A stretch of DNA of 64,000 nucleotides from Nostoc sp. DedSLP01 (GTDB lineage Bacteria; Cyanobacteriota; Cyanobacteriia; Cyanobacteriales; Nostocaceae), in NCBI GenBank assembly GCA_034530875.2, contig JAVRCJ020000026.1, positions 42,672 through 106,671 of the forward strand, given 5' to 3'. The notes under the pieces are model-generated. The model saw nothing but the letters and a program-made list of their open reading frames with translations. It was not told where the DNA came from and made no database searches. A program made the translations under genes and the position numbers. Shown here piece after piece: positions 1 through 64,000 of the stretch. Numbering within the stretch: the stretch's first letter is position 1; each line of letters begins with the position of its first letter.

Positions 1-731
1 AGCACAATTGCTCTTTCCTTGCCCAAATTATGTAAAGCTTGGGCAACAGTTGCCAAAAGTTTCGGTGTAAATAACCCCACCACTTGCCCAGTTGGACGCA
101 AGGGATTTACCAACGGCCCCAGTAAATTAAACACTGTTCGCACTCTGAGAGTCCGCCGTAAGGGTGCAACTGCTTTGAGTGCTGGATGCCAACCAGGAGC
201 AAACAAGAAAGTAATTCCCACTTCGTGTAAAGCAGCTTGTACCTTTTCACTAGGGGCGCTCAAATTTACGCCCAAGGCTTCCAAAACATCGGCGCTTCCC
301 GTAAGACTTGAGGCTGAACGATTCCCATGTTTAGCAACAGGTACACCATAGGCAGCGGCAACAAAGGCAACCGCCGTCGAAATATTAAAAGTTGACGAAC
401 CATCTCCACCAGTGCCGCAGGTATCAATTACAGATTGGTGATTAAGAATTGGGGATTGGGTGGATTTTTCCCCAGTCCCCAGTCCCCAGTCCCCAGTCCC
501 CAGCTTTGATTGCGATTGTAATACTTCAGCCATACCGGTTAACTCGTCGGCAGAAACGCCTTTAAAGTTCAGCGCTGTTAAAATTGCTCCCGATAATTCT
601 GGAGGAACGGCTTCACTGAGCCAACCTTGCATCAATTCAGCAGCTTGAGTACGCGACAATGATTGGCCATCTATTAATTGTTGTAGCAAGACATAATATG
701 ATTCTTGTACAGGGATTGGGGAAGTTGTCAT
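1..731 (-). CDS. trpD: Anthranilate phosphoribosyltransferase (5' part; runs off the window start)
   Basis: Manual minus-strand translation from the ATG at 731 gives MTTSPIP...[40 protein letters not shown]...[10 protein letters not shown], the TrpD signature motifs. It is absent from the ORF track because there is no stop codon in the window. Confidence 0.95.
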
Positions 732-808
732 AGCTAGGGTTTTTGTATGTTTAGGATGTAGCTACCTTGGAGGACATGGGAGCTATACTACCGGAAAATT
801 GGCTTCGA

Positions 809-1690
809 TCAAAGTTCAAGGCTTAAGTTTAAACCTGGATTAATAAGATTTTTATTTTGTAATTTTTTCTTCAAATCAGGTTGAATTTTGTAATTAGTAA
901 TAAATAACTCTTTCCCCTTAGCAGCACTACTCTGTTTATAGTTATTCATGCCATATTGCAATTCCCACTCGGAAATGTTAGCCCATTGAAAATTTTCTCG
1001 AATTTGTGGTGAATCATCGTAAGTAATTAGCCAGGGATGATGGCATTGTTGTAAAAGTTCGGCAAATCTTTGATGTTGAAATGAAGTGTGCAAGTCACCA
1101 TCTTTGCCATATAGTTTTGATTTTGTAGGGCTAAAGTATGGCGGGTCTAAGAACAAAAATATTTTTTTTCCTTCTTTTTGTAAGAGATAACTGTAATCTA
1201 AGTTAGTAATTTCGACATTTTTTGCCAAAATAGATTCTAATTTTTCTAGCCGTTCTATTGAGGAGTCAGTAAAGCGTTTATGAAAAGCTTCTTGAGAAAA
1301 ACCGCCTGATTCTACAGTACCGCTAAAGGTAATTCTATTAAGAACAAAAAATCGGACTGCTCTTTCAAAATCAGATAATTTTTCGATGTCTATATTAGTT
1401 AATTCTGTATATAATAATTTACCATCTCTGTATTTGGCTTTAATATGGCGAATTTCTTTAACTAAGTGAGCTATATCAGATTGGGCAAACTTCCAAAATA
1501 AGAATAGTTCGCGGTTTAAATCGTTAATCCAAATTTTGATATCAGGAAATTTTTGTTTTAAATAAATAAATACCGAACCACCGCCGACAAAAGGTTCTCG
1601 AAATTCAGAGAAATCATCTGGTAAATATTCTACTATTTGATTTATGGCTTTTGACTTGCCACCAGGATATCGCAGAGGGCTTTTAAGCAT
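809..1690 (-). CDS. D12-class (Dam-like) N6-adenine DNA methyltransferase, orphan
   Basis: Motifs LRYPGGKS, EPFVGGGSV (SAM binding) and DPPY (catalytic). Target sequence cannot be assigned from the sequence. Confidence 0.9.
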   Translation of the reverse strand: MLKSPLRYPGGKSKAINQIVEYLPDDFSEFREPFVGGGSVFIYLKQKFPDIKIWINDLNRELFLFWKFAQSDIAHLVKEIRHIKAKYRDGKLLYTELTNIDIEKLSDFERAVRFFVLNRITFSGTVESGGFSQEAFHKRFTDSSIERLEKLESILAKNVEITNLDYSYLLQKEGKKIFLFLDPPYFSPTKSKLYGKDGDLHTSFQHQRFAELLQQCHHPWLITYDDSPQIRENFQWANISEWELQYGMNNYKQSSAAKGKELFITNYKIQPDLKKKLQNKNLINPGLNLSLEL

Positions 1691-1929
1691 TTAGTTTTGC
1701 CATATTTTAGTTTGGCATTTGCTATTAAAACATAGAAATAGATAAGCAAGAATAATTTTATCTTTACTGGTTAAAATTTTTGAAGTGATTTCGTGAGGCT
1801 AAATTTTATGGCCCGTTCTGCACCCTACCAACCTTTGTTGTTGCGAATTCTTCATTGTGCGAGTGGAATTTTAGCGATCGCCAACATACCACAAAAACTA
1901 CGCATCCGTAATAACTCTTGGCTAACTAA

Positions 1930-1980
1930 TTATGTAATTTATGTTGCAATTTCGTAAAAATCTGTTACATTACTTAACGT
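1930..1980. promoter_or_regulatory. HLR1-like (RpaB-type) half-sites upstream of the HLIP gene
   Basis: GTTACATT on + and GCAACATA-AA-TTACATAA on -, both imperfect matches. HLR1 sites are known in hli promoters. Confidence 0.35.
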
Positions 1981-2022
1981 AAGGTTCTAACTGTCACAGC
2001 ATAGAAGCTCGGAGTGTTAATT

Positions 2023-2202
2023 ATGTCAAACGCTAACAAGACTACGCCTTCGGTTTCACAAGATCCTAATGCTTTACGCTGGGGCTTTACTCCTCAGAGT
2101 GAAAACTGGAACGGTCGTTTTGCGATGATTGGTTTTTTAGCTGCCATTCTAGTTGAAGCGTTTTCTGGTCAGGGGATTTTACACTTCTGGGGCATTTTAT
2201 AA
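2023..2202 (+). CDS. hli: High-light-inducible protein (HLIP, CAB/ELIP family)
   Basis: [19 protein letters not shown] contains the ExxNGRxAMxG motif, followed by one TM helix. Confidence 0.95.
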
Positions 2203-2330
2203 ATTTAGTCATTAGTCATTAGTAAATACGGATAACTGATGACTAATGATTAATCAAAGTCGTCTTCTGGCCAAAAACAATGGGGCGCAAGGCACAGGAC
2301 ACAATTTCAGAGTGAATAAATCGCCAGTAA

Positions 2331-3440
2331 CTAGCGCGATGAGCGAAATATTACACGACCTGGGGATTCTTCGTGGTTGATTCGTGTATATACTCGCAGA
2401 CAAGTTAATACTTCCCCAGGAGTTCCGCCAAAATCTAGTTGTAAGTCATCTTTAGATGAGGCGCAGATATCTGCATAAAGTCCTGATAATTGGCGAATTC
2501 GGACTTCATAACCTTCATTAATCGCTCTATCGGCGGCTTTTTTGAGGATACGGCGCGATTCGGATTGTAGCTTACCCCACCAAGAATAGCGATCGGCTGG
2601 GGGTAGAAATACCAAAGAGTGTATTGCTTCATCCATATCAATCCAAGCACGCAAAATAGACACGGGATCGGCATTGTCTTCAGCTTTTTGGGTGCGTTGA
2701 CAGCGATCGCTTAAAGCATTAATGTATTGATGCCGCTGTTCTGATTTAGAGTGTAACGAGATGATATCGAAGCTACAAAGACTCTTTAAAGCGTGATATA
2801 AATCTGGTTCTATTTCCAGAAATTTGATATATAAAAATAGGAATCCGACTGCTAAATCGGATTCATTAACTTGGGAAGTTTGAGAATTTAAAAGTGCTTG
2901 CTGAGATAAACTTAATCCTTGAGTTTGAACAGAACCACTCAGTCCAGGATAGATAATTTCATCGCGGATAAAAGGAAGTTGATAGAGATTAGAACTATCA
3001 GCGATCGCGCCGACTTCTTGAGCCATATCTAAGCTGCGCTGTCGCCACAACGCACCCAATTCTTCTGGTATTCTTAGCAGCTTGCGTTGAATTTCATTCC
3101 ACAAATCTGAGTCAGTTTTACTTTGTAATTGGGAATTACCGAGATAGAAATTAAGTTCTGAATCAGAATCAAAAGCTTCCCTTAGATGATTGAGTTTTAA
3201 TGTATTTTGGGGAGAGATAATCGTATCTTCCCAACCAATATCTCGGTGTAAAGGTGTAGGCGCAGGTTGCAATAAATTATGAAGTTCTTGCAATAATTCA
3301 TCGCATAACTTGACTCCTGGATCTAGTGGAAATTCTGCACGAGCGTGATTTAAAGTAGCTTCGAGTCCGGAGAGAGTAAACCGCAATAATTGGCCTAGTT
3401 GGGAGTTTTGTATTTCTAATAATTGACGGAAATGTTGCAT
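2331..3440 (-). CDS. Hypothetical protein, helical, with a possible GrpE-like C-terminal beta region
   Basis: 369-aa ORF, last gene of a three-gene run. The tail GEVLTCLRVYTRINHEESPGRVIF resembles the GrpE end pattern (by-eye inference). Confidence 0.6.
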   Translation of the reverse strand: MQHFRQLLEIQNSQLGQLLRFTLSGLEATLNHARAEFPLDPGVKLCDELLQELHNLLQPAPTPLHRDIGWEDTIISPQNTLKLNHLREAFDSDSELNFYLGNSQLQSKTDSDLWNEIQRKLLRIPEELGALWRQRSLDMAQEVGAIADSSNLYQLPFIRDEIIYPGLSGSVQTQGLSLSQQALLNSQTSQVNESDLAVGFLFLYIKFLEIEPDLYHALKSLCSFDIISLHSKSEQRHQYINALSDRCQRTQKAEDNADPVSILRAWIDMDEAIHSLVFLPPADRYSWWGKLQSESRRILKKAADRAINEGYEVRIRQLSGLYADICASSKDDLQLDFGGTPGEVLTCLRVYTRINHEESPGRVIFRSSR

Positions 3441-3458
3441 GAAGATTACCTTTTTATC

Positions 3459-3564
3459 TCACGCAGAGGCGCAGAGGCGCGGAGAGAAAGAGGAGATTTT
3501 TTCTATCTCACACTAGGATGTAAGGCCTCAACAAAACTCTTTGCGTCTCTGCGTCTCTGCGTGA
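3459..3564. repeat. Intergenic inverted-repeat element (TCACGCAGAGGCGCAGAG...CTCTGCGTCTCTGCGTGA)
   Basis: Arms are built of 9-nt units. A shorter relative lies at 27235-27273. Confidence 0.8.
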
Positions 3565-3571
3565 AGTAATT

Positions 3572-6529
3572 CTAATGTATACCGCAAAATGGATCGCGTT
3601 CTTTATCAACTTCATTAGGTTGTAATTCTAATTCAGCAATATAAACGCATCCTTCTTCTTTGAGACATTCTTGATTTGTCGATCTCCAATAAGGTACTTC
3701 ACCTGCGTGCATCCGTAAAATACCTTGATTATCGAGAGTCACACGATATTGACAAGGATAATCTGTTGTAATGTCTGGTTTGCTGAGTGCGCCAATTCGT
3801 ATCCATTTTTTCGTTTGGGTTTCGGCGTCTGTTTGATAAATATAAAAGGTATGCTGGCCAGTTTTTGGGAAAGGAGGTAAGGGATTACTAATTAATCCGA
3901 TTCCTGATTGTGCTGCGCTATCATCCAAATAGTGAAATTCTTGGAAAGAGCGATCGCTATTTCCAACTTCAAATACTAGATGATAAGCATCTGCTCGATC
4001 CACAGTTGCAGATTCGATCACATTAACTGCAATATCACCATCATTTAAGTCTTTATTGGGGCGTTCTATAGCAATATTCCACTTTAATGTACCATCAGCA
4101 AATAGCGCTGAACTTTCTGAAATTAGATTTCCTAAATCAATGCCAGGAATGTCAATTAAATAATGGGGATTTCCTTGACAAAGTAAAACCTTAAATTCAA
4201 GCGTTTGGTCAATTTCAAACTGAATTTTGATTTTTTTGAGAAATGCTGCTTCTTCCATTCCTAACTTATTCATCAGGTTTTTACCGTCGAAGCTACCCCA
4301 AAGCCGTAAATCTCCTTCTTCGTAATCTTGGCGGTAGATAATATTAGTTAATTGTATCCCTTGCCAAGGAGTACGGACTTTGGCGACAGTCTCCCAAGGT
4401 GCTAGTTGATAAAGTTCTTGTCCGGCTCGGAATATAGTCAATAAATCGTTGCTTTGAGTTTTACGTTTGAAGTTACAGGGCAAATAATAAAATAGATTTT
4501 TTACATCAATTTCTAACTGATTGGCTCCCTTACGCAGTAAGGTTTTAGATTCTTCTGGATCGAATCTCAATCGGCGTAATTTTTCGGCATAGCAAGCACC
4601 GGCGGAGGTAGCTAATTTAGTAAATTCAAGGACAAATGTAATACGTTCTGGATTCCAAACAAAATACGGAGACTTGCTGAATTCTTGATAGATTTGGCGT
4701 TGCACTAAATCAAGGTTGCAAGTTTTACCAGATAAGATTAACCAATCAACTTTTTGAGAATTCCAAAAATATTTGGTAAGATTCTCAGGACGCAAACGGC
4801 TTTCCATTAATCCTTTAGCAATGCCGATCGCTTCTTTAATTCCGGAAACTGCGGCTCGTTGAAATTGCCGATTGTCTAGAGTGACGCAGATGTTATTTGG
4901 GTCTTTAACTGGGAATTTAATAGCACTTTGGCTGAGGAGTTCGGAAATTTCTTGTTCGGAAAGCGTAAAGGTTAGTAGAGAATTATTATTGGGTGCTTTT
5001 TGTCCAAGTTTTAGTTTAGCTGCTTCTGCATAATCCCACAGCAGATAAAATGTTTGTAGGCGTTGTGGTGCTTGTTGCCAACGAGTAGGTAATACTTTTT
5101 CAGCAATATCTAAAGCATCTTTATAAGCGACATCACCTTCTGGATTTTCCTTGTCCAAACATTTTAAAAGACTGCCAGTTTTGAATTTGCCTTGTTCTAA
5201 AAAACGCTCGTTTAATTCCGAGTTAATTAAATCTTCTAACTTTTCGCTTTCAATATTACCTGTGGTGACTGCTGTTAATACAAAGTCAGCGATCGCAACT
5301 TTCAAAAGTCGAAAAATTCGCAGTGTAATTAATTCACCACCTAGCTGTAAATGACCGGACGAACCTAATAGCTTAGGAGTCAATTTGTAATAACGTCCTC
5401 CTAAACCGCGGTCTTCATCATTAGCAAAAGTTGGGGTTTTATCTTCCAGAGTTAATTCTATTAAAGCTAAATCTGTGGTACCGCCGCCGATATCCAAAAC
5501 GAGGACATTTTGCGACCATTTATTTCCAGTTTGGCGACAACGAGTTTTGAAGGATTCGATACCAATATTCAGATTACCACCAAATTCTCGCCACAAAAAG
5601 AATATCGCCACAGAAACAGCTTCATCATAAGCAGTTTGGACATCATCAATTGCCAACTGTTCGACTAATTCTTTAACTTCCTTGCGAACAACAGGCGGGG
5701 CGACTGTTGGATAGGTAACAACTGCTGTTAACAAATCCCCTTCAGAAAATCTGCGTCGCGCCCGTTGGCGGTAGTCTTCAGTTAACTTTATTAAATGCGC
5801 CCAAGCAGATTGAATTAATTCTTTTGCGGTAATTGTTTCTTCCTTGCCATCCAAATTAACTGAAAACGATCGCTCTTGACCAAAATAGCGTTTTGGTGAA
5901 TGATGAAACCTGCTAATAATTTCCTTTAAACTACCGCTTGTACCTTGAGCGATCGCTTTTTTTCGATTATCTCTCGCTTCCCTACCCATCCGCAGTTGTA
6001 ATTTGCCTAAATCAGAAATTTCCGATTCACTAGGAATTTCTGTTTCGCGGCGGTCTATATCCAACACAACTGGAATGAGATTTTGCGATTCTAAGGTAGG
6101 AACGCGGAACACTTCATGATAGATTTGATATAGTTTTTTGCTGACAGCGCGACGGAATCTTTCGCTATTGCCTAAGCAAAGTTCAATTTGGCGAATTGCT
6201 TCTAAAAATCGTTCTTTGTTATCAGTTTCAAAAACTTCGCTTAATTTTCTTGGTTCTACTTCTAGGTTTTTACTAATTTCGAGAATAAACTTTTCCCAAT
6301 CATCATCGCTGACATCTGGTAATGCTACAGAAGCAGGAGAACTCAGCCATTGCGATAAGCGATCGCGCAATCGAATTTCTTGTTCTTTGGGTAAAATTTC
6401 AGCAATGGGTACTTCAATGGGATCGAAAAGAGTAACTGTAGAATTCGACGTCCCAAAATCTAATGCGAACCATCCCGGAAATCTTTTTTGTTGTTTATCA
6501 GTATAGTTGTTCAATTGAAAAGAGTTCAT
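3572..6529 (-). CDS. Atypical large Hsp70/actin-fold ATPase
   Basis: LDFGTSNS (phosphate 1), SPKRYFG, AVVTYP, DEAVSVA, LDIGGGTTD (phosphate 2), LGGE, AEAAKLKL and LILSG occur in Hsp70 order. 985 aa with large inserts and a non-DnaK C-terminus. Confidence 0.85.
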   Translation of the reverse strand: MNSFQLNNYTDKQQKRFPGWFALDFGTSNSTVTLFDPIEVPIAEILPKEQEIRLRDRLSQWLSSPASVALPDVSDDDWEKFILEISKNLEVEPRKLSEVFETDNKERFLEAIRQIELCLGNSERFRRAVSKKLYQIYHEVFRVPTLESQNLIPVVLDIDRRETEIPSESEISDLGKLQLRMGREARDNRKKAIAQGTSGSLKEIISRFHHSPKRYFGQERSFSVNLDGKEETITAKELIQSAWAHLIKLTEDYRQRARRRFSEGDLLTAVVTYPTVAPPVVRKEVKELVEQLAIDDVQTAYDEAVSVAIFFLWREFGGNLNIGIESFKTRCRQTGNKWSQNVLVLDIGGGTTDLALIELTLEDKTPTFANDEDRGLGGRYYKLTPKLLGSSGHLQLGGELITLRIFRLLKVAIADFVLTAVTTGNIESEKLEDLINSELNERFLEQGKFKTGSLLKCLDKENPEGDVAYKDALDIAEKVLPTRWQQAPQRLQTFYLLWDYAEAAKLKLGQKAPNNNSLLTFTLSEQEISELLSQSAIKFPVKDPNNICVTLDNRQFQRAAVSGIKEAIGIAKGLMESRLRPENLTKYFWNSQKVDWLILSGKTCNLDLVQRQIYQEFSKSPYFVWNPERITFVLEFTKLATSAGACYAEKLRRLRFDPEESKTLLRKGANQLEIDVKNLFYYLPCNFKRKTQSNDLLTIFRAGQELYQLAPWETVAKVRTPWQGIQLTNIIYRQDYEEGDLRLWGSFDGKNLMNKLGMEEAAFLKKIKIQFEIDQTLEFKVLLCQGNPHYLIDIPGIDLGNLISESSALFADGTLKWNIAIERPNKDLNDGDIAVNVIESATVDRADAYHLVFEVGNSDRSFQEFHYLDDSAAQSGIGLISNPLPPFPKTGQHTFYIYQTDAETQTKKWIRIGALSKPDITTDYPCQYRVTLDNQGILRMHAGEVPYWRSTNQECLKEEGCVYIAELELQPNEVDKERDPFCGIH

Positions 6530-6605
6530 TATAGTATCAAATGGTTATGTTTAATGCTGATTTTTTATTTAGGGCGATGCTTTAAACTGCATCTAATGAA
6601 ACATC

Positions 6606-9152
6606 TCAGTAAAAAACACCAGCAATATCTGAAAGAATCTGCAACCAACTAGGAACTGCAATTTCAATTGGAAAATCACCCGCTGTTAAATATCTCAGTA
6701 ATGTTTCTTTTTTCGAGAAGTTTTGCAAACTAGGAATAATTCCATCCAAAATGCCTTCTAGTTCGGAATTAATTTGCTGATTCACTTCACTAACATATTG
6801 CACTAAATGAAGGCTAGCACTAGCAGTAATTTCATCTCGTAGCCGCAGTATTAAAAGTTGATGATTGATAGATCTGGGTAAGCCTTGGCTTTTCTCTGGT
6901 GCCCAGTCGAAGATTTGACCAACGTTGTGTTTATCGTCTTGACGCGCTAGGGGAAAAATATTTTCTGGTGCAACGGTTTTGTCTGTGTTACTAATTTCAG
7001 AAATGATTGCTTCTTTCCATTCGTTGGGGTCGCATCCTAGTAAGAGCTTATAAAATAAATCGGCTTCTTCTACACCAAATTTGGTTTCGATTTCTTGTTC
7101 CATCTCTGGTTGGAGAATTGCTTTCAATTGTTCGCGTTCTGGGGCGACTTCATTTGACAATTGACTCAACAAATCTACCACTGCTTGACGAATGCGATCG
7201 CGGGCAAATTCTTCTACTTCTTTAACAGTTTTTTCAAATACTAGATAAAAATCATCGCTCTTTGTCGGCACAGAAGTATTAACGCGATTTCCTCTATCAA
7301 ATAATTTGCCAGCCGCACCTTTAGATTCAGTTAGAGCAATGCTACCATTGTTGATTTTATTGAACAGTAAAGTCCACTGACTCCAATTCAGTATTTTAAA
7401 CGTAAGTTCGTCTTTAACGACATCGCTCACAACAACACCGCGTCTGTCTTGAAGTGGTTCTTTTCCTAAAGTTTTTTGAAAATTCCTGTAGATTTTATCT
7501 AAACTTTCCACCACAAAACGCAACTCCAGAAAAGCAGGACTGTCTCCTGTGGGGATGCCTTGCTCGTGAATTTCATCTAAGATATCTTTCAGATGATCTT
7601 GTTGCTGACTTACTACATCAGCAGCTCTTTTAGTATCTTCATACAATTGCTTTAAACCATGAGTAGCGACATGATTTTGAATCAATTCTCGGAGCTTACT
7701 CAGACTACCATCTTGAGCAAAATAACCTAATTGTCTGCCTAAATAGCTGCGGGTATTTGATTCTAACAATGCTTGGCTTAAGCGTCGCCATTTATCTTGT
7801 AGCCGCTTAGATCTATCTAAATAATCAGGATAGTCTAAGTTAGCTAAAAACTCTGGCGAACCTGCTTTGACTTGACTCGAACGTTTCGCTAAATCAGCCA
7901 GTCCTAATAGTGGCGACAGTAAAACGATGCGGTCTTTTTGAGTTGTAAACGCCTGGGCGCCATCAATGGTGGTTTGCAAAACTTTGAGTTTTTGGAAAAC
8001 AGTTTCCTCGTCTAAATCTCGATCTTCAGTCAGTTGGTCGAGTTCTCTTTCGCCACCCTCATTCTCCAAAGGTAATTGGTCGAAGCGACCCACACCCACG
8101 AGAATTAAATCTTTCAAGTCTTGTCCTGGTCGCTGCTGCTGCATCATCGTAAAGATTTTATGAGCGCGATCGCTTCCCGGAGATTTACCATTGAGCAGTA
8201 CCAAAATTGTCTGTACTTCTGCCAATTCCCGCAGTGACAAAAAGGTATCTCTCGCACCGGAATTAGCAGCGCCCAAGCCGGGAAAATCGATCAGAATAAA
8301 TTTAGCAGCACCCGTAACATCCCAAATTTCCCGCGAGATTTTCACATCAATATCTACGCGGCGAATCAGTGGAAAGCTGTTTTGTAATAATTTCGTTGGT
8401 AGCCTCTGGGGTGGACTCGGTAACCGAATATGCGCTGGCGGTAGATCCTCAAAGCTGAGAGTTTGGATAGCCATCGGCTGTTCGACTAGCTGTAGCCCTT
8501 CGCGGGCAGTGGTAGCATCAATCTGGTAGCGTCCGCTACACATTACTTGACCATACGCTTGATAAGCCCGAATGAATAAGACTAACTCTCTCAATAAATA
8601 CCGTAGTTCGAGATTGTTAGAACTGTTCCATGCTTCCTCACACCAGTCAATAATATCTTTCCCAGAGTTAAGCTTTGACACTGGTATGGGAGGCAGCCCT
8701 GCCGCCGTTGTCCGTTTATTGGCTTCTCCCAGCATGAAACGCAGACACTCATGCACCCCCTCGTGGGAAAGATATTCTACTGTAAAATTACTGAGTTGCG
8801 TAGTTGCAAAGTCATCTTGGGGTATGATGTGCAGGGCGGTGACGTTACCTGTAGTTGGGTTTTCACTTACTGGCAAAGCATCTGCATATCCAATCAAACT
8901 GCCTAAAAGTAAAGTTTTGCCGCTGCTGAATTCTCCCATCACACCAATTTTCACAGGCGAAGTGGCAAGATCTACAGTTTTTTCTGCCGCTTCTCGCAGA
9001 CGACGCAGACAATCATCAAGGCTAGCCGGAACCCAATCTTCTTGTTGTGAAGGATATTCGGGTACAGAATCTATCTTCCGGAGGATGAATTCACCATACT
9101 CTTTAAAACTAGCTAGTTTGTCTGTTTCCATAGAGTAGTTTCCGCCTAACAT
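6606..9152 (-). CDS. Dynamin-like GTPase (alternative start at 9131)
   Basis: G1 GEFSSGKT, G2 PTT, G3 DFPG, G4-position GRFD, then a long helical region. Confidence 0.85.
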   Translation of the reverse strand: MLGGNYSMETDKLASFKEYGEFILRKIDSVPEYPSQQEDWVPASLDDCLRRLREAAEKTVDLATSPVKIGVMGEFSSGKTLLLGSLIGYADALPVSENPTTGNVTALHIIPQDDFATTQLSNFTVEYLSHEGVHECLRFMLGEANKRTTAAGLPPIPVSKLNSGKDIIDWCEEAWNSSNNLELRYLLRELVLFIRAYQAYGQVMCSGRYQIDATTAREGLQLVEQPMAIQTLSFEDLPPAHIRLPSPPQRLPTKLLQNSFPLIRRVDIDVKISREIWDVTGAAKFILIDFPGLGAANSGARDTFLSLRELAEVQTILVLLNGKSPGSDRAHKIFTMMQQQRPGQDLKDLILVGVGRFDQLPLENEGGERELDQLTEDRDLDEETVFQKLKVLQTTIDGAQAFTTQKDRIVLLSPLLGLADLAKRSSQVKAGSPEFLANLDYPDYLDRSKRLQDKWRRLSQALLESNTRSYLGRQLGYFAQDGSLSKLRELIQNHVATHGLKQLYEDTKRAADVVSQQQDHLKDILDEIHEQGIPTGDSPAFLELRFVVESLDKIYRNFQKTLGKEPLQDRRGVVVSDVVKDELTFKILNWSQWTLLFNKINNGSIALTESKGAAGKLFDRGNRVNTSVPTKSDDFYLVFEKTVKEVEEFARDRIRQAVVDLLSQLSNEVAPEREQLKAILQPEMEQEIETKFGVEEADLFYKLLLGCDPNEWKEAIISEISNTDKTVAPENIFPLARQDDKHNVGQIFDWAPEKSQGLPRSINHQLLILRLRDEITASASLHLVQYVSEVNQQINSELEGILDGIIPSLQNFSKKETLLRYLTAGDFPIEIAVPSWLQILSDIAGVFY

Positions 9153-9439
9153 AAATTTCTCTGAGCTTCAGGACATACAAAATGCGATCGCCAGGGATCT
9201 ATACAACAGACTGGGTATGAGAAACAGGATAGGGAACGCAGTAGAAGGTGCAGTAATTCTTCTTCCTTTGCTTGTACGTCTCCCCATCTTCTTCATCTCC
9301 CCCACTCCCCATTCCCTCATCGGCCTGAAGCTACCAGGACAATTTCCAAAATCTGGCTTTACGGAGCAAAATAATTATTGATTTAATATAAAAATCTTGA
9401 AATTTGTGAATTTTCTATGAAGAGTTGAAGAAGGTAGAA

Positions 9440-9526
9440 GGCAGGAGGCCGTTTTTGTAACGAAGACCCCATTCCAAAAACTTTTCGCCTTAAAAGGCGA
9501 GTTTTAGACCCGATTGTTTCGATAAC
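9440..9526 (+). repeat. About 88-bp dispersed repeat, copy 1 (direct repeat of 13062-13150)
   Basis: Shared blocks GGCAGGAGGCCGTTTTTGTAACGA, ACCCCATTCCAAA and GACCCGATTGTTTCGATAAC. Confidence 0.85.
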
Positions 9527-9882
9527 GATGATTTTTAACACTGAGCTACTTATATAGTTTTCATGAAGCTCAATTAGATTTTTCAACCGTAAATTTACGC
9601 AATCCATATCAATTTATTAATGATTTATATAAAAAAGCTAGTTAAGTAAATTTCCTGAGGAAAAAAACTTTTAATTTCAAGGAAAACGGTGAAGTTGGTC
9701 TTAATCAAAACTTCAGCATTTCTCTAATTTATTTACACAAAAAGAGGAATTAATATATATCCAAAAACAAATAAAGTATTAAGATAATTACCAGGCTGAG
9801 ATCGAAATATTATACACATTTTTTAACAAATCTAGTTTGAGAAATTTTACATCAATAATTTAGGCATAGAAGGCAGGCAAAA

Positions 9883-12855
9883 GTGTTTCCTAAAAGGGTG
9901 CAAAGCTACATTAACAAAACCAACATCAAACAAGAACAAATAGAACAGGATGAAACAGTATTCGATCGACAAGCTCAATTCACAGGAAAAAAGCAGGCAA
10001 GAGAATTAACAAAACTATTGATGCGGCTGAAACTCGAAACTAAAAAAAGTCAGGCTGCTGAAGTACAGTTACGCCAAAAAACATCAGAATTGGCAGCTAT
10101 TTTGCAGGTAATTCCCGACTGGTTTTTTCGGATTGATTCTCGTGGAACTATCCTGGATTATCAGCCAGGAAAAATGCCAAGTCAGTATATTGCACAAGAA
10201 ATTGAACGGAGTAAAAATTTACCAGAATGCTTATTAGGCGGTGTAGGCGATCGCTTATACCATGCCATCGCTCAAGTGCTGGCAACTCAAAATGAAGTCA
10301 GTTTTGAATATAGCTTACCCCTATCATCGGGAAATCGTCACTTTGAAGCTAGATTATTACCATTACCAGAGCAACAAATTATAGTTCTTGTCCGCGAAAA
10401 CGAGGACAAAGTACAAGCTGCATTGGTCGAAAGAAATACTAAGTTTCGTACTATCATCGAAAATGCTAACAACATTATTTTTGAGTTGACGGTTGAGGGG
10501 ATATTTTCTTATGTTTCTCCGAACTGGACTGATATTTTAGGGCATGAGGTTGCCGAAGTGGAAGGCAAATCCTTTACAGTGTTTCTACATCCTGACGATG
10601 TGCAATTGTGTATAGATTATTTACAAACAGTTGTAACAACAGGCGAAAAACAAGACCCAATCGAATATCGGCTAAAACACAAAAATGGCGGCTGGCGATG
10701 GCATACAAGCAATGCATCTGCTAATAGAGACGGGTTAGGCAATGTTTTAAACTTTGTTGGTATTTGTTATGACACCACTGACCGCAAACAAGCAGAAGAA
10801 GCACTAGCAGAACGCGTGCGTTTAGCAAATTTTCGTGCTGATGTGGATGCAGCTCTAACTAAGAGTGACACCTTAGAAAACATGATGCGCGGTTGCACTG
10901 AGGCTTTAGTTCAACATCTCGACGCAGCCTTCGCTCGGATTTGGACGCTCAACAAACAGGAAAATGTACTAGAGTTGCAAGTCAGTTCTGGAATTTACAC
11001 TCATACTAATGGGTCTCATAGACGCGTGCCAGTTGGGGAATTAAAAATTGGTGCGATTGCCCAACAAGGCAAACCTCACTTCACTAACTCCGTGCAGACA
11101 GATCCCTACATAGCTAACAAAGAGTGGGTACAGCGACAAGGTATGGTTGCTTTTGCTGGCTATCCGCTGATTGTTGAAGATGAAACTGTAGGGGTGATAG
11201 CGATGTTTGCCCGCCAAGCCCTAGCAGAATCAACTTTTAAATCATTGGAATTTGCCGCCCAAGAAATTGCCATTGGCATCAAGCGCAAACAAACAGAAAT
11301 TGCACTCAGAGAAAGCGTCCAGCGGGAAACATTACTCAATCGCCTTTCTGGCCAAATTCGAGCATCTCTAGATCTCAATTACATTGTGGAAACTGCTGTG
11401 CGGGAGATTCACAATTTATTTCAAATAGACCGCTGCGCCTTCTTTTGGTATCGACAAAATGCCCCGATGCCCTACTGGGAGAGAGTATATGAGGCGAAAA
11501 GTTCGTTTTTACCATGTCTGTTGAAGGAGCAAGGAAATAATGCAGAAATTGAACTCATCGCCAGCAAAACTTTGAATAAAGAAATCATCTGCATAGATGA
11601 TGTGAAGACTGTGGGCTATGGCACTGCACGGCAGTTTTTGAATGATTTCGGTTTCACTGCTTTTATGTCGCTGCCCGTACATACCAAATCTGGAGAAATT
11701 GGTGCTTTTAGTTGTGGTTATTGTAATGGCTCTCGGCGTTGGTTAGACAACGAAGTAGAATTACTCCAAGCAGTTACAGATCAAATAGCGATCGCTATCG
11801 ATCAAGCCAAACTTTATCATCAAAGTCGCATCGCCGCCCAAACTGCCCAAGACAAAGCCCAGCAGCTAGAAGCAACGCTCTTAGAACTCCAACAAACCCA
11901 AGCGCAACTGATTCACACTGAAAAAATGTCTAGTTTGGGACAGTTGGTAGCGGGAATTGCCCACGAAATCAATAACCCCGTCAATTTTATTTATGGCAAT
12001 ATTAGCCACGCCGCTGGATATATCGAAGATTTGCTGTACTTAATAGAACTTTATCACCAACATTACTGCCCAGTACCACCAGAAATTCAGCAACAAATCC
12101 ACACCATTGATTTAGATTTTCTCAAACAAGACTTGCCCAAAATCCTCAACTCTATTAACTTAGGAGCCGAACGCATTCGGCACATTGTCCTATCTTTACG
12201 CAATTTCTCTCGTCTTGATGAAGACGGTATGAAACCAGCAGACATTCATGAAGGTTTGGATAACACCTTACTACTATTACAAAATCGTTTAAAAGCCAAA
12301 CCAGGACATCCCGAAATCCAAGTAATTAAAGAGTACGGCAACCTGCCACGAGTAGTGTGTCACGCCGGACAAATGAATCAGGTATTTATGAATCTGTTAA
12401 CAAATGCGATCGATGTGTTAGAAGAGTCATTTGTCATTAATCATTTGCCATTAGTAAACAACTCTCAACCAAAGACTAACGACCGAGCGCAAAGTCTGAG
12501 CGGAGGTTTCCTCCGTTCCCCGAAGGGGTTGCCGTTGGCGAAGCCTCTCGAAGAGAAGGCATCGGAACTTTGTAAGAGAGGAGTAATGACTTCTCCCACA
12601 ATTCGCATCCGCACCCTCATCGAAAACAATTGTGTAATTATTCGCATTGCTGACAATGGTACGGGGATGACTGAGGAAGTACGCAAACGCTTATTTGACC
12701 CGTTTTTCACTACCAAACCTGTGGGTAAAGGCACTGGCATGGGTTTATCAATTAGTTACCAGATTGTTGTCAAAAAACACGATGGTCAACTTGAGTGTAT
12801 TTCAGCACCGGGAGAAGGTGCCGAGTTTGCGATCGCCATCCCACTCAAGCAGTAA
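9883..12855 (+). CDS. PAS/PAS/GAF/GAF sensor histidine kinase
   Basis: PAS (YVSPNW...LHPDD...EYRL), two GAF-like regions, H-box AGIAHEINNP, N-box QVFMNLLTNA, DNGTG, FDPFFTTKPVGKGTGMGL. Confidence 0.92.
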   Translation: MFPKRVQSYINKTNIKQEQIEQDETVFDRQAQFTGKKQARELTKLLMRLKLETKKSQAAEVQLRQKTSELAAILQVIPDWFFRIDSRGTILDYQPGKMPSQYIAQEIERSKNLPECLLGGVGDRLYHAIAQVLATQNEVSFEYSLPLSSGNRHFEARLLPLPEQQIIVLVRENEDKVQAALVERNTKFRTIIENANNIIFELTVEGIFSYVSPNWTDILGHEVAEVEGKSFTVFLHPDDVQLCIDYLQTVVTTGEKQDPIEYRLKHKNGGWRWHTSNASANRDGLGNVLNFVGICYDTTDRKQAEEALAERVRLANFRADVDAALTKSDTLENMMRGCTEALVQHLDAAFARIWTLNKQENVLELQVSSGIYTHTNGSHRRVPVGELKIGAIAQQGKPHFTNSVQTDPYIANKEWVQRQGMVAFAGYPLIVEDETVGVIAMFARQALAESTFKSLEFAAQEIAIGIKRKQTEIALRESVQRETLLNRLSGQIRASLDLNYIVETAVREIHNLFQIDRCAFFWYRQNAPMPYWERVYEAKSSFLPCLLKEQGNNAEIELIASKTLNKEIICIDDVKTVGYGTARQFLNDFGFTAFMSLPVHTKSGEIGAFSCGYCNGSRRWLDNEVELLQAVTDQIAIAIDQAKLYHQSRIAAQTAQDKAQQLEATLLELQQTQAQLIHTEKMSSLGQLVAGIAHEINNPVNFIYGNISHAAGYIEDLLYLIELYHQHYCPVPPEIQQQIHTIDLDFLKQDLPKILNSINLGAERIRHIVLSLRNFSRLDEDGMKPADIHEGLDNTLLLLQNRLKAKPGHPEIQVIKEYGNLPRVVCHAGQMNQVFMNLLTNAIDVLEESFVINHLPLVNNSQPKTNDRAQSLSGGFLRSPKGLPLAKPLEEKASELCKRGVMTSPTIRIRTLIENNCVIIRIADNGTGMTEEVRKRLFDPFFTTKPVGKGTGMGLSISYQIVVKKHDGQLECISAPGEGAEFAIAIPLKQ

Positions 12856-13061
12856 CCTTTGCCATTAATATAATCAATTATTAACCTTTTGTTAACCAAA
12901 TTTTAACTAAAAAGTTGTTAACTGAGATCAATTCACTTTTTGCTGCAACATTTAAACATCCCTCCAACAACTGTAAATTTACAGAAGTCAGGGGGGTTAT
13001 TTTTAACGAAGGCAGGAGGCAGAGGGCAGGATAGCGCAGCTAAGCCGTGTCCGCGAGCGTC

Positions 13062-13150
13062 GGCAGGAGGCCGTTTTTGTAACGAGGATTTATACCCCAT
13101 TCCAAATACTTTGGACGAAGTACGGTTTTTGACCCGATTGTTTCGATAAC
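13062..13150 (+). repeat. About 88-bp dispersed repeat, copy 2
   Basis: Direct repeat of 9440-9526. Confidence 0.85.
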
Positions 13151-13274
13151 AATATAAACTACAGCATAAATTGCGTCTGTACAAGAATCAATCTTTTTAC
13201 AGACAGCGATTTGTCACCTCAAGAAATGTACAAAAAAAATTCTGAATTCTGAGTTCTGTATTCTGTATTCTTCT

Positions 13275-14060
13275 TTAAAATTCCTGCTGTTGATAAACAA
13301 GATAAATAGCTTCTAAAAATACATCAGGCGTAAAAGCTTCTGGCAATTTTTCTAAATTAATAATAGCTTGAACTTCCTCTGCTAATTTTAAAGATAGTGA
13401 TGCTCTTGTTTTTAAAGACATTGCGCTACGTCGTTGTAAATACTCTCGAATCACAGCGAAATCATCCGGCAACAATTGGGATAAATTAGCAGTTTGTAGC
13501 AATTCATCGTGGAGTTTATTTGCTTGCTCTGAAATTGTGAATTTGGCTGATGCATTGGCTGGTTCGGTCTGAATCACAATTGTACCGGCAGCCATATCAC
13601 CCAAGCGCTTTTCGCGGCTACCCAACATAATTAAAAAAGCGCCAATAAATAAAGTTTCATCAAATGGTCGCAATAAAGCACGTAATGTTGCTTGCTGTAG
13701 TCCGATGAGTCTGCCATCATCTCTAACTACGCGAATTTTAGCAATGCGTTTTCCAGGTGTTTGCCCAAACCATAAAGTTTCAAAAAATACAAAATAACCA
13801 ATGTAAATTGCAAAGGCAATAAATAAGAAAATTGCTACTAACCAAAGTCCTATATGCCGAGCATTTGTAATCAAGCCTTCGACAAAATTAAACACTTGTG
13901 TTGAGAAGAAACTCCAGGCAAGCACAAATAGTAGCAAACTGATACCTAACACTGTATAGTCAACCGCCAGTGCTAATGCTCGATTGCCGATTCCTGCTAA
14001 AGTGAATTCTAGTTCTACACTTTCTGGAGTTTGGAAGGAGATGCGATTAAAAAAGCGCAT
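13275..14060 (-). CDS. RDD family membrane protein
   Basis: TPESVELEFTLAGIGNRALALAVD, GQTPGKR and KRLGDMAAGT. Confidence 0.9.
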   Translation of the reverse strand: MRFFNRISFQTPESVELEFTLAGIGNRALALAVDYTVLGISLLLFVLAWSFFSTQVFNFVEGLITNARHIGLWLVAIFLFIAFAIYIGYFVFFETLWFGQTPGKRIAKIRVVRDDGRLIGLQQATLRALLRPFDETLFIGAFLIMLGSREKRLGDMAAGTIVIQTEPANASAKFTISEQANKLHDELLQTANLSQLLPDDFAVIREYLQRRSAMSLKTRASLSLKLAEEVQAIINLEKLPEAFTPDVFLEAIYLVYQQQEF

Positions 14061-14117
14061 ATATGAACTAACGAAAAATTAATAAAGTTGAATTCAGGTA
14101 TTGAGTTAGTGAAAATC

Positions 14118-14951
14118 CTACGCCGGAGGTTGTCGTAACTGCAAACCCAAACCTTCACGCCGACTACGCAAATCAAAGTATAAAACAGCTTTCAAGGCTT
14201 GCCAAAATGGCATGATCAAAACTCCACCAATTAAGCTACCAATCCAAGAAATAATATACACAATTGAGTAGATAGCAGAGCCTTCCTCAAGTTTTAAAAG
14301 AAAGAAGCTCGGTATATAATTTAATACAGCTATTAGTGGGAATGTGACGATAAAACCAACTAAAACAACGCCTTGAATGCGAAATACTGAAGCTTTAGTT
14401 AACTCCCAACTTCTGTCAATACTTTCGCCACCATTAATATTTTCCTCAACTGCTAGGGGAACTTCAGCAACAATCCAACGTGAATAAAACCAGCTTAATC
14501 CCAACAGCACGATCGCCACAGTTACAATTATTCCCAATGTGGTTGCGACTATAACGCCCGAACGGCCTAATATCCCTCCAAAAACTATTCCTACCAAGCC
14601 AGCGAAGATAAAACCAACAATCGCTAATCCAAAATAAATTGCCAGTAAAGATAACCCGACTTGCAAAGCAACTCTGAAAAATGACCACAAACGAGGATTA
14701 ATATGACTGTTGGCACTTTGGACGCTTTCAGGCTGGTAAACTAATTCTCCAAAAGCCAAACGTGAAATTAATCCAGAAATGGCAGCGTATTTTGCCCAGC
14801 CATAAATCGGGACTATAATCCACAAGTGAGCGATCGCAGCTAAATTTAGATAAGTCTTGAGATGAGAACGATACAATCGCACAGCTGCACTGACAACGTT
14901 ACCGATACTCAGTGGTTGTATGTGGCCTGGAGATCCAAAATTTTCAGACAT
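14118..14951 (-). CDS. Multi-pass membrane protein (DUF975/GPDPase membrane-domain-like)
   Basis: Several TM segments, SIDRSWELTK and C-terminal LYFDLRSRREGL. Confidence 0.7.
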   Translation of the reverse strand: MSENFGSPGHIQPLSIGNVVSAAVRLYRSHLKTYLNLAAIAHLWIIVPIYGWAKYAAISGLISRLAFGELVYQPESVQSANSHINPRLWSFFRVALQVGLSLLAIYFGLAIVGFIFAGLVGIVFGGILGRSGVIVATTLGIIVTVAIVLLGLSWFYSRWIVAEVPLAVEENINGGESIDRSWELTKASVFRIQGVVLVGFIVTFPLIAVLNYIPSFFLLKLEEGSAIYSIVYIISWIGSLIGGVLIMPFWQALKAVLYFDLRSRREGLGLQLRQPPA

Positions 14952-15031
14952 AATACCAAATTTCCCTTGAAAGTACGGATCTGAATTTGAGGCTATCTTA
15001 AGCTAAGTTAAAGTCAGTGTCCCCAAAATTC

Positions 15032-16030
15032 ATGAATATTCAACGTTGGATTGCACGACGAGAACCGAATTGGCAGCGTTTGGATGCCTTATTAAAGCAA
15101 GTAGAAAAACAAGGCTTGAAGTCTCTCCGGGCAGCCGAAATTAGAGAGTTAGCAAGCTTGTATCGTTCGGTAACGGCAGATTTAGCCCGCGCCCGCACCC
15201 AGAAAATCAGCAATACTTTGATACAAAGTTTACAATCTTTAACAAGCCGTGCTTATACGCAAATCTACCAAGGTTCGCGGCGGCAAGAATGGCAGGCAGT
15301 TATAGAATTTTACCGTTGGGGATTGCCATCTGTAGTGCAAAAAACATTTGGATATATTGCTGCGGCTACGGCGTTGTTTCTATTGGGTGCGCTAGTGGCT
15401 TGGTGGTATTCTTGGCAAAATCCTAGTTTCATGTCCTTAATCGTACCTGAAAGCTTGATTACCAAGGTGCGAGATGAGCATAAATTGTGGATGGGTTCAA
15501 TTGTTGGTATGGAACCTCTAGCATCCAGTGGGATTACAATTAATAACTTGTCGGTGTCTTTTGGGGCTGTGGCTGGTGGGATTACAGCTGGGATATACAC
15601 AGCCTATTTGATGGTATTTAATGGTTTATTAATTGGTGCCGTTGGTACTTTAGTTGGTCAAAATAATTTAGCGTATCCTTTTTGGGCATTTGTATTTCCG
15701 CATGGTTCCTTAGAATTGCCTGCGATATTTTTTGCTGGGGGCGCAGGATTTTTAATAGGAAGAGCAATTTTATTTCCTAGTAAATATCGCCGAGGAGATG
15801 CACTGAAATTTTATGGTAATCAGGCGGTGCAGTTAGTATTTGGGATTGTACCAATGTTGATGATTGCAGGGGCGATCGAAGGCTTCTTTTCGCCTAATCC
15901 GAGCATACCCGACCCGATTAAATATCTTGCAGGAATGGGATTGTTTATAGTTTTAGTAATGTATTGTAGTCGCAAGAAAATATCAGTAGAAGAATTGAGA
16001 ACTCAGAACTCAGGAGTCAGAATTCAGTAG
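15032..16030 (+). CDS. SpoIIM (DUF95) family membrane protein
   Basis: W.RL..LL N-terminus, LYR...DLARAR, PHGSLELPAI and AGAIEGFFSP; divergent from the RDD gene pair. Confidence 0.9.
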   Translation: MNIQRWIARREPNWQRLDALLKQVEKQGLKSLRAAEIRELASLYRSVTADLARARTQKISNTLIQSLQSLTSRAYTQIYQGSRRQEWQAVIEFYRWGLPSVVQKTFGYIAAATALFLLGALVAWWYSWQNPSFMSLIVPESLITKVRDEHKLWMGSIVGMEPLASSGITINNLSVSFGAVAGGITAGIYTAYLMVFNGLLIGAVGTLVGQNNLAYPFWAFVFPHGSLELPAIFFAGGAGFLIGRAILFPSKYRRGDALKFYGNQAVQLVFGIVPMLMIAGAIEGFFSPNPSIPDPIKYLAGMGLFIVLVMYCSRKKISVEELRTQNSGVRIQ

Positions 16031-16103
16031 GGTGTGTTAATGCTGGTGGTACGTCATCGTCAAAAATTCAAGGTGCGTTGTGCTGTGCGACAATGCACCC
16101 TAC
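16027..16103. repeat. GTAG-type REP-like palindromic element
   Basis: Inverted termini GTAGGGTG ... CACCCTAC with internal stems. Confidence 0.7.
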
Positions 16104-16296
16104 ATCTAAGAACCAAGGAAATTAAGAAATCAAATTATATTGCTAGAGTTTAAAATTTACAACTTGTATATCTGTTTGATTTTGGCTTGAATTATCAAGT
16201 TTAAGTATAGAAGCTGGATTAATTATAAATAATTAATTTTCGCAATTTATTTTGTTAAAATTGAGAGTGAAGTACACTTTTTGAATAAGTATAATC

Positions 16297-16680
16297 ATGG
16301 CAGAATTAACTATTCAAATACCTGATGAGTTGGCTCAACGTCTAGAACCTCTGCAAAATCGGTTACCTGAATTGCTGTTGCAACTCCTGGAAAATGAGAA
16401 GATACAAACAATTAGTCAGCCAACAGTTAAAACAGAGGTTATAGATATTCCAGCAGTTTATCAAGAAGTTCTTGATTTTTTAATTAAGCGTCCAACGCCA
16501 GAAGAAATTCTTGCTTTTAAAGTCTCAGCGCCAGCCCAAAGACAGCTACAAGAATTACTAGAAAAAAATCGCTCTACAACACTCACTGCAATGGAATTGG
16601 CAGAATTGGATGTTTACGAGCAATTAGAACATCTGATGCTTTTACTCAAGGCGCAAGCTTTAAAAGGCGAGATCGCTTAA
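16297..16680 (+). CDS. Small hypothetical protein, antitoxin-like
   Basis: MAELTIQIPDELAQRL looks like an RHH-type N-terminus; ends 1 nt before the HNH gene. Confidence 0.65.
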   Translation: MAELTIQIPDELAQRLEPLQNRLPELLLQLLENEKIQTISQPTVKTEVIDIPAVYQEVLDFLIKRPTPEEILAFKVSAPAQRQLQELLEKNRSTTLTAMELAELDVYEQLEHLMLLLKAQALKGEIA

Positions 16681-16681
16681 C

Positions 16682-17095
16682 ATGAGTTCTAATCCAATTT
16701 CTCGGGAACTTCGTCAGCTTGTCGTTAAAAAAGCTTCGGAACGGTGTGAATATTGCCTAATTCACCAAGATTTTTCAATTTATACCCATGAAGTAGACCA
16801 TATTATTGCGATAAAGCATGGGGGCGAAACTACAATCGAAAATTTGGCACTTTCATGTTTATCTTGCAATCGCCACAAAGGTTCTGATTTTGCGACTATA
16901 GATGCCATTACAGCAGAAATTGTGCCGTTGTTTAACCCTCGGCGTCAGGTTTGGGACGAACATTTCTATCTTGAAGGTGCAAGAATAGAGGGGAAAACTC
17001 AGATTGGTCAAGGGACTGCAAAGTTACTTCAGTTTAACCTTCCCAATCGTGTGCTTCAACGACAAGTTTTAATGAGTCAAGAACAGTATCCCTAA
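16682..17095 (+). CDS. HNH endonuclease
   Basis: CEYC...EVDHII...HGG...NLALSCLSCNRHKG. Confidence 0.92.
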   Translation: MSSNPISRELRQLVVKKASERCEYCLIHQDFSIYTHEVDHIIAIKHGGETTIENLALSCLSCNRHKGSDFATIDAITAEIVPLFNPRRQVWDEHFYLEGARIEGKTQIGQGTAKLLQFNLPNRVLQRQVLMSQEQYP

Positions 17096-17182
17096 GTAAA
17101 AGCGTGCAGTCCGCCGATTCATTTAAAGTTTATAAAAAACCTTCTAATTTTTATTGCCCACTTATCTTACTTCAGAAAAATA

Positions 17183-17794
17183 TTAACTATTAATAATCCC
17201 TACAAGTATTTTTACAAGTAACGATAAATCTTGTGGAACTTGATAGCGTTTATGGTCTTGAGTCACCTGACGATTTGCACGATGATAAACTCCAAAACGC
17301 CAGTCTTCACCTGTTGTAACTGCTCCATATAGAAGTTCAGATGCAGATTTAGTCCATGCGTCAAGTGCAATTAATTCAATTGCAAGTTGAGTAAATCCTC
17401 TAACTAAATCTGATTGTTTTGCTTCAATGACTAATAAATTTTGAGGCGCTGCAATATAATAGTCGAGAGTGCCTTTGAGATAATCGTTGATAGCAATAGA
17501 ATATTCTATATTAAGTCGTTGATTAGTTAAACTACAAACCTCAAACAAAATTGGGCCAATTAAAGCTTCACGTCTAGCAGTTTCATTAACTAAATCGATA
17601 TGAGATAAATTACGCTGCAACTGCTGTTGTAAAAACTGTAAATTAAAAAAATCTGAAGATTCGGGTAAAGTTAGATTCTTCCTTTCAAGAGTGCAATTTA
17701 AATCCGCTAAAATATCATCAATAGTAAAGGGCAATTCAAAATATCGGCTAAAAGTATAAGATTCACCAGCTTTGAGGATACGGCGGGAATTCAT
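17183..17794 (-). CDS. Hypothetical protein with a PD-(D/E)XK (HsdR N-terminal-like) fold
   Basis: E..RRE, G.LDY, VIEAK, QL and YGAVTTGEDWRF. Confidence 0.7.
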   Translation of the reverse strand: MNSRRILKAGESYTFSRYFELPFTIDDILADLNCTLERKNLTLPESSDFFNLQFLQQQLQRNLSHIDLVNETARREALIGPILFEVCSLTNQRLNIEYSIAINDYLKGTLDYYIAAPQNLLVIEAKQSDLVRGFTQLAIELIALDAWTKSASELLYGAVTTGEDWRFGVYHRANRQVTQDHKRYQVPQDLSLLVKILVGIINS

Positions 17795-17883
17795 AAAACA
17801 GCCAAGCCAAGTTGATTCTACTTAATTCTATACAAATTAGCTGAGGTGTTACGAGAAATCGGCAGATGTTTGCAACCCAGTCA

Positions 17884-18048
17884 GAGGTTGTTTGAAAAGT
17901 GTTTTGCTGTGATTTTAGGCACGTTTAGATCCCCCCCTAGCCCCCCCTTAAAAAGGGGGGAACTGGAATCAAAGTCCCCCTTTTTAAGGGGGATTTAGGG
18001 GGATCTAGAACTTTTCAATACCGACTAGAGGACTTTTCAAACATCCTC
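17884..18048. mobile_element. MITE (165 bp), probably derived from the IS5 family, IS1031 group
   Basis: 17-bp TIRs GAGGTTGTTTGAAAAGT / ACTTTTCAAACATCCTC (1 mismatch), TCA on both flanks (3-bp TNA target duplication), internal CCCCC..AAGGGGG hairpins and no ORF. Confidence 0.85.
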
Positions 18049-18211
18049 TCAGAGCTTGTTGATAAAGGGGAGCGATCGCTACTCTAGAAATAGGCACGAT
18101 TAAACATCACTTATTTTACTTTGCTTTGTGAAACCATTCCTAAATGTGGAGTGCTTTTCGGCTACTTTTCGGCTTATGATTTGAAGGCTATCGGACTTGT
18201 AGCCAGATCGA

Positions 18212-20707
18212 ATGTTACGACTTCTCTTGATTGATGACAATCCGAACGATCGCCTTTTAGCAATTCGGCAATTAGAACGCGAGTTTTCTGACCTCCAAGT
18301 AGAACAAGTTGCCACAGCACAAGACTTTGCTCGAGCATTGGAGAGAGGAGAATTTAACTTGGTTGTCACCGATTATCAATTGCGCTGGAGTAATGGCATA
18401 GAAGTACTCCACGCAATTAAAGCTAGTTATCCTAACTGTCCAACGATCATGTTTACCAACAGCGGTACTCAAGAAATTGCTGTGGAGGCAATGAAATCTG
18501 GATTGGATGACTACGTGATCAAATCTCCTCAGCACCAGGTACGCTTAACAGTAGCAGTGCGATCGGCACTAGAACGAGCTGAAGCTCGCCAAAAAGCCGC
18601 AAATTTAGAAATTCGCTTTCAAACTTTGCTCAACAACTTAAATGTTGGCATTTATCGGGCAACTTTCGACGGTTCTTTATTGGAATGCAACCCAGCATTT
18701 CTACGTTTGATTGGGTTGGGAAGTTTACCTCAAGAACAAGCAAGTAGGTTCATAGAGCTTTATTTTCAGCCAGACGATTATACTCAGCTAATTAACCAAC
18801 TGCGAGAAAATGGTGAAGTGCGCGACCAAGAAATCCAATTGCGCCGAGTTGATGGAAGTTTGATTTGGGTGCGCGTGAGTAAAACCTTCACTAAAATTGA
18901 TGGCAACGCTATCATCGATGGCTTGGTAGAAGATATTAGCGATCGCAAACGAGTAGAGTTAGAACGAGAGCAATTACTCATCAGCGAACAAGCTGCCCGT
19001 ATGGAAGCTGAGGCAGAAAAGCAAAATTACAGTTTGCTATCTGAAGCTAGCCGCTTGTTGGTATCTTCCCTCGATTACCGCATAAATCTGACAAAATTAG
19101 CAAACTTGATAGTTCCGACTTTAGCTGATTGCTGTCTCATTGATATTGTTGACGCTAATTTAACAGTATTTGAAGAACCAGTTGTTGCAGCAACTACTCC
19201 TGAAAAAGAAGCATTAGCCCTCGTACTCAGAAGATTTTATTCCACCTCATCTGAGGCTGATTTTGGTGTGAGAAAGGTTTTACTTACAGGAGAACCAGAA
19301 TTAGTTACTGATGCGACAGCGGATTCTTCTTTATTAGCGATGAAGCAGGATGCAGAAACCCAACGGTTGATGCGCCAGATCGATATCCAATCCTATATAA
19401 TTGTGCCGCTAGTCGTCGGCGATGCCTACGGTGGGCTGCGTTTACGCAAGCTAGGTACGATTACTCTCATTAGCACCCAACATAACCGTCGCTACAATCA
19501 TCAGAATTTAAATATGGCTCAAGCCCTGGCTCAGCGGGCAGCCATAGCAATTGAAAATGCTCGGCTTTACCAGCAAGCAATAGATGCAAATCGCATTAAA
19601 GATGAGTTTCTCGCGGTTCTCTCTCACGAAATCAGAACTCCTTTAAATCCGATTTTGGGTTGGGCAAAACTTCTGCGTACCAACAAGCTAAATCCACAAA
19701 AGACTGCTTTAGCTTTGGAAACTATAGAACGTAATGCAAAGTTACAAACTAGACTCATTGAAGACTTGTTAGATATCTCCCGCATCTTGCGAGGTAAACT
19801 CAGTCTCAATATTTGCCCAGTTGATTTGGCAACCATTATTCGAGCCGCGATGGAAACAGTACGGTTGTCAGCAGAAGCGAAATTGATTCAAATTAGCTCC
19901 AATCTCGATCCTAGTGTTGGTCAAGTGTTTGGCGATGCAGGGCGCTTGCAACAAATCGTCTGGAATCTCATCTCCAACGCGATTAAATTTACCCCTGAAG
20001 GCGGGAAAGTAGAGATTTATTTAGAACAAATCGATTCTCAAGTTCAAATTAGAGTTAGAGATACAGGTAAAGGAATCAACCCAAATTTTCTGCCATTCGT
20101 GTTTGAAACCTTCCGCCAAGCTGATAGTGCAACCACTAGAAAATTTGGTGGCTTAGGTTTGGGATTAGCAATTGTCCGTTATTTAGTAGAAATGCATGGT
20201 GGAACTGTCTTTGCAGAAAGTTTAGGTGAAAATCAGGGAGCAACCTTTGTTGTCAAGTTGCCGATGATACTTACTGATGCAGTTGACTCTGGCAAAGAAA
20301 GCGATGTAATAGCTACTGATACTTCAGCTTTTAAAGATTTGAAAATCGTAGTTGTAGATGACGATCCTGATTCCCTAGAGTTAATTACCTTCCTACTCGA
20401 ACAATATGGAGCCACTGTCACCGCGGTGTCATCAGCAACAGAAGTACTGGAAATTGTGCCAAAGTCGCAACCAGATTTACTCGTCAGCGATATCGGAATG
20501 CCAGAAATGGACGGCTATATGTTAATTAGACATATTAGGTCAATGGGTCGCGAACAAGGAGGAGAAATTTTAGCGATCGCTCTCACAGCGTATGCTGGAG
20601 AAACTAACGAACAGCAAGCGATTGAAGCAGGTTTCCAAGCTCATATTAGCAAGCCAATAGATCCAGCGCAGTTAATCGAAACCATTGCTGGCTTAATGTC
20701 AAAATAA
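18212..20707 (+). CDS. Hybrid histidine kinase REC-PAS-GAF-HisKA-HATPase-REC
   Basis: N-terminal LIDD...TDY receiver, H-box LSHEIRTPL, GGLGLGL and C-terminal VDDD...SDIGMPEMDG...KP. Confidence 0.93.
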   Translation: MLRLLLIDDNPNDRLLAIRQLEREFSDLQVEQVATAQDFARALERGEFNLVVTDYQLRWSNGIEVLHAIKASYPNCPTIMFTNSGTQEIAVEAMKSGLDDYVIKSPQHQVRLTVAVRSALERAEARQKAANLEIRFQTLLNNLNVGIYRATFDGSLLECNPAFLRLIGLGSLPQEQASRFIELYFQPDDYTQLINQLRENGEVRDQEIQLRRVDGSLIWVRVSKTFTKIDGNAIIDGLVEDISDRKRVELEREQLLISEQAARMEAEAEKQNYSLLSEASRLLVSSLDYRINLTKLANLIVPTLADCCLIDIVDANLTVFEEPVVAATTPEKEALALVLRRFYSTSSEADFGVRKVLLTGEPELVTDATADSSLLAMKQDAETQRLMRQIDIQSYIIVPLVVGDAYGGLRLRKLGTITLISTQHNRRYNHQNLNMAQALAQRAAIAIENARLYQQAIDANRIKDEFLAVLSHEIRTPLNPILGWAKLLRTNKLNPQKTALALETIERNAKLQTRLIEDLLDISRILRGKLSLNICPVDLATIIRAAMETVRLSAEAKLIQISSNLDPSVGQVFGDAGRLQQIVWNLISNAIKFTPEGGKVEIYLEQIDSQVQIRVRDTGKGINPNFLPFVFETFRQADSATTRKFGGLGLGLAIVRYLVEMHGGTVFAESLGENQGATFVVKLPMILTDAVDSGKESDVIATDTSAFKDLKIVVVDDDPDSLELITFLLEQYGATVTAVSSATEVLEIVPKSQPDLLVSDIGMPEMDGYMLIRHIRSMGREQGGEILAIALTAYAGETNEQQAIEAGFQAHISKPIDPAQLIETIAGLMSK

Positions 20708-20737
20708 TTTCTAGTTAATGACACCAGCAGGTAACCA

Positions 20738-21988
20738 ATGCAGAGTAGAAATCATTCCTGGCAAAAAAGCTACGGTATTGCTGTACTCTTCAGTGGTTTG
20801 GCAGTATTATTTTCTCTACTTGTATCGCCATTCATAGAAAATATTACTTTTTCAGTATTTTTTGCAGCCGTGGTGCTGAGTTCGTGGTATGGAAATCGCG
20901 GCTCGGGTTTATTCGCAACCCTGTTATGTAGTTTAGCGATCGCTTACTTTTTTCTTTGGCCAACTTATTCAGTGAGTATTGTAACGCTGGATGCGTTTAT
21001 TCGTTTGGGATTATTTGCCATCGTATCGGTACTCAGTAGTGAATTGAATGCTGCTTGGAGACGCACAGAGTTAAAGCTGCGAGAAAGTGAAACTCGCTAT
21101 CGTGAAATGGCAGAGGCGGTACAGAAGTATGCCAACGAACTAGAGCAACGAGTCAGCGACAGGACAGCCGCCCTAGTGGAAGCCAACAAAGAACTAGAAA
21201 CCTTTGGCTATTCAGTCTCCCATGACTTACGCGCTCCATTGCGGGCAATGCAAGGTTTAGCTGAAGCCCTACAGGAAGATTATAGCGATCGATTAGACAG
21301 CCAAGGTCAAGACTATATTCAAAGGATTGTCGCCTCTGCCGAACGGATGGATAGGCTAATTCAAGACCTACTTGAATACTCGCGCCTGAGCCAGTTAGAA
21401 ATTAACCTGCACGTAGTTAATCTGGCAGAGATTGTGACAGAAGCGATTAAGCAACTAGAAGTAGAATCGCGATCGCCAAAGGCGGGGCGTAGCCCATCGC
21501 AACAAGCTCAAGTCAGCGTAGAGCAACCGCTTCCAGAAGTTATAGGTAATCGGATAATTTTAATACAAGTACTCGTAAACTTACTCAGTAATGCAATCAA
21601 ATTTGTTCCAGCGAACAGCCAACCCCAAATTCGTATATGGGCAGAAATCCCAGGAGTAGAGAGAGATGGGAAGGTAGGGGAGACAAGGGGACAAGAGGAC
21701 AAGGGGACAATGAAAATAACTCATAACTCCTCACTCCTAACTCCTAACTCAACAATTCGCCTCTGGATAGAAGATAACGGTATTGGCATTGCAGCAGAAC
21801 ATCAGCAGCGAATTTTCAACGTATTTGAAAGATTGCACAGCGAAGATACTTATCCTGGTTCTGGCATTGGCTTGGCAATTGTGCGAAAAGGTGTTGAACG
21901 TATGGGGGGACAGGTCGGTGTAGAGTCAATAGTAGGTCAAGGTAGCCGCTTTTGGATTGAATTACAAAAATTTGCGATCGACACATGA
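20738..21988 (+). CDS. Membrane sensor histidine kinase (DUF4118-like TM input)
   Basis: About four N-terminal TM helices, SHDLRAPLR, NLLSNAIKF, DNGIGI and FERLH...YPGSGIGL. Confidence 0.92.
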   Translation: MQSRNHSWQKSYGIAVLFSGLAVLFSLLVSPFIENITFSVFFAAVVLSSWYGNRGSGLFATLLCSLAIAYFFLWPTYSVSIVTLDAFIRLGLFAIVSVLSSELNAAWRRTELKLRESETRYREMAEAVQKYANELEQRVSDRTAALVEANKELETFGYSVSHDLRAPLRAMQGLAEALQEDYSDRLDSQGQDYIQRIVASAERMDRLIQDLLEYSRLSQLEINLHVVNLAEIVTEAIKQLEVESRSPKAGRSPSQQAQVSVEQPLPEVIGNRIILIQVLVNLLSNAIKFVPANSQPQIRIWAEIPGVERDGKVGETRGQEDKGTMKITHNSSLLTPNSTIRLWIEDNGIGIAAEHQQRIFNVFERLHSEDTYPGSGIGLAIVRKGVERMGGQVGVESIVGQGSRFWIELQKFAIDT

Positions 21989-22437
21989 ACACAGAGCAGC
22001 AGACAATCTTACTCGCAGAAGACGACCCCAATCAAGTCCTATTAATTCGTCGTGCTTTACGCAAAGCTAATCTCATACAACCGCTACAAGTCGTCAGCAA
22101 CGGAGAAGCCGCTATTTCTTACCTCTGTGGTGAAGGAGAATATGCCGACCGAGAACGCTATCCTCTACCGATGCTAGTTTTGTTAGACCTGAAAATGCCG
22201 CGCAAATCTGGATTTGAGGTTTTGGAGTGGCTCAAGCAACAACCCCAGCTCAAACGCCTGCCGGTTATTGTACTGACAACTTCTAAGGAAATAGCCGACG
22301 TTGATAAAGCTTATGACTTGGGTGTTAATTCTTATCTAGTTAAACCAGTTGCATTTAGTGACTTGACAGCAATGATAAAGTTGCTTGATGCCTACTGGCT
22401 GAATTTAAATCAACAATCCTTGCTTTACTTCAGTTAG
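21985..22437 (+). CDS. Single-domain response regulator (Rcp1-like)
   Basis: LAEDD, LLDLKMP, LTTS and AYDLGVNSYLVKP; 4-nt overlap with the kinase gene. Confidence 0.93.
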   Translation: MNTEQQTILLAEDDPNQVLLIRRALRKANLIQPLQVVSNGEAAISYLCGEGEYADRERYPLPMLVLLDLKMPRKSGFEVLEWLKQQPQLKRLPVIVLTTSKEIADVDKAYDLGVNSYLVKPVAFSDLTAMIKLLDAYWLNLNQQSLLYFS

Positions 22438-22755
22438 ATAGGTTGATTTGCTCAAAGATTGCAATCCCGCTTACTAAAAGAGTGGGAATGCCAATAATGG
22501 TTTAGCCTAGAAAAGGCATCATTAAGTAATTCGTAATGGGCTACGCCACGCTACGCTAACGTAATTCATGAAGAAATTCTCTGGGTTTAGCCATTGTGTT
22601 TTAGGGGGAAAGCGCAATGCACGTATGTGTCAAATTAACCTAAAATTGACATCCAGCAAAAAACTGAAAAATACTACAAAATTTCTATATTAAATTGACT
22701 TTCCTAATTAAAGATTCTGCACTTATAGCTTTTTAAGCATTAATTTTGGCTTCTC

Positions 22756-24741
22756 ATGCACATTCTGATTATTGACGACAATCCAAATGACCGATTCATG
22801 ATTATTCGGGAAATGCGACGGGAATTTCCTGATGTAGAAATAGAAGAAGTGGGCGAACCAGAAGACTTTGAACGAGCGCTGGCAGCAGCTAGCTTTGACC
22901 TGACAATTACCGATTATCAACTCCGTTGGTCTAATGGTTTAGACATATTACATCTTCTCAAAAACCGTTACCCCGATCGCCCGGTGATTATGTTTACCAA
23001 CACAGGCAATCAAGAAATAGCTGTCGAGGCCATGAAAAGCGGACTCGATGATTACATCCTCAAGTCACCAAGGCATCTAGTTCGTTTGTCCGCAACAGTG
23101 AGATCTGTTTTAGAACGTAACGAAACTCGTCTGAGAGCTAGCTTTTTAGAGAATCGGCTCCAATCTTTACTCAATCAATTAAATGTTGGGGTATTTCGAG
23201 CAATTCCCGATGGACGTATATTAGAAGCGAACAGTGCATTTCTCAACCTTTTGAGACTTGATTCTCTAGAAGAAATTCAGTCTAATATTAGCTTTAATGA
23301 GATTTTTTCTCGAGCCGGAGATATTACACCACACAAAAGACGAGAACGGGAATTAAAGATACGTAGGAAAGATGGTAGTTATATATGGATATCAGTAAAT
23401 GAAACTCTCAATGTTACTAATGGAGAAGAGTTAATTGATGGGCTAGTGGAAGACATCACCGGGCGCAAACGCTCAGAAGAAGCACTGAAACGTTATGCAA
23501 CAAGATTACAAACTCTCCAAGAGTTAGATCGGTCGATTTTGGGGGCGATTTCTCCCAAAGGAATTGCCCAAGCAGCTTTAACTGCGACTTATCCTTTACT
23601 TCCCTGTCAATTAATGGATGTGACATTGTTTGATTTGGAACAGCAACAAGCCACTGTCTTGGCTGTTCAGTCTAATGATGGTATTGGCTTTTCTGTCGGT
23701 GAAACTTTATCATTACATGATTTTGGCAACATTGAAAACTTGCAACAAAATCAGGTGATGATGATTGAAAACCTGGGCGAACATCCCAGACCCTATCGCG
23801 TTCAACAACAGCTGTTTGACCAAGGCATTCGTTTAATTATGAATGTGCCTGTAATTGCCCAACAACAGCTAATCGGTTCTTTGAATGTGGGAGTAATTCA
23901 ACCGTGGTCGTTAACTGAGGAAGATGTGGAAATTGCCCGTGAAGTGGCAAATCAATTAGCGATCGCCATTCAACAATCTCGCTTGCGCGAACAATTGCAC
24001 CGCTACACCGAACAACTCGAACAACTAGTCCACAACCGCACGCAACAGCTTGAAGAAGCCAATAGTGCCTTAGAAGCCTTTGCCTACTCCATCTCCCACG
24101 ACTTACAAGAACCTCTGCGTGCGATTCGGGGATTTGCCACAATTCTTTTAGAAGATTACGATACTGTATTGAATTCAGCCGGGCAAGATTTACTCCATCG
24201 CATCGCTAATAACGTCGAGCGTATGGACAACTTACTGCTAGATTTATTAGAGTACAGCCGCTTGAGCCGGATTGATTTACCGCTACAACCAATTAATCTC
24301 AATTCCCTAATCAAGCAAGTGCTGAACCAATTAGAAGTATCGCTGCAACAAAAGCAAGCACAAGTGACAATTGCCGAACCTCTTTTGGAAGTTGTGGGAA
24401 ACTACCGCACCGTCGAGCAAATTGTCACAAATCTAGTAACCAACGCCATCAAATTTGTCGCCTCTGGAGTTCAACCCCAAGTCAGAATCTGGACAGAACG
24501 CCGCGAACATTGCGTCCGTTTGTGGGTAGAAGACAACGGCATAGGCATCTCACAGCAGCACTGGGAGAGGATTTTTGGTGTTTTCGAGCGTTTACACAGC
24601 ATTGAAGCTTATCCTGGCACAGGAATCGGGCTAGCGATCGTCCGTAAAGGCGTTGAACGTCTGGGCGGACAAGTAGGTATGGAGTCAGAAGTCTCTCAAG
24701 GTAGTCGTTTTTGGATAGAACTACGGGAATATGTTAAATGA
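22756..24741 (+). CDS. Histidine kinase REC-PAS-GAF-HisKA-HATPase
   Basis: Receiver paralogous to that of 18212; SHDLQEPLR and FERLH...YPGTGIGL. Confidence 0.92.
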   Translation: MHILIIDDNPNDRFMIIREMRREFPDVEIEEVGEPEDFERALAAASFDLTITDYQLRWSNGLDILHLLKNRYPDRPVIMFTNTGNQEIAVEAMKSGLDDYILKSPRHLVRLSATVRSVLERNETRLRASFLENRLQSLLNQLNVGVFRAIPDGRILEANSAFLNLLRLDSLEEIQSNISFNEIFSRAGDITPHKRRERELKIRRKDGSYIWISVNETLNVTNGEELIDGLVEDITGRKRSEEALKRYATRLQTLQELDRSILGAISPKGIAQAALTATYPLLPCQLMDVTLFDLEQQQATVLAVQSNDGIGFSVGETLSLHDFGNIENLQQNQVMMIENLGEHPRPYRVQQQLFDQGIRLIMNVPVIAQQQLIGSLNVGVIQPWSLTEEDVEIAREVANQLAIAIQQSRLREQLHRYTEQLEQLVHNRTQQLEEANSALEAFAYSISHDLQEPLRAIRGFATILLEDYDTVLNSAGQDLLHRIANNVERMDNLLLDLLEYSRLSRIDLPLQPINLNSLIKQVLNQLEVSLQQKQAQVTIAEPLLEVVGNYRTVEQIVTNLVTNAIKFVASGVQPQVRIWTERREHCVRLWVEDNGIGISQQHWERIFGVFERLHSIEAYPGTGIGLAIVRKGVERLGGQVGMESEVSQGSRFWIELREYVK

Positions 24742-24989
24742 GGGGAGTGGGGGCATGAGGCAATTTTAGACGCGATCGCAGCTATCGAAAGCTTATAGTG
24801 AAGGCATTTTGGAAGTGCGATCGCATCTAGAATTTTTAATTATCCTTCTTCTGTCACTTTCTGAATTAAACAAGTAATAAATAAACCCTTTCATCCACAA
24901 CAATAAAAAGGTTTGAATTGGTTCATCGTCCTAATTAGGTGCTGGCGAGGTTACCCGACGAATCAATTCCTGAATTTGTATTTAATTTT

Positions 24990-25823
24990 TTAACTACTCT
25001 CCTGCTGTTCTAGTAAAACTACTAAATCAGATATTTGAGAAAACTCTACAAATTCCTCTCCTAATACTTCCAATTGTTCGGTAGACAATCCTCGAATACG
25101 TTCAATTATCGACGAATCTATTTCACCAAACCGCCTTCTTAATTGACGCATTAAAAACCGAAAGGCTTCTTGTTGTTGCCCCTTCTGTAAAATATCTTGA
25201 TAAATTACCGACTCTTGCATCACATCTTCCCTTAAAAATTGACGAATCAATTCTTTTTCAAACTTTAAACCAGCCAAAATTTCTGCGTAAGCTGCAATAT
25301 CCTGTCTAGTATTCCTATCGGGAATTCTAGCAACACTCTGTGCAACCTGGGATAGCAACCTTTGGGCTGAGGTTGTTCTTGTTAATGGTGCTAAAGGTAA
25401 TAATGCAGGGTTATCAAGAAATAGTGCTGATTATTGTTCCCACATCCGCAGGACTCGATAACGATGAGTTGTTGTCTCATTTACATATTCTTCAGTAAAA
25501 GCAATTTCGTTATTTGTTTCTTGTAAAAAAATTACAACCTGGGTGACTGGGACGTTGTATTGACGTATTAACCTCACGGAGTAATCCAGCATGCTGAATG
25601 GAAGCGGCGGATTTGAGATGGTACGAGTTTGAAATTCGATGTGTAAAATTCGATTGGCTGTTTGCAGAAAAGTTACACAATCCGCACGGATTGGTTCTAA
25701 ACTCAATTCGGTCTTAAGCACCTTAACTTTTGTCGGTGCTTGACCCAGTAACCAACTAACAAATTCTCTTGGATATTTTTCAGCTAATACCTTACAAACG
25801 TTGTCAAAACTCACAATTTCCAC
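24990..25823 (-). pseudogene. Rpn-family (PDDEXK_2/DUF4351) nuclease/putative transposase with a premature stop
   Basis: SFDNVCK.LAE...IRAD...LHIEFQT. After the TAA at 25431-25433 the same frame continues SALFLDNPALLPLAPL into the 24990..25358 ORF. Confidence 0.85.
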
Positions 25824-26005
25824 CCCATTTCACACCAAAATAATCGTTACACAGGATAGGAGACTTCCAATAAAAAAATATCCCATCCCTGCGGGACGCT
25901 ACGCGATCGCATTTAGGGCAGTGGGCAGGGGAGTATGGGATTATAAAAGCGGATTTGGTATCAAGTCTGGATGTGCTTTCACAGTTGCGATACCCACATC
26001 ACAAT

Positions 26006-26236
26006 TTGATATTCGCCGATGAATCTTTGATATTCGCCGACGAGTCTTTAATACTCGCCGACGAGTCTTTGATATTCGCCGACGAGTCTTTAATACTCGC
26101 CGACGAGTCTTTAATACTCGCCGACGAGTCTTTGATATTCGCCGACGAGTCTTTGATACTCGCGAACGAGTCTTTAATACTCGCGAACGAGTCTTTGATA
26201 CTCGCGAACGAGTCTTTGATACTCGCGAACGAGTAT
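26006..26236. repeat. Tandem array of 11 x 21 bp
   Basis: Units such as TTGATATTCGCCGACGAGTCT and TTAATACTCGCGAACGAGTCT, with no spacers. Confidence 0.95.
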
Positions 26237-26293
26237 TAAAACCTCGTCAATGCAATTCAGCTTTCTATCTGCCGAATGCCCCATGCCCCATTC

Positions 26294-27211
26294 CTACTTA
26301 GATAAACGCGTCATTTCAAACAATTGCTGGGCATTACTTCCTAAAAAAGCATCAAAAAGTACTTGCTTTCCAGGTTCTACTTCCACTAGATACCGCTGGG
26401 CAATTTCATAATAAGCGTAAGTCCAAGGAATCTGAATTTCTAAACCACTGTTATCATCTAATACTGTTACCATTTCCGTTACTGCTTGAGTTGCCGTTTG
26501 ACGCAAACCACAAGCAACATTTCCCTCTATCTCTGCTTTCATTGGTACGCCTAAGTTAGCCAAACTACTGGCGGTAGTGTCTATATCTGGATATTTTGCG
26601 GTGTTCTGGCCGTTAACGTAGCCTGTGAAATGGTTGACAGCATATCCGTGCAGCAATACCCAAGCACCATACTGAGTAACCTGATTCACCTCTTCGACAA
26701 CAGAACGCCTGGGAGGTAACCAAGGACGGGTAAATATTTGTTGGAGTTGTTGGGCAATGGTTTGAATGTTTTCTTCTGTTTCTGGAAGAGAATTAATAGG
26801 TGGAGTGAATTTATAGTCAATTGAAGATACTGTTTGAGAAATGATTTGAGCAATATTGCTAGGTAATTCATCAACAATTAACTCGCTAATAAATAGTTTG
26901 GGTAAGTTAAATTCCTCTTGTTGCGGATGATGATAATGACGGGCATAAAGATGAGTTTTTGCAAAAGTATACTCTCCAGCTGGGATATAACCTAAAGCTT
27001 GTACAATTTTTTCGAGGTAACCAATGCCGAGGTTAATTTGACCTTGTGGGCTATCTATTAATAGGCGCAGAGACCGAAAGGCGATGTGGTCGTTGGCGAC
27101 GTTTCCACCCGCAGCGGTAATCATTTGCTGGTAGGTACGGGCATGATTTACTCTGGCGCTGTATTGTTGCCAGAGTAGTTTCCAGAGATGGAGGGCTATT
27201 TCGGGTTTCAT
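26294..27211 (-). CDS. DUF1338 protein (2-oxoadipate dioxygenase/decarboxylase, HglS-like)
   Basis: NDHIAFRS, PKLFISEL, QYGAWVLLHGYAVNHFT, LRQTAT and YYEIAQR; His/His/Glu metal ligands. Confidence 0.85.
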   Translation of the reverse strand: MKPEIALHLWKLLWQQYSARVNHARTYQQMITAAGGNVANDHIAFRSLRLLIDSPQGQINLGIGYLEKIVQALGYIPAGEYTFAKTHLYARHYHHPQQEEFNLPKLFISELIVDELPSNIAQIISQTVSSIDYKFTPPINSLPETEENIQTIAQQLQQIFTRPWLPPRRSVVEEVNQVTQYGAWVLLHGYAVNHFTGYVNGQNTAKYPDIDTTASSLANLGVPMKAEIEGNVACGLRQTATQAVTEMVTVLDDNSGLEIQIPWTYAYYEIAQRYLVEVEPGKQVLFDAFLGSNAQQLFEMTRLSK

Positions 27212-27275
27212 AAGGTTGATGGGGATGATTTTTTTCACGCAGAGTCGCAGAGGCGCGGAGAGTTTTTGCGTGGGG

Positions 27276-28589
27276 TTACAATATATTTGAGAGAATTTGG
27301 AGGGCGGTGTGGATTTGGTCGCTGTCGATAACTAGAGGCGGACAAAAACGAATTGCGGCTTTGCCACAACCGAGTAATAATAAACCTCGTAAGAAGGATT
27401 CTTGGATAATGCGATCGCGCAATTTCTTATCAAGATTGCCTTGTTCATCCAATAAGTCCACCGCAACCATTAAACCTTTACCTCGTGGTGGCGATATTCT
27501 AGGAAATTTGTAATGTAATTCGCTAAGTCCAGTTTGTAATAATTCTCCCATTTGGGTAGCGTTGGTCATTAAACCGCCCTCTAGGAGTTCTAGAGTGGCA
27601 ATACCAGCGGCACAAGCTACGGGATTACCGCCGAATGTGGTAGCGTGAGAACCAGGAGGCCAAGTCATTAACTCTGGTCTAGCAAGTATTGCTCCTAAGG
27701 GCAGACCGCTGGCGATACCTTTGGCGGTAGTAATAATATCAGGCATGACTCCCCAATGCTCGATCGCAAATAATCTACCTGTGCGCCCCATTCCGGCTTG
27801 TACTTCATCCACCACCATTAAAATACCGTGGCGATCGCAAATTTCCCGAATCCGTTTTAAAAAGCCATCTTCTGGTACGATATACCCGCCTTCCCCTTGA
27901 ATCGGTTCGACTACAATTGCTGCTACTTCTTGCGGTGGTAAAGTTGTCGTAAATAGCTGTTCTTCTAAGTAATCTAAGCTGGCATGAGTCCCATAAGGAA
28001 TATGAGTTACCCCAGGAACTAAAGGGCCAAAATTGGCTCGCTGCACTACTTTGGAACCAGTCAGAGACATTGCGCCATAAGTGCGTCCGTGGAATGCGCC
28101 TAAAAATGCCACGATGAGCGATCGCTTGGTGTAATATCGAGCTAATTTAATCGCTCCTTCGTTAGACTCTGCCCCGGAATTGGTAAAAAATACTTTGGCA
28201 GGAAATCCCGCGTTATCCTGTGGCTGCGGAAACGGGGCGCGAACAGCCAATTTTTCTGCTAATTCCACCATCGGTTCGTAATAAAAATCCGTCCCCGACA
28301 TGTGTAGCAAACGCGCCGACTGTTCTTGAATTGCCTTGACGACTTCCGGGTGGGCGTGTCCCGTGGCGGTGACGGCAATACCTGCGGTCATATCGAGAAA
28401 CACATTGCCGTCAACATCTTCCACCATACAGCCCTCGCCACGAGCCACAACTAAAGGATAATCGCGGGTATAAGAAGGAGAGGTGACAGTGCGATCGCGC
28501 TGTATAATTTCTTGAGCGCGAGTTCCAGGCAAAGAAGTTATTAAGCGCGGTGTCCGAGGTAAATTTAAGTTAACAGGAATACTTAACAT
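27276..28589 (-). CDS. Class III PLP aminotransferase (GabT/ArgD/lysine 6-aminotransferase-like)
   Basis: NSGAESNEGAIK, AFHGRT, EPIQGEGG, DEVQAGMGRTG, TAKG and TFGGNP. Confidence 0.92.
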   Translation of the reverse strand: MLSIPVNLNLPRTPRLITSLPGTRAQEIIQRDRTVTSPSYTRDYPLVVARGEGCMVEDVDGNVFLDMTAGIAVTATGHAHPEVVKAIQEQSARLLHMSGTDFYYEPMVELAEKLAVRAPFPQPQDNAGFPAKVFFTNSGAESNEGAIKLARYYTKRSLIVAFLGAFHGRTYGAMSLTGSKVVQRANFGPLVPGVTHIPYGTHASLDYLEEQLFTTTLPPQEVAAIVVEPIQGEGGYIVPEDGFLKRIREICDRHGILMVVDEVQAGMGRTGRLFAIEHWGVMPDIITTAKGIASGLPLGAILARPELMTWPPGSHATTFGGNPVACAAGIATLELLEGGLMTNATQMGELLQTGLSELHYKFPRISPPRGKGLMVAVDLLDEQGNLDKKLRDRIIQESFLRGLLLLGCGKAAIRFCPPLVIDSDQIHTALQILSNIL

Positions 28590-28616
28590 AGTTTTTTAGA
28601 ATTACTAATAGTTGAG

Positions 28617-28821
28617 GTAATTCGTAATTCGTAATTAAAAATTCTGTTGGAGTCTGTAACCTCTACAGGTTGACTCATTATGTTTGGGTCTAAATCCCCA
28701 TACATACGGTAATTAGAATTCCCATAGGGAAACTTAGAACAACAAACCAATTGAATTGCCCCTACTTAAATAAACTGCTCTGTCCCTCAATTACGAATTA
28801 CGAATTACGAATTACGAATTA
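28617..28821. repeat. Inverted STRR heptamer blocks (TAATTCG)n ... (CGAATTA)n
   Basis: Tandem heptamers at both ends of the intergenic region. Confidence 0.8.
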
Positions 28822-30314
28822 TTCCTATTGTCTATTTGGGCGCGTTGCAGACTTCCGGAAAAGTCAACATAAACGCTTTTCCATTCTGTGAATACATCTA
28901 AAGCAGTGATGCCAGCTTCGCGGTGTCCGTTGCCGGTTTGTTTGACGCCACCAAAAGGCAAGTGTACTTCTGCACCAATGGTAGGGCCGTTAATATAAGT
29001 GATACCTGCTTCGATGTCGCGCATAGCAGTAAAAGCGCGGTTGATATCGCGGGTATAAACTGAAGAAGAAAGACCGTAATTGGTATCATTGACAATGGCG
29101 ATCGCTTCTTCAAAAGAACTCACCTCAATCAATACCACCACCGGGCCGAATATCTCTTCACGGGCAACCCGCATGTTGGGAGTTACCTCATCCAAAATAG
29201 TCGGTTGAAAGAAGTAACCATTTTTTAATTCCCCAGCAGATGCGATTTCCCCACCAATTAAAACTTTTGCTCCTTCCTCGCGGGCAATATCTAAATATTT
29301 GCTTACCTGTAGGAGTTGCTTTTCATTGATTATCGGCCCGATATCTGTATCTGGGTCATTACCAGCACCCAAGCGTAATTTACTGGCACGCTCGTAAAGC
29401 ATAGCAGTAAATTTTTCTTTAATATCGCGATGCAAAATTAGCCGACTCGTAGCCGTACAGCGTTGACCGGTTGTGCCAAAAGCACCCCACACCGCACCAT
29501 CTAAAGCCAGTTCTAAATCGGCATCTTCCATTACCACTTGAGCGTTTTTGCCGCCCATTTCCAAACAAACGCGCTTGTGAGTGCGCCCGCAAGTCTCGCC
29601 CACAAAAGCACCGGTTTGGGAAGAACCAGTAAAGGACACCAAATCAACATCAGCATGTTCGACTAAAGCTTTTCCTACCTCTTCCCCCACACCATGCACC
29701 AGGTTAATTACTCCTGGCGGTAAACCTGCTTGTTGAAAAATTTCAATTAATTTAGTTGCACAGGCAGATGTATCTTCAGCAGGTTTGAGAATGACTGTAT
29801 TACCACACACCAAGGCTGGCATAGCTTTCCAGCAAGGAATTGCCACTGGGAAATTCCAAGGGGTAATTAAGGCGCAAACACCAATGGGCATTCGTACCGT
29901 CATCGCAAATTTATTGGGCATTTCCGAGGGTGTGGTTTGCCCAAAAAGTCGCCGTCCTTCACCAGCACTATAAAAAGCGCAGTCAATACCTTCTTGCACA
30001 TCTCCCCTAGCTTCTGTCAGGGGTTTACCCATTTCTCGGCTGATTAACTGGGCTAGTTCTTCTTTGTGTTCGAGTAATATTTCGCCTACACGAAAAATGT
30101 ATTCTGCCCTAGCTGGGGCTGGGACTTTGCGCCAACTTTGGTAGGCTTTGCGGGCGGCGGCTACGGCTGTATCTACATCCTGGGCTTGGGAACGGGGAAA
30201 TGTAGCAACGAGTTCGTTTTTGTCAGCAGGGTTACGGCTTTCAAGAATCGCTTCCCCTACAGCGGTCACCCATTGACCGTCTATGAAATTGCGGCAAGAT
30301 AGCGGAGTTATCAT
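28812..30314 (-). CDS. Aldehyde dehydrogenase (possibly aminoadipate-semialdehyde dehydrogenase)
   Basis: ITPWNFP, KPAE, FTGS, LEMGGKN, GQRCTA and EEIFGP. Confidence 0.92.
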   Translation of the reverse strand: MITPLSCRNFIDGQWVTAVGEAILESRNPADKNELVATFPRSQAQDVDTAVAAARKAYQSWRKVPAPARAEYIFRVGEILLEHKEELAQLISREMGKPLTEARGDVQEGIDCAFYSAGEGRRLFGQTTPSEMPNKFAMTVRMPIGVCALITPWNFPVAIPCWKAMPALVCGNTVILKPAEDTSACATKLIEIFQQAGLPPGVINLVHGVGEEVGKALVEHADVDLVSFTGSSQTGAFVGETCGRTHKRVCLEMGGKNAQVVMEDADLELALDGAVWGAFGTTGQRCTATSRLILHRDIKEKFTAMLYERASKLRLGAGNDPDTDIGPIINEKQLLQVSKYLDIAREEGAKVLIGGEIASAGELKNGYFFQPTILDEVTPNMRVAREEIFGPVVVLIEVSSFEEAIAIVNDTNYGLSSSVYTRDINRAFTAMRDIEAGITYINGPTIGAEVHLPFGGVKQTGNGHREAGITALDVFTEWKSVYVDFSGSLQRAQIDNRNNS

Positions 30315-30409
30315 CACAAACACCTCCGACTGATAATTCAGTGGATTTTGTGTACTAAGTGTGCTTGCTTTCTACGTTATCGTCAAGTCAGGAGTCAGAA
30401 TTCTTCCCC

Positions 30410-31132
30410 CTAAGGTACGAACGCCAAAACCCCCACAGGAGAACCGGAACCACCACGCAACCTCAGAATTCCAATCGCTAAAGTAGTACCTTTAGGTGGC
30501 AACCGATCCAAATTAGTCAGATTCTCTAATACAATACGCGGTTGTTCTAATATCAAGCGGTTAGTAGCAAAGGTGGTATCTTGTCCTGGGTCTACGCCAT
30601 GAGTATCAATTCCTACCCCAGCAATTTGCCGCTGCTCGAGTAAAAATTGGGTGGCATCTTTACTAAACCCTGGAAAGTGGCTAATTCCTTCTGCATCTTG
30701 ATTGAAGAACGCATTTTTATCAGACCACTTTTTTTGCCAACCCGTATTCAGTATAACTACTGAACCAGCAGCAATTTCACCGTGTTGTTCTTCCCAAGCT
30801 AAAACATCAGCGATCGCCAGGGCATAATCAAAGTTAGCTTTGACGGCTTGACGAATATCTATAACTACCGCAGGTACAACTAAAGACTGGGCTGGATACT
30901 GGTCAATTCCGATACTATGACTATAAAAACTATTAGGCGCGTTAATATGGGTGGCGCTATGTTCCCCCAAGGAAAAACGCCGCAGGTAGTAGCCATCGTT
31001 GTTCGATTCAGCTACAGTTTCAAATTCTACTGGTGGGTCACCAGGCCATTGGGGAATATCCAAGTCAATAACATGACTTAAGTGGATAACACGCCTATAG
31101 GTGATACTCTTTTGACTTTCGGGTTGTATCAT
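30410..31132 (-). CDS. Cyclase family protein (KynB-like metal-dependent hydrolase)
   Basis: PQWPGDP, HSATHINAP, GIDT, ENL and GSGSP. Confidence 0.88.
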   Translation of the reverse strand: MIQPESQKSITYRRVIHLSHVIDLDIPQWPGDPPVEFETVAESNNDGYYLRRFSLGEHSATHINAPNSFYSHSIGIDQYPAQSLVVPAVVIDIRQAVKANFDYALAIADVLAWEEQHGEIAAGSVVILNTGWQKKWSDKNAFFNQDAEGISHFPGFSKDATQFLLEQRQIAGVGIDTHGVDPGQDTTFATNRLILEQPRIVLENLTNLDRLPPKGTTLAIGILRLRGGSGSPVGVLAFVP

Positions 31133-31911
31133 CCCAGCCCTCTATATTGATTGCTAAAAGATTTCTCTCACAAGTGCGATGTTTAGCCTGGATTTTGTCA
31201 GAAGATGGAGACGGAATTGTTCTGCTAAATTCAGTTAAGTAATAATACAGTATCGCATTGCCGAGTGCGATCGCTGTAAATAATGCGCGCCTCCCTTGGA
31301 AGATCGCGTTCCGATATTATAAAAATATCTCCCTAGAGGGGGAAGAAAATTCTCAATAAATGCTCAAATTCTTTTCTAAGATGGCAAATTTACAAGCTTG
31401 CTGGTAATTTTGGCAGCAATAACAGCATAAAGAAAAGTATACACACTGAAAAACAGTTGCCAAATTAACATTGATGTGTTTTCATGGTCTGGAACTTTAA
31501 CAACTATTTTTCAGCAGCGGAGCGATCGCTACTTTCATAACAGAGCCAAATTTTACGCCGAATTCATATATATTTAGCGATACAATCCAGCTTTTTAAAG
31601 AGGACAATGGCGGATCTAAAGTTCTAGATACTTCGGCCACTAATTTTAAAACATCGTATTAAATTGACCGATGTACAACTGTATACGCCTACACATTCAT
31701 GAAAATCATTAATTATCAGGCAAAATAATGATGATTTTCCCGGAGGCAATCTATGGAAGTATTGACAATTGAAAATGATTGTTTGTATGCCCTGTAAAGG
31801 ATGCGGTCAAATTGCCAAAATTCATCAATCTTTAATAGTATTCTCGTATATATTTTTTAAACTATGAGGTAGAGTATAAGTCTTATATCTCTACATTTTA
31901 CGCAATTCTCC

Positions 31912-32460
31912 ATGTTCCGACAAACTGCTTTTGGCATCGCTTTAACTGCGCTTGTCCTAACTAGTGGATTAACAACTGTTCCGATACCGAATGATACTTC
32001 TACAAATACATCCACCCGTAATAAGCTGTTGTCGCTTTTTTCGAGTCAGGCTGCAATATCAACTCCTACTTTTAAACCTACCGAGTTAGAAAAATCTGTT
32101 TTTGACCAAATTAATCAATATCGAGCTTCTAAAGGGCTGCCAAAGTTGACTCTAAATGCAAATATCACACGGCAGGCCAGAATTCATAGTCAAAATATGG
32201 CTCGAGGTAAAACCCCATTTAGCCATCAGGGATTTGAAGGACGGGTAAACGCTATCCCTATTCGCTACAACAGCGCAGCGGAAAATGTCGCTTTCAACCG
32301 GGGATATAGCAATCCAGCGTCCGAAGCTGTTAGTGGCTGGATAAAAAGCCCCGGACATCTAAAAAATCTTAAAGGAAATTACAACCTGACTGGAATTGGC
32401 GTTGCTACTAATAGTCAAGGGGAAGTTTACCTGACACAATTATTTTTTCGCACTAGGTAA
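31912..32460 (+). CDS. Secreted CAP (SCP) domain protein
   Basis: Signal peptide, INQYR, HSQNMA, AENVA and W.KSPGH..N. Confidence 0.92.
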   Translation: MFRQTAFGIALTALVLTSGLTTVPIPNDTSTNTSTRNKLLSLFSSQAAISTPTFKPTELEKSVFDQINQYRASKGLPKLTLNANITRQARIHSQNMARGKTPFSHQGFEGRVNAIPIRYNSAAENVAFNRGYSNPASEAVSGWIKSPGHLKNLKGNYNLTGIGVATNSQGEVYLTQLFFRTR

Positions 32461-32549
32461 ATATAATTTTTGATATTTTTGCACAATAATAATCTAGTGT
32501 CTGACAAAAGTTTTGTCGGCTAGACAGTGCTCTTATTTTTGAACATTTC

Positions 32550-33179
32550 ATGACATTACAAGATTTTCAGGTGAGCGATCGCGACCTCAGTGACGCAGCC
32601 GTTGGAGAATATTTAGAATCAACGGCGATCGCAGTAGATACGGAAACGATGGGATTATTACCACAGCGCGATCGTTTGTGTCTAGTTCAGTTATGCAATC
32701 CACAAGGAAAAGTCACTGCAATCCGCATCGCTAAAGGACAAACTGACGCCCCAAACTTAAAAAAACTTCTTTCAGCAACGAATATTGTGAAAGTTTTTCA
32801 CTTTGCTCGTTTTGACCTTGCTACTTTGCGAGCCAATTTAGGGATTCACGTCCAGCCTGTTTTTTGTACCAAAATTGCTAGTAAGTTAGCCCGTACTTAC
32901 ACAAATCGCCACGGACTCAAAGATGTGGTGCAAGAACTAGAACAAGTAGAACTGGATAAAAGCGCACAAAGTTCGGATTGGGGTAACGCTGCCAATTTAT
33001 CTGAAGCTCAATTAAGTTATGCCGCTAATGATGTACGCTACTTACTTAGCGTCCAGCAAAAGCTCACAGAAATGCTCAAACGAGAAGAACGTTGGCAACT
33101 TGCTCAACAATGTTTTGAATTTCTGCCAACAATAGTTTCGCTAGATTTGCTGCAATTTAAAGATTTGTTTGAACATTAA
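32550..33179 (+). CDS. rnd: RNase D-like 3'-5' exonuclease
   Basis: DEDDy motifs: AVDTET, FHFARFD, SDW and YAANDV. Confidence 0.85.
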   Translation: MTLQDFQVSDRDLSDAAVGEYLESTAIAVDTETMGLLPQRDRLCLVQLCNPQGKVTAIRIAKGQTDAPNLKKLLSATNIVKVFHFARFDLATLRANLGIHVQPVFCTKIASKLARTYTNRHGLKDVVQELEQVELDKSAQSSDWGNAANLSEAQLSYAANDVRYLLSVQQKLTEMLKREERWQLAQQCFEFLPTIVSLDLLQFKDLFEH

Positions 33180-33256
33180 TTATTTGCCAAAAGGCAAACC
33201 AATCTAATTCGTAATTATATTAATAAATAGGCTTGAGCAACAGCCTTGTTAAGCCG

Positions 33257-33282
33257 ATCCCATCCCGAAAATAGGATGGGAT
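33257..33282. terminator. Hairpin between convergent genes
   Basis: ATCCCATCC-cgaaaata-GGATGGGAT. Confidence 0.55.
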
Positions 33283-33364
33283 TTGACATTAATTGTTGAC
33301 TGTTGACGCTTAACACTCATCATTCAACAGCCAACATTCAATCTTTTTCTAGATGATTCTTGGC

Positions 33365-34021
33365 CTAAGAACCTACATTAGAATCATCTGGATTTGCAGA
33401 TGTTCTAGATTCATTAATGCCTTGCTTGACGTCGCTAGCTTTATCTTGAATACCTTCCTTGAGATTGCTAGCTCCTTCTTGAATATTTTCCTTGAGGTTG
33501 CTAGCTCCTTCTTGAATATTTTCCTTCAGGTCGCTGGCTCCCTTTTTGAGACTTTCACCAAGACCAGGGCCTCCCTTTGGCTGATTTTCTGCATGGTTTT
33601 TGAGACGATCTACCACGTTGTAATCATCTGCACCAGCGGGAGTTTTTGATTCAATAATACCTTCGGTGGGACCGCCGATCGCCTTCCATGCGCCAAGACC
33701 ACCTTTGAGTTGAGACACATGTTCAAACCCACTAGAGCGAAGTTGTTGTGCAGCTTGGGCAGTTTCTTCATCACTAGCACCGTAAACATAAATATCACGG
33801 CTTCTATCCAAAGAAGCTGTTGCACGGTCTACCAATTCATCTATTGGCATAGGCATCGCTCCCATGATGTGACCTTCATTGTAGGTTCTGCGATCGCGCA
33901 CGTCCAATATTGTAAAAGCTGGTTCGCCCCATTCGAGACGAGACTTTAACGTATGAGCGTCAGATTGTGCTTCTATGGGTGGCTGTGGGGGAATGATCCC
34001 GCCTACTAAATTGTTTGTCAT
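33365..34021 (-). CDS. Rhodanese-domain protein with C-terminal LEA-like 11-mer repeats
   Basis: ILDVR...GHIMGA...LKGGLGAW, then about four ASNLKENIQEG-type repeats. Confidence 0.88.
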   Translation of the reverse strand: MTNNLVGGIIPPQPPIEAQSDAHTLKSRLEWGEPAFTILDVRDRRTYNEGHIMGAMPMPIDELVDRATASLDRSRDIYVYGASDEETAQAAQQLRSSGFEHVSQLKGGLGAWKAIGGPTEGIIESKTPAGADDYNVVDRLKNHAENQPKGGPGLGESLKKGASDLKENIQEGASNLKENIQEGASNLKEGIQDKASDVKQGINESRTSANPDDSNVGS

Positions 34022-34305
34022 AACTGTTTCCTACTGACGATATTAATAGCAATTTAACTAACAAAATATATTTAATTGCTCTTTCCCTAGTATGAATATA
34101 TTAAAAGTCTCTCCTCAGATAGAGTAAGTATTTTCAAAAATTTCTACCAATTAATAAATTGCAAATATACCAAATTAGAGCTATGGGAGAATTGATTAAT
34201 TTTTATTGAGAGGAATTGATTGCTAATCAATAATAATCCAGTATTAATTTTATACTGTGTTCGCTATTGCGATTTAGTTTTGAAAGTATTTTGAAATTTG
34301 AATTC

Positions 34306-35304
34306 TTAATCAGGATATAGCTTTTCAATATCGGCGATCGCTAACAATAACGTATCCTCAATCTTCTGCCGCATTCCAGGAGTTACATCAGCAGCAGTAT
34401 TGAGACAATCCACGAGCAATTTATTCACATCGTAGTATTTTTGTAGCAATTCTTTTTGTTGTCTGATAACTTTATCTGCTTTTTTTCTTGGTATCTCATC
34501 TAATCCATCTAGCAAAATCAGCAGTTTTCCATGAGCTAAAAGAGTTGTAGTTAATTCTTGTTCGACGCCGCAACTGAGAAATTATTGGCTGATATACTTA
34601 AATAAATTGAGTTCGCGATCGCTTTTGGCATCTTCAGCAAATTCTTTTAATCTAATAAAAGTTACTATGCGATTTGGCAGAAACTCACCTTGATTACACT
34701 CAATCGCTAAATATTGCAAAAATATAGTTTTACCGCACCCTGGTTTACCCAGCACCATCAATTTTGAGTGTCGCAATACAGCTTCAATTGGTGATAATTT
34801 TTTGCCATGTTTATATCTTATCAATCGATTAAAATTTGATTCAGATTTAAAGTCTTTTTCCAAGTCAGAAAATTCTCGCTATTGTTGATGATTTATCTCT
34901 TTTAATACATAAAAATTGGTGTAAATGTCTGCCAATTTAACTGTTTTAGAAACATCCAATATTTGTAAAAAATGACATTGATGTTGAATTTTATCTTGGC
35001 ACTTTTGGCGCAATTTTCACACCAATATATCGATATCGACATCTTTTGATTAGACTTTAGCAGTTACCTCAAATTCCAAATCTTCAGGTAAGCCAGCAAC
35101 TTTTTGCCAAGATAAACCTAACTGGTGACAAATTTGCACAGAACAAGAGCGAGACACGGATTCACCAGCAAAAAATTTGGAAACTGGTTGACGTGTAATA
35201 CCTAAAACTGCTGCTAATTTATGCTGACTCCTAGTTTTGTCTGTTAAAACTCTTTTAGCTGCCCTTACACCTTCTGCGGATGCTCTTAGTCCTTGGTTTG
35301 CCAT
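34306..35304 (-). pseudogene. Decayed HTH-NACHT (STAND) NTPase
   Basis: HTH-like N-terminus, Walker A GKPGCGKT, Walker B LLDGLDE and C-terminal YY..NKLLVDCL segment. Split by stops and a frameshift, with the middle missing. Confidence 0.85.
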
Positions 35305-36020
35305 AGTAACTCATAATTATAACCATCCATAAATGCAGCTAATCATCAAATATTAATTAGTACATTTTTTCTATTTGTATTAATTGATTAAGCCGCTCTT
35401 TCTATTAATTACGAATTACGTGGTACTTTGCCCTTGTCCGAGAATATTAAGCATTACTAATTTTCTGTTCGCTGCCTCAAGTTTAAACTTGTAGTATAGT
35501 ATATGCTTAAGAAGACAATTACATGTATATGCCCGTCGACTAATTCTTCCCAAGTCTTCTTCACCAGGGTGTATAGCTTGCTTACAGTACGCTAAGCAGT
35601 TAAAAATTTATAATCTAGATTGGCATACAGCTTAGTTTGTTAGCCTTTTTAGAAACTGAATGAATCAACTAGTGTGTTCCTTTACAAAGTTCTAGCGATG
35701 GCTGTTCCTTCTTGTGTGTCTTTGAGCTGTTTATGATGATGGAGATAATTTTGAATGGCACTTAATTCAGTGTATTAAGTTTAATTTTATACCATAAATT
35801 TCAAAATTATACCAAAATCATACAAGACTCATACAATTTCTAAGCATGACGATAGCTGAAGTTTTTATCGACTTCATGGAAAATTAATTGTAAACAAGTA
35901 CTACAGTAGCGATCGTACTCAGCAAAGAGCCAGTGTAAATCAACTTTCAATATCAACACCTAAAGCAAAACTGGCACAACAGCCAATTGCCCAACCAACA
36001 ATAGGCAGCAAAGCAGTATT

Positions 36021-36737
36021 ATGACTATCGTTACCGATACCACTCCGAAAATTCTCATAGTAGATGACGATTTCGGCGTCCGAAATCTTGTCTATCGTTT
36101 TTTAAGTCGGAAATATCAAATAGAATCAGCAGCAGACGGTAAGACTGCCTTATCGTTGTTTGAGCAATTCAACCCATCCTTGGTGATTTTGGATTGGAAT
36201 TTACCGGATGTTAATGGTTATAATCTTTGCCAAGAAATGCAGAGCCGCACTAATGTTCTAGTGATGATACTCACTAGTAGAACTGACGAGGCTGATAAAA
36301 TTAAAATTTTAGCCGCTGGTGCTGATGATTTCATGACTAAACCATTTAGTCTTGCAGAAGTGGAAGTGAGAGTAGAAGCTCTTTTGAGGCGGATACGCTA
36401 CATTAACCCCTCCCCAACACAACGTATCATCTTCAAGCAGCTAGCGATCAATCCAGAAGGCAGGGAAGTAACACTTAACGATAAACCCCTAGCCTTAACA
36501 GCTCTAGAATTTAATATCTTACATTTTTTAGCAAGCCATCCTAATCAAGCTTGGAGCCGTCCACAGCTCATCCAAAAAATTTGGGGTTGTGACTACGTAG
36601 GAGATGGACGAGTGGTTGACGTACACATTGGTCAGCTTCGTAAGAAGATGGAAATCGATGCCAGTGTCCCAGAATTTATTAAAACTGTACGCGGCTACGG
36701 TTACAAGTTTGAAGTACCTGAAGAAAATACTAATTAA
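36021..36737 (+). CDS. OmpR-family response regulator
   Basis: IVDDD, LDWNLP, KPF and a winged helix RVVDVHIGQLRKK...TVRGYGY. Confidence 0.95.
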   Translation: MTIVTDTTPKILIVDDDFGVRNLVYRFLSRKYQIESAADGKTALSLFEQFNPSLVILDWNLPDVNGYNLCQEMQSRTNVLVMILTSRTDEADKIKILAAGADDFMTKPFSLAEVEVRVEALLRRIRYINPSPTQRIIFKQLAINPEGREVTLNDKPLALTALEFNILHFLASHPNQAWSRPQLIQKIWGCDYVGDGRVVDVHIGQLRKKMEIDASVPEFIKTVRGYGYKFEVPEENTN

Positions 36738-36851
36738 TAAGTATTGGGCATGGGGCATGGGGCATTGGTTATTCCTTCCGCTGCTTCTCCTGCCCTTCTG
36801 CTCTCCATCTTCCCTATTTCCTACTTCCCGTATTTCACAGAAAGTACGAAT

Positions 36852-37478
36852 TCAGCGTAGAAAGCTAGTAACTAACCACAATAAAATAAAAGTCAGTACT
36901 GTAGAGAACTGATTAGATCCCAAATTTATTAATGGTATTTGTGGTAATAGCAAACTAGCAAGTACGCCCCCAGCAATTAAGCCAATTATTAAACTGACTA
37001 GAGTGAATAAAACTGCTCGACCAAATTTGCCTTCCTTGCGATTGAGAAAGTAAATACCGATACTTACCCCAACCACCAATGCTAATTGCAAAACCTGGTC
37101 GCCTCCCTCTGGGTAAAACAGACTAATAGCACTCAAACCAAGATACCAAGCTCCTGGTAAGAGTATGTCAGCAGGCGCTGGCTGGTCTAGGATTTGTTGC
37201 AGCCATACAGGTGAATTTTCGCGAGGGGTTTGAGTTTCTTTAGGAGGCGATTGTACTCGCAACTCTGGAAACCGGATACGTTCGGGAACTTTGATTTTAC
37301 CTTCCTGTCGCATCCGTAAGCGATCCATTAAAATCGCATCGTAAGCTGCTTCAATCACTTCTAGGTGCTTGGCATCGCCACTATGTTGCTCGAATAGACG
37401 ATTACGAGCATCCTGAATTTCATCGAAGGAAGCCTCTTCTGATACCCCAAGTTTTTCGTAGGGATTTTGATCGCTCAT
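36852..37478 (-). CDS. CPP1/CDF1-like J-like membrane protein (DUF3353)
   Basis: NPYEKLGVSEEASFDEIQ...IEAAYDAILMDRLR without an HPD motif, plus C-terminal TM helices. Confidence 0.88.
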   Translation of the reverse strand: MSDQNPYEKLGVSEEASFDEIQDARNRLFEQHSGDAKHLEVIEAAYDAILMDRLRMRQEGKIKVPERIRFPELRVQSPPKETQTPRENSPVWLQQILDQPAPADILLPGAWYLGLSAISLFYPEGGDQVLQLALVVGVSIGIYFLNRKEGKFGRAVLFTLVSLIIGLIAGGVLASLLLPQIPLINLGSNQFSTVLTFILLWLVTSFLR

Positions 37479-38170
37479 GGGAGTTTGTTACTTCAGCCTC
37501 AGTCAGCGGCGGTCTATTGTCTAAGAAAAAACAAATTTAGATTTTGTTTTCATCGAAACTAAATATTTCGACTTTACGTCTATGTCCTACCAGGATAGTA
37601 GCACGATTTAGTTCGATTGATTTTAAGATTTAGGCTATAGTCACTTTAACATATCACTATAACTCAGTGTATACCCTCATGTCGTTGCCCACTTCTGGCT
37701 CTAATCTAGAATTTGAACTCAATAGTACCTAAAACGCAGAGCTTTTATGAAAAAATTAACTTTACTGTTTCAGATTTGGCAACTTACCGTGCCTTAAGAG
37801 AGTTTTTTAATTATACTGATAATCGCTTGTGGTGTAGAACCACATATCGATTTAAAATTGAAACGTTTTAAGTTACCACCTAATTGGGATAAAAAGTATT
37901 AAAGTTTTACAAACCGCTGTGGTAAGGTTTGAACGTCTCTCTGGTAGGCAAAAAATTGACAGTTATAAGGCCTGCGCTCAATGCAGGGCTAAACTATAAG
38001 GTTTTCCAGAAGTTCCCGTTCTCATCGTCGATCGTCCTGATTACAGTATTAATTATTTGAATCATCAGGATTTTCATACCCTAGCTGTGTAGATTCTTAA
38101 TAACCCACAACGTGGCAACTGTGTTTTTACGCAACCTTCTTGTTAATCTTACGAACTTTTGTGCAAAGTG

Positions 38171-38896
38171 ATGGTCATGGCTCCTGCCAAGATTCTTGTT
38201 GTTGACGACGACCCTGCGGTTCGGAATTTAATTCAACGCTTCTTGATGAAGCAGAACTATCAGGTGGAGGCTGCCGAAGATGGAAAGACAGCCTTAACTC
38301 TATTTGAGCAATTTAACCCCGATCTGGTGATTCTAGATGTGAATTTACCAGATGTAATTGGGTTTAACCTCTGCCAAGAGATGCAAAGTCGTAATGGTGT
38401 TTTTGTATTGATGCTGACTAGTCGTGCCGACGAAGCTGACAAAATTCGCGGTTTTTCTAAAGGTGCTGATGACTATCTCACCAAGCCTTTTGGTTTGGGA
38501 GAGTTAGAAGTCAGAGTAGGAGCGATTTTGAGGCGTCAGCGAGTCATCACTACTGCCGAGCAGAAACGTTTGGTATTTGAAAAACTGATGATTGACCCAG
38601 TGCGCCGCGAGGTAGCGCTGAATAATCAACCAGTACCCTTAACTGCTTTAGAATTTGACTTATTGCATTTTTTAGCCAGCCATCCAGGTCGAGTTTGGCG
38701 GCGTGCAGAACTAATTCAAGAGGTGTGGGACTATGAATATGTCGGCGACCAGCGGGTTGTAGATGTACACATCGGTCAAATTCGTAAGAAGATTGAAATT
38801 GATGCTAGTCAGCCAGCATTAATTCAAACTGTACGCGGTGTAGGGTATAAGTTTGAATCTCCTGCTCACTCCCAACAGTTGGAAGCCAAGTCCTGA
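38171..38896 (+). CDS. OmpR-family response regulator (paralog of 36021)
   Basis: VVDDD, LDVNLP, KPF and RVVDVHIGQIRKK...TVRGVGY. Confidence 0.95.
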   Translation: MVMAPAKILVVDDDPAVRNLIQRFLMKQNYQVEAAEDGKTALTLFEQFNPDLVILDVNLPDVIGFNLCQEMQSRNGVFVLMLTSRADEADKIRGFSKGADDYLTKPFGLGELEVRVGAILRRQRVITTAEQKRLVFEKLMIDPVRREVALNNQPVPLTALEFDLLHFLASHPGRVWRRAELIQEVWDYEYVGDQRVVDVHIGQIRKKIEIDASQPALIQTVRGVGYKFESPAHSQQLEAKS

Positions 38897-39034
38897 GTCT
38901 ATAGTCTAGAGTTTTTTAACTCTTGACCGAAACAAGTTGGGATTTTAGATCTTGGATAAAATTTATTTTGCTTTCACAGCCACCACGAGGAATTGCCATA
39001 AGTTTAACAAACTTAAGCAAATTGGTGTGCCGTT

Positions 39035-39068
39035 TGTAGGGTAGCACAGCTAACTGTGCTACCCTACA
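39035..39068. repeat. REP-like perfect hairpin
   Basis: TGTAGGGTAGCACAG-ctaa-CTGTGCTACCCTACA. Confidence 0.8.
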
Positions 39069-39164
39069 TGTGTTGCATTTTTAGACTTTCAGTTTTAAAT
39101 TTTCAATCCAAAATTTGTTTTGAAAAGTTCGCCAGCACTGTGAGACCAGTTGCTTCTGTGAGAG

Positions 39165-39197
39165 AGTTTAGAGCGACGGTTACCGTCGCTCTAAACT
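39165..39197. repeat. Near-perfect palindrome with 16-bp arms
   Basis: AGTTTAGAGCGACGGT-t-ACCGTCGCTCTAAACT. Confidence 0.8.
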
Positions 39198-39291
39198 TTG
39201 CGCTTTTGAGGTCAGGCGCTGAGGTATCCCTGGCTCGACTTTTGGCAAAATCTTAAATTTAAATTTTGCTGAGTCGATGCAGTATTTATAT

Positions 39292-39489
39292 TTAGGAATG
39301 GTGAAACAAAGTCTCCAGATACACTCTGGCAGCACGACGATCGCTTTCTCCATTTTGGAGTAAAAACAATGATAGCGCCGCCGTTAATACTCTGTTCTCA
39401 TCCCAATCAGGATGAGTTTCTAAGTAATTTTTTAGGGATTCGTGAAGTGATTCGGGAATTTCGGTAAAAATGCTAACCGTTGCTTTCAT
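39292..39489 (-). CDS. DUF2811 family protein
   Basis: EIPESLHESL..YLETHPDWD..RV..AALSLFLLQNG. Confidence 0.85.
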   Translation of the reverse strand: MKATVSIFTEIPESLHESLKNYLETHPDWDENRVLTAALSLFLLQNGESDRRAARVYLETLFHHS

Positions 39490-39861
39490 GAGATTTTCCT
39501 CCTATGAGGTCAATCAAGTGGGATAAGTTGCTTGCGGTGATGCAGTTGAGAGCTACTTCACACGATTTTGCCTGCCCGACAACCTACGCCAACAATTCAA
39601 GTAGTTTTACACAGTTGATGTCAACGGTTGAACGGACTATAAACGCCAGCCGCATCATTGTGCGCTAAGAGGGGGTGGGTTTGTCAATGCTGCGAAATGT
39701 TAAAAAAGCTGGTATAAAAAATAAATCCGCACGAAAGAATCGGGCTTTCGTAACGATTTTTGTTACTTTACTTTACAAAAACTCAGTCCCCTAAGTGGCT
39801 GGCAACTGTTAATTCACAATCCCCAGTTGATAGTCAGAAGCCCATTCGCTCGTAGGACACC

Positions 39862-39914
39862 TGTGGAAAACTGCTAAAATCCCTGTGGAAACCCTGTGGA
39901 ATAAGTGAGGAAAA
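39862..39914 (-). promoter_or_regulatory. Cluster of DnaA-box-like 9-mers
   Basis: TGTGGAAAA (39862), TGTGGAAAC (39884), TGTGGAATA (39895) and TGAGGAAAA (39906). The reverse complement of the first is the cyanobacterial box TTTTCCACA. Confidence 0.6.
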
Positions 39915-39954
39915 TTGCAGCCAATGATAAGAATTACAAAAATGTCAATAAATC

Positions 39955-41247
39955 ATGACATTTAAGCTGATGAAATTAGCTTCTCAATCGCAGTTAGTCT
40001 CCTGGTTGCCCTCGATACATCCCCAGGTATGGGTTTTGGCTGTTGGTCGATTTCTTTCAGAAATTGGTACCGGCTTTACGCTGTTTTACGCCCCGATTTT
40101 TTTTGTCAACGAAGTTGGTTTATCTGCAACTGCTGTAGGTGTAGCCTTGGCTAGTGCTTCGATTTCCGGCATTGTAGGGCGGATTGTAGGCGGTTCTTTA
40201 GCCGACTCTGGGAATTGGGGACGCCGCCGCACTTTGTTACTGGCCACGGCGATTTCAGCTATTGCCTCTTTAGTTTTTGCAGCAACCAATAATTTTACGA
40301 TTTTAGTAATTGGTAGCTTGATTAACGGCTTAGGGATAGGTTTCTATTGGCCGGCAGTTGAAGCTGTGATTGCTGACGCCAGCGTGGTTGAAAATCGCCG
40401 CGAAACTTTTGCGATCGCCCGATTAGCAGATAATCTGGGGTTAGCGATCGGCATTACGATCGCAGGGTTTTCGATCGCAGTAATTGGCAGTTATCGTTGG
40501 CTATTTATTGTTGATGCCATCTCTTATTTAGTGTTTTTTAGTGTTGTGTATGTGGGAATCGCTGAAACCAACGCGCAGCAAATCCAGGATGACAAAAGAC
40601 AATATTTTGCTTCTTGGATAGCAGTATTCAAAGATAGCCGTTTTGTGGTTTACATTACAGTTAATATCTTCTTTACAATTTACATTTCCCAAATACACAG
40701 TATTTTGCCGCTTTACTTCAAAAACTTTGTCATTGAAAGTGCTGACAAAGGATTTGCTGAAACTATTATTAGCAGAATATTTGCTTGGCATCTGATGGTA
40801 GCTATTATCTGTCAGTTGCCTGTAACCAGTGCTTTAAAACGTTGCTCTCACACACTTGCACTTACTGTTTCCGCAATTTTTTGGGCAATTGGTTTTAGCC
40901 TGATTTGGGTAAGCGGTACTGCTCCATCTGGTAATTTGATTTGGGCAACATTGGCATTGGGAGTATTTGCTATGGCAAATGTTGCTTATACTCCAGTTGC
41001 CGCCTCTTTAGTTACTGAGTTAGCCCCAGAAAATCAAAGGGGTGTTTATTTTTCCATCAATGCTTTGTGCTGGGCTGTTGGTTCTTTTATTGGTCATCCT
41101 TTGGGTGGATGGGCATTAGACCAACAGCGAATAATTACCGATCGCTTTTGGTTAGGCTTTTCTTTGAGTGTGGCGATCGCTGTAGCAATTTTACAGTACT
41201 TAAATCGCATTTTGGTTGATTCCCAGCCTGAATTCGATCGGGATTAA
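39955..41247 (+). CDS. MFS transporter
   Basis: About 12 TM segments, motif A GSLADSGNWGRRR and APENQRGVY. Confidence 0.92.
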   Translation: MTFKLMKLASQSQLVSWLPSIHPQVWVLAVGRFLSEIGTGFTLFYAPIFFVNEVGLSATAVGVALASASISGIVGRIVGGSLADSGNWGRRRTLLLATAISAIASLVFAATNNFTILVIGSLINGLGIGFYWPAVEAVIADASVVENRRETFAIARLADNLGLAIGITIAGFSIAVIGSYRWLFIVDAISYLVFFSVVYVGIAETNAQQIQDDKRQYFASWIAVFKDSRFVVYITVNIFFTIYISQIHSILPLYFKNFVIESADKGFAETIISRIFAWHLMVAIICQLPVTSALKRCSHTLALTVSAIFWAIGFSLIWVSGTAPSGNLIWATLALGVFAMANVAYTPVAASLVTELAPENQRGVYFSINALCWAVGSFIGHPLGGWALDQQRIITDRFWLGFSLSVAIAVAILQYLNRILVDSQPEFDRD

Positions 41248-41263
41248 AATACTATTTTTTCTG

Positions 41264-41914
41264 CTATCGCCGACGTTCTTGGAGCTTCCGATATACAGAT
41301 TTTAAATCAACTTGATGATGAGCTAGAGCAACCAAAGTATGATATAGCAAATCGGCAACTTCACCAGCGATCGCGTCTGGTTCGTCATCCTTAAAAGCCA
41401 TTACTACTTCAGCACTTTCCTCACCGATTTTTTTCAAAATTTTATTGTCACCACCTGCAAATAACTTGCAGGTATAAGAACTTTCAGTAGGATTATCGCG
41501 GCGATCGCATATTACTTGAAATAATTGTGACAAAGTATCTCCTGGTGGAGGAATTATTTTGCCTTCTATTTGGTGAAAGCAACTCCGTTCTCCTGTATGG
41601 CAAGCAATATCTCCTACTTGCTCTACCCCAATGAGCAACGCATCACTATCACAGTCATAACGGATACTGTGCACTTTTTGAATATGTCCAGAAGTCGCTC
41701 CCTTGTGCCAGAATTCTTGGCGAGAACGACTCCAAAACCAGGTTTCTCGTGTTTCTAAAGTCTTTTTTAACGACTCCTGATTCATCCACGCCATCATCAG
41801 GACAGTGCCATCAAGATAATCTTGGACAATTGCAGGCACTAGACCCCGTTCATCGTAGCGAATTTCCTCAACAGGAATGGCGTCATGCAGCAAATGCGAA
41901 TCGTTAGAATACAT
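41264..41914 (-). CDS. hisIE: Bifunctional phosphoribosyl-AMP cyclohydrolase / phosphoribosyl-ATP diphosphatase
   Basis: [36 protein letters not shown] and EVADLLYH. Confidence 0.97.
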
Positions 41915-42100
41915 ACCAGCTAGTTTGCTCTAATGAGAATGATTCATTGATTCACGATACCATTCTAAATACAGCAACTGGCATGTTTTTTTTGAATTCA
42001 ACTATCTTCATCTAACTTGAAAAAGGGAGTAGGGAGTAGGGAGTGGGGAGTAGGGAATATTCCTTTTTCATGTTTGGTTGTAGGATTTTCTCGTGAGCGA

Positions 42101-42295
42101 CTAGCTTGGAACAACAGCATTTCGTTCCATCGCAGAATGCATCTTCACAGCACTCAATGCTACTTGGTGGGCTTTTGAAGGTTCACCATACCAATGAATT
42201 GCGGAGTTAAAAGCTGCTCGGTAAAGATCCTGATATGCCTCAGATAAGCGACTCCGAATATCTAAAGGCAAGTCTTCATTCGACTTATATAACAT
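42101..42295 (-). CDS. ChaB family protein
   Basis: Y.SNEDLP..IR..L....QDLYRAAFNSA...AH.VA.SAVK. Confidence 0.85.
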   Translation of the reverse strand: MLYKSNEDLPLDIRSRLSEAYQDLYRAAFNSAIHWYGEPSKAHQVALSAVKMHSAMERNAVVPS

Positions 42296-42401
42296 ATTGT
42301 TATTTTCTTGGTTCTGGTAATTTTATACGATAGAAATTCTAAGCAGCTTTTGACCCTATCCTAAGATAGAGCTTTTTATTGCCAACTGTTAGGAGAGAAC
42401 C

Positions 42402-43700
42402 TTGGTAAATACCCCAATTAAAACAACAAAATCACAAGAAATCTTTGCCGCTGCTCAAAACCTGATGCCAGGAGGAGTTAGTTCTCCAGTTCGTGCTTTT
42501 AAATCTGTAGGCGGACAACCCATTGTTTTCGATCGCGTTAAAAACGCGTACATTTGGGATGTAGATGGCAACAAATACATAGATTATGTAGGCACTTGGG
42601 GCCCGGCTATTTGCGGTCATGCTCATCCGGAAGTTACCGCAGCCTTACGTGAAGCCCTGGACAAAGGTACTAGTTTTGGTGCCCCTTCAGTACTAGAAAA
42701 TGTCTTGGCAGAAATGGTCATCGATGCCGTTCCCAGCATCGAAATGGTAAGATTTGTCAACTCTGGAACTGAAGCCTGCATGGGAGTTTTGCGGGTGATG
42801 CGGGCTTTTACCAACCGAGACAAAATTATCAAGTTTGAAGGCTGCTACCACGGACACGCCGATACATTTTTAGTGAAAGCAGGTTCTGGTGTGGCCACAC
42901 TTGGCTTACCAGACTCCCCAGGTGTGCCTAAATCGGCAACTAGCGGCACTCTCACAGCACCTTACAATGACCTAGAAGCCGTCAAAGCCTTGTTTGAAGA
43001 AAACAAAGATGAAATTGCTGGTGTGATTCTTGAGCCAGTAGTCGGCAATGCTGGATTTATTCCCCCTGATGCTGGTTTTCTCGAAGGCTTGCGGGAACTT
43101 ACACACGAGTATGGAGCTTTGTTGGTATTTGATGAAGTGATGACGGGCTTCCGCATTGCTTACGGTGGCGCTCAAGAAAAGTTTGGCATCACTCCCGATT
43201 TAACAACCTTAGGCAAGGTAATTGGCGGTGGTTTACCAGTAGGAGCTTATGGCGGTCGTCGCGATATCATGTCATTGGTTGCCCCTGCTGGCCCCGTATA
43301 TCAAGCCGGGACTCTTTCAGGTAATCCCCTAGCGATGACTGCTGGGATTAAGACATTAGAATTGCTGCAAAAGCCCGGTACTTACGAATATCTTGACCGA
43401 ATTACTAAGAAGCTAGCAGATGGTTTGCTACAAGTAGCTAAAGAAACTGGCCATGCGGCTTGTGGCGGCCAAATCAGTGCTATGTTCGGTCTATTCTTTA
43501 CATCTGGCCCAGTTCACAACTACGAAGATGCGAAAAAGGCGGATACAGCAAAATTCGGTCGCTTCCATCGCGGTATGCTAGAACGCGGTATTTACTTAGC
43601 ACCTTCTCAATTTGAAGCTGGGTTTACATCTTTGGCTCACACCGAAGAAGATATCGACCAAACTTTAGCAGCTGCACGGGATGTATTGTCTAATTTGTGA
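42402..43700 (+). CDS. hemL: Glutamate-1-semialdehyde 2,1-aminomutase
   Basis: [36 protein letters not shown] and [10 protein letters not shown]. Confidence 0.98.
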
Positions 43701-43999
43701 CAATTAAAAGTGCTAAGCGTTGAACGAAGAAAGCGGCGATCGCATTGCTTGCAGTAAAAGGTCACAAGGAATGGGGAACAGGCAACAGGGGGACGGGCAA
43801 TGCTGCGAGCTTAAAACCTAACACCAACGGCAGCCACTTATAGATAAGGCACTCAAACGGCTCAAGTATGGAAAAGGTAAGAATAAGCAACTGTTCCCTT
43901 GTAGGAGCGATCGCAAACCTCACCATTGCCAGTTGTCTGTTTCTTGTTCCTTCTTTTGAAGGGACTTAAACTCTATTGCTACTCAGCAGTCAAACAAAA

Positions 44000-44048
44000 T
44001 TCAGGGCGCCGACTTGCTCCCCATCGAGGCTTTAGTCGCCGCCCTGAA
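44000..44048. terminator. Long hairpin between convergent hemL and fasciclin genes
   Basis: TTCAGGGCG...CGCCCTGAA with an inner CGACT/AGTCG stem. Confidence 0.5.
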
Positions 44049-44192
44049 CTTCAATAATTTTGCACTACTCAAAAGTCACAAATCGTAAAATGATACAAAT
44101 AAATTTCGTAGCGAAGATTGTTCGCTACGAGAAATATATGTGTATCAGGTTTCCTGCGAAATACTATTACAGGTTTTACTTATACTTAAAAA

Positions 44193-45020
44193 CTACAAAT
44201 CAGGAGGCAAAATTACATTATCAATGGCGTGGATTACACCGTTGCTGGCTGTGATGTCAGCCTGAGTGACTTTAGCATCATTGACAGTTACGCCATTAGC
44301 AGGGTCAACTTTAACGTTGATTGCCCCACCTTCAAGGCTTTTAACTTCACCAGACTTCAAATCAGAAGACAATACCTTACCAGGTACGACATGGTAAGTT
44401 AAGAGCTTGAGCAATACTTCTTTGTTTTCTGGTTTCAACAAATCTCGCACTGCATCTGCTGGCAATTTAGCGAAGGCCGCATCTGTCGGTGCGAAAATAG
44501 TCAAGTTATCTTTGCCTTGCAAAGCTTGAGTCAATCCTGCTGCTTTCAAAGCCTTGGTTAAAGTTGTAAAGGAGCCATTTGATTCTGCTAAGGCTAACAA
44601 ATTTTTGCCTTGAGTTTCGGTTGTATTAGTAGGCGCTCCTTCGCTTCCTGGTGTAGTAGGTTGAGCTTCAGGAGTAGAACTTGGAGTACTTTCACTAGGT
44701 GTAGTACTAGTACCGCGACGGTTGTAGGGAGGCTCATCAAAAATACTTGGTCTGGGATTTAACGGGCCACCACCACTACTCTGAGCTACTTGTTGGCGTT
44801 TGGTATTGCCCTTTTCTACTGCTGAAACAGCCTGAGCCGGTGCGTACTGAGTGTTTGCTTGCAGGCGTTGACCTCGGTTATAGGGGGCTTGGTTGAAAAT
44901 ACTGGGGTTAGGATTTAATACCTCTTTGGCATCAGATGGTAAACTCACCAGAAGGCTGAAACTGCTCAATCCTGCTATACCTGCCAACGTGGTCAGCAAT
45001 TTGCCGTAATTTGTCTTCAT
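44193..45020 (-). CDS. Secreted fasciclin (FAS1) domain protein
   Basis: Signal peptide, two LNP.PSIF...PYNR repeats, TIFAPTDAAF, LTYHVV and NGVIHAIDNVI. Confidence 0.93.
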   Translation of the reverse strand: MKTNYGKLLTTLAGIAGLSSFSLLVSLPSDAKEVLNPNPSIFNQAPYNRGQRLQANTQYAPAQAVSAVEKGNTKRQQVAQSSGGGPLNPRPSIFDEPPYNRRGTSTTPSESTPSSTPEAQPTTPGSEGAPTNTTETQGKNLLALAESNGSFTTLTKALKAAGLTQALQGKDNLTIFAPTDAAFAKLPADAVRDLLKPENKEVLLKLLTYHVVPGKVLSSDLKSGEVKSLEGGAINVKVDPANGVTVNDAKVTQADITASNGVIHAIDNVILPPDL

Positions 45021-45713
45021 AAATTTTGTTTGTTTTTTGTCCAGACGTTACATAAAGATTTATAACATTTTGCTATGCACAAAATCTAACCTCAGAAGGA
45101 AGTAAGTTTTTTTCAGGTAACAGTTCGTGTTAGTGAGGTTAAATGCCCCACTTAGCTTAGACATAAAAAGTATTAAATATATCTGCCATATATTTTATCT
45201 AAATTCAGTAGATATTGTTTTTTACACTCAAAGGAGTTCAAAAGCATGATTAACAGCTTAAAAAACTTTTAAAAAACATGAAAATCTCTCATTTACAAGC
45301 TTTAGCTAACGATTGCATCTCAAGACAGGTTTTAGTAAAAAGTAAATTTACATACAAAATTTTTGCGTAATTTATAGTCTGCTAAGAAATTACGTCACCA
45401 TTAGGTAGCCACTATTCAATAGTCAGAATAGTTAAAAAGTCGAGCAAAAAAATTAGGTATGAAATTATTTATAAATTTTGACTTTGAAATGGTAGTTACT
45501 ACCGTGTGATTTTATAGATCGGAAATTAAATTATTTAATATGTTAATTTTAAATTAAAAAATATTATTTTAGAATGGATAATTTTGCTAAAAATTAAGTA
45601 TCAGTAAAACCCGAACGCCAACAAAATAAGCAGCTCAAAGCAGTAAAATTTACTTTAACTAAAGTTAGAATTGTAAAGTTAATAATCAGTTCAGTAGTTA
45701 TAAGGTATAGATT

Positions 45714-46508
45714 ATGTTGGAATTATACCAGTGGGAGCTATCTCAATACTCGGAAAAAGTCCGCTTGATTCTAGATTTTAAAGGGCTAGATTACCGCAAA
45801 ATAGAAGTTACGCCTGGAATTGGACAGGTAGAACTATTTCGGCTGACTGGTCAAAGAGAAGTCCCTGTATTAAAGGATGGTCAAAAATATATTGTAGATT
45901 CTACGGAAATTGCTAAGTATTTAGACTTAAAGTATCCCGATCGCCCATTAATACCGCAAGATCCGAAAAAACGGGGTTTAACTTTATTAATAGAAGAATG
46001 GGCGGATGAGTCCATCGGCATCAAAGGTCGCAAAGCACTGTTTGCGGCGGTAAGTCAAGATCAAAATTTCCGCAAGTCTTTGTTACCCACCTCAACACCA
46101 GATATATTTAAAAGTCTAGTTGAAGGTGTACCTAGTGACTTGCTAACTCTATTCGGTATCGGAGTAGGTTATAGCCCAGAGGTAATACAGTCAGCGATCG
46201 CATCCTTGAAACAAGACTTGGAAGCCTTAACATTATTATTGGCAGATAGTCCTTATTTAACAGGAGACGAACCGACTTTAGCTGACTTAGCAGTAGCGGG
46301 TTTATCGATATTGCTGAAATTCCCCTCAGGGTCATATTTAGATTTACCAGCATCTATCAGAGGAAAAGGACTGCCAATATTAGCTGAAAATCCTGATTAC
46401 GAACCATTCTTCACTTGGCGCGATCGCCTTTACGCGCAATTTCGCAAACCTTTAATTAGTACCACTCCACCATCAGCAAGTGCGCCAACTTCGATTCAAA
46501 TTGATTAG
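45714..46508 (+). CDS. Glutathione S-transferase family protein
   Basis: SQYSEKVR, VPVL.DG...DSTEI..YL and YL.G..PTLADL. Confidence 0.92.
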   Translation: MLELYQWELSQYSEKVRLILDFKGLDYRKIEVTPGIGQVELFRLTGQREVPVLKDGQKYIVDSTEIAKYLDLKYPDRPLIPQDPKKRGLTLLIEEWADESIGIKGRKALFAAVSQDQNFRKSLLPTSTPDIFKSLVEGVPSDLLTLFGIGVGYSPEVIQSAIASLKQDLEALTLLLADSPYLTGDEPTLADLAVAGLSILLKFPSGSYLDLPASIRGKGLPILAENPDYEPFFTWRDRLYAQFRKPLISTTPPSASAPTSIQID

Positions 46509-46696
46509 GGAATGGTGACTGGTGACTGGGGGCTGGTGACTGGGGATTGAGGAAGATAAAGGGATGGGGAGATGGGGAGACAAATCAATTCAAAATTAAG
46601 AATTCAACCTCCTGCCTCCTACCTCATTGCCCAGTCACCAGTCACCAGTCCCCAGTCCCCAGTCCCCAATGCCCAATGCCCAATGCCCAATGACTA
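46507..46696. repeat. STRR heptamer field (GGTGACT / CCCCAGT / CCCAATG, inverted blocks)
   Basis: Tandem 7-mers in opposite orientations at the two ends of the intergenic region. Confidence 0.9.
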
Positions 46697-48439
46697 ATGA
46701 CTAATGAGATGAATTCGGGACAGCCATTAGGTTCGGTTATTCAAGGTTCTCTGACTGAAGGGTTAGAAGTGCGATTGCATCCTGACATTTCTGTGGAAGA
46801 TATGCGGGTAGGCAAGTTTCTCGTTGTCCAAGGGATGCGATCGCGTTTTTTTTGTATGCTCACAGATGTGGCATTAGGAGCTGCTAATGCCCGAATTATT
46901 GCTAATCCCCCTAGTTGGGAAGACACTTTTTTACGAGATGTTTTAGCGGGAAGCGGTACTTACGGTACTATCAACCTCGCACCGATGTTGATGTTTACTC
47001 CCGAATCTCCAGAATCTTATTCCACCACAAATGGCAAATCGGCAAATCCTTTCTTACCATCGGTGACGGGTTTGGCTTCATTTGTGCCGCAAACCAGTAC
47101 GACGATGGAATTGTTGCCTGTTAAAACAATCCCTAGTCACTTTAGTCAAGTTTACGAAGCCAGCGTTGACGATTTTCGTCGAGTGTTTGGTTGGGAAGAC
47201 GATCCGCAACGGCGCAATTTCTCCATTGGCAAACCTTTGGATATGGATGTGCCTGTTTGTATCGATTTGAATCGCTTCGTAGAACGAAGCAATGGGGTTT
47301 TTGGCAAATCCGGTACTGGTAAATCTTTTTTAACCCGTTTACTTTTAGCTGGGGTCATCCGTAAAAGTGCGGCAGTCAATTTAATTTTTGATATGCACTC
47401 TGAATACGGCTGGGAAGCGGTTGCCGAAGGTAAAAATGTCAATACTGTTAAAGGCTTAAAGCAATTATTTCCCAGTAAAGTCGAAGTTTACACCCTCGAC
47501 CCAGAATCGACAAAGCGCCGGGGTGTACGCGATGCTCAAGAACTTTATCTCAGCTACGAGCAAATTGAAGTTGAAGATATTAAGTTATGCGGTCGAGATT
47601 TAGGACTTTCTGACGCAGCCTTAGACAACGCCAATATCCTGTATAGCGAATTTGGTAAATCCTGGATTGTGCAGTTGCTCAATATGAGTAATGAAGAAAT
47701 CGAGATGTTCTGCGACGAAAAGCGCGGACACAAAGGCTCGATTATGGCATTACAGCGCAAACTCTTGCGGATGGACAGTTTGAAGTATATGCGAGCCGTT
47801 TGCCCGCAAAATTATATTAGTAAACTTGTCCAGTCACTAGAAGCTGGCAAGAATGTTGTGATAGAATTTGGTTCCCAGTCTAATATGCTCTCTTATATGT
47901 TGGTGACCAATATGATCACCAGACGTATCCACGAGCATTACGTTAAAAAGGCTGATAAATTCCTGCAAACTAAAAATCCTAGCGATCGCCCAACGCCTTT
48001 GATGATTACCATTGAAGAAGCGCACCGTTTCCTAGACCCGGCTGTGGTACAAAGTACTATCTTTGGAACTATTGCCCGCGAGTTGCGGAAATACTTTGTC
48101 ACTCTTTTGGTAGTAGATCAACGCCCGTCGGGGATAGATAATGAAGTGATGTCCCAAATTGGGACTCGCATTACCGCTTTGCTGAACGATGAAAAAGACA
48201 TTGACGCGATTTTTACGGGTGTATCTGGTGGCGGCGGATTGCGATCGGTTTTGGCCAAGTTAGACTCTAAGCAACAAGCCTTGATTTTGGGTCATGCCGT
48301 TCCTATGCCAGTGGTGGTGCGTACCCGTCCTTATGATGCAGCTTTCTATGAAGAAATTGGCGAACCCGCTTGGGAAGAAAAAACTGACGCAGAAGTATTC
48401 GCAGCTGCGGAACTCGCGAAAGCTGACTTGGGATTTTAA
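46697..48439 (+). CDS. HerA-like ATPase (HAS barrel + DUF87)
   Basis: Walker A GKSGTGKS, FDMHSEY, Walker B ITIEEAH, IARELRK and DQRP. Confidence 0.88.
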   Translation: MTNEMNSGQPLGSVIQGSLTEGLEVRLHPDISVEDMRVGKFLVVQGMRSRFFCMLTDVALGAANARIIANPPSWEDTFLRDVLAGSGTYGTINLAPMLMFTPESPESYSTTNGKSANPFLPSVTGLASFVPQTSTTMELLPVKTIPSHFSQVYEASVDDFRRVFGWEDDPQRRNFSIGKPLDMDVPVCIDLNRFVERSNGVFGKSGTGKSFLTRLLLAGVIRKSAAVNLIFDMHSEYGWEAVAEGKNVNTVKGLKQLFPSKVEVYTLDPESTKRRGVRDAQELYLSYEQIEVEDIKLCGRDLGLSDAALDNANILYSEFGKSWIVQLLNMSNEEIEMFCDEKRGHKGSIMALQRKLLRMDSLKYMRAVCPQNYISKLVQSLEAGKNVVIEFGSQSNMLSYMLVTNMITRRIHEHYVKKADKFLQTKNPSDRPTPLMITIEEAHRFLDPAVVQSTIFGTIARELRKYFVTLLVVDQRPSGIDNEVMSQIGTRITALLNDEKDIDAIFTGVSGGGGLRSVLAKLDSKQQALILGHAVPMPVVVRTRPYDAAFYEEIGEPAWEEKTDAEVFAAAELAKADLGF

Positions 48440-48870
48440 AGAGTTATCGGGAATTTTGAGTGCTGAGTGAGGAGTTAATAGTTAAGAGTTAGGAGTTAGG
48501 AGTTAAGAATCATTCTCCTTTTCCCCTTCCTCCACCCCATTCGTAACATCCCTCCATCCCCAGAGCAAATTCAGTTCGGTTATCCCGCTAGTTTTTAGCA
48601 ACAGAAGAGGGGTTTTTGGCGTCACTATAGATGTAGTAAGTAATTTCAAGGAAGTTTAAAATTTTTTTCCTAAAGGAACAATTTTAATTTATAATTACAA
48701 GCTTTATCTTAAGATACTTTACTATTCGCCGGATTTATCGTATTATAAAGCTAAGTAAAACTCATATCGACTTCGGATTTTTCAGTTACAGCCAGTGACT
48801 GCCGAAGAGAAGAATTCTCAAAAACAACCAGAGTGCTTATAAAAGATTGAAAAATTTAGGGAAGGTAGGG

Positions 48871-48896
48871 GGAACCTATCTTAGGGGCTTAGCGTC
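48871..48896 (+). promoter_or_regulatory. Putative ECF-sigma-type promoter (GGAAC-N17-CGTC)
   Basis: Matches the general ECF consensus, about 135 bp upstream of the sigma factor gene. Confidence 0.4.
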
Positions 48897-49029
48897 TGAA
48901 CAACGGCTTTATCAATTGAGTAACTGCTTTTGGTAGCTTCTAGGTTTCCGTGATATATCTACTACCTTCATCAAATAACTTTAGTAAGAAAAAATACATT
49001 TTGTTTACGGAGTAGAGGACAACGCACCA

Positions 49030-50013
49030 ATGCCTACTGTCAATACCCAAACGGAAAACTTGAACACCAAATTCACGGCTGATATGGTGCGAACCTATCT
49101 GCGAGAAATTGGTCGCGTACCACTGCTAACCCGCGAACAAGAGATTGTCTTTGGGAAGCAGGTGCAACAAATGATGACGCTAATCGACGCCAAGGAAGCT
49201 TTGGCGAAGAAACTGCGTCGGGAACCGAGTTTACCAGAGTGGGCTGACCACGTTCGCCAATCAGAAACAGAGGTGAAACAAACGGTAGCCCAAGGTAAGC
49301 GGGCCAAGCAAAAAATGATTGAAGCGAATTTGCGCTTGGTGGTTGCGATCGCGAAGAAGTACCAAAAGCGTAACATGGAGTTTCTGGATTTGATCCAGGA
49401 AGGAACGCTGGGACTAGAACGGGGTGTAGAGAAATTTGACCCGACGAGGGGCTATAAGTTCTCAACCTACGCCTACTGGTGGATTCGCCAAGCGATTACC
49501 CGGGCGATCGCTCAACAAGGTCGTACTATTCGCTTACCGATTCACATTACCGAAAAACTCAACAAAATCAAAAAAGTACAGCGCGAGTTGGCGCAAACCT
49601 TAGGGCGATCGCCTACTCCAGCTGAAATTGCCAAAGAACTGGAATTAGAACCTGCTCAGATCCGCGAGTACCTGAATATGGCGCGTCAACCAGTGTCTTT
49701 GGACGTAAGAGTTGGCGATAATCAAGATACTGAGTTGCAAGAAATGCTCGAAGATGACGGGCCGTCACCAGAGTATTACACCAACCAAGAGTTCTTACGC
49801 CAAGACTTGAACAACTTGCTAGCCGAACTAACTCCCCAACAGCGCGAAGTTTTAGCCTTACGCTTTGGTTTAGAGGATGGTAACGAAATGTCATTGGCGA
49901 AAGTAGGCGAGAGATTAAATCTCAGCCGCGAACGCGTCCGTCAGTTAGAGCATCAAGCTTTAGCTCATCTGCGCCGCCGTCGTGCCAATGTCAAAGAATA
50001 CATCGCTAGCTAA
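49030..50013 (+). CDS. sigB: Group 2 sigma-70 factor (SigB clade)
   Basis: [44 protein letters not shown] and SRERVRQ, with no region 1.1. Exact paralog name is uncertain. Confidence 0.85.
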
Positions 50014-50058
50014 AACTACAGACGCGAACTCTCGCGTCTTAACACCACCTTGGTGAAA

Positions 50059-50088
50059 TGCCTCCTGAAATCAGGGGGCAATTTTTTT
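50059..50088 (+). terminator. Intrinsic terminator of the sigma factor gene
   Basis: TGCCTCCTGA-aa-TCAGGGGGCA followed by a T-run. Confidence 0.75.
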
Positions 50089-50495
50089 ATGGTGTAGCGG
50101 CGTACAGCTAGCTGTGCGCTGCTAACGCTATTTTAGGAGAGATTTCAAACCTACAATTATCCCAAATCCTACACGATTGATATAGTTCTAGGGAGATAGA
50201 TATGGGAAAAAATATCACTATTTTCTCTGTTAAAAATGTAAAAGGTAAGATGTCAATCTTGAGTGAAAGTGCTGAATCTGTAATTAACTTCACCCAATGG
50301 AATGAATCCCTTGGATGAATCATAAGACTCTAACAGATGGTAATCTAAGATTATTGAATTAAATTAAATAAAAAATTTAGTTTTTGAGACTTTTGTTTTT
50401 CAGACAATAGAAACTAAGCCATTAGCGATCGAAATTTAGTTATGGTTTAAGTAAGTTGGAGAAAACTAAGCTAACTTTGTAACAGGAGAAGTAAG

Positions 50496-51197
50496 GTGCT
50501 TAACAACTTCCATCGGTTATTATCCCCCGTTCAGTGGGGAATTTCTCTTACGGGCTTAGGCTTACTTCTCGCTTTGGGCTTTATAGGCAAGCAGAATGAA
50601 GTTGTCTCATATACAAATGCTTCATTTTCATCGCCTCAGATTCACAAAACCTCCGAAACATCTCTTTTGGCAAGGCTCAGACAAATTCGAGACCAGAGAA
50701 CTCAACTGCAAACAGCTTCCGCTGATAAAGAAATTTTTGGGTATAAGAGCCAAAAAGCAGGAGCTACAACCATAGCACTGGCTCCAGATTCTCAGGCAGC
50801 TGGAAAAGGCGTAGGAGTTTTACCAAGAGCGAATTTTCCCACAAAAGATGGGATTTATCTTTACGGCCAATCAACAAAAGCAAACCAACTCGGTCAAGCT
50901 TACATCATCTTTCAGAAGCAACGTGATAAGGTGACTGGTGCTTTGTTTATGCCGCAATCAGAATTTAATTGTTTTCAGGGTACGCTCGATCGCTCGGGAG
51001 AGTTGGCGATGACGGTTAGTGCTTCATCTACTGAAAGTAGTTCTGATGAGTACGATCGGGTGGCTACAAGCAATAGATTGCCTAAGGTAGATGAAGATGA
51101 GCTAGAAACTTATGCTTACTCCGTAGCTTTGCAAGACTTTCATCGGTTAAATTCTATCAGTGCTGGCGATCGCCGCATCTTACAAATGTGTAAGTAA
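50496..51197 (+). CDS. Hypothetical membrane-anchored protein
   Basis: 233-aa ORF with an N-terminal TM segment; DGIYLYGQS...QLG..Y and SEF.CF.G motifs. Confidence 0.7.
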   Translation: MLNNFHRLLSPVQWGISLTGLGLLLALGFIGKQNEVVSYTNASFSSPQIHKTSETSLLARLRQIRDQRTQLQTASADKEIFGYKSQKAGATTIALAPDSQAAGKGVGVLPRANFPTKDGIYLYGQSTKANQLGQAYIIFQKQRDKVTGALFMPQSEFNCFQGTLDRSGELAMTVSASSTESSSDEYDRVATSNRLPKVDEDELETYAYSVALQDFHRLNSISAGDRRILQMCK

Positions 51198-51367
51198 TCT
51201 TTAAGAACTTTCTCCACAAAATTAGTCAAATAAAAACAAATTCAATCTTGACGATAAATTCCACGCAGCTCGGTTTACTCAAAATCGAGCTGAACTAGAC
51301 AGTGGAATTGAAGAAGCGATAATTACATAAGTTTAGTCGCTAAATATATCAGCCTATCCAATAAAGT

Positions 51368-52435
51368 TTAAAAACCCAAATATTTTTGCGATATCCTTAC
51401 ACCTATAAGTTTTCTTGTAATATATATTATTGTATAGCAGATAAAAATTGTACTGAAAGTAGCAATAAATATACAGAGTAAATTGAAATTATAAATAATT
51501 TCAATTTTATTTATTAAAGATTCTATAACTTCAAGAACTAAGATGTGTATTAAATAAATACCAAAAGAAAATTCGCCAAGAATAACCAAAATCTTAGGCC
51601 AAAATTTGATTCTTTTTCGCAAGCTTATAAATAATAATATCAAACAGAAAGAGTATAATATCGATGAGATTTTAAGTTGAGAGCCTGCTAAATCATCTGC
51701 TTTAAAAACTTTATACAGATACAAGCTTTCTATAATAGAAAAAAATAAGGAAGCTATATATAAAAAAATAACAGTTCCGATTCTTGTCTCGCCAAAATAA
51801 ATTATTTTTTTGTAATTTTTTGCTAGCATTCCAAAGTAATAAAATGTCATCCATGTAGAAAAAGAAATTGCATTCCAAGGAAAATTTATCTCGTGTTTAA
51901 AATAAAGTTCCGAAAAATACAAAACTACTACTGTTAGGGGAGTTAGAGAAAGCCATAGGATACTTTTTGCTATACTTTTTATAGATGAAATCAGGAAGGG
52001 AGTTAGTACAATTAATTGTGTTAGGACAATTATAAAATAGTAAGGACCCTCAACCCTACCTGTGGTTATATTGATAAATATCTTAAATAAATTCCAATTG
52101 TAAGCAGATTTTAAAAACAAAATAATGAAAAAACACCAAAATAGATAAGGTATTAAAAGCCTAGTTAGGCGCTTTTTGTAAAAAATTAAATAATCTGAGA
52201 CTTGTGAAAAATAATTTGTCGGTGCAAAATAACCTGAAATAAATATAAAAATCGCAACTGCATAATTAATAAATTCCCTAAATATTAATGTAAGTTCGTA
52301 ATTTAATGAAAACAAATCATCATGAATAAATAATTTACCTCTATTAGATGCATGAATTGCCACTACTGCTATGATTGCAATTCCACGAAGTGCTTGAAAA
52401 GATAAATCTTTATTGTTACTCATGAATTTATTCAA
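51368..52435 (-). CDS. Acyltransferase 3 family membrane protein
   Basis: LRGIAIIAVVAIH, FIFISGY, KRLTRLLIPYLFW and SFGIYLIH. Confidence 0.92.
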   Translation of the reverse strand: MNKFMSNNKDLSFQALRGIAIIAVVAIHASNRGKLFIHDDLFSLNYELTLIFREFINYAVAIFIFISGYFAPTNYFSQVSDYLIFYKKRLTRLLIPYLFWCFFIILFLKSAYNWNLFKIFINITTGRVEGPYYFIIVLTQLIVLTPFLISSIKSIAKSILWLSLTPLTVVVLYFSELYFKHEINFPWNAISFSTWMTFYYFGMLAKNYKKIIYFGETRIGTVIFLYIASLFFSIIESLYLYKVFKADDLAGSQLKISSILYSFCLILLFISLRKRIKFWPKILVILGEFSFGIYLIHILVLEVIESLINKIEIIYNFNLLCIFIATFSTIFICYTIIYITRKLIGVRISQKYLGF

Positions 52436-52672
52436 TTCTTGTGGTTATATTAAGCAGAATATAAATAGAACTCGCACATAAATTAATTTACTCAAAACAA
52501 TTTTTTGCCGAGCAAATTATAATAGATGCTTAAACACACTAAAATATTTGCTTGGCAGGCAAATTTGAGACTTGTATTGTGTAAATTTAGTCTCAGATTA
52601 CCATATTCGTACTTTATTTAATAGCCTTCTGCCCTTGCTGTATGGTAATTGAATATCACCTTTGTTAATCAT

Positions 52673-53350
52673 TTAATACTCAATACCTGGTTGTGCTTTC
52701 ACGCCTCCATCGCGGAAGGGATGCTTAACTAGGGTCATCTCTGTTACTAAATCAGCACGCTCAATTAAAGCAGGTGGTGCGCCTCGACCTGTAAGAATAA
52801 CGTGTTTGTTAGCTGGTTTTTGTGCTAAACCTGCTAAAACTTCTTCTACGTCTAAATAAGCCATTTTCAGAGCGATATTGATTTCATCTAATAGCACGAG
52901 ATGAAAGTCTGGATTGCGGATGTATTCTAATGATTTTTGCCATGCGGCGCTAGCTTTATCGAGGTCGCGATCGCGGTCTTGAGTTTCCCAGGTGAAGCCT
53001 TCGCCCATTGCATGAAATTCTATCTGGTTTTCCCAATGGCTGAAAACCCTTTTTTCCGCGGGTTCCCAGCTACCCTTGATAAATTGCACGATCGCTACTT
53101 TATACCCGTGACCAAGCGATCGTAACACCATCCCTAAAGCCGCAGTAGTTTTACCTTTACCGTTACCGGTATTTACAATAATTAACCCTTTTTCCGGTAC
53201 AGCTTGTGCTATGCGCTTGTCTTGTACTTCTTTGCGCCGCTGCATCTTTTTGCGATACTGTTCGTCAGTCAGAGATGATGACATGACTTCATCAATCAAG
53301 CGCTCAATCTCCCGATCTGGATTTAATTCTTCTGGTGTGTCGTTTTTCAT
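52673..53350 (-). CDS. cobO: Cob(I)yrinic acid a,c-diamide adenosyltransferase
   Basis: TGNGKGKTTAA, QFIKG, GEGFTW, LDEIN, TGR and AQPGIEY. Confidence 0.96.
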   Translation of the reverse strand: MKNDTPEELNPDREIERLIDEVMSSSLTDEQYRKKMQRRKEVQDKRIAQAVPEKGLIIVNTGNGKGKTTAALGMVLRSLGHGYKVAIVQFIKGSWEPAEKRVFSHWENQIEFHAMGEGFTWETQDRDRDLDKASAAWQKSLEYIRNPDFHLVLLDEINIALKMAYLDVEEVLAGLAQKPANKHVILTGRGAPPALIERADLVTEMTLVKHPFRDGGVKAQPGIEY

Positions 53351-53694
53351 TAACCTTGTCTACAAATAAATAAGTGTTAAAAGTGTTGAGAATCAACCAA
53401 AATTATATTGATTATCTGATTTGGCTTAAATCAGACGATTCAGTATCTAAAGTCAAATTATGCACAAAAATATTGATCCTGTGTTAGATGTTTTTACATA
53501 TTTAGGAAATAGATATGTAAAACTATATGATATACAAATTAAATTTGTAATTTGATTTAAATATTACTATTTTTAATAATTTAATTAAGCTAATTAAATT
53601 ACTTTACTGCAACAATTTTCTATTTTCGTCTAACAGACTATTTGCGTAGGATAAAAATTACCGCTTATCGTTCTCAGCAATTATTTGTATTGAT

Positions 53695-54231
53695 ATGAAT
53701 AGTAACACTCGTTTACAGATGATTTTAACTGATACACCTATTGGTACAGTATTACCTGCGATCGCTCAACTAAATTTACCTAATTGGTGGCTAGCCGGGG
53801 GTGCAGTCAGAAACACAGTTTGGCGTTCAATTTTTGGCGATAATTGCGGATTAGGTATTAAAGATTTTGATATTGCATTTTTTGATATAGAAGGAAATCG
53901 TTCCCAGGAACTAGCAGCAAAGACAAATCTCACAAAAAAATTTCCTCACGACCAATTTGATGTTAAAAATCAAGCCAGTTTTGCTCGTTGGCGTCTTGGT
54001 GCAAGACCTTACACTAGTACAGAAGATGGGATTACAGATTGGTTGCATACTGCTACTGCTGTGGGAGTCCGGTTAGATACACAAGGCCAATGGCAATTTT
54101 TCACTCCCTACGGCTTGGATGACTTGTTTGATGGTATTATCCGACCGACACCAGCACACACTCATAATATTGATGCTCGCAATAAGGCGTCTGAATTTTT
54201 GTCAAAGTGTCCTTATCTGCGGTTAGCGTAA
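53695..54231 (+). CDS. Nucleotidyltransferase family protein (DUF925-like)
   Basis: AGGAVRNTVW, DFDIAFFD, VKNQA and PYGLDDLF. Confidence 0.85.
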   Translation: MNSNTRLQMILTDTPIGTVLPAIAQLNLPNWWLAGGAVRNTVWRSIFGDNCGLGIKDFDIAFFDIEGNRSQELAAKTNLTKKFPHDQFDVKNQASFARWRLGARPYTSTEDGITDWLHTATAVGVRLDTQGQWQFFTPYGLDDLFDGIIRPTPAHTHNIDARNKASEFLSKCPYLRLA

Positions 54232-54375
54232 ATAGCCTCGAGTACACTCTAGCGAATAAGACAAGGGGTTTAAGCACCTTGTCTTAATTTTTGTGTACGG
54301 AATTGCAGTGTTAATAATTTTCTACGTAATTGGGAATAATTAAAATATAACCCCTTGCGGGACAGAACAGGGGTA

Positions 54376-57300
54376 ATGCAAATTTTATCACTTTATAATC
54401 AAAAATCAATGCCAAATCGCACTGGATATCAAATCAACTCGACTCTCCATGAAGGAATTCAAACGATTATTTATCAAACGCAAAGGCCAAACACGCAACA
54501 GCAAGTTATTATCAAGCTGCTTAAAAATGAATATCCTACCCTCGAAGCCTTTACTCGGCTGAAAAATGAGTATCAAATTCAGCAATATTTAGACCATCCG
54601 CATATAGTTAAAGCCATCAGTTTAGAAACCTTTGACAATCGTTTAGGACTGCTATTAGAAGATTTTGGCGGTCAGTCTTTAGCCCAAATTTTACAAACAG
54701 AAAAGCTTGATTTAATTAACTATTTAAAAATTGTTATCCAACTAACTAAAGCTTTAGATTATTTGCATAAAAACCAAATCATTCATAAAGATATCAAACC
54801 TAGTAACATCATTATTAACTGCGAGACGGGTATTGTTAAACTCACGGATTTTGGTATAGCTTCCCGCCTAAATAAGGAAAATCCCCAATTTACTAACCCT
54901 AATTCTGTTGAAGGTACACTTGCTTATATGTCTCCCGAACAAACTGGGAGAATGAATCGAATTATCGATTATCGCAGTGACTTTTATTCTCTTGGTGTGA
55001 CTTTATATGAAATGCTCACCAAGCAAACACCATTTTTTAGCGAAGATCCCCTAGAAATAGTTTATAGCCACATTGCTGTCGAACCAAAAAAACCACAGTC
55101 ATTAAATCCTAAGATTCCTAACGCTGTCTCTGAAATTATCATGAAGCTGATGGCAAAAAATGCTGAAGATAGATATCAAAGCGCCATAGGATTATTAGCA
55201 GACTTAGAATTATGCCTCAACCAGTTAGAAACTCAGAATACAATTACTAATTTTGTTCCAGGCCGTTTAGATATTTTAAGCCAGCTAATAATTCCTCAAA
55301 AATTATATGGTCGCGAACAACAAGTTAATGAACTGTTAGCAGCATTTGAGCGCGTTACATCCGGAAATAGTGAAATGATGCTAGTTTCTGGTTATTCTGG
55401 TATTGGTAAATCAGTTTTAGTCAACGAAGTTAATAAACCGATTACTCGCAGACAAGGTTATTTTATTTCTGGTAAATTTGACCAATTAAAACGAAATATA
55501 CCTTATGCTTCTTTAATTCAAGCTTTTGCTTATTTAATGCGTTATTTACTCACAGAGAATAACGAAAAGATAGAAATATGGCGTCATAAAATATTATCAG
55601 CTTTAGGAACCAATGGAAAAGTCATTACTGATGTCATTCCAGAAGTGGAATTAATTATCGGTACGCAGCCAGAAGTCGCTCAAATTGGGGCAACAGAATC
55701 ACAAAACCGCTTCAATCGCGTTTTTAAAGAATTTATCCAAGTTTTTACTCAAAAAGAACACCCATTAGTCATATTTTTAGACGATTTGCAATGGGCAGAT
55801 TCAGCCACATTAAATTTAATCCAACTGTTGATAACTGACAGCGACAGTAAACACTTATTATTTATTGGGGCATATAGAGATAATGAAGTTAGTCCAGCAC
55901 ATCCATTAATTCAAAAAATAGAAGAAATTAAGAATACAGGCACAATTGTTAATAATCTGGTGTTGCAATCTTTAAATTTAGAAAATGTAACTCAGTTAGT
56001 TACTGAAACTCTCCAACAAACTGAAACTGGAGTTTTGAACCAGCCTATTATCCAATTAGCAGAATTAATTTGTAATAAAACAGGCGGGAATCCCTTCTTC
56101 ATCACACAATTAATTCAGGCACTTTATCAAGAAAAACTTTTAATATTTAACTTTATTAATACTCAATGGGAGTGGAATTTAGAAGAAATTCAAGCAATTG
56201 GAATTATTGACAAAAATGTAGTAGAACTGGTTGCTAGTCGGGTTGAAAAGCTACCAAAAGCTACTCAAGATGTTTTAAAGCTAGCAGCTTGTGTAGGTGA
56301 CAGATTTAGTTTAGATATTTTATCGATAGTCAATGAAAAGTCAGCTTCTGCGACAGCCAACGATTTACATTCTGCTTTGCAAGCAGGATTAATTTTACCT
56401 TTAAGTGAAGCTTACCGCGTTCCTTTAGTTTTTAATCAAGAAGAGGCGGTGAATTTAAATTTTGATACTTCACGAGTTGGCTATAAGTTCTTGCATGACA
56501 GAGTACAACAAGCAGCATATTCTTTGATTCCAGAAGAACTGAAGAAATCGACTCATTTAAAAATCGGTCACTTACTGCTGCAAAATATACCCCAGGAAGA
56601 AATAGAAGCAAATATTTTTGATATCGTCAATCAGCTGAATGTAGGTATTGTTAATCTCAAAGAGCAATCTGAAAAAACGGAATTAGCACGATTAAATTTA
56701 ATTGCTGGGCAAAAAGCTAAAGCTTCTACAGCTTATGAAGCTGCTCTGAAATACTTAACAACTGGCATAGAACTTTTAAGTATAGACTCTTGGCAAACTG
56801 AATATAACTTAACTGTAGGTTTATATGAAGGAGCTGCAGAGTTAGCGTATTTAAGCGGTGATTTTGAGCAGATGCAGCAATGGGCTGAGGTAGTAGAGCA
56901 AGAAGCTAAAATTCTTTTAGATAAAGTCAAAGTTTATGAAATAAAAATTATCGCTTTTATCATTCAAAGCAAGCAAATCGAAGCGATTAAGATAGCAGTA
57001 TCGACTCTCAAATTGTTAGGAATTAGCTTTCCTGATGAACCGACATCAGTTGATATTCAGCGAGGGATGGATGAAATTGCTGCTTCGTTGCAAGAAAAAG
57101 TCATTGCGGATTTGATTAATTTACCATTAATGACCGATCCGAATAAGATTGCAGCTATGAGAATTTTAATGGGAGTTCTTCCCGCAGCTTTTCAAACTGC
57201 TCCGGCAATGATGCCAATTATCGTGTGTGAAATGGTGAATTTGTCCTTAAAATATGGCAATACGGCTGTATCTGCTTATGGTTATAGTCTTTATGGATTA

Positions 57301-59817
57301 CTTCTTTGTGGAGTTCAAGGAGAAATAGATTCTGGCTATGAATTTGGTAAATTAGCTTCGAGTTTAGTCTCTGAATTTAATGCTCAAGAACTTAAAGCTA
57401 AAATTCTGACGGTTGTTAGCGCTCATGTTATGCATTGGAAGGAGCATGTTAAGCATACATTAAAATCAGCAATGGCAGGATATTCTAGTGGTTTGGAAAC
57501 TGGAGATTTAGAATATGCTGGCTATTGTGGTTACATTTATCCCTATCATTCATTTTGGTTAGGTAAAGAACTTGCGATTTTAAAAAAGGAACTAGTAGCT
57601 TATTGTGATTCCCTGAAAAAAATCAAGCAACAAGTAGCTTTTACTTGGAATTCAATATATTTACAAACAGCTATCAATTTGCAAGGAAGTTGGGAAAATG
57701 CGAACTGTTTAATTGGTGAAGCTTACAACGAACAAAGTATGCTACCGATTCATCAGCAACTCAATGACCTTTATACAATTAATCATCTATTTGTAAATAA
57801 GCTGATGCTCTCTTACTTATTTGGAGAGTATTTTAAAGCTATCGAAAATGCTGCGATCGCAGAAAATTCTTTGGGTGGTGTTACAGGGTTATTTGTCGTT
57901 CCAATTTTCTATTTTTACGATTCTTTAGCCCAGTTGGCTATCTATCATACTGCTAAAGAGTCCGAGCAGCAAGCTATTTGCAAAAAAGTTGAAGCTAACC
58001 AGCAAAAAATGGAACTTTGGGCTACTTACGCTCCCACAAATCATTTACACAGATTTTATCTTGTGGAAGCACAACGATATCAAGTTTTGGGTAAAAAACT
58101 GGAGGCAATGGACTATTATGAAAAATCGATTGTTAAATCTCAAGAAAATAATTTTCTCCAGGAAGAAGCTTTAGCTTATGAGTTAGCAGGAAAGTTTTAT
58201 CAATCTCTAGGTAAAGAATTAATTTCTCAAACTTATATAACTAAAGCCTATTATACCTATATTCGTTGGGGTGCGATCGCTAAAGTTAAACACTTAGAAT
58301 CACAGTACCCTTTTCTCATAGGACAAACTACTAATATAGAAACTTCCATTTCCAAACTAGATAAAATCCAGCTTACTACTACCACAACGACTAATAGCAG
58401 CTTAAGCGATTTTTTAGACTTTAATGCATTCATTAAGTTTTCGCAAGCGATTACTAATGAAATTGTTTTAGAAAATTTGTTGACCAAGTTAATCAAAATC
58501 TTACTAGAAAACGCTGCCGCGCACAAAGTATTACTACTCTTACTGAAAGAGAATCAACTATATATCGAAGCTTCGGGGAATACTACTGAAAACCTAGTAA
58601 CAGTTTTACACTCTATTCCTGTTGAAACCTATCAGGATTTACCGCTTACTGTAATTAACTACGTTTGGCGAACTCAGCAATATCTAGTTTTAAATGATGC
58701 CGTAATTGCAGAACCCTTCAATCTTGATATCTATATTCAAGAATCTCAAACAAAGTCAATCTTTTGTTTACCGATTATTTATCAATCAAAACTTACTGGT
58801 ATTATTTATTTAGAAAATAAGTTATCATCAGGAGCCTTTATTCCAGAAAGGGTAGAGGTCTTAAAAGTTTTAGTTTCTCAAATGGCTATTGCCATAGAAA
58901 ATGCGCGTTTGTATGCAAGAGAACAAGATAAGTCTAAGCAATTACAGCAGTCATTTCAAGATTTACAACAGGCACAACTACAACTTATCCAAAGCGAAAA
59001 AATGTCATCGCTGGGAAATTTAGTTGCAGGTGTAGCACACGAAATCAACAACCCTATTGCTTTTATTACAGGTAGTATAGCCCAAGCTAAAGATACTGTT
59101 AAAGATTTAATTGATTATTTGCAACTTTACCGAACAAAATTCCCTAATCCTGGTAATGAGATTGAAGAAAAAGGCGAAGAAATAGATATAGATTTTATAA
59201 TAACTGATTTACCGAAAATGATTGACGGAATGACCGTAGGTACACAGCGTATTCGTAACATTAGTACTTCTCTGCGTACTTTTTCTCGGGCTGATACAAC
59301 TTCTAAAGTATTAGCTAATATCCATGAAGGAATTGATAGTACCTTAATGATTTTACAGCATCGCTTAAAAGCAGATTCTAACCGTCCAGCTATCCAAGTC
59401 ATCAAGAATTATGGAGAGATTCCATTAGTAAAATGCTATTTGGGACAGTTGAATCAGGTGTTTATGAATATTCTGGCAAATGCGATCGATGCTTTAGAAG
59501 AAGCAAATATCGGTCGTAATTTTATGGAGATTCAAGAAAATTATTCCAACATTATCACTATTTTCACTCACATAAGTGAAGATAATAAGAATGCAATAAT
59601 TAAATTTCGAGATAATGCTAAAGGAATATCTCCAGAAGTTCAAGCCTGCATATTTGAAAATCTATTTACTACAAAAGGTGTGGGTAAAGGTACTGGGTTA
59701 GGATTATCTATTAGCCGTCAAATTATAGTTGAAAACCATGCAGGAAGTTTAATTTGCGAATCAGCTATAGGAGAAGGAACAGAATTTATAATTTCTATTC
59801 CAATTTCTGGAGAATAA
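54376..59817 (+). CDS. Ser/Thr kinase - AAA ATPase - GAF - histidine kinase fusion
   Basis: HKDIKPSN, DFG, YMSPEQ, GYSGIGKS, LDDLQW, a GAF region, AHEINNP and FTTKGVGKGTGLGL. Start uncertain (54355, 54376 or 54409). Confidence 0.95.
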   Translation: MQILSLYNQKSMPNRTGYQINSTLHEGIQTIIYQTQRPNTQQQVIIKLLKNEYPTLEAFTRLKNEYQIQQYLDHPHIVKAISLETFDNRLGLLLEDFGGQSLAQILQTEKLDLINYLKIVIQLTKALDYLHKNQIIHKDIKPSNIIINCETGIVKLTDFGIASRLNKENPQFTNPNSVEGTLAYMSPEQTGRMNRIIDYRSDFYSLGVTLYEMLTKQTPFFSEDPLEIVYSHIAVEPKKPQSLNPKIPNAVSEIIMKLMAKNAEDRYQSAIGLLADLELCLNQLETQNTITNFVPGRLDILSQLIIPQKLYGREQQVNELLAAFERVTSGNSEMMLVSGYSGIGKSVLVNEVNKPITRRQGYFISGKFDQLKRNIPYASLIQAFAYLMRYLLTENNEKIEIWRHKILSALGTNGKVITDVIPEVELIIGTQPEVAQIGATESQNRFNRVFKEFIQVFTQKEHPLVIFLDDLQWADSATLNLIQLLITDSDSKHLLFIGAYRDNEVSPAHPLIQKIEEIKNTGTIVNNLVLQSLNLENVTQLVTETLQQTETGVLNQPIIQLAELICNKTGGNPFFITQLIQALYQEKLLIFNFINTQWEWNLEEIQAIGIIDKNVVELVASRVEKLPKATQDVLKLAACVGDRFSLDILSIVNEKSASATANDLHSALQAGLILPLSEAYRVPLVFNQEEAVNLNFDTSRVGYKFLHDRVQQAAYSLIPEELKKSTHLKIGHLLLQNIPQEEIEANIFDIVNQLNVGIVNLKEQSEKTELARLNLIAGQKAKASTAYEAALKYLTTGIELLSIDSWQTEYNLTVGLYEGAAELAYLSGDFEQMQQWAEVVEQEAKILLDKVKVYEIKIIAFIIQSKQIEAIKIAVSTLKLLGISFPDEPTSVDIQRGMDEIAASLQEKVIADLINLPLMTDPNKIAAMRILMGVLPAAFQTAPAMMPIIVCEMVNLSLKYGNTAVSAYGYSLYGLLLCGVQGEIDSGYEFGKLASSLVSEFNAQELKAKILTVVSAHVMHWKEHVKHTLKSAMAGYSSGLETGDLEYAGYCGYIYPYHSFWLGKELAILKKELVAYCDSLKKIKQQVAFTWNSIYLQTAINLQGSWENANCLIGEAYNEQSMLPIHQQLNDLYTINHLFVNKLMLSYLFGEYFKAIENAAIAENSLGGVTGLFVVPIFYFYDSLAQLAIYHTAKESEQQAICKKVEANQQKMELWATYAPTNHLHRFYLVEAQRYQVLGKKLEAMDYYEKSIVKSQENNFLQEEALAYELAGKFYQSLGKELISQTYITKAYYTYIRWGAIAKVKHLESQYPFLIGQTTNIETSISKLDKIQLTTTTTTNSSLSDFLDFNAFIKFSQAITNEIVLENLLTKLIKILLENAAAHKVLLLLLKENQLYIEASGNTTENLVTVLHSIPVETYQDLPLTVINYVWRTQQYLVLNDAVIAEPFNLDIYIQESQTKSIFCLPIIYQSKLTGIIYLENKLSSGAFIPERVEVLKVLVSQMAIAIENARLYAREQDKSKQLQQSFQDLQQAQLQLIQSEKMSSLGNLVAGVAHEINNPIAFITGSIAQAKDTVKDLIDYLQLYRTKFPNPGNEIEEKGEEIDIDFIITDLPKMIDGMTVGTQRIRNISTSLRTFSRADTTSKVLANIHEGIDSTLMILQHRLKADSNRPAIQVIKNYGEIPLVKCYLGQLNQVFMNILANAIDALEEANIGRNFMEIQENYSNIITIFTHISEDNKNAIIKFRDNAKGISPEVQACIFENLFTTKGVGKGTGLGLSISRQIIVENHAGSLICESAIGEGTEFIISIPISGE

Positions 59818-59837
59818 GAAACTTCTGTTGAAGCAGA

Positions 59838-59886
59838 ATAACTCCAGATACCTGGCTTATCTGATGAGTCGGGTATCTGGAGTTAT
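59838..59886. terminator. Long hairpin after the kinase gene
   Basis: ATAACTCCAGATACC...GGTATCTGGAGTTAT. Confidence 0.6.
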
Positions 59887-60249
59887 CATGAATGGGTTAA
59901 GATGGCTATAGTAATTATATTTAAGTTATTAAACTTAGGAAAAAAAGTTTATTTAACTATTAATAAAGCATTGTCAATAAAACTATGTAAGTGCTGATTT
60001 GATTACTTAATCAAATCAACATAAATTTGACTGTTTTTAACACTAACAAATTTATTTTTTACTTGCTATAACTATTTGTATAAATCAAATCTTGTACTAA
60101 CTTTATCATTTACTAGCTGATATCAAAGTAAGCTTTAGCTAAATGTGCAATAATTTTAGCAAGTTTTTCTGAGCTTAATTTATCAGGCGAAACTTTAGCG
60201 TGCGTCAAGTACAAGATGCGAAATTTGTGAAAATTAAGGGAGTCATCTT

Positions 60250-60942
60250 GTGGAAAAAAGAAGAGAAAATGGACGAATAGTTTCTAAGACTATCTCATTT
60301 TTGTTAAATCGTATCAGTTTAATTGTGCTTGCAGTTACTCTTGTGCTGTTTATTGGAGGTGGGTTTCAAATAGCAAGTGCAGCTGAACCTTACGCAGAAT
60401 TAGAAATTCAAAAATTAACAAACTGTTATGCGCTGGGAACTGACGCTATTGGTAGAGGAAATATCTTAGAAGGAAAGAAGATTTATCGGGATTGTTTTAC
60501 TGAAGATGCAGTTGTCACCGCTGTTTTTCCTGATGGGGCAAGTGAAACCCGTATTGGCACAGATGCATGGGCAGATTTTGTTTCTTCAGTATTCCAAGGA
60601 AATGGATATCAAGCTACCCAGCACTTGATGGGTACAATAAACATTTCTGTTAAAAATAATAAAGCAACAATGACTTCTTACCTTCATGCGACTCATAAAC
60701 GTTCGGAAACTAGTATTGATGTCGCTAATGGTACTTATGAAGATGAAGTCGTCAATAAAAATGGGCGTTGGAAAATTCGTAATCGTACCCTCAAACTCAT
60801 CGATTTCTTAAATCTAAGTTCACCGATGGCTGATTCCTCTGCCACTAATACCGCAACCACTAATTCCTCAGCTGCTAATGCCAGAACCACTGGTTCCTCA
60901 CCTAACTTTGTCAAACCAAATATCCCTCGCTTAAAGCACTAA
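60250..60942 (+). CDS. Secreted SnoaL/NTF2-like protein
   Basis: Signal/TM segment, IQKL...YA...D, TQHLM and GTYEDEVV...GRWKIRNR. Confidence 0.85.
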   Translation: MEKRRENGRIVSKTISFLLNRISLIVLAVTLVLFIGGGFQIASAAEPYAELEIQKLTNCYALGTDAIGRGNILEGKKIYRDCFTEDAVVTAVFPDGASETRIGTDAWADFVSSVFQGNGYQATQHLMGTINISVKNNKATMTSYLHATHKRSETSIDVANGTYEDEVVNKNGRWKIRNRTLKLIDFLNLSSPMADSSATNTATTNSSAANARTTGSSPNFVKPNIPRLKH

Positions 60943-61100
60943 TTGTGCAAACTAGATAAGGTAAAAGTAAAAGAAGATGAATTCAGTCTTTCTTTTACTT
61001 TTTATTGTGTTTTATCTGACAAGATTGTGCTCATTGTACGCAGACATAGCGATCGTAATTAAAATGTAAAATCTTAATCTTTGTCAGTCTCAGTAAAAAC

Positions 61101-61135
61101 TTGACAAATAAGCATTTTAATAGTATATTTGTACT
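61101..61135 (+). promoter_or_regulatory. Sigma-70 promoter overlapped by a LexA-box-like palindrome
   Basis: TTGACA-N17-TATATT, with AGTATATTTGTACT at 61122-61135. Confidence 0.55.
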
Positions 61136-61201
61136 ACTAAAATTTTTTCTTGCATAAAACTTTAACACTCCCGATTACCCCAACAGGAGAGTATAAAATA
61201 A

Positions 61202-61630
61202 ATGAGGCTATCTAAGGTAGACTTGAGCAGTTTAGTAGCGATCGCTCACTCTGATGGATATTTGCAGTTATTGCTAGACCGAGGTCACGAACTAGAGTTT
61301 TTGGGAATTCCGGCACCGATACAAGCTTATGAAGGATTGCAAGAACTGAGCGAGGTTATCGCTGAAACTGCTGCACTACCCTTTGAAGAAGAATCAATTG
61401 CTATGTTACCAGTTAGCTCATCAATGGCAGCGGCTGTAGGTTACGATCGCGAAGAACAGATTTTGCAAGTCGAGTTTCAAAATGGTGCTGTTTATCAGTA
61501 CTTAGGCGTAGACGAGGATACTTGGGAAGATTTACATGCTTCTGATTCAATTGGTAACTTTTTCAATCAAGAAATTAAAGGCAGATATGAGTGCGATCGT
61601 ATAGATGACGATGATTATAGTAATTATTAA
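61202..61630 (+). CDS. KTSC domain protein
   Basis: VSSS...AVGYD....LQVEFQNGAVYQY..V...L..SDSIG.FFNQEIK. Confidence 0.9.
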   Translation: MRLSKVDLSSLVAIAHSDGYLQLLLDRGHELEFLGIPAPIQAYEGLQELSEVIAETAALPFEEESIAMLPVSSSMAAAVGYDREEQILQVEFQNGAVYQYLGVDEDTWEDLHASDSIGNFFNQEIKGRYECDRIDDDDYSNY

Positions 61631-61676
61631 CTAAATTTTTGTTGTAACACCATACTCTATTGTGAAATTGGTGTTG

Positions 61677-61707
61677 AAATAGTTGGGGATTGATACCCCA
61701 ACTATTT
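61677..61707. terminator. Hairpin downstream of the KTSC gene
   Basis: AAATAGTTGGGG-attgata-CCCCAACTATTT. Confidence 0.6.
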
Positions 61708-61867
61708 AAATACGATTTAAATTAATAAAATAAGCAGATAACTTGATTTATTGAATATAGAAGTATGGCTTCAACCAGGAAATTTTTGCTATAGAAAATC
61801 AATATATGTCAGCAGTGCTTTGTTCGGGGAGAATAGAAAAAGCTGACATAATATTATTGACGCATTT

Positions 61868-62365
61868 ATGACAACTACATTTGCCTCTCGTGTCAAACCA
61901 AGAGCTGAAGATAGTTTTCTCATTAGCTTTGCACCATTGTCTTTGGAAGAGATTTATAACAAGTCTGACGATCCAGCTAACGGTGCCATAGTTTTGATGA
62001 GTGGAATGGTTCGGAATCAAACCGATGGTAAGCCTGTGGTTGCTCTTGAGTATCAAGCTTACGAACCGATGGCATTGCAGATATTTTATCAAATTGCTGC
62101 TGATATTCGTTTATCTATATCTAATGTGAATCGAGTAGCAATTCATCATCGCATCGGACGTTTGCGAGTTGGGGAAATCAGCGTTTTAGTGGCAGTAGGT
62201 TGTCCTCATCGCAGCGAAGCGTTTGAAGCTTGTCGCTATGCTATTGATACCCTCAAACACAATGCACCTATATGGAAAAAAGAGTGGTATAGCGAGCCAG
62301 ATGGTAAACTATCTGGTAGTTGGGTAAGTATTGGTGCTTGTGAACAGTCAGGAGAAAATTGTTAA
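61868..62365 (+). CDS. moaE: Molybdopterin synthase catalytic subunit
   Basis: GAIV...G.VR, LEYQAYEPMA, HRIGRL.VGE, PHR.EAF.AC...ID.LK..APIWKKE. Confidence 0.95.
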   Translation: MTTTFASRVKPRAEDSFLISFAPLSLEEIYNKSDDPANGAIVLMSGMVRNQTDGKPVVALEYQAYEPMALQIFYQIAADIRLSISNVNRVAIHHRIGRLRVGEISVLVAVGCPHRSEAFEACRYAIDTLKHNAPIWKKEWYSEPDGKLSGSWVSIGACEQSGENC

Positions 62366-63740
62366 AATTCCCCAAGTGGTTGCCTATGCTCGTGTTTCGT
62401 CTAGAGAACAGGCAGAAAATTCAGCAGCGTTAGCTCAGCAGATAGCTCGTCTGAAGGCAGCAGGAGCAGAACTTGTATTAGCTGACACTGAATCTGGGCG
62501 TGAGGGCAAAGAAGACCAACGTTCTAATTTTCAGCAACTTATGCAGTGGGTTCGAGGTGGCTTAGTTAAGCGAGTTATTATTACCCGTCTTGATAGGTTG
62601 TCTCGTTCGCTGCCTACACTGCGTAAAGTTTTGACTGAGTTTCAGGAATCAGAATGTGTGCTAGTAGCATTGGATGACAATATCGATCTGTCTACTGCTG
62701 CTGGAAAGTTCCATGTCAATATGCTAGGCGCTCTTGCGGAAATGGAAAGCGATCGCCTTTCCGAGCGTATTCGACGAGGTAAAGAGCATTTCCGAAATGA
62801 GAAACGTGCCTCACATGCACCATTTGGGTACATAGTCAAGGACTATCGATTCTACCCCAATCGTGAACCATTTTTATGTTTGCTAGCTGATAAGAATGAG
62901 TATTCTAAAGCGGATATGGCAAGGGATTTGATTGAACACTACATTACAGAAAAATCTTTGAATGAGGGATGTCGATACTTTCAACATCGCTATGGTTACT
63001 CAGAGTTTTGGCAAACCGCATTAAAACAATGGCTTACCAGTCCTGTTCTGCAAGGTGATTTGGTATACTATCCTAAGTCGAAGAATCCAGAGATTCATCC
63101 GAATACCCATGAAGCTCTAATCAGTCGAGAAGAAGCGCAAATAATTAAAGATATTTTAGAGTTTAACCGAAGAGTAAAAGGTTTCGGGCATCGTAGAGGA
63201 GTTTATCCCCTAACTGGATTAGTGAAATGTGAGTGTGGTGGCCGCTGCGTAGTAGCTAGTGGTTCAAAAGGAGTAATTAAATATTTCGTCTGTGCGAGGA
63301 AACGCATAGGCCGATGTGAGCGTAAACATAGCGTGAAAATAGCAGACCTAGAAAATGCGGTAATAGAGGCTTTAACAACTAGAGCGGATGAAATTGCTGA
63401 GTTTGCAGATGTAGGTGTTGTAGAAGAATCAGCAGAATTACAGGATTTACGAAGACAGTTAGCAGGATTAGAAACCTTAACTAATAATAGCCGAAACGTG
63501 AACCCTGCCATTTCTGAAGCTATCCGGAAATTACGAAATCAAATTGAGCAATTACAACAACAAACCCAAAATAAAGACCAGATTAATGTCAATAACCGAG
63601 AATTACTTAGGCTAGTCGCTTCAGACCATGATTTTTGGGTTGAACAGGACACAGTTCAGAAACAAAAGTTTTTTCGGGCATTGATTGACCATGTTCTAGT
63701 GTCAAATGGGGTAATTCTTCAGGTTGTATTGAAGGTGTGA
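62331..63740 (+). CDS. Large serine recombinase (XisF-like architecture)
   Basis: Catalytic YARVSS, ESG, RLDRLSR, AEMES..LSERI, PFGY, H.ALIS and a Zn ribbon (LTGLVKCECG...C...C) with coiled coil. Start uncertain (TTG 62331 or GTG 62376). Confidence 0.92.
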   Translation: MVLVNSQEKIVKIPQVVAYARVSSREQAENSAALAQQIARLKAAGAELVLADTESGREGKEDQRSNFQQLMQWVRGGLVKRVIITRLDRLSRSLPTLRKVLTEFQESECVLVALDDNIDLSTAAGKFHVNMLGALAEMESDRLSERIRRGKEHFRNEKRASHAPFGYIVKDYRFYPNREPFLCLLADKNEYSKADMARDLIEHYITEKSLNEGCRYFQHRYGYSEFWQTALKQWLTSPVLQGDLVYYPKSKNPEIHPNTHEALISREEAQIIKDILEFNRRVKGFGHRRGVYPLTGLVKCECGGRCVVASGSKGVIKYFVCARKRIGRCERKHSVKIADLENAVIEALTTRADEIAEFADVGVVEESAELQDLRRQLAGLETLTNNSRNVNPAISEAIRKLRNQIEQLQQQTQNKDQINVNNRELLRLVASDHDFWVEQDTVQKQKFFRALIDHVLVSNGVILQVVLKV

Positions 63741-63923
63741 GTCCCTTTCTCTGAGCATAATCCAGCATAGGTTTTCTCAATTATCTAGGCCAGAAACCGT
63801 CATCTTCCTTCAAGTTACCCATCTGCTTTTGTAAAACACAGAGTTGAATTGTTCCTACCACACTTACAGATGTGCGAGATACAGACACTCTAGGGCCAGT
63901 TTTGCGGTTAATTTTGATAGCTT

Positions 63924-64000
63924 TAGGACTTACGCATTGACAAATTAGACAAATAATGTATTGAGAAAAGCTAAAAAAAACAGGCCATCGCTAATCACTC
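63924..64000. mobile_element. Possible terminus of an IS/MITE running off the window
   Basis: TAGGACTTACGCATTGACAA resembles a common cyanobacterial terminal inverted repeat as I recall it; the partner end is not in the window. Confidence 0.35.

What the first reader, a model, noticed from the sequence alone, without database searches (positions are those of the whole stretch)
2331..9152. Dynamin-like GTPase + giant atypical Hsp70 + GrpE-like protein: candidate dedicated chaperone/membrane-remodelling or defence module
Seen: three co-oriented genes with short gaps (76 and 131 bp). Gene 1 has dynamin G1-G3 motifs (GEFSSGKT, PTT, DFPG), with GRFD where NKxD is usual. Gene 2 keeps the Hsp70 nucleotide-binding motifs in order but is 985 aa, with a long insert after phosphate-1 and a C-terminus unlike the DnaK substrate-binding domain. 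Gene 3 ends in GEVLTCLRVYTRINHEESPGRVIF after helical sequence. Known: GrpE is the Hsp70 nucleotide-exchange factor; bacterial dynamin-like proteins act in membrane repair and phage resistance; proteobacterial SrfB/SrfC is a loosely analogous pair. Inference: a private Hsp70/exchange-factor pair that controls assembly of the dynamin polymer, with no adjacent J-protein. I know of no functional description of this triad in cyanobacteria.
Basis: partly seen in the sequence, partly recalled or inferred. Interest (0 to 1): 0.8.

Follow-up and report, generated by a model that had tools for sequence, protein, structure and literature searches.

The report
Dynamin, lidless Hsp70, GrpE-like trio
Nearly all heterocyst-forming cyanobacteria keep a three-gene set (a dynamin-like GTPase, an oversized Hsp70 without its lid, and a partner ending in a GrpE-like head) that looks like a private chaperone-controlled polymer machine, has been glimpsed in print only in pieces, and has never been tested.

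Summary
Observation confirmed: three co-oriented genes (848, 985, 369 aa; gaps 76/131 bp). Gene 1 is dynamin-like with no membrane-spanning segment. Gene 3 has no GrpE sequence match, but its modelled last ~60-110 residues match GrpE (Foldseek's top 8, all weak). The set is single-copy in 114 of 120 genomes of the host family, found in 0 of 263 other cyanobacterial genomes sampled, lost all-or-none, under purifying selection, with scattered relatives in actinomycetes. It is the 'chaperone clade' of Jilly 2018 and very probably alr1146-alr1148, listed heterocyst-clade signature genes induced by nitrogen starvation. Six genomes lacking it keep nifD, so it is accessory. A side clade is fused to TIR or iSTAND-MoxR-vWA conflict modules. 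Best reading (0.5): dedicated Hsp70/exchange-factor pair cycling a dynamin polymer in membrane upkeep of differentiating filaments; defence 0.3. This scan noted the same trio twice before on other genomes.

The parts
6606..9152 (-). Gene 1 (D): dynamin-like TRAFAC GTPase, 848 aa, soluble by hydropathy
   Evidence: Pfam Dynamin_N E 1.8e-6, 28.5 bits over cut-off 27; 36 of 36 orthologs hit Dynamin_N; 1 of 36 sequences has a 19-residue window at hydropathy 1.6 or more
8913..8936 (-). P-loop GEFSSGKT of gene 1
8079..8090 (-). G4-position motif GRFD (GRFN in most orthologs)
   Evidence: assignment to G4 is by position (inference)
3572..6529 (-). Gene 2 (H): divergent Hsp70-family ATPase, 985 aa; lacks the ~145-aa N-terminal domain that most orthologs outside the Nostoc group carry
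4565..6478 (-). Hsp70 nucleotide-binding domain (about residues 18-655) with a long insert after phosphate-1
   Evidence: hhalign to the genome's own DnaK NBDs: probability 97.6, E 3.7e-12, 266 columns
4172..4489 (-). Hsp70 SBD-beta-like domain (about residues 681-786), preceded by a linker-like LEIDV (672-676) and apparently completed by a strand from the C-terminal tail
   Evidence: AF2 model pLDDT 81; VIA wide top 7 rows are Hsp70-family or like domains, BiP Z 7.5 rmsd 3.5 over 105; second look 50 of 50 rows, BiP Z 9.6, DnaK 393-505 Z 8.4
3695..4036 (-). Second beta domain (about residues 832-945) in place of the helical lid; possibly a duplicated SBD-beta (unproven)
   Evidence: all-beta in the model; hhalign to DnaK SBD only 2%, no PDB hit, shuffle tests not significant
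2331..3440 (-). Gene 3 (G): 369-aa protein of an unnamed family; helical hairpin, small alpha/beta middle part, four-helix bundle and GrpE-like beta head
   Evidence: no Pfam/NCBIfam/PADLOC match; AF2 pLDDT 94
2334..2507 (-). GrpE-like beta head of gene 3 (residues 312-369)
   Evidence: Foldseek ranks 1-8 are GrpE chains, E 0.035-0.59; VIA GrpEL1 9bls_B Z 6.3, rmsd 2.8, 57 aligned; E. coli GrpE 1dkg_B Z 5.9, rmsd 3.9, 89 aligned over 259-368
2014..2202 (+). Convergent small ORF closing the unit; looks like a high-light-inducible protein (label recalled, not from a call); not part of the module
   Evidence: present in 79 of 80 Nostoc loci, 0 of the divergent loci

Best explanation
A dedicated three-part machine. 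SHOWN: a soluble dynamin-like GTPase, an Hsp70-type ATPase with intact catalytic motifs, linker and a lidless substrate-binding beta domain, and a partner with a GrpE-fold head are inherited, kept and lost as one unit across the heterocyst-forming cyanobacteria. INFERRED: gene 3 is the private nucleotide-exchange factor of gene 2 (its own four-helix bundle may replace GrpE's dimer); gene 2 grips a specific client rather than general unfolded proteins (no lid, extra beta domain, invariant C-terminal R[DN]PFxGxH tail); that client is the dynamin, whose polymer it primes or dismantles in an ATP cycle, as Hsp70s do for other membrane-shaping polymers. INFERRED, weaker: the polymer serves membrane remodelling or repair in filaments during nitrogen starvation and differentiation, as a helpful but dispensable function.
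For: Unit: D-H-G order in 74 of 80 Nostoc loci, all three full-length in 25 of 40 regions cut from divergent genomes, H-G overlapping by one base in an actinobacterial-type contig, all three undetected together in 6 genomes and broken together in G297. Core-like behaviour: 114 of 120 family genomes, almost always one copy; dN/dS 0.08-0.15; no match in 72,556 plasmid records or viral contigs (close relatives only). Anatomy. Physiology: alr1146/47/48 (847/1128/364 aa, lengths matching relatives of D/H/G) are heterocyst-clade signature genes with fold changes 9.1/2.5/8.7 at 12 h and 5.3/1.8/7.7 at 21 h of nitrogen starvation (PMC4365693 Table 6; PMC2823733); in 7 of the 40 divergent regions D follows a nitrogenase-associated (TIGR01616) gene on the same strand.
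Against: GrpE likeness is structural only and weak (best Foldseek E 0.035; Z about 6, tied with generic helical bundles; hhalign to GrpE under 4%; 0 of 108 members hit the GrpE Pfam). No membrane-inserting segment in the dynamin and no PDB sequence match for it. All 6 genomes lacking the set, and both with broken copies, retain nifD matches, so it is not needed to keep nitrogen fixation genes. Gene 3 lies far from D-H in G071, G251 and G026, D far from H in G308, and a DUF2887/Rpn gene often sits between D and H. No conserved NtcA or DIF1 motif upstream; 56 of the 93 signature genes in that table are induced, so induction is not special. The alr1146-48 identification rests on lengths, order and taxon range, not on a sequence comparison. 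A side clade sits in conflict-system settings (rival 1).
Confidence: 0.5

Rival explanations
1. A counter-invader system of multicellular bacteria: the Hsp70 senses an invader protein through its beta domains, and with the GrpE-like partner acts as a nucleotide-dependent threshold that releases the dynamin to polymerise, containing infection or killing the cell; in heterocyst formers it became fixed because filaments share cytoplasm.
For: Outside the family, gene 3 relatives are named from filamentous or complex bacteria: Okeania, Moorena, Aerosakkonema, Streptomyces, Sphaerisporangium, a Planctomycetota bin, Hsp70 from Nocardia. A separate dynamin clade (L111, L112, L113; support 1.0) holds a TIR-fused copy, a copy behind a caspase gene, and in the same genome as L112 a copy fused at the effector end of an EAD1-iSTAND/MoxR/vWA system. 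DO-GTPase systems pair a TRAFAC GTPase with HSP70 and GrpE (PMC7159879 section 29). Weak PADLOC LeoA matches, E 3e-4.
Against: Single copy in 114 of 120 family genomes with strong purifying selection and stable flanks; not on plasmids; conflict-type settings in only 3 of the 115 genomes with a match; the ternary systems are described as capturing modules from ordinary cell subsystems (PMC7159879 abstract), so capture does not show a defence role for the parent; no defence family reaches a cut-off.
Confidence: 0.3
2. Gene 2 is not a chaperone for the dynamin but a structural, actin-fold ATPase that co-assembles with it (in the manner suggested by its remote likeness to SrfB), and gene 3 is an adaptor whose GrpE-like head only docks on it.
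For: Gene 2's best Pfam match is SrfB, not HSP70 (E 9e-6 versus 0.097), Atlas neighbours include SrfB clusters at 0.95; large inserts, no lid, extra domains; no J-protein gene seen next to the trio (judged by eye).
Against: SrfB match covers 75 of 992 profile positions and is below cut-off; SrfC family hit 0 of 36 dynamins; linker, SBD-beta fold and a GrpE-fold partner are all chaperone-cycle parts.
Confidence: 0.15
3. The genes are neighbours by descent only and work independently.
For: Gene 3 or D is relocated in 4 genomes and insertions between D and H are common.
Against: All-or-none absence in 6 genomes, joint decay in G297, order kept down to about 45% identity and H-G coupling in an actinobacterial-type contig.
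Confidence: 0.05

Closest known systems
'Chaperone clade' of cyanobacterial dynamin-like proteins (Jilly et al. 2018, PMC5827413)
   Same: DLP followed by a DnaK-domain gene; its 11 members are all from heterocyst-forming genera; it lists Cylst_0498 (gene 3's ortholog in that strain is Cylst_0501) and Nos7524_3124 with 'Virulence factor SrfB' downstream. Almost certainly this operon.
   Different: The paper gives one paragraph of speculation, no experiment, no mention of GrpE or a third gene (0 occurrences), no domain anatomy or distribution.
alr1146-alr1147-alr1148 of Anabaena PCC 7120, Nostocales/heterocyst signature genes (Gupta & Mathews 2010, PMC2823733; Simm et al. 2015, PMC4365693)
   Same: Three consecutive genes of 847, 1128 and 364 aa, heterocyst-clade specific, with outside matches only in Streptomyces and Frankia; close relatives here measure 849, 1128-1133 and 364-377 aa.
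   Different: Listed as unknown function, not recognised as dynamin, Hsp70 or GrpE-like; identity with this trio is inferred, not sequence-checked.
DnaK-GrpE(-DnaJ) chaperone system
   Same: Hsp70 NBD, linker and SBD-beta; partner with GrpE-fold head.
   Different: No lid, second beta domain, large inserts, far below DnaK and GrpE family cut-offs; the genome has its own three DnaKs and a canonical GrpE elsewhere; no J-protein gene alongside.
DO-GTPase GAP1-N2 conflict systems with HSP70 and GrpE (Kaur et al. 2020, PMC7159879)
   Same: TRAFAC GTPase plus HSP70 plus GrpE in multicellular bacteria.
   Different: Those need GAP1 and FNIII/DnaJ components, have Walker B glutamate and are nearly absent from cyanobacteria; here a long dynamin-like GTPase, three genes only, near-core.
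SrfABC
   Same: Actin/Hsp70-fold SrfB weakly matches gene 2; SrfC as a dynamin-like partner is recalled, not from a call.
   Different: SrfB below cut-off, no SrfC match; third gene unrelated as far as tested.
LeoABC and other tandem bacterial DLPs (NosDLP, SynDLP)
   Same: Dynamin-type G domain followed by a long, probably helical, region.
   Different: NF041922 14.9 bits versus cut-off 325; single DLP, no membrane-spanning segment, no PDB sequence match.

Membership tests
Jilly 'chaperone clade' DLPs | cyanobacterial DLP with a DnaK-domain gene directly downstream | tested here: met
Jilly 'chaperone clade' DLPs | sequence groups with the listed members | tested here: inconclusive
   listed proteins were not aligned; link is by locus tags Cylst_0498/Cylst_0501 and the SrfB label
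alr1146-alr1148 signature genes | orthology by sequence | tested here: inconclusive
   lengths, order and outside taxa match; PCC 7120 sequences not obtained; flank check did not settle it
Dynamin-like GTPases | G1-G3 motifs and Dynamin_N match | tested here: met
Dynamin-like GTPases | canonical G4 [NT]KxD | tested here: not met
   GRF[N/D] in 36 sequences
Dynamin-like GTPases | helical stalk fold | not tested
Dynamin-like GTPases | membrane-binding element | tested here: inconclusive
   no transmembrane-strength segment; amphipathic or partner-mediated binding not excluded
Dynamin-like GTPases | GTP hydrolysis and polymerisation | not testable with these tools
   needs biochemistry
Hsp70/DnaK | actin-fold NBD with catalytic motifs | tested here: met
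Hsp70/DnaK | linker and SBD-beta | tested here: met
Hsp70/DnaK | alpha-helical lid | tested here: not met
   after the first beta domain the model has strands and only two helices of 4-5 residues
Hsp70/DnaK | curated family score (DnaK, HSP70) | tested here: not met
   11-13 bits versus cut-offs 20.6, 648, 822
GrpE | sequence profile match | tested here: not met
   0 of 108 members at E 0.1; hhalign under 4%
GrpE | C-terminal beta head fold | tested here: met
   weak scores but the only rows covering 312-369
GrpE | homodimer with long N-terminal coiled coil | tested here: inconclusive
   monomer model has a 45-residue hairpin and an intrachain four-helix bundle, no long helix; dimer not modelled
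GrpE | nucleotide exchange on Hsp70 | not testable with these tools
   needs biochemistry
SrfABC | SrfB and SrfC family matches over cut-off | tested here: not met
   SrfB 24.4 bits versus 27.1 over 75 of 992 positions; no SrfC family among 13 families hit by 36 dynamins
DO-GTPase GAP1-N2 systems | GAP1 gene and Walker B glutamate | tested here: not met
   DFPG in 36 of 36; no GAP1 Pfam match in the three genes, flanks are a kinase and a methylase
LeoABC / PADLOC Dynamins | LeoA score and LeoBC partner | tested here: not met

The most novel reading that the evidence does not exclude
A bacterial polymer-recycling machine of a kind not yet shown: a lidless Hsp70 with a doubled substrate domain and its own single-chain GrpE-fold exchange factor drives assembly and disassembly of one dynamin, without a J-protein; it arose in conflict systems of multicellular bacteria and was domesticated at the origin of heterocyst-forming cyanobacteria, where it reshapes or seals membranes in differentiating filaments. 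It would turn three unexplained heterocyst signature genes into a testable cytoskeletal module.
Probability: 0.25. Interest if true: 0.8.

Novelty: new variant of a known kind. Interest (0 to 1): 0.55.

Why it matters
Few genes mark the heterocyst-forming clade this cleanly, and how heterocysts rebuild their membranes and how filaments contain damage or infection are open questions. Tying the 'chaperone clade' dynamins to nitrogen-induced signature genes in a genetically tractable strain, and giving each gene a fold-based role, makes the module directly testable with three deletions and three purified proteins. It is not wholly new: the dynamin-DnaK pair and (probably) the three locus tags are in print, and this scan has reported the trio on two other genomes.

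Tried and rejected
Complex prediction of gene 2 (18-652) with gene 3 (2-366): no answer, median 0.02, runs 0.59/0.00/0.02; no evidence either way. Idea that gene 3 is an internal GrpE duplication: hhalign of its two halves 1.7%, middle part barely tested by the fold searches; unproven. Idea that the second beta domain is a duplicated SBD-beta: hhalign 2%, no PDB hit, shuffle z 0.6-1.9, but the confirmed first domain scores no better, z -1.0 to -0.1; unresolved. Sequence searches of PDB for genes 1 and 3: nothing meaningful. Foldseek on the Hsp70 tail ranks beta-propellers first at probability 0.15 or less, Hsp70 SBDs from rank 20 at probability 0.96-1.0. Plasmids and viral contigs: none. Promoter scan: 17 sites versus 19.9 expected; NtcA and DIF1 motifs not enriched upstream. 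Essential-for-diazotrophy reading rejected. Tree congruence of the three genes: only the dynamin tree finished. Dynamin neighbour in actinobacteria could not be checked: only 2 metagenome loci, neither reaching that far. Literature searches without a functional study.
Full report
1. Observation. The three ORFs exist as described: gene 1 (D) 6606-9152, 848 aa; gene 2 (H) 3572-6529, 985 aa; gene 3 (G) 2331-3440, 369 aa; all on the minus strand, gaps 76 and 131 bp. They are bounded by a divergent PAS/GAF histidine kinase and, past a convergent small ORF, a Dam-type methylase. The host is a Nostoc-like genome of 8.57 Mb with one copy of D and of H. Against 73 related loci dN/dS is 0.081 (D), 0.076 (H) and 0.152 (G).

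2. Gene 1. Dynamin_N is hit over its cut-off and by 36 of 36 orthologs. G1-G3 are invariant; the G4 position reads GRF[N/D], with N in at least 90% of the 36, so nucleotide preference is an open point (that Asp-to-Asn here shifts base preference in other GTPases is recalled). Only 1 of 36 sequences reaches transmembrane-level hydropathy. No PDB sequence matches. I did not model it.

3. Gene 2. The N-terminal 655 residues align with the genome's own DnaK ATPase domains (probability 97.6, E 3.7e-12) and keep the catalytic motifs across 54 sequences down to 25% identity. An AF2 model of residues 655-985 (pLDDT 81) says otherwise: among 48,161 chains the seven best rows are Hsp70-family substrate domains or like folds (BiP Z 7.5, Sse1, mortalin, RAC, DnaK; one is a ciliary doublet chain), above unrelated rows at 4.4 or less; in the second look all 50 rows shown are of this kind, best Z 9.6. 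The match uses residues about 681-786 plus a strand near the C-terminus. No helical lid follows; a second beta domain (about 832-945) does. Its strand pattern recalls SBD-beta, but no test supported that. Most orthologs outside the Nostoc group carry a further N-terminal domain of about 145 aa, absent here and from this genome; in many Nostoc loci a DUF2887/Rpn gene lies at that spot.

4. Gene 3. No family library names it; 241 representatives at E 0.001 or better define its own family. Sequence profiles do not link it to GrpE. The model is confident (pLDDT 94) and Foldseek's first 8 rows are all GrpE chains, though none passes E 0.001. VIA aligns residues 312-369 to the GrpEL1 head (Z 6.3, rmsd 2.8, 57 residues) and 259-368 to E. 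coli GrpE (Z 5.9), tied with generic helical bundles that cover other parts. So: GrpE-like head, yes; GrpE family member, no; exchange activity, untested.

5. Distribution. In an even sample of 300 other genomes of the phylum, H is found in 36 of 37 of the host's family and 0 of 263 others; a G profile gives 36 of 37 and one weak partial hit. D is found in 114 of 120 family genomes. That this family equals the heterocyst-forming clade is my inference from named hits. The sample is rich in small unicellular genomes, and G relatives are named from non-heterocystous Okeania, Moorena and Aerosakkonema, and from Streptomyces, Sphaerisporangium and a Planctomycetota bin, H from Nocardia, so the set is sporadic elsewhere, not absent. 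Order D-H-G holds in 74 of 80 Nostoc loci; 4 misses are near contig ends, 2 are not. Of 40 regions cut from divergent genomes, 25 hold all three full-length; others show G or D relocated, insertions, locus ends or decay. The 6 genomes without D also lack H and G (95-100% complete); G297 has all three broken, G306 D and H broken (G not searched there). All 8 keep nifD matches, 6 over the cut-off and 2 in pieces: the set is dispensable for keeping nitrogenase genes.

6. Settings that point two ways. In 7 of the 40 divergent regions D follows a nitrogenase-associated gene (TIGR01616) on the same strand, usually with a cupin gene before it, 0.6-1.6 kb and more away; these may be kin and count as few events. 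In 3 genomes an extra copy belongs to a long-branch clade with an N-terminal TIR domain (L111), an upstream caspase gene (L113), or, beside L112, fusion behind an EAD1-iSTAND, MoxR, vWA gene run (L122). In an actinobacterial-type contig H and G overlap by one base and are followed by an Hsp70-like/FHA gene.

7. What is in print. Jilly et al. 2018 (PMC5827413; I read passages, abstract and the whole supplement) define a 'chaperone clade' of 11 cyanobacterial DLPs with a DnaK-domain gene downstream, including Cylst_0498, three tags from G's ortholog Cylst_0501; no third gene, no experiment. Gupta & Mathews 2010 (PMC2823733; passages and a supplement search) list alr1146 (847 aa), alr1147 (1128) and alr1148 (364) as Nostocales-specific hypotheticals. 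Simm et al. 2015 (PMC4365693; abstract and section 13) list all three among unknown heterocyst-specific genes, with outside matches only in Streptomyces and Frankia and fold changes after nitrogen step-down of 9.1/5.3, 2.5/1.8 and 8.7/7.7 (data from Flaherty 2011, not seen). Lengths, order and outside taxa fit D, H, G, but I could not compare sequences. Kaur et al. 2020 (PMC7159879; abstract, passages, sections 20, 27, 29) describe GTPase-HSP70-GrpE conflict systems that are nearly absent from cyanobacteria; Kaur 2021 and a ParA preprint (passages) add nothing specific. Hsp70 control of the membrane-shaping VIPP1 polymer is seen in search listings only. Ten searches found no functional study; the library lacks most subscription papers, and expression or proteomics supplements, which I did not search, may hold more on alr1146-48.

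8. Reading. The parts are those of a chaperone cycle built for one client, and they travel with one dynamin. I put 0.5 on a dedicated Hsp70/exchange-factor pair that cycles the dynamin polymer for membrane remodelling or repair in nitrogen-starved, differentiating filaments; 0.3 on a fixed multicellular defence system; 0.15 on a structural co-polymer; 0.05 on mere neighbourhood. Shown: anatomy, linkage, distribution, dispensability. Inferred: every physical interaction and the cellular role.

9. Verdict. Real, conserved and untested; a new variant of known kinds rather than a new kind. The pair and probably the locus tags are in print, and the scan reported the trio on two other genomes. Interest 0.55.

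Noticed in passing
L122:264-9259 (G314): A dynamin copy with intact P-loop is fused at the end of an EAD1-iSTAND, MoxR, vWA gene run and followed by the Hsp70; a second D-H-G set lies just upstream (L112). A dynamin effector is not mentioned in the text of Kaur 2020 (0 occurrences).
   Followed up: partly
L111:10813-14451; L113:9963-17277: TIR-fused dynamin in one genome; caspase-domain gene upstream and a split Hsp70 gene in another.
   Followed up: partly
L104, L106, L159, L160, L166, L167, L168 upstream of the dynamin: Nitrogenase-associated ArsC-like gene, mostly with a cupin gene, on the same strand before the operon.
   Followed up: partly
L003-L082 between D and H: DUF2887/Rpn-family gene, whole or decayed, often inserted where other genera have the Hsp70's N-terminal domain; gap ranges 68-2361 bp.
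   Followed up: partly
L162:3090-7258; L156:6403-9261: Other insertions between D and H: a small gene plus a FxSxx-type NTPase/TPR gene; ankyrin-like genes with a transposase (labels by eye).
   Followed up: no
L093:2028-3320: Degenerate Hsp70-like domain fused to FHA directly after gene 3 in an actinobacterial-type contig.
   Followed up: no
window 3575-3598: The Hsp70 ends in a nearly invariant R[DN]PFxGxH tail, kept from Nostoc to Nocardia-type sequences; role unknown.
   Followed up: no
window 2778-2816 (gene 3 residues 209-221): A conserved ExDPxLHHAL-type motif in the middle of gene 3 resembles the FDPxxHEA motif of the genome's GrpE, but lies outside the modelled head; chance or relic.
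   Followed up: partly
P0243 (Okeania): Gene 3 ortholog with its N-terminal helical hairpin repeated three times.
   Followed up: no
G000:C25:63541-63957 and several family genomes: Extra short GrpE-domain genes beyond the canonical one, up to 5 matches in G020.
   Followed up: no
window 54355-59817: An 1820-aa ORF in a low-GC stretch (33-37%); not examined.
   Followed up: no
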